In this document: piece after piece, positions 1 to 25,010 of the stretch | Position numbering within the stretch: position 1 is the stretch's first letter | Layout of the letters: each line of letters starts with the position of its first letter | From: a virus | Lineage: Duplodnaviria; Caudoviricetes | Strand: one strand, 5' to 3' | Virus record (IMG/VR): IMGVR_UViG_3300014031_000065 | Span: 1-25,010 of that record | DNA: 25,010 nt | The notes under the pieces: model-generated | What the model saw: only the letters and a program-made list of their open reading frames with translations | What the model was told of the DNA's origin: nothing | The model's database searches: none | Position numbers and translations under genes: made by a program

Positions 1-154
1 GACCCATCGGAGGCTCGCAGCCCGCGATCAGTAGCTCGACCATCGCAAGATCATCGGCCGCCGCGGCCTGCCGGTGGCAGCAACCCCAGCGACGCTGCGG
101 CGCTCTGCGCCCGGGTTCGGTCCCGCTGTACTCACATGCCACTAGGCCGCGCAT
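1..154 (-). CDS. Partial ORF beginning MRGLVACEYSGT, resembling the N-terminus of a phage DNA cytosine methyltransferase-like family; resemblance is lost after about 12 codons
   Basis: ATG at 154 overlaps the TGA of the upstream gene (TGATG). N-terminus resembles MRVLVACEYSG-type starts. The frame stays open to the window edge. Confidence 0.35.
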   Translation of the reverse strand, partial: MRGLVACEYSGTEPGRRAPQRRWGCCHRQAAAADDLAMVELLIAGCEPPMG

Positions 155-387
155 CAGATTGTCTCCCTGACGGTAGATGGTGCGGGAACGTCCCATGCTG
201 CCATCGGGATACCGTCATCCCCAGCATGGCGGGTTACCCATACGCGCGCAGGGTCCGATGTGCGCGTAACGTGCCACGCGCGACCATCGGGGTAGCTTAC
301 CGTCCAATCGGTGGGCCGATCTTCCGGCCCGCGCGTAACGGTAACGATCGGCGCGAGAACGTCCGCTAGGCTAGTCTGCCCGATCAT
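154..387 (-). CDS. Hypothetical protein, 77 aa
   Basis: ORF track; ATGA overlap with the upstream ORF. Confidence 0.65.
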   Translation of the reverse strand: MIGQTSLADVLAPIVTVTRGPEDRPTDWTVSYPDGRAWHVTRTSDPARVWVTRHAGDDGIPMAAWDVPAPSTVRETI

Positions 388-524
388 CGGGCGCCACCTT
401 CCCGGACTGCGCGCTTGACCTTACGCGCGGTCTTACGCGCGACAGTCGCGGACTTCGCGCGGTGGGTACGATCGCCGTCGCGCGGCATACGCGCGGTCTC
501 GTTACGGTCTGTCTTACGTGTCAT
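384..524 (-). CDS. Small basic hypothetical protein, 46 aa (MTRKTDRNETARMPRDGDRTHRAKSATVARKTARKVKRAVREGGAR)
   Basis: Hand translation; AGGA upstream of ATG; ATGA overlap with the next gene. Confidence 0.6.
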   Translation of the reverse strand: MTRKTDRNETARMPRDGDRTHRAKSATVARKTARKVKRAVREGGAR

Positions 525-537
525 CGTACGTTCCTAT

Positions 538-714
538 CTAGAATGGTTCGTTATCGGGAGTGTCGGTCGCGCGCCGTAGCTTCTCGCGCGACCAGCTAGC
601 GGGATCGTTCAATCGTCCGGCCGCTAGTGCGCGGTCGATGTAGCTATTGGTCTTATCCGCGAGGATGGCACGATCTTCCTCGTCGCGCTTGAGATTGTCG
701 GGATAGCTAATCAT
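538..714 (-). CDS. Hypothetical protein, 58 aa, ending TPDNEPF
   Basis: Hand translation; ATG overlaps the TGA of 711..983. Confidence 0.6.
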   Translation of the reverse strand: MISYPDNLKRDEEDRAILADKTNSYIDRALAAGRLNDPASWSREKLRRATDTPDNEPF

Positions 715-983
715 CGGACAATCTCGATGATGAAGCCACGAGAGGGGTCCAGGAGCCGGCGGAAACTACCCTCGCGATTGCACGCTACGTAGCAGCGCGG
801 TGCCCGCGCGTGCTCGTTACCGTCGCTATCGCGCCAGCTACGCCGCCCGTTCCTACGAGCCTGATCTAGCACGTATGCGCCGATCGCGCGGCCGGATAGC
901 TCGTTGATACGCGCGACTGCATCGGCAACCGGGATAGTTTCGAGCACCGTATCGGTGGACTTGAGAATAATTCGGACAAACAT
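711..983 (-). CDS. Hypothetical protein, 90 aa (MFVRIILKST...)
   Basis: ORF 711..1025; ATG at 983 preceded by AGGAG. Confidence 0.7.
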   Translation of the reverse strand: MFVRIILKSTDTVLETIPVADAVARINELSGRAIGAYVLDQARRNGRRSWRDSDGNEHARAPRCYVACNREGSFRRLLDPSRGFIIEIVR

Positions 984-1026
984 CTGGATAGCTCCTATTA
1001 GGTGTAGTTGAGCGGGATAGCTCAAG

Positions 1027-1791
1027 CTAGCGCAACGGGTAGACGACGACAGGAACGTCCGGCGACCAACACGCGCGACAATCGCGACATTCCCCGTTCT
1101 GACGGTAGGCCGGACACTGGTGCGCGTCCGACGGAATCGGCGCGCTCTTCGCGACGGCCGAGAAGGTCCGGCCGTTTACGGCGCGTTCCGCGTTAGGGAA
1201 GTAGTCAACTAGCGCGGCAGATTGCCGGATATTGAGATTGGACGGCAGCGCCCCGTTAGCCTTGATCCAGCCGGCAATAACGGCGGCTTCTCGCGACGGC
1301 ATCCAGAACCTAACCCATGGCAACCTATCGGCGACCGCCACAATTAGGTCTAGGTGCGCGGCAGACTGCAAGTCGCCGCTATCGTGCCATCTAAAGACTT
1401 GTGATACGCGGGATTCCCACCCGATTAGCGTGACCATTGCTCGAATCCACGGTACGGACTCAGGATCATGGTGGGATGCCGCCCAATCTAGGCACGCGTC
1501 GCGGACGGTCTCAAGCCGACGGTATTGGGCCGGGATTACTTCCGGGTACATACGATAGGAACCCTTGAGCGCGTAGCATCCTCCGCATACGTTCGGACGT
1601 TCTGCCGTATGTTTGGCGCGCAGTTTGGACCCTACGTTACATTCTGCCGCGGGCAGACCGTAGGAATGGCATGGCATCTTGCCCGGCCTTGAGAGTCCCG
1701 CAACAAGCTTTGCCGCTTGAGTCTGATTCAGTCCTGTAGCTTTAGCCCATGATCGGACATTGGTCGGCGGGGTTAGAGTGAAGATCGACAT
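1027..1791 (-). CDS. GP88-family Cys-rich protein (mycobacteriophage L5 gp88-like), probably Fe-S binding
   Basis: Motifs LSxPxKMP, C..CxxCYA, FRWHDSGD, FWMPSRE and C-terminal CPA...CxxCxxCW. Confidence 0.75.
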   Translation of the reverse strand: MSIFTLTPPTNVRSWAKATGLNQTQAAKLVAGLSRPGKMPCHSYGLPAAECNVGSKLRAKHTAERPNVCGGCYALKGSYRMYPEVIPAQYRRLETVRDACLDWAASHHDPESVPWIRAMVTLIGWESRVSQVFRWHDSGDLQSAAHLDLIVAVADRLPWVRFWMPSREAAVIAGWIKANGALPSNLNIRQSAALVDYFPNAERAVNGRTFSAVAKSAPIPSDAHQCPAYRQNGECRDCRACWSPDVPVVVYPLR

Positions 1792-1840
1792 AGGACAAAC
1801 CTAGATGATCGGCCGGACGGAATCAAGCCGAATTGCGCGT

Positions 1841-1863
1841 AGTGTGACGTATCGCACACTAGG
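1841..1863. promoter_or_regulatory. Palindromic operator-like site AGTGTGACgtatcGCACACT-AGG
   Basis: Inverted repeat; near-copy at 2350-2373, half-site at 3872-3885. Confidence 0.55.
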
Positions 1864-2349
1864 GGTTTTCGCCGGCAATTCGGGCCGTAGGGTAGTCGGC
1901 GCGTAGGGTGACGCGCCGTAGTGCTGTAGGGGCCGGACGGTAGGGGTCAACATGCACACGACGCTACAGACCGCCCGACCGATTGTCAATACATCCATTC
2001 CAGGCTATGTTGATTATCAACATAATCGGTTTTCAACTTAGTCTGATGCCGGCATAGTCGATTCTCAACTATGTTGAATCTAGACTCAATTCTTCAGCTG
2101 GTGGGAAACCTGAATCAGTTTCAACATTGGCGCCTAACGGGTTTGAGCGCCAATGTGCCAACACTTGAGCAATTGCCACAATTGGCGTTAGCGGCGCCGC
2201 TAGGCACCTTAGAAGTGAAACCTCTCAGAATCGACTGCGCTGACCTTCCCGATAGGGCAGCGGCGCAAAGCATCGAATTGGCGTTAGAGCGGCCGCTAGG
2301 CACCTATGCGGGCAAACGTCCCAATTCCAGGAATCGGTCTTATCTAGGC

Positions 2350-2373
2350 AGTGTGACATTACGTCACACTAGG
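2350..2373. promoter_or_regulatory. Palindromic operator-like site AGTGTGAC-N5-GTCACACT-AGG
   Basis: Perfect 8-bp inverted repeat just upstream of the rightward gene cluster. Confidence 0.6.
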
Positions 2374-2406
2374 TAGATTCGGTGATTCTGCCGCTATCTT
2401 GTGCCT

Positions 2407-2619
2407 ATGCCTTTTACCGCAGACCCCGCAGACCCCGCAACCTACGCTGCACCCTCCCGTATCGGCGTCGAATTGTCCCGCGACGCCGGCAGCACGATTC
2501 TCGCGGCGCTGGCGCGTGATTCATACGAGCTTCGCGCTCGCGGCGGCTCCCCGAATTGCGCTCAAGCGAACTTGCAGGACAGGCTCCGCGACGCTATCGG
2601 AAAGGCGCTGGTGGCGTGA
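2407..2619 (+). CDS. Hypothetical protein, about 70 aa
   Basis: ORF 2401..2619; TATCTT 6 nt before ATG 2407 suggests a leaderless start. Confidence 0.55.
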   Translation: MPFTADPADPATYAAPSRIGVELSRDAGSTILAALARDSYELRARGGSPNCAQANLQDRLRDAIGKALVA

Positions 2620-2708
2620 ACATGCCAACGATCCATACAGCCAACGGACGTACGATCCACCCTCGCAAACAACTTCCTGTAGTCAATCCCGAATAGAAAG
2701 CAGACATC

Positions 2709-2948
2709 ATGCAAGGCATCTTCGTCAATGGGCGCCGCCCGACGAGCAAAGCAGCGGTCAAGCGGGCAGCAGCGGCCGGGGAATCGGTCGCGCTCGAAGC
2801 AACGAGCATGTTCGGTAATGAATATGACGGACCGATCGAACGGGCGCCCGTCGGCACGTACTACTTCGTCGGACCGGACCCCTACGTCAAACGATCGTTC
2901 TACGGAACGGTAAAGGTCGCCGCCGCCGGTAGCGTCCGGGTTTCCTAA
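2709..2948 (+). CDS. Hypothetical phage protein, 79 aa
   Basis: ORF track; GAAAG upstream; TAATG coupling to the next gene. Confidence 0.75.
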   Translation: MQGIFVNGRRPTSKAAVKRAAAAGESVALEATSMFGNEYDGPIERAPVGTYYFVGPDPYVKRSFYGTVKVAAAGSVRVS

Positions 2949-3136
2949 TGGCACGTCCGACACTAACCCGCGAGGCTGCGCGTAAAGCTTCGCTAGTTCA
3001 CGCGCGTGAAGCGCGCGACGCGGCACGCGTCATCCTCGCAACCGATTCCGACGCGGCCGCCCAACTAGCGGCCGCGAAGACTCTAGAAGCCGCCGGGTGT
3101 TACGTCCGGCGGGCAATCGGGAAGGGGCTGATCTAA
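2948..3136 (+). CDS. Hypothetical Ala-rich helical protein, 62 aa
   Basis: TAATG coupling at both ends. Confidence 0.7.
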   Translation: MARPTLTREAARKASLVHAREARDAARVILATDSDAAAQLAAAKTLEAAGCYVRRAIGKGLI

Positions 3137-3510
3137 TGCGCCGTACCATCGAAACGCTGGCGTGGATTCTGGCGATCACCAGTGTCCTTAGTGGCTTCGC
3201 GCTAATGCTCGTAGCGTGCGCGTTGGCGGTCCACCAAACCGACATACACGCGCGTAGCGCGCGTGCTGCTAGTTGGACGGTAACCCTGCCCGCGCGCGCC
3301 GATCGCCAGTCCCCGATCGTAGACGCGTCCGATCTACAGTGCTTTAGCGTGCGCGACGGTAGCGCGCTACGGCAGATCGGCCACGTTTGGTATTCCCCGC
3401 GAGGCTATGCCGTCGCGCGTTACGCGCGGCATACCCGAACCTTTGTCAATCTCACTACCTATAGCGTCCTCTGTGGCGCGTGGAAGGATGGTCCGCATGC
3501 TTTGGGGTAA
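3136..3510 (+). CDS. Membrane-anchored hypothetical protein, 124 aa
   Basis: ATG 3136 coupled to upstream TAA; hydrophobic N-terminal stretch LAWILAITSVLSGFALMLVACALAV. Confidence 0.7.
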   Translation: MRRTIETLAWILAITSVLSGFALMLVACALAVHQTDIHARSARAASWTVTLPARADRQSPIVDASDLQCFSVRDGSALRQIGHVWYSPRGYAVARYARHTRTFVNLTTYSVLCGAWKDGPHALG

Positions 3511-3796
3511 CACTCGCAAGGGCATCCTTGCAACGCGTCTAGATGTCCTGTCAGAGGTTCATGGGGTTGTCCGCACGTGGTACCGATACAACGCGGGAGA
3601 TAGCGGCCTACGATGGGTTATTGAGACTCACGCGGGCAACGAGGCTACGTTCAGCACTCGCGAGTGTGAGCTATGGACGGCAGGGGCGCTAGTCGCACTG
3701 GCCGTGCACCCTCCCACAAACATAGGCGCGGTCGCCAGCAACCCTAGCGTCCCGTTCAATCCGTCACCACTAGCGCGCGGCGGGATCATCGGGTAG
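3497..3796 (+). CDS. Hypothetical protein, about 99 aa (start at 3488 or 3497)
   Basis: ORF 3407..3796; GGAAGG upstream; ends before a strong hairpin. Confidence 0.6.
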   Translation: MLWGNTRKGILATRLDVLSEVHGVVRTWYRYNAGDSGLRWVIETHAGNEATFSTRECELWTAGALVALAVHPPTNIGAVASNPSVPFNPSPLARGGIIG

Positions 3797-3802
3797 CGGA
3801 CT

Positions 3803-3837
3803 TGCGAGCATCCCTAGCGTGGCTAGGGATGCTCGCA
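3803..3837. terminator. Perfect 16-bp hairpin closing the rightward early cluster
   Basis: TGCGAGCATCCCTAGC-GTG-GCTAGGGATGCTCGCA. Confidence 0.65.
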
Positions 3838-4208
3838 TTGAATTGAGGCTCAATTCCAGGTTTTGGGGTCCCGCGTAGTGTGACGAAAAGAATTGACTTG
3901 CCGGCAAAAACCTGCTAGAGACCCGTGGAGGTAGTGCCACACGGGGGGAGAAAAACCAAAGTGGTACGAAGCCCTAGCAACCCCAGCGACCCTAACCTTC
4001 CTATCGGATTCCTGTTGGATTCCAACAGATTCCCCCATTCAGGCGAACGAAATCCGCCTTCGGCGGGGTTTTCGCACAAGTAATTGGGGGTCGTAACGCG
4101 CTACGAGAAAGCCTCAAAGTCGAAGCGCCGCTGGGGTCGCTAGCGGCTGTGCCTCCGGTGGATGGGTCGCTGGGCTCCCCGCGACGCTGGGGGCGCTAGA
4201 CTTGGCGC

Positions 4209-4649
4209 ATGGGACTTTCTCTTCGTACTCGCCGCGACAACGCTCGTGGCATCGGCAAGCGTGACGCCAAGGCTTGGCGGTCGCGCCGCTACGTGTCCAC
4301 CGGGATCGGCAACCGCGCCGTCCTCGCGACCGGAACCGGCAACGCGGGCTACGAGGTCTACTCGGAGGTTCCTGGCACCGCTGGCAACTCGATCACCTTC
4401 GCCGTAGTCGTTGCCGGCGCGAACACAGCCGAGTCCGTGACCGCCACCGGCACCGCGCTGACCTACAACGCCGCGACCAACGGCGCCTCCGCTGCGACCT
4501 CCACCGTGCGCGGCATGGTTGAGGCGGTCAACCGCTACAGCCACGCCGAAGGTGCGGTCGTGAAGTTGCACGCGCAGCGGCCGCGCACCAGCGACGGCAC
4601 GTCCGTGATCGCAGCGCTCACCGCAACCGCGCTTGCGGGCGCGGTCTAG
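4209..4649 (+). CDS. Probable virion-associated protein, 146 aa, with Arg-rich N-terminus and Ala/Thr/Gly-rich domain
   Basis: Strong C/G-ending codon bias. The PGTAGNSITFAVV...TSTV..MVEAVN...ATALAG pattern is reminiscent of phage tail-sheath or decoration domains. Confidence 0.75.
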   Translation: MGLSLRTRRDNARGIGKRDAKAWRSRRYVSTGIGNRAVLATGTGNAGYEVYSEVPGTAGNSITFAVVVAGANTAESVTATGTALTYNAATNGASAATSTVRGMVEAVNRYSHAEGAVVKLHAQRPRTSDGTSVIAALTATALAGAV

Positions 4650-4652
4650 ACC

Positions 4653-4661
4653 TGCTAAGCT
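4653..4661 (+). promoter_or_regulatory. Extended -10 promoter (TGCTAAGCT) upstream of mini-tmRNA and RNase P RNA
   Basis: TGnTAnnnT match; the same class of site precedes each RNA array. Confidence 0.5.
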
Positions 4662-4701
4662 TCTTCTTGTCGCACTAGGGCTCGAATACCTACGCGGCAG
4701 A

Positions 4702-4781
4702 GGGGCAGATTCGGTATCGACGGCGACGTAACGCCTCCAAGGGGCACTTGCCGGACGTGGGTTCGAATCCCACCTGCTCCA
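4702..4781 (+). ncRNA. ssrA: Miniature tmRNA: tRNA-like domain only, no tag reading frame
   Basis: 5' GGGGCAGATTCGGTATCGAC and 3' GGAC-GTGGG-TTCGAAT-CCCAC-CTGCTCC-A match the tmRNA termini. G3:U70 and A73 alanine identity; unpaired D-loop; only about 31 nt of hairpin between the halves. Confidence 0.85.
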
Positions 4782-5059
4782 TGTTGTCACTGGACTACGG
4801 CTGCCGAAGCAGGTAGAGGAAGTTCAGGCCACTCCGGTTGGGGCCAACCCTTCCAGAGATACTGAGCCGTGTTGAGGGAGCCCCGAAGGGTCTTTTGAAC
4901 CTCAGCGGGTAAGCGGAGTGTGACCTCAGAATAGATGCCCGAAGCGCAAGCCGGGGCAGTCAAGGTTGAGGGCGGCGGGAAGCTCGCAAGGGTCCGCCAC
5001 GCGCAAGCGTGAGAAAGATCGTAGTCTGCAAAACAGAATCCTGGCTACATGTGACAACA
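4782..5059 (+). ncRNA. rnpB: RNase P RNA, compact form
   Basis: P1 TGTTGTCAC/GTGACAACA; P2 GGACTACGG/TCGTAGTCT; P3; CR-I GAGGAAGTTCAGG pairs with CR-V ACAGAATCCTGGCTAC (P4, bulged U); P5 CACTCC/GGAGTG; P15 with AATAG and GGT; GNRA-capped P18; CR-IV AGAAAGAT. Confidence 0.88.
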
Positions 5060-5064
5060 AGATG

Positions 5065-5073
5065 TGCTAGAGT
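5065..5073 (+). promoter_or_regulatory. Extended -10 promoter (TGCTAGAGT) for tRNA array 1
   Basis: TGnTAnnnT match about 45 nt before the first tRNA. Confidence 0.55.
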
Positions 5074-5116
5074 TATCGGAACGCGCCGGTAGGGTCAAAC
5101 CGAGCCGGCGCTCCAA

Positions 5117-5187
5117 GGGGGACTCGTTCAACGGAAGGACGTGAAGCTTGCACCTTCAAGATCAGAGTTCGATTCTCTGGTTCTCCA
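5117..5187 (+). tRNA. tRNA-Ala(TGC)
   Basis: Cloverleaf, G3:U70, loop CT TGC AC. Confidence 0.92.
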
Positions 5188-5197
5188 TGCAGTACAC

Positions 5198-5271
5198 GCT
5201 GGATTAGCTCAGTTGGTTAGAGCGCCGCTCTGATAAGGCGGAGGTCCAAGGTTCAAGTCCTTGATCCAGTA
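5198..5271 (+). tRNA. tRNA-Ile(GAT)
   Basis: Canonical cloverleaf, loop CT GAT AA. Confidence 0.95.
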
Positions 5272-5274
5272 TGA

Positions 5275-5347
5275 AGTCCTTTAGCTCAGTTGGTAGAGCG
5301 CCTTTCCTACAAAAAGGAGGCCCAGGGTTCGAGCCCCTGAGGGACTA
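5275..5347 (+). tRNA. tRNA-Val(TAC), C33
   Basis: Cloverleaf, loop CC TAC AA. Confidence 0.9.
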
Positions 5348-5351
5348 CTTC

Positions 5352-5423
5352 GGGCCGCTAGCTCAGCGGGAGAGTGCCTAGTCGACAACTAGGAAGCCGC
5401 AAGTTCGATCCTTGCGCGGCCCA
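5352..5423 (+). tRNA. tRNA-Val(GAC), C33
   Basis: Cloverleaf, loop TC GAC AA. Confidence 0.9.
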
Positions 5424-5425
5424 TT

Positions 5426-5492
5426 GCCTGTGAGGTGTATGAGCACGCCAGCCCGAAAGGTTGGAGGCCGGGGTAGAGTCCCCGCACAGGTA
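5426..5492 (+). tRNA. Atypical tRNA-like element (nominal GAA anticodon)
   Basis: All four stems pair, but the D-loop is ATGA, the T-loop is TAGAGT and the anticodon loop is CCGAAAG. Confidence 0.55.
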
Positions 5493-5496
5493 ACAT

Positions 5497-5569
5497 GCAA
5501 CAGTAGCTCAGTTGGTAGAGCGTCACCTTGCCAAGGTGAATGTCGCGAGTTCGAATCTCGTCTGTTGCT
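5497..5569 (+). tRNA. tRNA-Gly(GCC)
   Basis: Canonical cloverleaf, U73. Confidence 0.95.
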
Positions 5570-5572
5570 TAC

Positions 5573-5643
5573 GCCTCCAAAGCTTTATGGATGAGCACCA
5601 GGTTCTTACCCTGGGGAACTACGTTCGATTCGTAGTGGGGGTA
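5573..5643 (+). tRNA. tRNA-Lys(CTT)
   Basis: Cloverleaf, loop TT CTT AC. Confidence 0.88.
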
Positions 5644-5647
5644 CTGC

Positions 5648-5720
5648 AGGAGCGTAGCTCAGAGGCCAGAGCAGCGGGCTTTTACCCCGATGTGCGTGAG
5701 TTCGACTCTCACCGCTCCCA
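5648..5720 (+). tRNA. tRNA-Lys(TTT)
   Basis: Cloverleaf, loop CT TTT AC; A1-C72 and G27-A43 mismatches. Confidence 0.85.
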
Positions 5721-5723
5721 TAC

Positions 5724-5796
5724 GCTGACGAAGCTCATTTGGTAGAGTTCTCCCCTGGTACGGGAGCGGTTGCGAGTTCGAATCTCGTCGTCAGCT
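5724..5796 (+). tRNA. tRNA-Thr(GGT)
   Basis: Cloverleaf, loop CT GGT AC. Confidence 0.9.
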
Positions 5797-5799
5797 TAC

Positions 5800-5871
5800 T
5801 GCGGAATGGGGTAATGGCAGCCTGCCGGCCTTTGAAGCCGGACGATCTAGGTTCGAGTCCTAGTTCCGCAG
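5800..5871 (+). tRNA. tRNA-Gln(TTG)
   Basis: U1-A72, G73, loop CT TTG AA. Confidence 0.92.
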
Positions 5872-5875
5872 CTTC

Positions 5876-5947
5876 GCACCTAAAGCATTGATGGCGATGC
5901 ACGGCTCTTGTAAAGCTGAGAACAGAGTTCGATTCTCTGTGGGTGCT
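5876..5947 (+). tRNA. tRNA-Thr(TGT)
   Basis: Cloverleaf, loop CT TGT AA. Confidence 0.9.
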
Positions 5948-5950
5948 TGT

Positions 5951-6017
5951 GCCGGATCGTCTGGGACGACCCGTCCTTCGTACGGACGGTAGCTGAGTTC
6001 AATTCTCAGATTCGGCT
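5951..6017 (+). tRNA. tRNA-Thr(CGT) with miniature D-arm
   Basis: Acceptor, anticodon and T arms intact; D-arm CGTC-TGG-GACG. Confidence 0.75.
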
Positions 6018-6020
6018 TAC

Positions 6021-6092
6021 GCGAGAGTGGTGTCAATGGCAGCACAAGACCCTTCCAAGGTTTTGGTGCCGGTTCGAGTCCGGTCTCTCGCT
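6021..6092 (+). tRNA. tRNA-Gly(TCC)
   Basis: Canonical cloverleaf, U73. Confidence 0.93.
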
Positions 6093-6164
6093 TACAGTCA
6101 GACGCAAAGGCGTCTTCGCAGGACCGGGTTGAGCGCCGGCGGCTCCGGTAATCAGTCCGGGCTA

Positions 6165-6237
6165 GGTACTGTAACTCAGCCGGTAGAGTGGCGCTCTGAA
6201 AAGGCGCAGGTCGAGGGTTCGAGCCCCTCCGGTACCA
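6165..6237 (+). tRNA. tRNA-Phe(GAA)
   Basis: Canonical cloverleaf, loop CT GAA AA. Confidence 0.95.
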
Positions 6238-6243
6238 CTGTCG

Positions 6244-6296
6244 AGAAATCCCGACTTGCACCCATTCCGGAGGCAATGTCGGGATTTTCGTCGTTC
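6244..6296. terminator. Hairpin terminator between tRNA array 1 and convergent genes
   Basis: GAGAAATCCCGAC...GTCGGGATTTTC followed by GTCGTT. Confidence 0.65.
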
Positions 6297-6478
6297 TAGG
6301 CTTGGTCGCCTTCCCAAAGCTTCGGAGCGCGCTCTGGGTTGGGCTGTAGCTGCTCCGTGAGCGCAACGAACCGCTCAACCTCCTTCTGGAAGAGCGCCTG
6401 CTGCCTCGCCCGCTCTGCTGGCGACGGCTCGTAGGTGCGTCCGGGGATCAAGTCCCACATGGGGTAGTCCTCAGGCAT
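6296..6478 (-). CDS. Hypothetical protein, 60 aa (MPEDYPMWDL...)
   Basis: ATG 6478 after GGGAGAGGG; overlaps the end of the phosphoesterase gene. Confidence 0.65.
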   Translation of the reverse strand: MPEDYPMWDLIPGRTYEPSPAERARQQALFQKEVERFVALTEQLQPNPERAPKLWEGDQA

Positions 6479-7136
6479 TTCCCTCTCCCTTCGCTTGGTG
6501 AAACTCCTTGCGCGACCGGGCATCCTCGATCTGCGCCTCCGTGGTCTGCGGGTACTCCCCCAGCAACACAGCGTCGAGTAGCAGCTTGAGGTTGACGGGC
6601 CGGTACTTGGTCTGCTCGACCGACAGGTTCACGTGCTGCGCGATGAACGGCACCCACGCCTCGCGGCTGTAGCCGTTGTTGTGGATATGCCCATGAAGGC
6701 GGAGGTCGTAGCCCTGCATCGCGCCGTCTTCCTCTGGATTCCAGGGGTAGTGGGAAAAGCTGACGACGTACGGCCGCCTGCCGTGCATCGCACCCTTGTA
6801 AAGCACCGAGAACGGGCTCACGATGTTGAAGCCAGACTGCTTGTAGAAGCTGAATCGCTGGTTGTCGTGGTTGCCCCGGATGAGTAGCTTGCGCTCACCT
6901 GTCAGTTCCTTAGCGATTAGGTGCTTGAATCGCGCGTTACTGCGGTAGCACACGTCGCCAAGGTGGATCAAGGTGGCGTCATCCGGGACCTCCTTGCGCC
7001 ACTCAGCGATCATCACCTGCTCGTGATCCTCCGGGCGGTGGCAGAAGCCAATAATGTTATCATGGCCGTAATGAGTGTCGCTGGTGACCCAAGTGTTCGC
7101 GGGGTCGATATCGTCCCGGAACTTCACGGGCTTCAT
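6471..7136 (-). CDS. Calcineurin-like metallophosphoesterase
   Basis: Motifs SDTHYGH, HLGD, RGNHD, SHYP, HGHIH. Confidence 0.92.
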   Translation of the reverse strand: MKPVKFRDDIDPANTWVTSDTHYGHDNIIGFCHRPEDHEQVMIAEWRKEVPDDATLIHLGDVCYRSNARFKHLIAKELTGERKLLIRGNHDNQRFSFYKQSGFNIVSPFSVLYKGAMHGRRPYVVSFSHYPWNPEEDGAMQGYDLRLHGHIHNNGYSREAWVPFIAQHVNLSVEQTKYRPVNLKLLLDAVLLGEYPQTTEAQIEDARSRKEFHQAKGEGNA

Positions 7137-7381
7137 CGCTCAATCACCTGCAGCTGGAAGCGGTGGAACCATTCGTTGCGCCGCTCGTCTCCGGGCGCGA
7201 TGTACGAGACCTTGAAGTAGTCCCTGCCGCGCCGGAAGTCCGCCATTTGCAGCACAACACCCTCTCGGCCGTTGTTGAACGTGTACTCGGCATGCGTGGT
7301 CCTGTCGATGTGCGGCGACGTACGGACGATTACGACCTTTGATCCGACCTGCGGATCGGGAAACATCTGTGAGTCTCGCAT
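7133..7381 (-). CDS. Hypothetical protein, 82 aa
   Basis: AGGAGG RBS; ATGA overlap with the phosphoesterase. Confidence 0.8.
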   Translation of the reverse strand: MRDSQMFPDPQVGSKVVIVRTSPHIDRTTHAEYTFNNGREGVVLQMADFRRGRDYFKVSYIAPGDERRNEWFHRFQLQVIER

Positions 7382-7494
7382 ATGACCTCCTGCGCGTATC
7401 AGTCGCGCCAGTTCGAGCGAAACAGGAGCGTTTCGCCCTAGTATCGTACCACTTTGGGCCGTTTGGCGCTTACGGGCATAGGATTGTAGGGGAA

Positions 7495-7674
7495 ATGACC
7501 AACGTAACCTGCGACGACTGCCCCTTCAAGCTAGCCTGCCCGTACAAAGCGGCCAGTAAGCGTCGCTGCCGGGTAGGGGGTGCATCCGACTGCGTACTAC
7601 AGCGTTTCGTGGGCGGCGCTCATGCTGCTTTCACTTCTGGTATAGTCCTAAAACGCGCTGTCGCGCATTGGTGA
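7495..7674 (+). CDS. Small Cys-rich protein, 59 aa (MTNVTCDDCPFKLACPY...)
   Basis: TAGGAT -10-like box and AGGGG upstream; CxxC plus three more Cys; the 3' end runs into tRNA-Tyr. Confidence 0.45.
   Translation: MTNVTCDDCPFKLACPYKAASKRRCRVGGASDCVLQRFVGGAHAAFTSGIVLKRAVAHW
7638..7646 (+). promoter_or_regulatory. Extended -10 promoter (TGGTATAGT) for tRNA array 2
   Basis: TGnTATAnT, 10 nt before tRNA-Tyr. Confidence 0.65.
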
Positions 7675-7734
7675 GCAACGGGGACTGTAAATCCCTGACC
7701 TCTGGTCTTGCAGGTTCGACTCCTGACGGCAGCA
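7657..7734 (+). tRNA. tRNA-Tyr(GTA), irregular D-arm
   Basis: Loop CT GTA AA, variable arm GACC-TCT-GGTC, A73. Confidence 0.82.
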
Positions 7735-7737
7735 TAC

Positions 7738-7822
7738 GGAAGGTGAGCCTCGCATCGGTGCGGGGACCGGATTCGAAACCCGGTGGACTACCAAGTCAGG
7801 CGTTCGAATCGTCCTCCTTCCT
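7738..7822 (+). tRNA. tRNA-Ser(CGA), 8/4 fold
   Basis: Loop TT CGA AA, long variable arm, 8-position acceptor with one U-U, 4-bp T-stem. Confidence 0.75.
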
Positions 7823-7903
7823 TACGATTCGCTTGCTAAGTCCAGCCGGGAACCTCTGCGGAGGCCGAGCGCGTCAGTCCCGTCGCGGGTAAGCGGGGCA
7901 CAA

Positions 7904-7975
7904 GTCACGTTGACCGAGCAGGCAAGGTAGAGGGCTGCAACCCCTCGCACACTGGTTCGAATCCAGTACGTGACT
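7904..7975 (+). tRNA. tRNA-Cys(GCA)
   Basis: Cloverleaf, U73, loop CT GCA AC. Confidence 0.92.
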
Positions 7976-7978
7976 TAC

Positions 7979-8063
7979 GGATGGTGAAGTCGCAAGGCGC
8001 GGCGCTCGCCTGCTAAGCGAAGCGGGCCTTCACGGGTCTGGATTTCGAGTATCCCGCCATCCG
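7979..8063 (+). tRNA. tRNA-Ser(GCT), 8/4 fold
   Basis: Acceptor GGATGGTG/CGCCATCC, T-stem GGAT/ATCC, G73. Confidence 0.82.
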
Positions 8064-8067
8064 CTTC

Positions 8068-8150
8068 GGAGAGTGAACCCGCAGGGCGTGGGGTACGACT
8101 GGAAATCGCTACGGGGTTACGGCCTTGGGCTTCGATTGCTCCGCTCTCCG
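8068..8150 (+). tRNA. tRNA-Ser(GGA), 8/4 fold
   Basis: Acceptor GGAGAGTG/CGCTCTCC, T-stem GGGC/GCTC, G73. Confidence 0.82.
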
Positions 8151-8335
8151 CTTTCGCTGCGCGGCTTCCGCTGCTCGGCAGCGAACCCCTTAGCGAACCC
8201 GTACAGGAAAAACGGCGCTACTGCGAGCACGAACACCGCGATCAAGGCCGCCAACACCCAGTAAAAGGCGATGACGGCCATGACTGCGCCCGTGGCGAGC
8301 GTAATCACGACGAGCAGCGCGAAGATGTCGCCCAT
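8117..8335 (-). CDS. Small membrane protein, 72 aa, two hydrophobic segments
   Basis: ATG 8335 coupled to the cca stop (TGATG); about 45 hydrophobic residues; tail is antisense to tRNA-Ser(GGA). Confidence 0.7.
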   Translation of the reverse strand: MGDIFALLVVITLATGAVMAVIAFYWVLAALIAVFVLAVAPFFLYGFAKGFAAEQRKPRSESGERSNRSPRP

Positions 8336-9861
8336 CAGACGCCACGCAGCGCGGCGTTGAGCTGCCACTCACGGGAGCGCTTCTGCTCAGACGGGTCAAC
8401 GGCGACCTCATCAAGCACGCGCGCGAGCACGCGGCCAACGTCGCGCCCGGTGGCGCCCAGCAACATCACGTCATGGCCGTTGATCGCCAGATCGCCGGCA
8501 GACGCCGGAACCTTAGCGAGCTTAGCCCGCTGGCGCTCGTTTTCCATCTCAGCGATGTTGGTCAGGTACTTGAGGTTGATCGAAGCACCGCCCTTGCCGC
8601 TGAGGTCGCACATCCGGTGCATGTACAGCATCGACAACAGCTCATCGCCCAGCTCAACGCGGGCGCGGCGGACCTTGACCGGGTTGACCTTCTGTAGCGG
8701 GACCATGTGGTTGAGGATCAGCGTGCCAACGGAGTCGCGCATCTTCTTGTCCACGTTCAGGCGCGCGGCAGTAGCGCCCCAGATGCGGGCGCTAACGACC
8801 TCGTGGTCCTCCGGGCGAACCCACTCCCAATCCCGCGCGTCGAGGGTTCCCCGCAGCGCAGCTGCCTCAGCCCCGGTAGGGGCGTAGTAGTGCGTCCGGC
8901 CGTCGGTGCCAGTCCACGCGGAATCCGGCTTGCCGGAGTCGTGGAACAGCAGCGCCATGCGGACTTCCAGCGGCGCGTCAACGTGCGCCGCCGTTTCCAG
9001 CGCCGTGAACGTGTGCTCGTCGGTGGTCATGTCGTGGTAGCGGCTGCCCTGCTCGAAGCCGATCATCGGAGCGAGTTCCGGCAGCAGAGTTTCCAGCACT
9101 CCGGTATCGCGAGCGATCCGCAGAGCGCGGGCAACGTCCTTGCCCATCAGCAGCTTCTTGAGTTCGTCGTAGATCGTCCCGCTCGGGTAGCCGTTCGCGC
9201 TCAGGCCGGTGACGGCGCTGGCGTGCTCGGCCATCTGGTTGAGCGTCACGCCCGCGAGGTCGTAGCCCAGCACGGACACGAACCGGAGTGCGCGGAGGGT
9301 CCGAAGCGGATCATCCCGGAAGCTGTCCGGGTGAGTCGTGCGGATGTAGCCCCGCTCAAGATCAAAGAGGCCCGCCCCGGTCGGATCGAGCACGTACGGA
9401 GGATCGCCGGCGGATTCCTCGCGGAAATCGTCGGTGATCGGCTTGTACAGCGCGTTGAATGTGAAATCGCGGCGCAGGGCGTCGTCGGCCAGCGACAGCA
9501 TCGGGTCAATCTCGATGTGGAAGTCCCGGTGGCCCGGTCCGGTGCTCACGTCGGTACGCGGGAGTACAATCTCGATCACGCCGAGGCCACGTGCGCTTAC
9601 GCGCCAGCCAGCCTGTCGGCCGTCGCGCAGCTTGAGCTTGGTCACGGCGCTGTCCGGGTACTGGTCTCGCGTCAGAAGCAGCCGCAGAGCATCGCCCAGC
9701 TCCCGGAGACCGGCCCGGCGGACCATGTAGTCAGCATCCTTGACCCGGCGACCAAGAAGCTCGTCGCGGACGCTACCGCCGACGCGGTAGACCTCGAAGC
9801 CAATGTCGCGGTGATCCAGTTGACGCATGAAATCGTCTGTGCGGGAGATGTAATCGTTCAT
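8335..9861 (-). CDS. cca: Class II tRNA nucleotidyltransferase (CCA-adding type) with HD domain
   Basis: Motifs VGGSVRD-x-DAD, RRDFTFNA, SFRDDPLRTLRALRF, HDSGKP, C-terminal LAINGHD. ATG 9861 lies 7 nt after TGCTAGGAT. Confidence 0.93.
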   Translation of the reverse strand: MNDYISRTDDFMRQLDHRDIGFEVYRVGGSVRDELLGRRVKDADYMVRRAGLRELGDALRLLLTRDQYPDSAVTKLKLRDGRQAGWRVSARGLGVIEIVLPRTDVSTGPGHRDFHIEIDPMLSLADDALRRDFTFNALYKPITDDFREESAGDPPYVLDPTGAGLFDLERGYIRTTHPDSFRDDPLRTLRALRFVSVLGYDLAGVTLNQMAEHASAVTGLSANGYPSGTIYDELKKLLMGKDVARALRIARDTGVLETLLPELAPMIGFEQGSRYHDMTTDEHTFTALETAAHVDAPLEVRMALLFHDSGKPDSAWTGTDGRTHYYAPTGAEAAALRGTLDARDWEWVRPEDHEVVSARIWGATAARLNVDKKMRDSVGTLILNHMVPLQKVNPVKVRRARVELGDELLSMLYMHRMCDLSGKGGASINLKYLTNIAEMENERQRAKLAKVPASAGDLAINGHDVMLLGATGRDVGRVLARVLDEVAVDPSEQKRSREWQLNAALRGV

Positions 9862-9932
9862 GCCAAGCATCCTAGCAGAAGTGGTACGAAGGCGCAAGGG
9901 CGGGACGACCCGCAACAGCAGGCACGGCAATG

Positions 9933-9941
9933 TGCTAAGGT
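9933..9941 (+). promoter_or_regulatory. Extended -10 promoter (TGCTAAGGT) for tRNA array 3, divergent from the cca promoter
   Basis: TGnTAnnnT, 10 nt before tRNA-Gln. Confidence 0.6.
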
Positions 9942-9951
9942 TCGTTTCTGC

Positions 9952-10023
9952 TGCGGATTGGTGTAACTGGCAACACGCTAGGTTCTGACCCTGGTATTTC
10001 GAGTTCAAATCTTGAATCCGCAT
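9952..10023 (+). tRNA. tRNA-Gln(CTG)
   Basis: U1-A72, loop TT CTG AC. Confidence 0.9.
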
Positions 10024-10026
10024 TAC

Positions 10027-10101
10027 TGATGGTGAGTCGTCCGGGCGACGACGCTCGGCTGTTACCCGAGAAAGAGCAGAGTTCGAGTCTCTGACCATCA
10101 G
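10027..10101 (+). tRNA. tRNA-Asn(GTT)
   Basis: U1-A72, G73, loop CT GTT AC. Confidence 0.85.
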
Positions 10102-10105
10102 CTTT

Positions 10106-10178
10106 CAGTGTATGGCGCAGTTGGTAGCGCGCTCCCCTCGGACGGGAGAGGTCGTAGGTTCAAGTCCTACTACACTGA
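10106..10178 (+). tRNA. tRNA-Pro(CGG), A37
   Basis: C1-G72, A73, loop CT CGG AC. Confidence 0.93.
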
Positions 10179-10183
10179 CTTTC

Positions 10184-10260
10184 GGCGCGGTCCCTGTCTA
10201 ACTGGCTAAGACCTCAGGTTTTCACCCTGAATGATGCGGGTTCGAATCCCGTCCGCGCTT
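10184..10260 (+). tRNA. tRNA-Glu(TTC), with 5-nt acceptor-to-D linker
   Basis: Loop TT TTC AC; TCCCT in place of positions 8-9. Confidence 0.85.
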
Positions 10261-10298
10261 CTACGGAGCCCAAACCATACAAGTAGCGAGGTGTTCGA

Positions 10299-10415
10299 AT
10301 GGCACGAAAGAAGTCCGCAGCGAAGAAGTCCTCACCGAAGTTTGGTTCACCCGCTTGGTTCGCCAAGTACCCTAAGGCGGGTAGGGTTGCCGGGAAGAAA
10401 AAGAAGAAGAAGTAG
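10299..10415 (+). CDS. Lys-rich basic micro-protein, 38 aa (MARKKSAAKKSSPKFGSPAWFAKYPKAGRVAGKKKKKK)
   Basis: Hand translation; GAGGTG Shine-Dalgarno; fills the gap between two tRNA-Glu genes. Confidence 0.7.
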   Translation: MARKKSAAKKSSPKFGSPAWFAKYPKAGRVAGKKKKKK

Positions 10416-10424
10416 GGTCTCTAC

Positions 10425-10499
10425 GCTCCATTCGTCTATCGGTTAGGACGCCGGGTTCTCAACCCGGAAGGACGAGTTCAATTCTCGTATGGAGTACCA
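10425..10499 (+). tRNA. tRNA-Glu(CTC), CCA encoded
   Basis: Cloverleaf, loop TT CTC AA, ends ACCA. Confidence 0.93.
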
Positions 10500-10573
10500 C
10501 AGGGTGTAGCTCAGTTTGGCAGAGTCCTCGGTTTGGAACCGAGTTGTCGTTGGTTCGAATCCAACCATCCTGA
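10500..10573 (+). tRNA. tRNA-Pro(TGG), A37
   Basis: C1-G72, loop TT TGG AA. Confidence 0.93.
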
Positions 10574-10576
10574 TAA

Positions 10577-10658
10577 GCCGACGTGGTGGAACGGTATACA
10601 CACTGGTTTTAGAAACCAGCGCCCCACGGGATTGAGGGTTCGACTCCCTCCGTCGGTA
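10577..10658 (+). tRNA. tRNA-Leu(TAG), A37
   Basis: Long variable arm, A73, loop TT TAG AA. Confidence 0.92.
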
Positions 10659-10662
10659 CTAC

Positions 10663-10735
10663 GCACCACTAGCCCAACGGCAGAGGCATCCGGTTCAAGC
10701 CCGGTAAAGTCAGAGTTCGAATCTCTGGTGGTGTA
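10663..10735 (+). tRNA. tRNA-Leu(CAA) with short variable loop
   Basis: Leu-type D-arm, A73, loop TT CAA GC, 5-nt variable region. Confidence 0.85.
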
Positions 10736-10738
10736 TAC

Positions 10739-10812
10739 ATCCTCGTAGCTCAGTTGGACAGAGCGCTACCCTGCGAAGGTAGAGGTCACTGGTTCAAGTC
10801 CAGTCGGGGATG
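10739..10812 (+). tRNA. tRNA-Arg(GCG)
   Basis: Cloverleaf with A20, loop CT GCG AA, G73. Confidence 0.92.
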
Positions 10813-10816
10813 CTTA

Positions 10817-10890
10817 GGTTATGTAGCTGAGTTGGTTACAGCACCCGGTTGTCAACCGGAAGATCGTGGGTTCGAGTCCCATCATAACCG
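10817..10890 (+). tRNA. tRNA-Asp(GTC)
   Basis: Cloverleaf, G73, loop TT GTC AA. Confidence 0.92.
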
Positions 10891-10970
10891 CTAGGATGGG
10901 CCTAGGGTGAACTGGCCCTGTAAAGGAAGTCAGGAAGTGACCCCGTGACTTCTCCTTAGCGTCCCTACGC

Positions 10971-11038
10971 CTCCTCGGTTGAGGACAACACGCGGGCCTT
11001 CGAAGCCTGCTATTTCGGTTCGACTCCGAACGAGGGGT
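10971..11038 (+). tRNA. tRNA-Arg(TCG) with miniature D-arm
   Basis: Acceptor CTCCTCG/CGAGGGG, loop CT TCG AA, D-arm GTTG-AGGA-CAAC. Confidence 0.72.
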
Positions 11039-11055
11039 TTGCTATAGTTCGTAGC

Positions 11056-11249
11056 ATGAAAACCTGCTCCAAATGCCGTGCCAGCAAGCCTGACGCTGAT
11101 TTTCATTACAAGCCGGTGAACAGGCTGGATTGCTACTGCAAGCCATAAAGAACTGCGAACTGGTTTGCGCTAACTGCCGCCGCGTCAGGACTCAGGAGCG
11201 CCTGACTGCAGCGCGTGATACAGTACAACGACCAAGTGGGGCGCGCTAA
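11056..11249 (+). pseudogene. Decayed HNH endonuclease gene (internal deletion and frameshift)
   Basis: MKTCSKC...DF...LDCYCKP-stop, then in a shifted frame IKNCELVCANCRRVRT (CANCH motif with H to R). TGCTATAGT promoter sits 6 nt before the ATG. Confidence 0.7.
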
Positions 11250-11310
11250 GCGGTCGAGCACCTAGATTGTGAATCTAGTGTTGAACAGGGTTCGAGTCCC
11301 TGGCCTCACC
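11236..11310 (+). tRNA. tRNA-His(GTG), no encoded G-1
   Basis: Acceptor GTGGGGC/GCCTCAC, C73, loop TT GTG AA; base at -1 is A. Confidence 0.82.
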
Positions 11311-11312
11311 CC

Positions 11313-11383
11313 GGAGAATAGGCGACGGTTGCCGGCGAGATTCCAAACCTCGCGTCGAGTGGGTTCGATTCCTACATTCTCCG
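11313..11383 (+). tRNA. tRNA-Trp(CCA), short D-arm
   Basis: G73, loop TT CCA AA. Confidence 0.8.
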
Positions 11384-11388
11384 CTTAC

Positions 11389-11461
11389 GCCAGCGTAGCT
11401 CAGTAGGCAGAGCAGACCCTTCATACGGGCCGTGTCGAAGGTTCGAGTCCTTCCGTTGGCA
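11389..11461 (+). tRNA. tRNA-Met(CAT) elongator (Ile2 not excluded)
   Basis: Cloverleaf, loop TT CAT AC, A73. Confidence 0.85.
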
Positions 11462-11466
11462 CTTTC

Positions 11467-11534
11467 CTCCCCGAAGGTGGAACACGTAGCGGCTCCTACC
11501 CGCATCGTCGCCAGTTCGAATCTGGCCGGGGAGT
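11467..11534 (+). tRNA. tRNA-Arg(CCT) with miniature D-arm
   Basis: Acceptor CTCCCCG/CGGGGAG, loop CT CCT AC, D-arm GTG-GAA-CAC. Confidence 0.75.
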
Positions 11535-11536
11535 TA

Positions 11537-11622
11537 CGCAGATGACGAGGCTGTAGTAGCCTGCCTGGGCCCATAACCCACGGAGTCATCGACAACCGGT
11601 GCGACCCCGGCATCTGCTACCA
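11537..11622 (+). tRNA. Atypical initiator tRNA-fMet(CAT), CCA encoded
   Basis: C1-U72 mismatch, three G-C pairs closing the CC CAT AA loop, ACCA end; T-loop TGCGACC; long variable region. Confidence 0.7.
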
Positions 11623-11672
11623 CTTCATGTGGTACGATCCCCAGACGGTTCGCTCTGGGGGCGTCCTCACTC

Positions 11673-11710
11673 AAGCCGGTACCCTGAGATGGGTGCCGGC
11701 TTTTGTCGTT
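11673..11710. terminator. Intrinsic terminator between tRNA array 3 and the convergent operon
   Basis: AAGCCGGTACCC-TGAGAT-GGGTGCCGGCTT-TTGTCGTT. Confidence 0.8.
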
Positions 11711-12385
11711 CTAGGACTCAAACGTGTGCAGGATTTGTACCGGCGTGTCGTACAAAGTGTACGTTTCATCAACCGCTGATACGTTGTACACGGGCAGCCC
11801 CGACACGCTCGCGGCCCCACGGGCCTCGTGGATGTGGCCGCAGATCGTTACGTCCGGCCGCGCGCGCTCGATGGCGCGGTTGATCGACGCGTCCCCGACG
11901 TACCACCCGCGAGACACGCGGTCGCGGGCGCCGTAGGGCGGCCCATGCGTCACCAGCAGGTCCAGTCCGGCCGGGATTAGCTGCGCCCGGTGCTCTAGCG
12001 CCTCGTCGGAGGCGTAAAAGGCCCAGCGCAGGAGGTTTGGCACCCAAGGAGTGCCCCAGACCCGCAATCCCGCAACCCTAGCCTCGCTATCCTGCAGTAG
12101 AGTCCAGGGGAGGCTCTCGACAATCTCCCGGATGGCGGGCTCCTGCGACTCGCCCACGAAGTCGTGGTTCCCCCAGATCGCGACGACTTCGCAGTCGAGC
12201 GCGTTCAGCCAGTCCCGCAGCGCGTTGTCGCACCACCAAGCCTGCCAGTGAGCGGCCTCGGAGCTGAGGCTCAGGTCCAGGTTGGGGCTGTCCGGGCACA
12301 CATCGCCGGCGATTACCAGAACGTCGCACTCTGGAACGTCCGGGAGGTTGCCGTGGAGGTCAGCGGTGACGGCGACGCGGGGCAT
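11711..12385 (-). CDS. Calcineurin-like metallophosphoesterase (Icc/239FB-like)
   Basis: Motifs ADLHG, AGD, GNHD, THGPP, CGHIHE; ATG 12385 coupled to the upstream TGA. Confidence 0.92.
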   Translation of the reverse strand: MPRVAVTADLHGNLPDVPECDVLVIAGDVCPDSPNLDLSLSSEAAHWQAWWCDNALRDWLNALDCEVVAIWGNHDFVGESQEPAIREIVESLPWTLLQDSEARVAGLRVWGTPWVPNLLRWAFYASDEALEHRAQLIPAGLDLLVTHGPPYGARDRVSRGWYVGDASINRAIERARPDVTICGHIHEARGAASVSGLPVYNVSAVDETYTLYDTPVQILHTFES

Positions 12386-12606
12386 CAGGGAACCCACACG
12401 GCGCCGGAGCGCTTGACCCCGTGCAGCAGGAGCTTGGTAGGGTCGAGCCCCGTACCACGGCGGCCCTGCTCCTGCTCTGCGACCAACGCGTCGATCGCAA
12501 GCTGAATTACGTTGTCCCCGCGCGCGTCGAAGGAGACCACAGTGATTTCTGAGTCGGTCATCGACCTGTGCCCAAACCGCACGTCCCATAGCTGCCCGCG
12601 CCTCAT
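12385..12606 (-). CDS. Hypothetical protein, 73 aa
   Basis: Coupled at both ends (ATGA, TGATG). Confidence 0.7.
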   Translation of the reverse strand: MRRGQLWDVRFGHRSMTDSEITVVSFDARGDNVIQLAIDALVAEQEQGRRGTGLDPTKLLLHGVKRSGAVWVP

Positions 12607-12770
12607 GGTTCCGGGACCTCGTTGAGCGGGACGCCGCACCGCTCGCAGGGCTTGTCAGCCCCGGTCGCGTACTTGTCCTTGAACAGCATAGTCAACATCG
12701 CCTCTTCCTCCGTGAGGCAGGCGATGTGGACGTGCGCCCCTCGGACGATACACCAGCACATCGGACTCAT
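12603..12770 (-). CDS. Small putative Zn-binding protein, 55 aa (...HVHIAC...CERCGVPL...)
   Basis: Hand translation; GAGGGAG RBS; ATGA overlaps on both sides. Confidence 0.7.
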   Translation of the reverse strand: MSPMCWCIVRGAHVHIACLTEEEAMLTMLFKDKYATGADKPCERCGVPLNEVPEP

Positions 12771-13186
12771 GCACTATCTCCCTCGTGTAGATAAACGAAC
12801 TGCGACATGTCGGCCGGCGTATACCACGGCCCCTTCAAGACCTTCCCGTCCTCGCGGTAGACGGGCTTCCCATCCACGCCCAGCTTGCTCATGTTCGAGC
12901 GGTGGGTCTCCGCAAAGGCCCCGTCGATATCAAGAGCGAACGCTACCGCAGTTCCTTCGAGGACGTACCGCAGATCGGCCAGTTCCTTGAGCAACCGGGC
13001 CATCGTGCCGTAAACGGCGTCGGCATCCATCTGCTTCGTGAGCAGCGCCAGCTCGGCCATCACTTCTTCGTACTCTTCACGGATCAGACGCATCCGCAGA
13101 CGTACCGTATCGCCCGCAGGAGGGCACGGAATGGCAGATGGGCAGTCCTGCCCGAACTTGGCGTGAAACTCGCGTACGACGGTCAT
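12767..13186 (-). CDS. MazG-like all-alpha NTP pyrophosphohydrolase (DR2231/PRA-PH type)
   Basis: Motifs VREFHAKF, LIREEYEE, KELADLRYV, HRSNMSK, REDGKVLK. Confidence 0.9.
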   Translation of the reverse strand: MTVVREFHAKFGQDCPSAIPCPPAGDTVRLRMRLIREEYEEVMAELALLTKQMDADAVYGTMARLLKELADLRYVLEGTAVAFALDIDGAFAETHRSNMSKLGVDGKPVYREDGKVLKGPWYTPADMSQFVYLHEGDSA

Positions 13187-13419
13187 GCGGGGTCAGTCCT
13201 TTCGATGAACCTGCAGATGCGCGCGGCCTTCTTAGGGCTGAGGACGATCGCAGCGGTGTGTTCGGCTCGCCCTACAGCAATCCCAGCGTTGTTCGCGTCG
13301 ATTCCGACGTAGAGGGAGCCATCTTCCATGCGAATCATCCGGATGAACGGCCAGTCACCCTTGGACTCGTCGATTTCCAGGGATTCAGCGGTCTCACGGA
13401 CTGGTGGCAGCTTAGGCAC
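13183..13419 (-). CDS. Hypothetical protein, about 78 aa (GTG start uncertain)
   Basis: 3' part of ORF 13183..13539; ATGA overlap with the MazG-like gene. Confidence 0.6.
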   Translation of the reverse strand: MPKLPPVRETAESLEIDESKGDWPFIRMIRMEDGSLYVGIDANNAGIAVGRAEHTAAIVLSPKKAARICRFIERTDPA

Positions 13420-13609
13420 GGTTGGTACGCCGCGACGCTTGAGTGCGGTGGCGGCGAGCCTTGCGCGCGGTGACGGGCGGCGACTTCGGCCCCTTACGGA
13501 GACCGGCCCTGACGCCGAGGACGTGTGCGCGGTCCTCAAGATCAGCCAGAATACGGGCGGTGGACTCCAAACGCGCGGCTGATTCGGCGCGGTGGTTGGT
13601 TTCGCTCAT
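13412..13609 (-). CDS. Basic hypothetical protein, 65 aa
   Basis: AGGAG RBS; ATGA overlap. Confidence 0.6.
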   Translation of the reverse strand: MSETNHRAESAARLESTARILADLEDRAHVLGVRAGLRKGPKSPPVTARKARRHRTQASRRTNRA

Positions 13610-13923
13610 GCTGCACTCCTGACAGTGGTGGGCTTCATCTTGTGCAGCTTACGCCGCTCAACTTGGATGGAATCGGAGGCCGCTCGGATCGCGTCGCGGT
13701 TTTTCGCTGCGATCGGGGTCTGAGGCCCGTAGGGAAACCGGCCGATTTCGGAGCGCAACGGGGCCATCGCCTCGCGCAGGCGCGTCAGCGCAAGCTCCAT
13801 GTCGGTCGCGCGCTGGGTCGTGTTTCGATTCGTGCGCCTCCGGTGAAAACGGCGAACCTGCTGCGCGTAGGCGACCGCAGATTGGGCCGCTTCGAGGATG
13901 TTCTCAGGGAGTTCTTCCGGCAT
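13606..13923 (-). CDS. Hypothetical helical protein, 105 aa (MPEELPENI...)
   Basis: ATG 13923 lies 6 nt after TGGTACGAT (leaderless). Confidence 0.75.
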   Translation of the reverse strand: MPEELPENILEAAQSAVAYAQQVRRFHRRRTNRNTTQRATDMELALTRLREAMAPLRSEIGRFPYGPQTPIAAKNRDAIRAASDSIQVERRKLHKMKPTTVRSAA

Positions 13924-14213
13924 GCAGGAATCGTACCACATCGAGCCCGACTTTGCACGATATGGCGCCTCCCTCAGCGACCGCGAATCTGGACCCGAAA
14001 ACGACCCTGTTTTCGTATGAAGGTGGTACGAATGTCCCAACTTTTCTCCATACTGGGCCTGGGTTTTTCGCACGTGACCCTTTTACCCCCTTAGGAAGGG
14101 GGTAAGGGTGCTCGTGTCCCCCAGCTTGAGGTCCCAAAAGCGGCGGACGCAGAGACCAAAATAGCCCCTAGGATTCGTACCACTTGCTCATCGCCGTGCG
14201 AGAATCTTAGGTC

Positions 14214-16439
14214 ATGGCGTTCGACCTATCACGCGCGCTCCGGGCTCAGGAGGGCAAGGCGCTTGTCGCGAATCCTGCCTTCATGGGTTTGGAGCCAGTC
14301 ACGACGTACCAGCCCGGAGTCGCCCGCGCGGATTCTGTCATCTCGCAGCGCGAGGCGGCAAGGCACCTTGATGTGTACGGCGGGCGACAGGCGATCGACT
14401 GGGTTTACGACTGCATCGGGCTCTACGCCGACCCTGTGTCCGCCGCGCCCTACAAGCTGACCAAGAAGGACGGGACGCACGTAGTACGCGCCCGCACGAA
14501 GGGCACGCCGCCCGACTTCGAGGTTGGACCCGCCGACCTTTACCGCCTGCTGGACCAGCCCAACCCCTACATGATGTACGACGAGCTGATGTCGCTGCTC
14601 GTCATCGACCTCATGCTGGTAGGCAACGCCTATTGGTACAAGTGGCAAGTGTCGGGCGGGAAGCCGCTGGCGCTGTATCGCCTATCTCCCGCGCACGTCA
14701 AGGTTGTCCCCGGCGAGTTCGGACCGAAGCGCTACGAGTACAAGCCGCCCGGAGTTCGCGACGCGCTGGCGATCCAAGTTGACGAAATCGTCCACTTCCG
14801 GCGCGCGAACCCGCACTCCAACTACTACGGGGTTGGCGTCATTCAGGGCGGCGGCCGCGCGATGGACCTCGAATTGGCGATCACTAATACGATGGCGTCG
14901 TACTTCGAGAACAACGCCGACCCGTCGCTGATCGTCCAGTCGGAGCGCCGCGTCCCTCGCGACGTGTTCAACAAGCTGCGTGCCCAGCTTCGCTCGCGCG
15001 TTGCCGGTAGCTCCAAGTCGGGCGAGCTGCTCGTCCTCGAAGCGGGCCTCAAGGCATCCACGCTTTCCGCAAACGCCCGCGACGCGATGTTCGCTGACCT
15101 CTCGCGTATGTCCCGCGACCGCGTGATGGCGCAGTTCCGGGCGTCCCCGATGCTGTTCGGGATCATGGACGAGTCCAGCAGCAGCAACAAGATTTCTGAC
15201 GTCAGGCGCGAGTTTGATAACTACGCGCTCTTGCCGTTTATGCGGAAGCTGCAAGCACAGATCACGATTGCGCTGCTTTCCGCGTGGGACCTGACCTACT
15301 CGGTTGACTATCGCGTGGCGCTGCCATCCGACGAGGCCATCAAGGTCGCGGAGTCCGTCGCCAAGATGCCGGGGGTCAAGATTCGCGAGGTCCGCGCGCA
15401 GTATTCGCAGTTCGGCATCGAAGAGTCCACCGGCGATGTGAAGATCGACGAGGAAATCCTCAACCTGCCGGGCACGAACTTGGGGCCTACGGGTCAGCCC
15501 GTGACGGGCGGCGCCGGATTCGCTGACCAGCCGCTTGGCTCGGAGCCTGGCCGTCCGCCGCTGGTCAAGAACACGCAGCCCATCAGGGGCGCCAACGGCA
15601 AGGTCAACCTCCCGGCGGGTTCGCAGGCCCGCGCGTCCGGTAAGGCGCTGATCGAAGAGGCTTCGGCCCGGCTCGCAATCGCGGCGCTCGAAGAGAAGGC
15701 GCTGGAATCGGCCGGCAACGTCAGCATCGGCTCGAAGCTGACCAACGAGCAGCGACCCCTGGATCGCTTCGCGCAGTTTCGGAAGAACGACATCGACGCG
15801 ACCCGCAACTTCGTGATGGCTGGGCTTGCTGAGGCCGCTACTGCGCTTGAGCGCGACCTACTCGACCACGTTGAGGGCAAGGCGCTCAAGACCAGCGACC
15901 TCGTGAGCCGCATCAAGCGCTCCGAGGCGTGGAAGACCTTTTCGACTGCGGTCGCTGCCGTCCTTGAGGAAGGCGCGCGCCGCGCGGCCTCGTCTGCGGT
16001 CATGCACTCCGGGCTCACGCCGGGAGAGGACGTGGACTACGACTCGCTCGCCAAGGGGCTCGTCCACCGGCCTGAGGGTGTTCGCGGAATCGTGAACACG
16101 CTCAAGCAGCGCGTGATTGACCGTGTGAAGGCGGCCCGCGACAACAACGCTGAGCGTGTTGACTACCAGAATCTCGTGCTCGACGTAATCACTGAGTGGA
16201 ACACCGGCCAGTCCCAGACGGTCGCGGACAGCGAAGCCACGGTTGCCTACAACGAGGCAACGCTGCTGGTCGCAGAGCTTTCCGGGATCGGCAACGTCTA
16301 CGTCACTGACGGCGACGACCACGACCAGCCGTGCAAGGACGCAGACGGGCAGGTCTGGACGACCGACCACGCGCGAGCGCACCGGATCGAGCATCCGAAC
16401 TGCCGACGCGCGTTTCTGCCCATGACGACGGTAGCCTAG
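14214..16439 (+). CDS. HK97-family portal protein fused to a MuF/SPP1 gp7-like C-terminal domain
   Basis: Motifs LLDQPNPYM, L.VGNAYW, EIVHFR...YYGVG, YFENNA.P; C-terminal D..C...G...HPNCR. Confidence 0.9.
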   Translation: MAFDLSRALRAQEGKALVANPAFMGLEPVTTYQPGVARADSVISQREAARHLDVYGGRQAIDWVYDCIGLYADPVSAAPYKLTKKDGTHVVRARTKGTPPDFEVGPADLYRLLDQPNPYMMYDELMSLLVIDLMLVGNAYWYKWQVSGGKPLALYRLSPAHVKVVPGEFGPKRYEYKPPGVRDALAIQVDEIVHFRRANPHSNYYGVGVIQGGGRAMDLELAITNTMASYFENNADPSLIVQSERRVPRDVFNKLRAQLRSRVAGSSKSGELLVLEAGLKASTLSANARDAMFADLSRMSRDRVMAQFRASPMLFGIMDESSSSNKISDVRREFDNYALLPFMRKLQAQITIALLSAWDLTYSVDYRVALPSDEAIKVAESVAKMPGVKIREVRAQYSQFGIEESTGDVKIDEEILNLPGTNLGPTGQPVTGGAGFADQPLGSEPGRPPLVKNTQPIRGANGKVNLPAGSQARASGKALIEEASARLAIAALEEKALESAGNVSIGSKLTNEQRPLDRFAQFRKNDIDATRNFVMAGLAEAATALERDLLDHVEGKALKTSDLVSRIKRSEAWKTFSTAVAAVLEEGARRAASSAVMHSGLTPGEDVDYDSLAKGLVHRPEGVRGIVNTLKQRVIDRVKAARDNNAERVDYQNLVLDVITEWNTGQSQTVADSEATVAYNEATLLVAELSGIGNVYVTDGDDHDQPCKDADGQVWTTDHARAHRIEHPNCRRAFLPMTTVA

Positions 16440-16443
16440 ACGT

Positions 16444-16623
16444 ATGGAATGGATCGTCAGGCACGTAACTCGCGGTCGCCCGAAGCGCAAGCGCGCTCCG
16501 GGTGCTGGCTCTGCCGTCAAGACGCGTGCCCACACCCGCACGCCGCGCGGCCCCAACCGGGGCAAGCCGCGCGTCAAGGTTGATTCGTACCGTCGAGGAC
16601 GCCCGCCCCGCAAGAAGCGGTAA
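16444..16623 (+). CDS. Arg/Lys-rich protamine-like small protein, 59 aa
   Basis: Hand translation MEWIVRHVTRGRPKRKRAPGAGSAVKTRAHTRTPRGPNRGKPRVKVDSYRRGRPPRKKR; starts 4 nt after the portal stop; phage-like codon bias. Confidence 0.7.
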   Translation: MEWIVRHVTRGRPKRKRAPGAGSAVKTRAHTRTPRGPNRGKPRVKVDSYRRGRPPRKKR

Positions 16624-16653
16624 GTGGTACTATTCCTCTATGAGGAATGCGAC

Positions 16654-16959
16654 GTGAATTACAGCAAGGATGAGTTCTTCGCCCTGATGGGCGCGATCGA
16701 GGCTGCTGGCGGCGAGCACCTCGATGAAACGTGCAGCCCCAAGACCTACAACTTCTCCGGTCCGAACTCCAAACCGCTTGTAATCGCGGGCTGTGGCAAC
16801 TCGTCACGGTTCGAGATTCCGTATGAGCGCGCAGTCCAGGGGGCGCGGCGCCGCCAGACGGTCAACGTATGCGCGGTGGACGATAATGTAGGTATGTGGC
16901 CCCGCTTCGGCGGCGACCGCTTCCACAACGTGAAGCCTAATCCGGAGGACGTGTTTTGA
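16654..16959 (+). CDS. Hypothetical protein, about 101 aa
   Basis: GTG 16654 after GAGGA; TGGTACTAT promoter at 16625. Confidence 0.75.
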   Translation: MNYSKDEFFALMGAIEAAGGEHLDETCSPKTYNFSGPNSKPLVIAGCGNSSRFEIPYERAVQGARRRQTVNVCAVDDNVGMWPRFGGDRFHNVKPNPEDVF

Positions 16960-17174
16960 TGGCTGTAGAACTGACACTCAGCGGCGCACTCGATACCGTG
17001 CTGATCGACGGTAACTTCGCCGCCTACGTCAACGACCTGAACATCGCGGCCGCATCCGGGAAGCAGTACCTCATCGCCACTGAGTTCAAGGGCGGCAACA
17101 TCGCTCTCGACACGCGCAAGATTCTCATTGCGCGCGACCGCGACGACGACGAGTCGATCTTCGTGGGCCGATGA
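16959..17174 (+). CDS. Hypothetical protein, 71 aa
   Basis: GGAGG RBS; TGATG coupling. Confidence 0.75.
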   Translation: MAVELTLSGALDTVLIDGNFAAYVNDLNIAAASGKQYLIATEFKGGNIALDTRKILIARDRDDDESIFVGR

Positions 17175-17311
17175 CCCTCAGCTCGGTAGGAATTGCGCTC
17201 ATCTCGTTCGGGGCCGTGCTGACCTCGGTCTCCGCTGTTGCCGGCTCAATGGTCGCCGCGCTCGGCGCGCTCTGGGAGCTGGGATTGTTCTATGTGTCGG
17301 GCCGCGCGTGA
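17171..17311 (+). pseudogene. Possible frameshifted small membrane protein gene
   Basis: ATGA-coupled MTLSSVGIALISFG continues in a shifted frame as AVLTSVSAVAGSMVAALGALWELGLFYVSGRA. Confidence 0.35.
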
Positions 17312-17516
17312 CGTTCTGAGCGTCGTTTTGCGGGTGGAGGGCTTCATTAGCAGGGTAGTTCCGCACCGCCTCCTTCCGGCCCTGATCCTTGATAGGATTA
17401 TTGGTCCCGCCGAAGACTTCGAGTACGTCAGTCGCACCCGCCCCCAAGCGCCCGCAGACATCTCATAAGCCACTGAGCGGAAGTTCCGTTCACGCCCTAT
17501 ACAGGAGGACCCCACC

Positions 17517-20129
17517 TTGTCTCATGCACCCTTCGATGCGCCCTTCGCGCACGGAATCTACAAGCAGAAGTACGCCCAGCAGGGTGAAGAGTGGCAGGAC
17601 ACCGCGTTCCGTGTGGTTGAGCACGTCATGGGGGCCGTTGACATGGCCGACACCGTTGAGGCCGGGATTCTGGCGTCCCTGATCGACGCCCGCAAGTTCA
17701 TCCCCGGCGGACGGTACCTCTACGCTTCGGGCCGCGACCTGCATCAGGTCCAGAACTGCCTGCTGCTGCGCGCGGAGGACACGCGCGAGGGATGGTCGCA
17801 GCTCGTCAGCGATTCGACGATGGCGCTGATGACCGGCGCAGGGATCGGGGTCTGGTATGGCGACGTTCGCTGCTCGGGCTCCGTCATCACGCGGACCGGA
17901 GGAACGGCCAGCGGCCCGATCAGCCTGATGAAGATGGTCAACGAGGTTGGCCGCAACGTCATGCAAGGCGGCGCGCGACGCTCCGCTATCTGGGCGGGCC
18001 TCCCTTGGTGGCATCCCGACGTGTTCGAGTTCATTCGGTCGAAGGACTGGTCCCAGGACGTGCGGGCGCTCAAGGAAAAAGACTTCACCTTCCCGGCCGA
18101 CCTCGACATGACGAACATCAGCGTCACGCTCGACAAGGACTTCTTCGACGCGTACAACGATGAGACCTCGTTCGTCAGCGTGCGGAGCACGCTCGATGCG
18201 CCAGATGGCCGCTCGTGGAATGAATGGGCGCGCGAGGTCTACGAGCTAGTCGTGGACAAGATGCTCACGACGGCCGAGCCGGGCTTCTCGGTGGACTACG
18301 ACAACGCGTCCGAGAACCTCAGGAACGCGCCAGTTACGGGCGAAACTCAGGTGCTCACAGATCGCGGATATCGCGCCGTACGCAGCATTGTGGGTAAGCC
18401 AACATCTGTCTGGACTGGAAAGCAGTGGGCCTCCGGCGTAGTGTTCGAGCAAACTAAGGCCGACGCCGAGGTGGTCCGGGTTGAGATTAGCGGGGGCAGG
18501 TTTGTGCGCTGTGATCCGGAACACGAGTTCTTGGTGGAGAGGCGCGTCGTCGGGCAGCCAACAAGTATTGGTCGTGTAGGGGCCGGTGCTCTCGTGGTCG
18601 GCGATACGCTGCATGTGGCGCTGCCCGTGGGTGAGGCGGCGACGGACCAGGACGACTATGAGCTAGGCTATATCTACGGCGACGGATCGTTTGCTAAGGC
18701 GGGAGGTGCTGAGGTTACGTTCTGCACCGACGAATCGAAAGCGTGCGCGGCCTCTTTTGCGGGACACGCCAGCATGAATATGCACGACTCTCGCGGGCAT
18801 ATCCGCGCGTACTACAGTGTCAATCGTCGGTTTGCCGGGCGCAGCAAGGACAAGTTTCCCGATGATGTTGGGTGCCTAAACTCGTTTCTAGCCGGGCTAT
18901 TTGACGCCGATGGCAACTACGAGCTAATCCAGCGGCGGGTCAGGCTATCGTCTAAGCACCGCAGCTTCTTGGCGGGCGCGGCTCGCGCGCTAGAGTCGCT
19001 TGGCATTCTCGCCGGAGTGTCAAAGGCGGGAACGTCAACGTACGGTAAGGCGCAGGGCTGGCAGCTTGTTGTCAACCGCGACTTCAATGATGAGTTTGCG
19101 CGTTTGATTCCCTGCCTGCGTTTGCGGGTTCCTGCCCGCTCCGGGAAGGGATACAGGCCAGCGGCGTTGAAGGTGCTCGCTGTGGCGCCTGATGGTCGCG
19201 AAGACGTTTTCTGCGCTGACGTGGGGGTACCCGAGCACTCATTCGTTGCTGAGGGGGTTGTCCTCTCGAACTGCACAGAAATCACGTCGGAGGACGACTC
19301 CGATGTGTGTAACCTCGGCTCGCTCAACATGGCGGCGTTCACTTCGCTCGAAGAGTTCCGGCAGGCCGTTGACCTTGCCACGCTGTTCCTAGTTGCCGGC
19401 ACGGTCTACTCCGACCTGCCATACGACAAGGTTCACGCGACCCGCGAGAAGAACCGGAGGCTCGGCCTCGGGATCATGGGCGTTCACGAGTGGCTACTCA
19501 AGCGCGGCAAGAAGTACGGCCCGGACGACGAGCTGGCGAAGTGGCTTGAGGTCTACGCCACCTCTACCGAGTATGCGCACAAGTGGGCCGACGCCGTCGG
19601 TGTGAGCCGCCCAATCAAGACGCGGGCGATCGCCCCCAACGGCACTATCGGAATCATCGCGGAAACCACCACTTCGGCCGAGCCGATCTTCGCGTCCGCC
19701 TTCAAGCGCCGCGTACGCAACGCTTCGGCGCAGGGTGACACGGTGCAGTACGAGTACGTCGTGGACCCCACAGCGGCCCGCCTCGTGGCTGACGGTGTTG
19801 ACCCCGCGATCATCGAGGACGCGTATTCGCTCTCCTACGACGTGGAGCGTCGCGTGGCGTTCCAGCATTGGCTACAGCAGTACGTGGATCACGGCATCTC
19901 GTCCACCGTCAACCTGCCGAGGGTCATCGACGACCCGGCCGAGCAGCGCGAGTTCGGGGAGATGTTGATGAAGTACCTTCCGGGACTACGCGGAATCACG
20001 GCGTACCCGGACGGATCACGGGGCGGACAGCCCCTAACAGCGGTCCCGATCGAGTTCGCGCTCGACAAGACCGGAGTGCGCTTCGAAGAGGCCGAGGACC
20101 GCTGCGTGGGCGGTCTCTGCGGCGTATAA
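17517..20129 (+). CDS. nrdJ: Class II (adenosylcobalamin-dependent) ribonucleotide reductase with intein
   Basis: Motifs FIPGGRYL, NC, GGARRSA, EPG, spliced NACTE, VCNLGS, RRLGLG, IAPNGT, VDHGISST, GITAYPDGSR, C-terminal CxxxxC; AGGAGG RBS. Confidence 0.92.
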   Translation: MSHAPFDAPFAHGIYKQKYAQQGEEWQDTAFRVVEHVMGAVDMADTVEAGILASLIDARKFIPGGRYLYASGRDLHQVQNCLLLRAEDTREGWSQLVSDSTMALMTGAGIGVWYGDVRCSGSVITRTGGTASGPISLMKMVNEVGRNVMQGGARRSAIWAGLPWWHPDVFEFIRSKDWSQDVRALKEKDFTFPADLDMTNISVTLDKDFFDAYNDETSFVSVRSTLDAPDGRSWNEWAREVYELVVDKMLTTAEPGFSVDYDNASENLRNAPVTGETQVLTDRGYRAVRSIVGKPTSVWTGKQWASGVVFEQTKADAEVVRVEISGGRFVRCDPEHEFLVERRVVGQPTSIGRVGAGALVVGDTLHVALPVGEAATDQDDYELGYIYGDGSFAKAGGAEVTFCTDESKACAASFAGHASMNMHDSRGHIRAYYSVNRRFAGRSKDKFPDDVGCLNSFLAGLFDADGNYELIQRRVRLSSKHRSFLAGAARALESLGILAGVSKAGTSTYGKAQGWQLVVNRDFNDEFARLIPCLRLRVPARSGKGYRPAALKVLAVAPDGREDVFCADVGVPEHSFVAEGVVLSNCTEITSEDDSDVCNLGSLNMAAFTSLEEFRQAVDLATLFLVAGTVYSDLPYDKVHATREKNRRLGLGIMGVHEWLLKRGKKYGPDDELAKWLEVYATSTEYAHKWADAVGVSRPIKTRAIAPNGTIGIIAETTTSAEPIFASAFKRRVRNASAQGDTVQYEYVVDPTAARLVADGVDPAIIEDAYSLSYDVERRVAFQHWLQQYVDHGISSTVNLPRVIDDPAEQREFGEMLMKYLPGLRGITAYPDGSRGGQPLTAVPIEFALDKTGVRFEEAEDRCVGGLCGV
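18330..19271 (+). mobile_element. 314-aa intein with LAGLIDADG homing endonuclease, Pro at position 1
   Basis: PVTGETQVLT...VVLSN inserted between LRNA and CTEI; blocks LGYIYGDGS and FLAGLFDADG; block F VFC; codon usage differs from the exteins. Confidence 0.92.
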
Positions 20130-20283
20130 ACTGCGAGTACGAGCAGGCGTTGTTACGCCATTCGTGCAAGCAGTAGGGCGACTCGCTACCGCCTGGACCG
20201 AACCACAAACCTCCGGCGGCGTGGTACCCGCCGGAAGTTTGTGTTAGTCTAGGTGCTCAGCAATCAGTCGCTTCTCCCCACTT

Positions 20284-20310
20284 CGGGCCGCTATGCGGCC
20301 CGTTGTCGTT
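20284..20310 (+). terminator. Hairpin terminator
   Basis: CGGGCCGC-TAT-GCGGCCCG-TTGTCGTT. Confidence 0.7.
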
Positions 20311-20330
20311 CCGGCGCGTAGGATTACCGT

Positions 20331-21224
20331 GTGACTTTGATTCCTGTTGAAGACTTCCTAGCCCCGGTTGCTGGGCATCCTGACTTGACGCAGTTCCGCT
20401 GCGACTTCACGCTGACCGGTAAGGCGCTTGAGGACGGCACGTCGGGTACGACAATCGTCGAGCAGGACAACGGCGATCTAATCATCGAGGGATGGGCAGC
20501 AGTTTTCGAGGGCGAGGATCGTCAAAACGAAAACTTCGCGCCGGGCGCGTTTCAGCGCGGGATCAAGAACTTCGTTGACGGGCAGTCGTCCTTGTGCCAT
20601 ATGCATAAGCACGATCAAGTTCTGGGTAAGGTCCTTAGTCTTCAAGAAGAGACCAAGGGGCTGAAAATGACCGCACGAGTTGACGGGGCAATCAAGTCTC
20701 ACCCAACTCTGGGCACGATTTACCATCAGATCAAGAACGAGTCGATCAACGCGCTGTCTGTAGGCGGTTTCTTCAAGCGCGCCATGATCGAGGGTAAGCA
20801 GAAGATCGTGGACATGGACTTCACTGAAATCTCTTGCACAGCCGTTCCTGTCCACAGCGGCACACACTTCTCTGTAATCGCAGGAAAGGCTCTTATGTCC
20901 GTAGCACCTGAGGAGGAAGTAGAAGCGCCCCTTGGCGATTTGGCTGCTGTGTTTGAGCACATCACGGCGCTGACCGAGAAGTTCGGCAACCTAGCTGGGG
21001 AGAAGGCCCTCCCGGACGCGCACAACCCAAGCGCCGCTAATCACGTAGCTGACATGCTTTCGCACCTTTCCCGCGCCCGCGCGGCCGCTTCGAACGCGGC
21101 ACAGCACTCGGACCACACGGGTGTCAAGAACGCCGCCAGCGCCGCTGAGACCGATCTGATCGCGCACGAGAAGAAGATGCACACGCTGGCCGCTAAGGTC
21201 GGACCCCTACCGCCGCAATACTGA
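20331..21224 (+). CDS. HK97-type prohead protease with C-terminal extension
   Basis: Motifs IEGWAAVF...D...E...GAF, H.H...LG, ETKGL, LSVGG, EISCTAVP; lies before the capsid gene; TAGGAT 7 nt upstream. Confidence 0.9.
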   Translation: MTLIPVEDFLAPVAGHPDLTQFRCDFTLTGKALEDGTSGTTIVEQDNGDLIIEGWAAVFEGEDRQNENFAPGAFQRGIKNFVDGQSSLCHMHKHDQVLGKVLSLQEETKGLKMTARVDGAIKSHPTLGTIYHQIKNESINALSVGGFFKRAMIEGKQKIVDMDFTEISCTAVPVHSGTHFSVIAGKALMSVAPEEEVEAPLGDLAAVFEHITALTEKFGNLAGEKALPDAHNPSAANHVADMLSHLSRARAAASNAAQHSDHTGVKNAASAAETDLIAHEKKMHTLAAKVGPLPPQY

Positions 21225-21265
21225 CCAGTCGGAACTGGCAGCTAACCCGATACTCTTGGAGAACG

Positions 21266-22591
21266 ATGAAGACCTTGGAAGAAGTAACTTCGGCCCTCGT
21301 GGCACTAGAGACAAAGGCAACTGAGGCTCTAGCTGCTGTTGACACCGGCCAGACGACCGCTGCGGAAGCTAAGGCTCTCGTAGACGAACTCAAGCCTCAG
21401 ATCGAGGTTCTTACCGCAGATCGCGAAGCAGCAATGCGCGACGCTGAGGTAAAGGCTATGAAGGGCGAGCTTACCTCGCTGCAGTCCGTCATCGCGGACC
21501 TTCGCAAGCCTTCCGGCGAGTTCACCATCGCAACGGACGACGAGGGTAAGGCTCTTGACGAGTCCGACCCCTACGCTGCCGGCACTCTGTCCGTCTTCCA
21601 GGACATTCGCCTAGCCAACAAGGGCGACCAGAGCGCGAAGGAGCGCCTGACGCAGGGCTTCAAGTCCCTGAACTCCGAGGGTAAGGCCCTTACGGAGGGC
21701 ACGCAGGCACAAGGCGGCTACCTCGTTCGTCCTCAGGTCGAGCGCCAGATCGTTCTGGCCCGCGAGCTTGACAATGTTCTTCGCCAGCTCTGCTCCAAGC
21801 TGAACGTCACCAGCAACTCCATCTCCCTCGACCAGCTCGGTCTGACCACGACCGCTGGCTGGGTCGCGGAGCTTGCAGCCAAGCCTGAAACCACGGCGAT
21901 GACGCTGGCTACGGTCACCGCATCGGTGTTCACTGCCGCTGGTCTTGCAACCATCTCGAACCAGCTTCTTGCTGACTCCAACCCGGCCATCGACGGCCTT
22001 GTAACGTCCGACCTCGCAAAGCGCCTCGTAGCGCTTGAGGAAGCGGCGTTCATCAACGGCTCCGGTACGGGACAGCCGCTCGGCATCCTGAACACTCCGG
22101 GCATCGGCGCAACGTCGCTGACGCTGACGGCGATCACGGCCCTTCTGGACGCGATCCTCGACGCGGTTGCTCAAGTTGAGACCGACCACGGTACTCCGTC
22201 CGCCATCCTGATGCACCCGCGCACGTGGACCAGCATCCTCAAGTCCAAGGACGCGCAGGGCGCGTACTACATCGACCCGACTGGTGGTCCGACGGACCCC
22301 CGCACGAACCTCAGCGGCCCGGTCAAGTCCCTTTGGGGCTACCCGGTAGTCACGTCCAACCGCATCCCGACCAACCTCGGCACCGGTACCAACGAGTCCC
22401 GCGTCATCGTTGCTGACTTCCAGGAAGCGCTCATCCTGGACCGTCAGGGCATCACTGTAGACGAGTCGGCTCACGTCTACTTCACCACCAACCAGACCGT
22501 GTTCCGCGCCGAGCAGCGCGTAGGCTTCACGGCAGCCCGCACACCACTGGCGTTCAACGTCATTGGTGGAGCAGGACTAGCCAACAACTAG
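21266..22591 (+). CDS. Major capsid protein, HK97 fold
   Basis: Coiled-coil N-terminus; motifs GGYLV.P, WVAE, ISNQLLADS, FINGSGTGQPLGIL, MHP, LWGYPV, FRAEQR. Confidence 0.95.
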   Translation: MKTLEEVTSALVALETKATEALAAVDTGQTTAAEAKALVDELKPQIEVLTADREAAMRDAEVKAMKGELTSLQSVIADLRKPSGEFTIATDDEGKALDESDPYAAGTLSVFQDIRLANKGDQSAKERLTQGFKSLNSEGKALTEGTQAQGGYLVRPQVERQIVLARELDNVLRQLCSKLNVTSNSISLDQLGLTTTAGWVAELAAKPETTAMTLATVTASVFTAAGLATISNQLLADSNPAIDGLVTSDLAKRLVALEEAAFINGSGTGQPLGILNTPGIGATSLTLTAITALLDAILDAVAQVETDHGTPSAILMHPRTWTSILKSKDAQGAYYIDPTGGPTDPRTNLSGPVKSLWGYPVVTSNRIPTNLGTGTNESRVIVADFQEALILDRQGITVDESAHVYFTTNQTVFRAEQRVGFTAARTPLAFNVIGGAGLANN

Positions 22592-22607
22592 GCTCTAGGA
22601 GACCAAC

Positions 22608-22853
22608 ATGGCTGACGAAGCAACACCCAAGGCAACACCCAAGGCAGCAAAGTCCGCATCGGTCGATAGCCCGGTTGAGGTCTACGAGGTCAAGGAAGGC
22701 AACGTACACGAGGTCCACGTGACCACGGATCGCGTCATCACCGACCCCAACGACCCGCTGGCAGTCCAGACGGAGGGTGGCAGCGCCGTTCTGCCGCTTC
22801 CGATCCACGCGCTCGCAGGCCGCCACGTCGAAGACGTATTCAACGACGCGTAG
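22608..22853 (+). CDS. Small probable head-associated protein, 81 aa
   Basis: AGGAG RBS; follows the capsid gene and precedes a terminator. Confidence 0.8.
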   Translation: MADEATPKATPKAAKSASVDSPVEVYEVKEGNVHEVHVTTDRVITDPNDPLAVQTEGGSAVLPLPIHALAGRHVEDVFNDA

Positions 22854-22877
22854 CACTTCGCCATCGCTAGAAGGTCC

Positions 22878-22906
22878 AACAGCCACCCTAGGGTGGCTGT
22901 TGTCGT
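22878..22906 (+). terminator. Hairpin terminator after the capsid operon
   Basis: AACAGCCACC-CTAG-GGTGGCTGTT-GTCGTT. Confidence 0.75.
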
Positions 22907-22920
22907 TGTAGACTGTGTTT

Positions 22921-23991
22921 ATGACAGCAATCGCTCGGGAGCTTGACTACCCAGATCAGGCTGCCGATCAGGCGCTCGCCGATATTTTGGCGAAGCTGAA
23001 CGTGTCGCTGGCTGTTACCGGCCCGCTGACTGACGGGCAATTGCGCGCCAATCCGGTGCCCGTTGATGTTGGCGGTAACCTTGCAGTAACGGCGTCGTTC
23101 CAGTCCCGTGTGTCGTCCTTGAACGTCCCGACTACGCCGCTCGGCGCTAACGCTACCTTCACCGGATCGTGGGAAGATGTACGCGACTACGCCTCGATCG
23201 CAGCGGTAGTACTGACAGATCAAGCATCCGCCTACAACGGCGTGATTATCGACTTCTCAGACGACGGAGTAACCGCCCTCAGGTCGGTCGCCGCGACGAT
23301 TCCGGCGAATATCGGCACGTACTTCGAGTTGACTCCGGAGGCCCGCTACTTCCGGGTCAGGTACACGAACGGCCCGGTTGCGCAGACGATGATCCGGTCG
23401 CAGATCATTTTGCGCTTCAACACTCCTGGCTTGGTGCAGACTCCGCTTGGTGCTCCAACAAACGACCTGAACGTCGCCGGCATCACGAAGGCGCACTTGG
23501 CGGTTCGCAATCCGTCAACAGGTGGGTGGCAGCCGCTGTCGGCGGACACGACAGGCAAGGTAAACGTCCTCGGGCCTGCGACCGACGTGGAGCTTCGCGC
23601 TACGCCGCTGCCGGTCAGCAATACGAGCCTTCCGCTACCGTCCGGCGCGTCGACGGACACCACGCTGGCAGAGGTCCGTGATCGGTTGCCGACCGCCCTG
23701 GACACTGACGGCAGCATGAAGGTCGCAGACGTGTTCACGGGTGGCGAGGCGCTCGCGGACCAGACAGGCGACGGGACGGTCAAGACTTTCACGTTTGCTT
23801 CCCCGGTCGATCTGGTGTGGGTGCGTTGTGTGGCCGTAGCGGGAAGGTGTGACCCATTCGGTGGAACACCGTCGGCGTCGCAGGGGATTTACTGCGCGGC
23901 GGACGAGCCGAACCCAATGACTATTCGCACCAGCTCGGTCAAGGTGTTTGCGGCATCCGGGCAGATCAGTGTCTGGGGTTATCGAGGGTAA
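22921..23991 (+). CDS. Probable virion structural protein, 356 aa
   Basis: Long ORF; beta-rich; ARYFRVRYTNG motif; repeated GP.TD..LRA.P.PV; TAGACT 7 nt before the ATG. Confidence 0.8.
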   Translation: MTAIARELDYPDQAADQALADILAKLNVSLAVTGPLTDGQLRANPVPVDVGGNLAVTASFQSRVSSLNVPTTPLGANATFTGSWEDVRDYASIAAVVLTDQASAYNGVIIDFSDDGVTALRSVAATIPANIGTYFELTPEARYFRVRYTNGPVAQTMIRSQIILRFNTPGLVQTPLGAPTNDLNVAGITKAHLAVRNPSTGGWQPLSADTTGKVNVLGPATDVELRATPLPVSNTSLPLPSGASTDTTLAEVRDRLPTALDTDGSMKVADVFTGGEALADQTGDGTVKTFTFASPVDLVWVRCVAVAGRCDPFGGTPSASQGIYCAADEPNPMTIRTSSVKVFAASGQISVWGYRG

Positions 23992-25010
23992 TGCCTCGCA
24001 TCTTCCCGATCATCAAGAAGGTCACTAACGTCACTGGTGGCAATCTGCCTGCGGGAGCGATGGTCCTCGCTGAGGGCGCGCCATCCCTGCGGGTGATCGC
24101 GCCGGACATGATCCCTGGACAGTCTGAGGGCGTGGCGTTGCGGATGACAGCCCCGGATGCGATCAATACGCAGACTGAGGCGGTTATCGCCACGCTGCGG
24201 AACATTGGGGATTCCAGTCTAGTGCAGCAGGAAGCGGTCATCGCTCGTATTGCGGGGTTGGGTGACAGTCAGGCGGTGCCGTCGGAAACAACGCTGGCGG
24301 CGCTGGCCGCGTCGTTCGCGGACTCGCAGACATCGAATGCGAGTGGTGGTGGTGCGACGTATGCGACACCCGCGTTCGTAAAACAGCAAGGGCAGAACTC
24401 AGGGACGATTGTTGGCGGGACCGAGTTCACTGCCCTCTCCACTCCCACGGTGGGCAACGTGCTGGTGGTGCAGGCCGCTTCGTTGGGCGGCACGTCGGGG
24501 CAGGAGGCGTTGTCCTGCACCGACGACGCTACGCCACCGAACACGTACACCCGTGATCTGGTGACGTTGAACTCCACGAACGGGTCGCTGGTGTTCTTCT
24601 CCGCGAAAATCGTGAATGTCCCAAACAACGTCACGGTCACCTACGGGGCGAACACGAACGTCATGCTGCTGGTGGACGAGTTCTCCGGCATCTTGGCTGG
24701 TTCGGAGGGTGGCGTTGACCAGACGGCGGGCGGCAGCGGAACGGGCACGGCTGCAAGTTCGGGTGCAACCGCCGCGCTCACCGGGTCCAACGACATGGTG
24801 GTCGGCGGCATCTACTGCGGCAGCAACGGGTCGGTTTCGGCGGGGTCCGGGTACACACTCAGCGGCCAGGCGAACAACGCGATCATCGCTTCGACTGATG
24901 CCTCTGAGCGCAAGGTCCTGTCCGGCAGTACGGCGGCGCAAACTGCGACGTTCACTCTTAGCTCGAACGGCTGGGTCTGTTCGGTTGTCACCTACAAGGC
25001 GATCCAGACC
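23991..25010 (+). CDS. Partial Gly/Thr/Ser/Ala-rich virion or fibre-like protein (MPRIFPIIKKVTNV...), runs off the window
   Basis: TAATG coupling; frame open to the window end; absent from the ORF track because it has no stop. Confidence 0.8.
   Translation, partial: MPRIFPIIKKVTNVTGGNLPAGAMVLAEGAPSLRVIAPDMIPGQSEGVALRMTAPDAINTQTEAVIATLRNIGDSSLVQQEAVIARIAGLGDSQAVPSETTLAALAASFADSQTSNASGGGATYATPAFVKQQGQNSGTIVGGTEFTALSTPTVGNVLVVQAASLGGTSGQEALSCTDDATPPNTYTRDLVTLNSTNGSLVFFSAKIVNVPNNVTVTYGANTNVMLLVDEFSGILAGSEGGVDQTAGGSGTGTAASSGATAALTGSNDMVVGGIYCGSNGSVSAGSGYTLSGQANNAIIASTDASERKVLSGSTAAQTATFTLSSNGWVCSVVTYKAIQT

Follow-up and report, generated by a model that had tools for sequence, protein, structure and literature searches.

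A near-complete tRNA set, a CCA-enzyme gene and a remodelled RNase P RNA in one island of a phage genome

Layout of the island

The stretch of DNA analysed here (25,010 nt, hereafter the window) represents about 21% of its genome, thus absences are judged from relatives. The source is an uncultured soil phage, and its host likely belongs to Thermoleophilia. Public contigs from what is probably the source run cover the whole region and differ from it by two changes of 1 nt in spacers; this agreement is not independent support. The features are as follows (coordinates, strand, description):

4653..4661, +, extended -10 motif, predicted promoter of the mini-tmRNA/RNase P unit
4664..4701, +, short hairpin with a T-loop-like loop before the mini-tmRNA (replaced by longer tRNA-like elements in relatives)
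4702..4781, +, tag-less (tRNA-like-domain-only) tmRNA, 80 nt, RF00023
4782..5059, +, remodelled RNase P RNA, 278 nt
5065..5073, +, extended -10 motif for array 1 (position shared with relatives)
5117..6237, +, tRNA array 1, 13 genes: Ala, Ile, Val x2, Gly x2, Lys x2, Thr x3, Gln, Phe
5426..5492, +, tRNA-shaped element with no canonical anticodon loop (anticodon-less mimic)
6471..7136, -, metallophosphoesterase 1, 221 aa, phrog_547; nearest solved structure Aquifex aq_1665 (1xm7)
7638, +, extended -10 motif for array 2
7657..8150, +, tRNA array 2, 5 genes: Tyr, Ser x3, Cys
8335..9861, -, class II tRNA nucleotidyltransferase with HD domain, 508 aa, PF01743; phrog_2244 (E 8e-49)
9933, 11040 and 11216, +, extended -10 motifs for array 3
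9952..11622, +, tRNA array 3, 16 genes: Gln, Asn, Pro x2, Glu x2, Leu x2, Arg x3, Asp, His, Trp, Met, initiator-like Met
10299..10415, +, 38-aa lysine-rich ORF between the two Glu tRNAs of array 3
11537..11622, +, divergent initiator-like tRNA-Met(CAT)
11673..11710, +, intrinsic-terminator-like hairpin ending the island
11711..12388, -, metallophosphoesterase 2, 225 aa, MPPED2/239FB-like (3rl4, E 9e-19), convergent on array 3

An extended -10 motif stands directly 5' of each array; window-wide the motif is not enriched (18 found, 16.6 expected).

The tRNA genes cover all amino acids and are mostly CCA-less

ARAGORN called 27 tRNA genes at the default and 31 at a relaxed threshold. T-arm and acceptor checks added Ser(GGA), Glu(TTC) and the initiator, which gives 34 anticodon-bearing genes (13+5+16) with 33 distinct anticodons for all 20 amino acids. 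An earlier reading of the sequence alone had listed about 35 genes (14+5+16); its coverage of all 20 amino acids plus an initiator stands, while the 14th gene that it counted in array 1 probably corresponds to the tRNA-shaped element at 5426-5492, in which a 7-nt anticodon loop is missing. The absent anticodons are only those for codons rarely used by the phage (17 of 4577, on the assumption that U34 reads four ways).

CCA is encoded, as that reading had noted, solely in Glu(CTC), where it doubles as the 3-nt spacer before the next gene, and in the initiator-like Met (2/34 genes). The latter tRNA has a C1-U72 mismatch, three G-C anticodon-stem pairs, C33 and a degenerate T-loop. The genes are tightly packed, 24 of 33 intergenic gaps being 5 nt or shorter, and the spacer elements, compared by eye, have no common sequence across relatives. 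A second lysine-rich ORF beside a Glu tRNA occurs in one other case, the relative L017. A stands at -2 of the leader in 17 of 34 phage genes, compared with 7 of 60 genes of the host lineage (p 1e-4), and G occurs at -1 in none of the 34; the optimal E. coli leader includes A(-2), according to the available part of PMC10731613.

The CCA-enzyme gene is intact

A CCA/HD enzyme had been proposed to diverge from array 3, and an intact gene lies there, its extended -10 motif at 9877 (-) placed back to back with the one at 9933 (+). A start at 10098 was replaced by the likely start at 9861, and the transcript from the 9877 motif is probably leaderless. The protein has the DxD, the RRD templating motif, an undeleted flexible loop and the HD residues; D45/D47, R133-R134-D135, H286, H310-D311, H356, H388 and D422 are invariant in 32 homologues. 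Its best NCBIfam matches are the multifunctional CCA addition/repair enzymes with an HD domain (PRK10885, TIGR02692), which share the class II head, the RRD, the full-length loop and the invariant HD residues; however, the phage enzyme reaches 118-121 bits, far under the cut-offs of 451 and 439. A single-sequence CCA scan gave no match, and the nearest cellular relatives found are Thermoleophilia proteins (36-46%). PF01743 is over the cut-off in all five phages with CCA-less arrays and in three of ten whose arrays mostly encode CCA (6/10 incomplete), and close homologues also occur without arrays (L022, L032 and L104).

A tag-less tmRNA abuts the RNase P RNA

The mini-tmRNA claimed previously matches RF00023 at 61.5 bits (cut-off 47), with about 21 nt standing in for about 312. 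It has a 7-bp acceptor stem with G3-U70 and A73, tmRNA D-loop and connector motifs and a T-arm, and has neither an encoded CCA nor a reading frame. The TLD-only tmRNA of mycobacteriophage DS6A is likewise described as a tRNA-like domain with alanine identity and no tag frame in the consulted portions of PMC4131195 and PMC11915505, where a similar molecule is reported to inhibit tmRNA. The tag-less tmRNA of the island probably titrates SmpB. The window's copy differs from that of DS6A in that it abuts the RNase P RNA, which begins at the base directly after it. P1 starts 0-1 nt behind an alanine-identity tRNA-like element in the window and in L016, L017, L021 and L024.

The RNase P RNA keeps the core and loses much of the S-domain

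The RNase P RNA of the earlier reading is real, since P1, P2, P3, P4, P5, P15, P18 and conserved regions I, IV and V were found. Its elements are placed as follows (all on the + strand):

P1, 4782-90/5051-59
P2, 4792-99/5020-27
P4, 4821-29/5039-46
P5, 4830-36/4914-20
Reduced S-domain, 4837-4913
J5/15, 4921-23, with G at position 248
P15, 4924-27/4968-71, with L15 GGU at 4964-66
Extra helix, 4974-98
GNRA-capped P18, 4998-5011

Rfam gave no match to this RNA even at E values as high as 10. With a sequence-only profile (not a covariance model) of seven relatives that excludes the window, it scores 53.6 bits (E 1.3e-16), and 30 shuffles reached at most 4.5 bits. Over 19 phage RNAs, P4 pairs in 151 of 152 cells (shuffle mean 129.6, maximum 137) with compensatory changes, and P4 and P5 together pair in 88 of 88 cells with 13 double changes, matched by none of 500 shuffles. 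In the window the P4 pseudoknot with its bulged U between regions I and V is present with 7 of 8 pairs; at the last P4 pair this RNA, unlike the other 18, has C opposite U. P1, P2, P3, P5, P15 and region IV are of bacterial type, with the pair counts of P2, P5 and P15 inflated by their placement through a best-pairing search. Unconstrained folding gave a z of only -2.8 and missed P4. As judged from its sequence, the RNA keeps the catalytic core and the CCA-binding GGU, which is retained throughout the clade.

With bacterial type A RNA (RF00010; E. coli M1 RNA) it shares P1-P5, the bulged U in P4, regions I/IV/V, P15 with L15 GGU and the GNRA-capped P18, and relatives score 27-189 bits on RF00010, with E values no higher than 6e-8 for 8 of the 10 related phage records. 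In contrast to type A, the window's copy is phage-encoded, lies below Rfam detection and has G248. The S-domain measures 77 nt in the window and 67-111 nt in the clade versus about 166 nt in the host lineage (165-167 nt in three hosts); P13/P14 are not recognisable, and the full S-domain with two T-loops is missing. There is no evident P6 pseudoknot, an extra helix precedes P18, the RNA is fused to the upstream tRNA-like element, and no RnpA gene was found in relatives. Since RF00010 gave no match at E up to 10 and the S-domain has only 77 nt, we leave the RNA outside type A. The diverged RNase P RNAs of CPR bacteria are also missed at Rfam thresholds and have lost peripheral S-domain helices, as far as the accessible text of PMC8172020 goes; however, these are the cells' own essential genes, about two thirds of them without the CCA-binding motif, whereas the phage RNA is viral, additional to that of the host, and keeps the GGU.

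Phage RNase P RNAs comprise at least 36 distinct sequences, mostly under the Rfam cut-off. In the first motif scan 13 of 15 loci sit in tRNA arrays; chance matches made up 1/15, 11/16, 5/12 and 15/32 loci in the scans. No cultured phage or plasmid with a matching RNA was found, no holders of the RNA were listed among sequencing runs, and the literature searched held no description of a phage RNase P RNA.

J5/15 has G at 248 in the window and seven clade lineages, while it reads CAA in 24 of the 26 Thermoleophilia RNAs that could be parsed (the other 2 were mis-parsed; 8/34 not parsed). Position 248 is conserved as A, the base for which the activation barrier in E. coli is lowest, according to the part of PMC11143913 at hand. 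A link between G248 and C at -1 through co-evolution was considered and given no weight. Seven G248 loci have C(-1) in 116/184 and U(-1) in 27/184, and 24 A248 loci have 101/630 and 425/630, respectively, with L233 (unclear) and L014, L191, L192 and L242 (fewer than 8 tRNAs) left out; however, the G248 loci form one clade, the A248 loci L006 and L219 are also C-rich, and host-lineage genes, served by an A248 enzyme, have C(-1) in 31 of 60, which does not differ from the window (p 0.28).

It could be assumed that a weak or inactive RNase P RNA sequesters host RnpA, as the tag-less tmRNA likely does SmpB, and that the tandem is an inhibitor cassette against host RNA-protein machines. RnpA binds RNase P RNA at P2, P3, P4 and regions IV and V, and it is these elements that are kept, while much of the S-domain and A248 are lost. 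The RNA is also co-transcribed with a known kind of inhibitor, as described in the portions of PMC4131195 and PMC11915505 cited above. However, the bulged U, L15 GGU, P5 and P15, whose roles are catalysis and substrate binding, are retained across the phage RNA family, and the phage's own 34 precursors need 5' processing; we consider such a decoy highly improbable.

The core co-occurs in relatives, the accessories less so

The sequence-only reading would have fallen if its components did not occur together in relatives. Since the RNase P RNA, the CCA enzyme and CCA-less arrays co-occur in all seven syntenic lineages with enough sequence, the core passed this test; the mini-tmRNA, present in three of the seven, did not follow. 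The RNase P RNA lies 5-10 kb away from the arrays in two of the seven.

Both metallophosphoesterases of that reading, the embedded and the adjacent one, are present with intact metal-binding motifs, and they may heal RNA ends. Alternatively, the island may be an accretion zone of separately gained modules, with the mini-tmRNA and phosphoesterases unrelated to tRNA maturation and the latter acting on nucleotides or signals, beside a MazG-like gene. The patchy mini-tmRNA fits this; tag-less tmRNA is widespread in viruses, and among the 86 distinct viral sequences (120 loci) 70 have no tRNA in the flanks examined (up to 600 nt, shorter for 45/120 loci) and one lies upstream of an RNase P RNA. Moreover, phosphoesterase 1 was not found in the complete relative, where phosphoesterase 2 lies about 50 kb from the arrays. 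On the other hand, the latter gene is there 1.7 kb from an RNA ligase gene (none is present in the window), phosphoesterase 1 is inside the island in six of seven lineages, and relatives at 45-60% protein identity maintain the order of the arrays, the place of cca and the promoter motifs. Accretion, which is compatible with a functional core, seems to us possible though on the unlikely side.

The island likely depends on host proteins

The description of the island as self-contained goes too far. RnpA and SmpB were each found in none of five related phage records (three of the five each at least 90% complete), and in the complete relative no RNase Z, synthetase or tRNA-modification family appeared among the 142 of 210 predicted ORFs examined. 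In the host lineage, RNase Z is over the cut-off in 21 of 41 Thermoleophilia genomes and an own RNase P RNA in 40 of 41, and CCA is encoded in 1 of 60 tRNA genes. Since the host lineage has its own RNase P RNA and CCA-less tRNA genes, host enzymes could process the phage precursors, and thus a need for the phage ribozyme is not established.

Since the host-lineage genes are CCA-less too, heavy demand on the host CCA enzyme is expected, and the kit might be a throughput booster rather than a counter-defence, easing a host RNase P/CCA bottleneck during a burst of about 35 precursors in a slow-growing soil host. The tRNA set is non-redundant and matches phage codon use, and no host defence was identified. 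However, the complete relative encodes RtcB, RlaP, an RNA ligase and an RF-1-domain protein, an anti-tRNase kit in the terms of the available text of PMC7824862, and the first three repair cut RNA instead of raising supply. Moreover, replacement of cleaved host tRNAs by phage tRNAs has been proposed or shown elsewhere, according to the consulted parts of PMC10264068, PMC11464382 and PMC11555353. We judge the booster explanation unlikely.

A proposed route of tRNA maturation

We somewhat favour, at slightly better than even confidence, the reading that the near-complete tRNA set, the CCA-enzyme gene and the RNase P RNA, with borrowed host proteins, would mature packed CCA-less precursors, and that phage translation is likely less dependent on host tRNAs. 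Several units would be transcribed by host RNA polymerase from extended -10 promoters. Host RNase Z would cleave behind each discriminator base, giving monomers with 2-5-nt leaders, and its cleavage at the mini-tmRNA would also free the 5' end of the RNase P RNA. The phage enzyme may then add CCA, its HD domain cleaning damaged 3' ends, and the phage RNase P RNA with host RnpA would remove the leader, L15 GGU pairing with the new CCA tail; host synthetases and modification enzymes would complete the tRNAs. The tag-less tmRNA would be an optional add-on and processing mark for the RNase P RNA, and the phosphoesterases loosely linked accessories. Such a system may compensate for host tRNAs or processing enzymes that have been destroyed.

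A further-reaching proposal, drawn from the sequence and in our opinion doubtful, is that the phages carry a re-tuned and active RNase P ribozyme whose structural type is new (compact S-domain, G248), freed behind an SmpB-decoy tmRNA and specialised for 2-5-nt A-C leaders, which with the CCA enzyme would re-route both end-maturation steps from host control or self-destruction.

Significance

Of the components, tRNA arrays, CCA enzymes and tag-less tmRNA were already known from phages. The translation and RNA-repair sets of huge and jumbo phages, as presented in the accessible parts of PMC7162821 and PMC7824862, have large tRNA arrays, a CCA-adding enzyme and tmRNA in common with the island, and also include calcineurin-like or HD phosphatases and RNA ligases. 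'RNase P' is absent from the main texts of both papers, and the clade described here, which unlike those phages is about 120-140 kb and shows no synthetases, adds the ribozyme.

RNase P RNA is regarded as a cellular core gene, even as a genome-completeness marker (PMC8172020, part consulted). A phage RNase P RNA family would show viruses carrying a multiple-turnover ribozyme and controlling tRNA 5' maturation. With the natural variants that have G248 and a reduced S-domain, the disputed A248/N-1 contact and the minimal bacterial S-domain could be tested directly. Resistance to defences cutting tRNA tails is given as unknown in the available text of PMC12851939, and the phage CCA/HD enzyme is a candidate answer to them.

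The tRNA island carries a conserved RNase P RNA

The island of tRNA genes in the window is real, conserved and of a known kind, and large phages with tRNA arrays, CCA enzymes and tmRNA have already been described in PMC7162821. The new part is a remodelled viral RNase P RNA. The term 'RNase P' does not occur in the main text of PMC7162821 or PMC7824862, and our search by title, abstract start or exact phrase, which covered literature outside subscription journals and supplements, turned up no publication describing an RNase P RNA from a phage.

Features of the island and its surroundings
4702-4781: mini-tmRNA, a tag-less tmRNA
4782-5059: remodelled RNase P RNA (P RNA), assigned manually, with regions IV and V, the helices P1 (9 bp), P2 (8 bp), P3, P5 (7 bp), P15 (L15 GGU), P16 and P18 (GNRA cap), one additional helix, and the P4 pseudoknot with bulged U
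5076-5116, 5426-5492, 6093-6164, 7823-7903, 10891-10970: folded 40-80-nt spacers within arrays
6471-7136, minus: phosphoesterase 1
10299-10415, plus: 38-aa ORF, 33% lysine, with ribosome-binding site, between two Glu tRNAs
11040-11232, plus: promoter motif, then a broken HNH-like ORF whose CxxC motifs lie in two frames, within array 3
11236-11310: tRNA-His
11630-11702, plus: extended -10 motif downstream of the initiator tRNA, then two strong hairpins
11711-12388, minus: phosphoesterase 2
17517-20129: ribonucleotide reductase carrying an intein-like LAGLIDADG/Hom_end insert that relatives L018 and L021 lack

The window P RNA was not detected by an Rfam search. RF00010 matched 8 of 10 related records tested, once above the cut-off. 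In a complete large phage of 332 kb (G003), an RNase P RNA within a tRNA array (L005, 9988-10282) exceeds the Rfam cut-off with 189 bits and is an almost canonical type A RNA. Scanning viral contigs with a P4 motif returned 15 loci. Of these, 13 fall within tRNA arrays, one is a chance match and one is a P-like RNA without tRNAs. At L014 (9943-10246), a P-like RNA has complete P4 pairing and no tRNA gene within ~10 kb. Three more motif scans brought the total to 36 distinct parsed P RNAs, including that of the window, and two others were identified by eye.

The fold itself is conserved. P4 is paired in 151 of 152 cells across 19 RNAs, the sole miss being the last pair of the window RNA, and P4 and P5 together are paired in 88/88 cells with 13 double changes (shuffles 0/500; slid controls at most 47%). 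A profile of seven relatives, with the window left out, matches 4791-5049 (E 1.3e-16). A contig from a second sequencing run differs from the window by six bases and one gap, all confined to the peripheral hairpin at 4882-4898.

The S-domain is 77 nt long, versus 165-167 nt in the host gene. The RNA might be a decoy; this is less likely, because RNAs devoid of the S-domain are still able to cut (PMC11143913) and the substrate-binding elements are conserved. We numbered bases as in E. coli, following PMC11143913 and PMC10731613, where A248 is described as conserved and stacked on the first base pair, with N-1 pairing disputed. Base 248 is G in the window and this G is limited to its clade; CAA occupies that place in 24/26 parsed Thermoleophilia RNAs. 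An apparent link between G248 and C(-1) leaders failed against the host control and is therefore not counted as evidence.

A tag-less tmRNA precedes the P RNA

The mini-tmRNA lacks a tag frame. G3-U70, A73 and the loop and connector motifs of tmRNA are all retained. The base following A73 is the first base of P1, and an alanine-identity element likewise adjoins the P RNA (0-1 nt) in L016, L017, L021 and L024. A 3'-processing cut behind this element would create the P RNA 5' end. Phage DS6A is a known carrier of a tag-less tmRNA, and inhibition of tmRNA is reported for a similar molecule (PMC4131195, PMC11915505). Viral contigs contain at least 86 distinct sequences of this form at no fewer than 120 loci (L356-L475), 59-88 nt long. 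Among the matches listed, 85/86 have a perfect acceptor stem with G3-U70, most share a bulge-plus-hairpin insert in P2, 70/86 show no tRNA in the flanks examined, and one in 86 is followed by a P RNA.

Properties of the tRNA genes

The sequence-only reading had counted about 35 tRNA genes (14+5+16) for all amino acids. We found 34 with an anticodon (13, 5 and 16 per array), whose 33 anticodons do cover 20/20 amino acids, and CCA is encoded by just two of them (2/34), as had been read. Spacing is 2-5 nt in 24/33 gaps. Among 4577 codons from 15 window ORFs, strict wobble leaves 11.4% unread by the phage set; with U34 reading four-codon boxes, a capacity that would depend on superwobble or on modification by the host, 17 are unread (UUA 0, AUA 0, AGA 1, UCA 16).

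Several tRNA genes are atypical, including an initiator with C33 and a degenerate T-loop and tRNA-His without G-1. Encoded G-1 is also absent in L017, L018, L026 and L029, and present in L016, L021, L023 and L024. Leaders carry A at -2 in 17/34 window genes versus 7/60 host-lineage genes (p 1e-4; three genomes, with the 20 best-scoring tRNAs taken per genome). G at -1 occurs in 0/34.

Each array and the cca start are preceded by an extended -10 motif, presumably a promoter signal, with the array 1 copy kept at the same position in relatives; no enrichment was found for the motif alone. At 11630-11702, the motif and hairpins may specify a small antisense RNA that matches the end of the phosphoesterase 2 transcript. 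Some folded spacers have a tRNA shape without anticodon loop, and relatives have folded spacers of dissimilar sequence at comparable sites (Gly-Phe, Ser-Cys). Contigs of two public runs have one additional T at 10659 and at 10735, where the window spacers may each be 1 nt short. The broken ORF in array 3 resembles the remains of a homing-endonuclease gene. Adjoining its own Glu(TTC), near 4679 (minus), L017 carries a K/R-rich ORF of 44 aa that is unrelated to the lysine-rich ORF of the window; both are possible RNA-binding helpers.

Protein genes and co-occurrence in relatives

Of 8000 candidates compared with the 508-aa nucleotidyltransferase, 2146 are homologues; the enzyme lies below every NCBIfam cut-off. 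DxD, RRD and HD residues, which we take as CCA-enzyme signatures, are invariant in 32 aligned sequences, and the enzyme is likely specific for CCA. Phosphoesterase 1 is aq_1665-like, of a mostly viral family, and phosphoesterase 2 is MPPED2-like; neither family name indicates an RNA substrate.

Of eight viral loci encoding a close homologue of the CCA enzyme, seven contain tRNA arrays, and L022 has a single tRNA. One relative, G002, is a provirus. Seven lineages were long enough to score (L016, L017, L021, L024, L026, L004 and the L019/L020/L023 group). The expected co-occurrence held for the P RNA (7/7; five next to array 1, two at 5-10 kb) and for the CCA domain (5/5 phages with CCA-less arrays versus 3/10 with arrays mostly encoding CCA), and not for the tag-less tmRNA (3/7). 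Phosphoesterase 1 is present in 6/7 lineages. Phosphoesterase 2 lies within or adjoining the island in 5/7 and ~50 kb off in the complete relative G011, and was not found in the L004 stretch examined.

The supply had been called self-contained, which is an overstatement: RnpA and SmpB were each found in 0/5 phage records, and the 142 ORFs of at least 95 aa examined in G011 (210 predicted) yielded neither a synthetase nor RNase Z nor any family that modifies tRNA. The same 142 include RtcB, RlaP, an RNA ligase, an RF-1-domain protein, an HD hydrolase and a Nudix protein.

Probable host and maturation of the phage tRNAs

The record is 25 kb long, estimated ~21% complete, also encodes portal, ribonucleotide reductase, prohead protease and capsid, and is best matched among public sequencing runs by a soil metagenome, from which it may come. 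The host is probably a member of Thermoleophilia: across 80 genome loci, the cellular proteins nearest to the CCA enzyme belong to Solirubrobacterales and Gaiellaceae (36-46%), and the sampled Thermoleophilia genomes have in common with the window both the Arg(GCG)/Arg(TCG) anticodons and tRNA genes that do not encode CCA. RNase Z is above cut-off in 21/41 genomes of this class.

The sequences establish which genes are present, an arrangement shared with relatives and the preserved fold of the P RNA. We lean, with modest confidence, towards a stepwise maturation of phage tRNAs by host and phage factors. The host polymerase would transcribe the island, host RNase Z would make the 3' cuts, the phage nucleotidyltransferase would add and repair CCA, the P RNA with host RnpA would remove leaders, and host synthetases would charge the products.

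The host itself has both leader removal and CCA addition. The kit may possibly just relieve a plain tRNA supply bottleneck, with no defence role needed. Replacement of tRNAs under a tRNA-targeting defence, in turn, fits the repair genes of G011 and the literature (PMC10264068, PMC7824862); the kit would then supply the phage with tRNAs in place of those attacked.

What the first reader, a model, noticed from the sequence alone, without database searches (positions are those of the whole stretch)
4702..4781. 80-nt tmRNA with the whole mRNA-like domain missing
Seen: both tmRNA termini in standard, unpermuted order (compare E. coli GGGGCUGAUUCUGGAUUCGAC...GGACGCGGGUUCAACUCCCGCCAGCUCCA), with G3:U70 and A73. 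Helix 2 (GGCGA/UUGCC) is capped by a short GCCUC/GGGGC hairpin, with no pseudoknots and no tag ORF. The clean cap and intact identity elements argue against random decay. Established: the tRNA-like domain binds SmpB and is alanylated; tag-less tmRNA is known from some mitochondria. Inference: it may sequester SmpB, or add Ala to stalled chains without a degradation tag. Either would protect phage proteins when host nucleases cut mRNA or tRNA.
Basis: partly seen in the sequence, partly recalled or inferred. Interest (0 to 1): 0.9.

Follow-up and report, generated by a model that had tools for sequence, protein, structure and literature searches.

The report
Phage tag-less mini-tmRNA beside RNase P
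An uncultured soil phage carries a real 80-base gene for only the tRNA-like end of the bacterial ribosome-rescue RNA (tmRNA), a form already known from mycobacteriophage DS6A; here it sits right before a predicted phage RNase P RNA and a tRNA array, and it likely gets loaded with alanine and competes with the host's rescue-and-tag system.

Summary
Observation confirmed. Window 4702-4781 is an 80-nt tmRNA tRNA-like domain (TLD) with no message part (Rfam RF00023, 61.5 bits). It is not new in kind: mycobacteriophage DS6A carries a 'TLD only' tmRNA, reported to inhibit host tmRNA in E. coli (PMC4131195, PMC11915505). DS6A's copy is also 80 nt, with the same layout and 57/83 identical columns. The family is much larger than the 9 catalogued no-CDS sequences: 93 distinct sequences (92 IMG/VR plus the window), 92/93 with G3-U70, 93/93 with A73, covarying helices. 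Two of five capsid relatives keep a short TLD near an RNase P-like RNA; none showed full-length tmRNA, but all are fragments. Local additions: a reduced RNase P-like RNA starts one base after the TLD, 27 tRNAs and a tRNA nucleotidyltransferase follow, and related loci carry extra alanine-acceptor RNAs. Most likely mechanism (inferred, 55%): an alanylated competitor for SmpB and stalled ribosomes that suppresses host tagging. Protection of phage proteins is untested, and alanine tails can be degrons. The scan has reported both this RNA type and phage RNase P before on other DNA. New member of a known kind.

The parts
4702..4781 (+). TLD-only (tag-less) tmRNA gene, 80 nt, CCA not encoded
   Evidence: RF00023 61.5 bits; own model 69.9 bits; fold
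4702..4708 (+). acceptor stem 5' strand (G3 at 4704); pairs 7/7 with 4774-4780; discriminator A at 4781
4709..4720 (+). D-loop with GG and UCGA; with connector GAC 4754-4756 this is the SmpB-binding face (assignment recalled, not tested)
   Evidence: alignment
4721..4753 (+). helix 2 (6 bp) closed by an A-containing bulge and a 5-bp hairpin (4733-4745) in place of pseudoknots and tag ORF
4757..4773 (+). T-arm, 5 bp plus 7-nt loop
4653..4661 (+). extended -10-like motif (TGnTAnnnT); candidate promoter, weak evidence
   Evidence: motif not enriched in the window, 18 found vs 16.6 expected; the sigma-70 scan found none; a similar motif precedes the RNA cluster in related loci
4667..4701 (+). predicted leader hairpin resembling an acceptor plus T-arm minihelix, ending directly before the TLD
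   Evidence: fold -12.6 kcal/mol; no shuffle control
4783..5058 (+). reduced RNase P RNA-like element, one base after the TLD. P1 4783-4790/5051-5058; P2 4793-4799/5020-5026; P4 within 4816-4829/5033-5046; GGU at 4964-4966 (helix names assigned from recalled bacterial structure)
   Evidence: fold z -2.91; motif positions; 48 of 50 IMG/VR pattern hits pair 5/5 in P4; syntenic homologues hit RF00010 at 56.9 and 31.5 bits, below gathering 100; the window copy itself has no RF00010 hit at E<=10
5117..11462 (+). array of 27 tRNA genes, only 1 with encoded CCA
8335..10098 (-). tRNA nucleotidyltransferase (CCA-adding-like) ORF; the true start is probably later than listed because the listed start overlaps tRNA genes
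   Evidence: PF01743, phrog_2244 E 7.7e-49, TIGR02692 120.7 bits, below its cut-off

Best explanation
This is a phage gene for a DS6A-type tmRNA reduced to its tRNA-like domain, which is likely cut from a longer RNA transcript, given CCA, charged with alanine, and would then compete with host tmRNA for SmpB and for stalled ribosomes, adding alanine but no SsrA tag. Shown: the gene, its fold, the alanine identity elements, the family and the neighbours. Inferred steps: (1) transcription with the RNase P-like RNA from a promoter near 4653; (2) 5' cut by RNase P (host or phage RNA), 3' cut after A4781, CCA added by the phage or host nucleotidyltransferase; (3) charging by host AlaRS; (4) binding of host SmpB and EF-Tu; (5) entry into non-stop ribosomes and peptidyl transfer, with no resume codon to follow. 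The net result would be lower host trans-translation tagging during infection. Whether that spares phage proteins is unknown.
For: Identity elements that were not in the search pattern are kept: U70 opposite G3 in 92 of 93 distinct sequences and A73 in 93 of 93. Free acceptor, T-stem and helix-2 pairs covary: 56-74 of 74 paired; at the 10 freely varying positions 64-74 against shuffle maxima of 42-54 or less (shuffles ignore relatedness). Same length and layout as the DS6A element, 57/83 columns identical; both score 64-70 bits with an independent model. A DS6A-type RNA is reported to inhibit endogenous tmRNA in E. coli (passages in PMC4131195, and PMC11915505; primary paper not seen). TLD-SmpB makes poly-alanine without mRNA in vitro (passage in PMC3929946). 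No SmpB gene in the window or in 5 relatives (all fragments), so the host protein is the likely partner. 5 of 5 actinobacterial isolate genomes that carry a TLD also carry a full-length tmRNA. A nucleotidyltransferase is present and 26 of 27 tRNAs also lack encoded CCA.
Against: No expression, charging or binding data for this RNA. The UCGAC and GAC motifs were part of the search pattern, so their conservation in the family is built in. In related loci the motif decays while G3-U70 stays: G002's element next to RNase P has lost it (18.2 bits), and the paralogous 'element A' scores 25-36 bits. So SmpB binding may not be the only thing selected. PMC4131195 says inhibition occurs whether or not the RNA is chargeable, so simple titration does not explain the strict alanine identity. 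The published inhibition comes from expression in E. coli, not infection. The host is unknown.
Confidence: 0.55

Rival explanations
1. Tag-less rescue factor: Ala-TLD with SmpB accepts the stalled chain and ejects the broken mRNA, possibly in repeated rounds (alanine tail), and another factor frees the ribosome. The benefit is recycling ribosomes with an RNA that has no single-stranded message for host nucleases to cut, not inhibition.
For: Strict G3-U70/A73 conservation although titration needs no charging; poly-alanine synthesis in vitro; tag-less tmRNA kept with SmpB in some mitochondria and plastids; location in a translation-support cluster.
Against: The only reported in vivo effect is inhibition. 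There is no stop codon for release. 67 of 77 wide-flank IMG/VR loci have no tRNA within the locus.
Confidence: 0.22
2. Decoy: an abundant tRNA/tmRNA look-alike that absorbs host defence nucleases or sensors that recognise tmRNA or tRNA elbows.
For: Several diverging alanine-acceptor paralogues in related loci suggest diversification. Defence systems with SmpB-like domains are predicted (PMC10542128 passages).
Against: No direct link. A decoy would not obviously need G3-U70 in 92 of 93 sequences.
Confidence: 0.1
3. Processing signal: the TLD serves mainly as an RNase P / 3'-nuclease cut site that releases neighbours (here the RNase P-like RNA; elsewhere parts of head-gene mRNAs).
For: One-base spacer to the RNase P-like RNA in the window, G001, G002, L360 and L364; 20 of 62 distinct IMG/VR loci have a head or connector gene as nearest neighbour (hand count; 85 of 458 neighbour ORFs scanned).
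Against: Any tRNA would serve; plain tRNA-Ala and others precede RNase P-like RNAs in other phages. Does not explain the tmRNA-type D-loop or the alanine identity.
Confidence: 0.09
4. Decayed tmRNA, attachment-site remnant or assembly deletion without function.
For: Pattern hits in bacterial genomes are often false: 72 of 114 overlap an ARAGORN full-length tmRNA call. PMC11915505 mentions internal deletions in some metagenome assemblies.
Against: No upstream 5' end here or in 117 IMG/VR hits; closed cap; covariation; independent related loci with 60, 65, 68 and 80-nt forms; unbroken contig.
Confidence: 0.04

Closest known systems
'TLD only' tmRNA of Mycobacterium phage DS6A (JN698994, locus L349:1979-2058; tmID 11587; Mao et al. 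2009 as cited in PMC4131195 and PMC11915505)
   Same: 80 nt; standard order; G3-U70 and A73; helix 2 with A-rich bulge and short hairpin; no tag; CCA not encoded; 57/83 columns identical; 64.5 vs 69.9 bits.
   Different: DS6A's copy stands between protein genes with no RNA gene annotated nearby. The window's heads a cluster with an RNase P-like RNA, 27 tRNAs and a nucleotidyltransferase, in a phage whose capsid has only about 29% identity to the best cultured matches.
Standard bacterial tmRNA (ssrA, Rfam RF00023)
   Same: Whole tRNA-like domain; score above the gathering threshold.
   Different: 312 consensus positions (pseudoknots, resume codon, tag ORF) replaced by 21 nt, so it cannot add a tag or terminate.
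CDS-less organellar tmRNAs (mitochondrial RF02544; about 65-nt Mallomonadaceae plastid genes, PMC11915505)
   Same: No tag reading frame.
   Different: They replace full tmRNA in the organelle, and the mitochondrial ones are usually permuted. The phage form coexists with a host full-length tmRNA (5 of 5 isolates tested).
RqcH/RqcP alanine tailing (PMC8373112)
   Same: Would also add template-free alanines (works-like only).
   Different: Uses tRNA-Ala and proteins on split 50S subunits; no homology.

Membership tests
DS6A-type TLD-only (standard, no CDS) tmRNA | tmRNA 5' and 3' ends in standard order with a 7-bp acceptor and T-arm | tested here: met
DS6A-type TLD-only (standard, no CDS) tmRNA | Alanine identity: G3-U70, A73 | tested here: met
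DS6A-type TLD-only (standard, no CDS) tmRNA | No pseudoknots or tag ORF; helix 2 capped | tested here: met
   21-nt cap
DS6A-type TLD-only (standard, no CDS) tmRNA | Sequence and structure similarity to DS6A and the family | tested here: met
DS6A-type TLD-only (standard, no CDS) tmRNA | Phage-borne | tested here: met
   portal, prohead protease and HK97 capsid in the window; virus record
DS6A-type TLD-only (standard, no CDS) tmRNA | Expressed, alanylated, binds SmpB, inhibits host tagging | not testable with these tools
   needs the bench
Standard full-length tmRNA | mRNA-like domain with resume codon, tag ORF and pseudoknots | tested here: not met
Permuted two-piece tmRNA (RF04321) | 3' piece precedes 5' piece, which leads into the tag ORF | tested here: not met
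   18.4 bits, E 0.11; the alternative 5' match at 4953 lies inside the RNase P-like element
Canonical tRNA-Ala (RF00005) | D-stem and anticodon arm | tested here: not met
   no ARAGORN call; tmRNA is the best clan match
Bacterial RNase P RNA class A (RF00010), for 4783-5058 | Conserved CR-I/CR-V sequences and P4 pseudoknot with bulged U | tested here: met
   (P4 assignment recalled)
Bacterial RNase P RNA class A (RF00010), for 4783-5058 | Rfam score at gathering level, full specificity domain | tested here: not met
   no hit for the window copy; homologues 31.5 and 56.9 bits of 100
Bacterial RNase P RNA class A (RF00010), for 4783-5058 | Cleaves pre-tRNA leaders | not testable with these tools
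   needs the bench

The most novel reading that the evidence does not exclude
This soil-phage clade runs its own tag-less ribosome-rescue module. A self-matured set of anticodon-less alanine-acceptor RNAs (one to three per locus, from canonical TLD to forms that lost the SmpB motif), processed by a phage RNase P ribozyme and a phage CCA enzyme, would put alanine or alanine tails on stalled chains in place of the host tag: a phage RNA counterpart of Rqc-type tailing and the first natural tag-less trans-translation in bacterial cytoplasm.
Probability: 0.2. Interest if true: 0.75.

Novelty: new member of a known kind. Interest (0 to 1): 0.4.

Why it matters
The type is published from one phage, and the 2025 curated database lists 9 standard no-CDS sequences among 97,179. 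Here one strict pattern gives 92 distinct IMG/VR sequences from 17 of 64 parts of the collection (about 450 stored stretches estimated). About one in ten tmRNA 3' ends in a viral-contig sample are this short form (11-12 of 121). ARAGORN misses the gene, so it goes unannotated even in cultured phages (DS6A and Streptomyces phage pSt2308). If it suppresses or replaces trans-translation, it is a widespread phage RNA that acts on host translation quality control, and a question that can be tested with an 80-nt gene. This locus adds a link to a phage RNA-maturation set.

Tried and rejected
blastn of 4640-5120 and of the element against cultured phages: only T-arm/acceptor fragments, no full match. 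Sequencing runs: no RNA holder listed; this is no evidence either way. A 274-nt contig in run X2 covers 4777-5051 with 6 differences and one gap, but it cannot show expression. Sigma-70 scan: no promoter; the TGnTAnnnT motif is not enriched. Permuted gene and 3'-end-of-full-tmRNA readings: rejected. Idea that the A-rich bulge holds a stop codon acting as a zero-length tag: a stop triplet occurs there in 43 of 61 TLDs against 33 of 78 full-length tmRNAs, but DS6A lacks one and 60-65-nt forms lack the bulge, so it is rejected as general. Conserved partner gene: none among neighbours of 62 distinct loci; the largest cluster covers 11 loci and is head protease/capsid. TLD near RNase P-like RNA is not general: 0 of 117 TLD loci matched the RNase P pattern, and 0 TLDs were found in 42 loci including 30 RNase P loci. 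Related-locus searches with the 146-aa upstream ORF (metagenomes) and the portal (viral contigs) found nothing. The element A pattern gave 4 viral hits: one is G001, one a canonical TLD with the same cap, two look like chance. Host not identified. G004 and G005 showed no TLD, but they are 23% and 13% complete. Mao et al. 2009 is not held. Literature searches with no paper on phage RNase P RNA or on a wide TLD-only family: (open-access library only, judged from listings). Supplements of PMC11915505, which may list the 9 no-CDS sequences, were not opened.

Full report
Observation. The element is there as described. Positions 4702-4781 hold a 7-bp acceptor stem with G3-U70, a 12-nt D-loop, a 6-bp helix 2 closed by a 21-nt cap, the GAC connector, a T-arm and A73. 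Rfam RF00023 matches at 61.5 bits (gathering 47), with 312 model positions replaced by 21 nt. ARAGORN misses it. Folding agrees but is only modestly better than shuffles (z -2.05). CCA is not encoded. One contig covers 4200-5231 without differences or joints, though it may be the source sample.

Controls for false readings. The same kind of pattern often hits the 3' ends of full-length tmRNAs: in GTDB genomes 72 of 114 hits overlap an ARAGORN full-length call (64 of 72 with imperfect acceptors, 8 of 42 with perfect ones). Applied to the window, the test finds no alternative upstream 5' end. Among the 117 accepted IMG/VR hits none had one, although ARAGORN drew a longer gene over 4 of them. The permuted model scores 18.4 bits.

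What it is. The window is a 25-kb fragment (21% complete) of a tailed phage from a soil metagenome, with portal, prohead protease, HK97 capsid, intein-bearing ribonucleotide reductase and a tRNA nucleotidyltransferase. PMC4131195 (passages) lists mycobacteriophage DS6A as 'TLD only' and says a similar molecule, chargeable or not, strongly inhibits tmRNA, perhaps by titrating SmpB. PMC11915505 (parts 1-3 of 5 read) repeats this and counts 9 standard no-CDS sequences. I did not see the primary paper. The DS6A element is 80 nt with the same layout, and 57 of 83 aligned columns are identical. A model built from 12 IMG/VR sequences without the window scores the window 69.9, DS6A 64.5 and an unannotated copy in Streptomyces phage pSt2308 79.4 bits; tRNAs score at most 26.8.

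Family. One pattern gave 120 IMG/VR loci from 17 of 64 parts (about 450 stretches estimated). With the window, 117 of 121 matches closed both stems; I dropped L019, L031, L033 and L047. That leaves 93 distinct sequences of 62-92 nt, mostly 78-80. G3-U70 is present in 92, A73 in 93 and encoded CCA in 33. In 74 representatives below 90% identity the variable pairs covary strongly, e.g. T-stem pair 1 is paired in 74 of 74 with four common pair types against a shuffle mean of 29 (shuffles ignore kinship). In the 75-82-nt class, 52 of 61 have an A-rich internal loop and a short terminal hairpin, more conserved than the same positions in 78 full-length tmRNAs. In a sample of 121 viral tmRNA 3' ends, 12 were classed short: one of these is false by eye and one more was missed; 32 had flanks too short to find a long 5' end. 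Most members are not in tRNA clusters (67 of 77), and 20 of 62 sit next to head genes (hand count). All 5 actinobacterial isolates tested with a TLD also keep a full tmRNA; in one of them (G008) the Rfam search did not list the short copy at the cut-off used.

Close relatives. Of five capsid relatives searched whole (58-79% identity, 13-66% complete), none had a full-length tmRNA above cut-off. G001 has a 60-nt TLD and G003 an 80-nt TLD, both with G3-U70 and followed by an RNase P-like RNA. G002 has a diverged 62-nt G3-U70 RNA without the tmRNA D-loop in that place. G004 and G005 showed nothing. Two metagenome loci with the same layout carry 65 and 68-nt TLDs; their kinship is inferred from layout only. 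G001, L360 and L364 also hold a second G3-U70 RNA with decayed D-loop (25-36 bits), whose cap recurs in a canonical TLD (L502). So the short form is the conserved state, and alanine identity outlasts the SmpB-face motif.

Neighbour. One base after A73 begins a 276-nt element with the terminal helix, conserved regions and P4 pseudoknot of bacterial RNase P RNA and a reduced middle (helix names recalled). Rfam does not detect the window copy but detects two homologues below the gathering score. A pattern scan gave 50 IMG/VR hits, 48 pairing 5/5 in P4, two of those positions being partly fixed by the pattern; most loci visible in the cut output lie among tRNAs. The pairing of TLD and RNase P is clade-specific. 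I found no paper on it. Earlier scan notes report it often and mark the claim 'in doubt', so I do not score the finding on it.

Mechanism. Shown: anatomy, family, context. Inferred: co-transcription, trimming, CCA addition (26 of 27 tRNAs also need it), alanylation, binding of host SmpB (no SmpB gene in six fragments), and competition at non-stop ribosomes. TLD with SmpB mimics a whole tRNA and makes poly-alanine without mRNA in vitro (PMC3929946 passages). I put 0.55 on a charged competitor that lowers host tagging, because that is the one reported in vivo effect. I put 0.22 on tag-less rescue, because strict alanine identity is more than titration needs. Decoy gets 0.10, processing signal 0.09 and junk 0.04. 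Protection of phage proteins is not shown, and alanine tails are degrons in B. subtilis (PMC8373112 passages).

Other papers seen. PMC10542128, PMC11662646 and PMC9004378 were read as passages only; none of those passages describes a TLD-only phage RNA.

Verdict. Real and functional-looking, a new member of a published kind, and seen at least 13 times before by this scan. Its breadth and this locus's company make it worth a bench test. Interest 0.4.

Noticed in passing
window 4783-5058 (+): Reduced RNase P RNA-like element one base after the TLD, missed by Rfam; homologues in G001, G002, G003, L360, L364; 48 of 50 IMG/VR pattern hits keep P4 pairing.
   Followed up: partly
L354:1746-1821 (+), L360:1156-1232 (+), L364:2797-2873 (-): Second anticodon-less G3-U70 RNA ('element A') upstream of the TLD, with decayed D-loop and a conserved cap also seen in a canonical TLD (L502:1486-1563).
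   Followed up: partly
L364:2560-2628 (-): 69-nt tRNA-like RNA with G3-U70 acceptor but a non-alanine loop (ARAGORN: Thr), between the TLD and the RNase P-like RNA; could be a mischarged or decoy RNA.
   Followed up: no
L227:2080-2141 (-) and the 56-nt element just upstream: Two small anticodon-less tRNA-like RNAs before the RNase P-like RNA in G002; that RNA has a long insertion near P3 and altered CR-I/CR-V.
   Followed up: no
window 4667-4701 (+): Leader folding as a minihelix (7-bp stem plus T-arm-like hairpin) between a -10-like motif and the TLD.
   Followed up: partly
window 5117-11462 and 8335-10098 (-): 27 tRNAs by ARAGORN, 26 without encoded CCA, plus a tRNA nucleotidyltransferase on the opposite strand inside the array; Rfam shows further weak tRNA-like hits at 7738-7821 and 10196-10252.
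   Followed up: partly
window 17517-20129 (+): Class II (B12-dependent-like) ribonucleotide reductase with a LAGLIDADG-containing insert, likely an intein, placed between portal and prohead protease genes.
   Followed up: no
window 6471-7136, 11711-12589, 12767-13186 (-): Two metallophosphoesterases and a nucleotide pyrophosphohydrolase flanking the tRNA array.
   Followed up: no
L350:2491-2568 (PV588686.1, Streptomyces phage pSt2308): Unannotated 78-nt TLD-only gene in a cultured phage's tRNA region; a practical test system.
   Followed up: yes
L002, L008, L029, L032, L035 and others: In many phages the TLD gene sits between terminase and portal, or between head protease and capsid genes, on the same strand.
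   Followed up: partly
L247, L261, L268, L283, L289: Short TLD-like elements (62-78 nt) in five Saccharibacteria genome bins; whether prophage, mis-binned or the cells' own was not checked.
   Followed up: no

Follow-up and report, generated by a model that had tools for sequence, protein, structure and literature searches.

The window analysed here is a stretch of 25,010 nt whose source record is a linear virus contig of 25 kb with a completeness estimate of 21%. The contig belongs to a tailed phage (HK97-type portal, prohead protease and capsid genes), and the other genes in the window include those for a ribonucleotide reductase and a tRNA nucleotidyltransferase. RNase P RNA matures the 5′ ends of tRNAs and is regarded as a cellular gene; the original prediction placed a divergent, phage-encoded RNase P RNA at the start of the tRNA array, where the following features are found.

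4702–4781, plus strand: tmRNA cut to its tRNA-like domain (mini-tmRNA; RF00023, 61.5 bits; 21 nt replace 312)
4782–5059, plus strand: candidate RNase P RNA homologue, 278 nt, read out helix by helix, P1 formed by both ends
5117–11462, plus strand: array of 27 tRNA genes (ARAGORN), arranged in blocks, many with 3-nt spacers
8335–9861, minus strand: tRNA nucleotidyltransferase of the CCA-adding-enzyme family (phrog_2244, E 8e-49; PF01743), start codon uncertain

The mini-tmRNA directly abuts the RNase P RNA with zero spacer, a junction that is repeated in the sister phage G059; in the sister G066, the mini-tmRNA lies about 160 nt upstream of the RNase P RNA. The first tRNA begins 57 nt 3′ of the RNase P RNA on the same strand. 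The CCA end is encoded in one of the 27 tRNAs, and the first base pair is G1-C72 in 12 of them and something else in the remaining 15 (G.U, A-U, U-A, C-G and one A.C mismatch). The opposite strand carries the CCA enzyme and two phosphoesterase genes, between or beside the tRNA blocks. A stable hairpin (5077–5115, plus strand, z −3.3) has a UCCA end one base before tRNA-Ala, and similar hairpins precede tRNA-Ala in the sisters G066 and G062. Between tRNA-Val and tRNA-Gly, a cloverleaf (5426–5493, plus strand, z −3.8) that was missed by both ARAGORN and Rfam is probably a degenerate tRNA. The ribonucleotide reductase (17517–20129, plus strand) has an insertion of about 300 aa, seen as a split profile match, which resembles an intein. 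The helices and conserved regions of the RNase P RNA, all on the plus strand, were assigned as follows.

4782–4790/5051–5059: P1, 9 bp, with 2 bp more beyond a bulge
4793–4799/5020–5026: P2, 7 bp
4802–4805/4812–4815: P3
4816–4829: CR-I and 5′ strand of P4 with bulged U4823, pairing with CR-V
4830–4835/4915–4920: P5, 6/6 Watson-Crick pairs, a helix also found in relatives
4836–4854: P5.1-position hairpin, capped by a GCCAA loop and containing two U.U mismatches, in the slot usually occupied by the 5′ strand of P6
4867–4908: probable remnant of the specificity domain, a single stem whose asymmetric internal loop is conserved and whose apical hairpin (4880–4891) varies
4921–4923: J5/15, UGA, in which G4922 is the equivalent of E. 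coli A248
4924–4928/4967–4971: P15, with the L15 GGU at 4964–4966
4936–4940/4954–4958: P16
within 4924–4971: P17, short, GCAA cap, with a receptor-like internal loop at about 4939–4955
4974–4978/4994–4998: extra helix at the P15.1 position
5000–5002/5007–5009: P18, GCAA loop
5012–5049: CR-IV, 3′ strand of P2, 6-nt J2/4, and CR-V with the 3′ strand of P4

The predicted catalytic-domain signature was borne out, with P1 to P5, P15 and the GGU of L15, P18 with its GCAA loop, and CR-I, CR-IV and CR-V all present with the standard pairs. The proposed pairing of CR-I with CR-V forms a P4 of seven pairs (4821–4828 with 5040–5046) around the bulged U4823, and both flanks of this helix are mismatched (C4829.U5039 and A4820.A5047). 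Because CR-IV begins at 5012 and CR-V at 5033, J2/4 is 6 nt long and P19 is absent, as had been claimed; the 7-bp P2 adjoins CR-IV in 9/9 RNAs of the subtype. The extra helix that had been noted between P15 and P18 was also confirmed and occupies the P15.1 position of type B RNAs. As for the specificity domain, described earlier as about 75 nt, its reduction holds: that figure probably includes the hairpin at the P5.1 position, and the remnant is probably about 42 nt once this hairpin is set apart. No P6 pairing of at least 5 bp was found in the window RNA, the best candidate being 4 bp and overlapping other helices, and no motif pair like CR-II/CR-III, the tRNA-elbow-binding loops, is conserved across the lineage, in which an asymmetric loop remains. 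The three-anchor pattern occurred once in the window and in 0/100 shuffles, and the locus had a folding z of −2.6, with one of 200 shuffles equally stable. A protein-coding reading (a 58-aa ORF at 4787–4963 on the minus strand) was rejected, its product having no Pfam match.

The identification rests on comparative evidence because Rfam gives no RNase P match in the window, an outcome that the original prediction had named as speaking against it. Matches to RNase P were absent from an all-family scan of the window at E ≤ 1, from a scan of a 476-nt excerpt around the locus at E ≤ 10, RF00011 included, and from single runs of RF00010 and RF00373 on the window RNA, both at E ≤ 10. The gathering cut-off of RF00010 is 100 bits; the window RNA misses it, and its relatives score 19–95 bits, all below (56.9 for G059, 54.0 for G056, 38.6 for G049, 28.4 for G043 and 19.1 for G066). 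Neither the RNA of a Solirubrobacter provirus nor that of G062 gave an Rfam match at E ≤ 0.5, and among the first 20 viral loci nine matched RNase P models at 40–95 bits, none above the cut-off. A family-wide sequence profile (106 cores, anchors removed) misses the window as well as loci L024, L136 and L022, and a covariance model that covered the 3′ half of the family RNA gave its best window match at exactly 4919–5030, a weak one (13.9 bits, E 0.19). Anchor-free profiles of relatives, which were partly picked for their likeness to the window RNA, do match: that of L024 and L136 finds the window at E 1.4e-11, that of five sisters at E 2.4e-8, and that of seven relatives finds the window RNA at E 1e-13. 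Judged by these profiles, the window RNA is a divergent subtype within a viral family. Blastn searches of the GenBank phages with the RNAs of the window, L024, L136 and L012 returned nothing meaningful, and the L104 RNA, alone among the queries tried, found family members. When relatives were sought via the CCA enzyme, none of 16 candidates was confirmed; a metagenome scan with a subtype pattern gave 23 matches, none with CR-V and all judged to be due to chance; and the sole find of a second subtype pattern was the Solirubrobacter provirus.

The window RNA is not a one-off but belongs to a broad family of viral RNAs. A pattern running from CR-I to CR-V in which the interior of P4 was unconstrained was searched in IMG/VR for four length classes and yielded 56, 68, 22 and 25 loci, 171 viral loci in total. 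The 146 loci from the first three scans comprise 112 unique cores, and in 111 of these all three free P4 positions are paired, compared with about 5% expected by chance; the pairs are fully Watson-Crick in 105 cores and come in 24 different combinations. In the fourth scan, 22 of the 24 unique cores had all three pairs. Two of the 112 cores were rejected as chance matches (L091, and L061/L092 with a lucky pairing and no P15) and left out of later counts. P15, P16, P15.1 and P18 also covary, with 80.6% of cells paired versus 55.4% after shuffling and at most 48.3% after sliding, in a set of 41 members that were chosen for two helices after P15 and whose relatedness inflates the shuffle test. 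Viral homologues with a conserved, covarying P4 were collected, as the original prediction had called for. A tRNA lies within about 1.7 kb of 89 of the 112 cores, and the tRNAs near the cores of the first 146 loci are on the RNA's own strand in 591 cases out of 591. P6 pairing of at least 5 bp is present in 96 of 113 family cores, a typical member having the 5′ strand of P6 after P5 and then one stem with a conserved asymmetric loop. Among 109 parsed cores, J5/15 is CAA in 84 and UAA in 17 (four cores were unparsed and a few misparsed). One unannotated member lies in the tRNA cluster of DLP6, a cultured Stenotrophomonas phage (RF00010, 54.7 bits), and another unannotated member is found in the record of an uncultured 735-kb phage. 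The DLP6 RNA (L353:2304-2552; KU682439.2, about 105,774–106,022) contains P6 and lies just before tRNA-Arg. Six viral members (L128, L132, L135, L427, L435 and L442) keep CR-II/CR-III motifs that resemble those of archaeal RNAs, so the family ranges from a full to a minimal specificity domain. Two further members (L172 and L184) lie inside the tRNA arrays of one bacterial and one archaeal metagenome bin and are probably phage contigs within these bins.

A search with the window capsid retrieved 12 records with 51–80% identity, five of which hold tRNAs. In the three that cover the array head (G059, G062 and G066), the RNA was found upstream of tRNA-Ala in every case; no RNA was found in the fetched parts of G065 and G067, which exclude the array head. 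Three more records (G056, G043 and G050), found by the RNA pattern, have capsids with 63–65% identity, and altogether six capsid-related sister records carry an RNase P RNA; G056 also has a gene and tRNA order closely similar to that of the window. The CR-I of the window RNA has one A fewer, as in archaeal type M, and this part of the original prediction stands, one A-U pair having been lost. An archaeal origin is not supported by it: in G059, CR-I is longer by one A and CR-V by one U, both being of the ordinary bacterial form, so that both forms of CR-I occur in one lineage. What makes P4 type-M-like is the loss of a single A-U pair, which toggles within a single phage lineage. In GTDB, 37 of the 42 matches to the pattern came from archaeal records. 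G062 has two compensatory swaps in P4, G-C to C-G and U-G to U-A. Its RNA (L445:15368-15745, minus strand) has these swaps at normally invariant P4 pairs, together with a long insertion between P2 and CR-I.

The missing Rfam match, the missing P6, and the mismatches in the 4836–4854 hairpin and at the end of P4 are what one would expect if an rnpB captured from a host were decaying here, or if the assembly were chimeric. We regard such an origin as highly improbable, since it is largely refuted by the conservation of the RNA, with compensatory changes, in the six sister records. Moreover, in sequencing run X1, possibly the source data, one contig spans 3800–5231 at even depth, so the concern about a host chimera that came with the original prediction was allayed by this contig as well as by the sister phages. 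A second sample holds 4777–5051 with six substitutions and one deletion, all within 4882–4898 in the apical hairpin; in 200,000 random placements of seven changes over 274 nt, none was as clustered, and a single replacement event could explain these changes. The phage genes on the contig, the sister phages and the position in the array support the identification of the RNA, by comparison of sequences, as a divergent and compact homologue of RNase P RNA that the phage encodes in front of its tRNA genes.

The closest RNA (71% identity over 162 nt) comes from Ca. Solirubrobacter pratensis, where it is part of a provirus of 152 kb that has 32 tRNAs, a tmRNA and a CCA enzyme. This bacterium has its own ordinary rnpB (246.6 bits) on a contig other than that of the provirus, and rnpA is also present; the RNA of the provirus is therefore an extra copy. 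There is no DNA match between the window RNA and the Solirubrobacter form of rnpB, which is a further argument against a relic or chimera. The window capsid had no match in the provirus, so the closest RNA does not come from a sister phage, and none was found at E ≤ 1e-60 in 401 genomes of the class of Solirubrobacter, so a host of that class is not established for the window phage. RnpA (PF00825) was found in none of 50 carrier records, which were chosen mostly for length (23 are at least 90% complete), in none of five sister records and not in the window, where its absence had already been noted. Because no RnpA gene was found, host RnpA is probably borrowed.

The hairpin at the P5.1 position is also found in G056, G066, G043, the provirus and G049. 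The window hairpin (4836–4854) is predicted to dock on the internal loop of P16/P17, a contact that likely replaces the P6 brace. The 11-nt receptor of the GAAA tetraloop has the motif CCUAAG/UAUGG. This pattern was found in two of 111 cores, exactly in L136 and as a variant in L022, in both cases within P16/17, and both RNAs have a GAAA-capped hairpin directly 3′ of P5; the contact between the GAAA loop and the 11-nt receptor is described in passages of PMC3494683. GCNAA loops and variant internal loops occur at the corresponding sites in the window, G066, G043 and the provirus. In the window itself the loop is GCCAA and the internal loop is a variant, and the predicted contact is placed by position only. 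In G059, the loop of the hairpin is complementary to the P16/17 loop over six bases.

We consider it probable that the RNA, together with host RnpA, is active as RNase P and that its substrates are the phage's own packed, CCA-less pre-tRNAs, cut at their 5′ ends. The RNA would be transcribed together with the mini-tmRNA and the tRNA array, and its 5′ end would be freed when the abutting mini-tmRNA is trimmed after its discriminator at the zero-base junction. It may then assemble with the borrowed RnpA, the contact of the 4836–4854 hairpin with P16/17 standing in for the P6 brace and P4 binding the Mg2+ needed for catalysis in the manner of the cellular enzyme. The phage CCA enzyme would add CCA, which could pair with the GGU of L15, and the pre-tRNAs would be cut at their 5′ ends after this addition. 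The catalytic half is wholly kept and most of the half that reads the tRNA elbow is lost, and isolated C-domains, according to passages of PMC4919922, cleave pre-tRNA, albeit more slowly, and RnpA proteins are interchangeable. In T4, a 3-nt-spaced CCA-less dimer is processed better once CCA is present, as a part of PMC11143913 reports. Counting against activity are the absence of P6 and of CR-II/CR-III and the C.U mismatch that ends P4. A need for a phage RNA is not obvious, given that Solirubrobacter carries both rnpB and rnpA itself, and a special need arising from CCA-less substrates is weakened by the finding that the host tRNAs are CCA-less as well (CCA encoded in 0/44).

A different use of an active ribozyme would be a shifted specificity, with the RNA, which has G248 and no elbow reader, serving not general tRNA maturation but substrates that the host enzyme handles poorly, such as 3-nt-spaced multimers, odd first base pairs or hairpin-CCA ends, whether of phage or host. 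The equivalent of A248 is G in 7/7 members of the lineage and A in the provirus and G049, and passages of PMC10465520 describe G248 in the E. coli RNA as tolerated and as the next most efficient base after A248, which favours an active ribozyme in general, with cleavage of A-1 and C-1 mini-substrates increased and that of U-1 decreased 10- to 20-fold. Besides the 12 G1-C72 pairs among the 27 window tRNAs, the base at −1 is C in 17, A in seven and U in three; U is found at −1 in 30 of 200 lineage tRNAs versus 409 of 569 tRNAs near other family members. Co-adaptation of G248 with position −1 was nevertheless rejected, since the Solirubrobacter host, with A248 (J5/15 CAA), is also poor in U at −1 (U in 5/44 and C in 25/44 tRNAs), which removes the argument from position −1; the U-poor positions look like host background. 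The A248 provirus likewise has C at −1 in 17 of 30 tRNAs, the seven G248 records are a single event because all belong to one lineage, and the relevant passages of PMC10465520 give no conclusive evidence of 248/−1 pairing. A shifted specificity is, on balance, unlikely.

The RNA could also be a catalytically weak decoy that titrates host RnpA, or pre-tRNAs, and so slows the maturation of host tRNAs. The RnpA-binding region of RNase P RNA consists of P2–P4 and CR-IV, and this is the best-kept part of the window RNA, whose specificity domain is reduced. Decoys exist at the locus, since the neighbouring mini-tmRNA is of a form that is reported to be inhibitory: a tmRNA with only the tRNA-like domain is known from phage DS6A and reported, in passages of PMC4131195 and PMC11915505, to inhibit its host counterpart. 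The adjacent mini-tmRNA may titrate SmpB, which would be a parallel case, and the camelpox RNase P-like RNA was inactive in vitro according to a part of PMC3001073. However, the substrate-contacting L15 GGU, P15 and J5/15 are kept with covariation, and the phage has at least 27 tRNAs of its own that need 5′ maturation. Moreover, mini-tmRNAs are common in viruses: a scan for their pattern returned 120 loci of viral origin (about 350 are estimated), 109 of them with tmRNA-like ends, and no RNase P-like pattern was found within 1.5 kb in any of the 120; the two RNAs are thus not a fixed module. We therefore consider a decoy unlikely and retain an active RNase P that matures the phage tRNAs as the preferred reading. 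A bolder version of it, which we regard as doubtful and offer as speculation, is that the soil-type phage RNase P is a new architectural type, in which an interchangeable clamp, either loop-receptor or kissing-loop, braces the catalytic domain, with no elbow reader and with G248. During infection it would take over from the host enzyme and mature phage tRNA multimers selectively, which would make it the first virus-encoded trans-acting ribozyme for tRNA processing.

Literature searches for a phage or viral RNase P RNA found no describing paper (supplements lay outside their scope and few subscription journals were covered), in agreement with the original prediction, which knew of no well-described phage example. 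There is no mention of RNase P in the main text of the huge-phage paper (PMC7162821) or the full text of the DLP6 paper (PMC5349666), and the Bcheck paper (PMC2996960) has no occurrence of phage, viral or virus. RNase P RNA counts as strictly cellular and serves as a marker of completeness for cell genomes (PMC8172020); passages of this paper describe diverged RNase P RNAs in CPR bacteria and, for megaphages, tRNA and tmRNA only, and in PMC10879173 and PMC12636597 the enzyme RNase P belongs to the host. A phage family that is widespread and scores below the Rfam cut-off would mean that tRNA arrays can carry their own, unannotated ribozyme for 5′ maturation. Its natural variants, in which the specificity domain is lost, the P6 brace swapped or position 248 changed, are tests of which parts RNase P needs. 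Additionally, the 3-nt-spaced CCA-less arrays bear on RNase P and multimeric precursors, the handling of which is called an open question in a part of a 2024 review (PMC11143913).

Compared with known systems, the window RNA shares with type A (rnpB or M1 RNA, RF00010) P1–P5, a P4 with a bulged U, P15 and the L15 GGU, P16/P17, P18 and CR-I, CR-IV and CR-V. It differs in being viral, without rnpA, and in its 278-nt length, with a P4 that is one A-U pair shorter, no P6 and no recognisable CR-II/CR-III, P13/14 or P19; it adds helices at the P5.1 and P15.1 positions and has G for A248. In type B RNAs (Bacillus), from which the names P5.1 and P15.1 come and in which P16/P17 are absent, hairpins at these positions likewise stand in place of the P6 pseudoknot. 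Their L5.1–L15.1 contact is described in a part of PMC5066622; the window RNA, by contrast, keeps P16/P17, which would be the partner of its P5.1 loop instead of L15.1, and has mostly lost the specificity domain. The P4 register is that of archaeal type M (Methanococci, Archaeoglobus), P6 being absent in both, and CR-I is as in DPANN and Thermoplasmata RNAs. According to passages of PMC4919922, P16 and the L15 loop are missing from type M, and P18 does not occur in archaeal RNAs. The window RNA, in contrast, has all three and no match to RF00373, and CR-II/CR-III, present in archaeal RNAs, are absent from it. The minimal RNase P RNA of Pyrobaculum, also named type T, likewise consists of a catalytic domain with almost no specificity domain, but it is cellular and archaeal and works with archaeal proteins, and its model gave no Rfam match here. 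These RNAs are called type P in passages of PMC4919922, which also describe them as without the CR-II/CR-III domain. Among viruses, the camelpox RNase P-like RNA has some structural similarity and is inactive in vitro, as reported in part of PMC3001073, whereas the window RNA keeps all consensus regions of the catalytic domain with covariation and sits in tRNA arrays. The theta ribozymes of gut phages are likewise phage ribozymes tied to tRNA maturation; passages of PMC10879173 describe them as small, self-cleaving and HDV-like, and propose that they trim 3′ trailers in cis, whereas the window RNA is a candidate homologue of the enzyme that acts in trans on 5′ ends.
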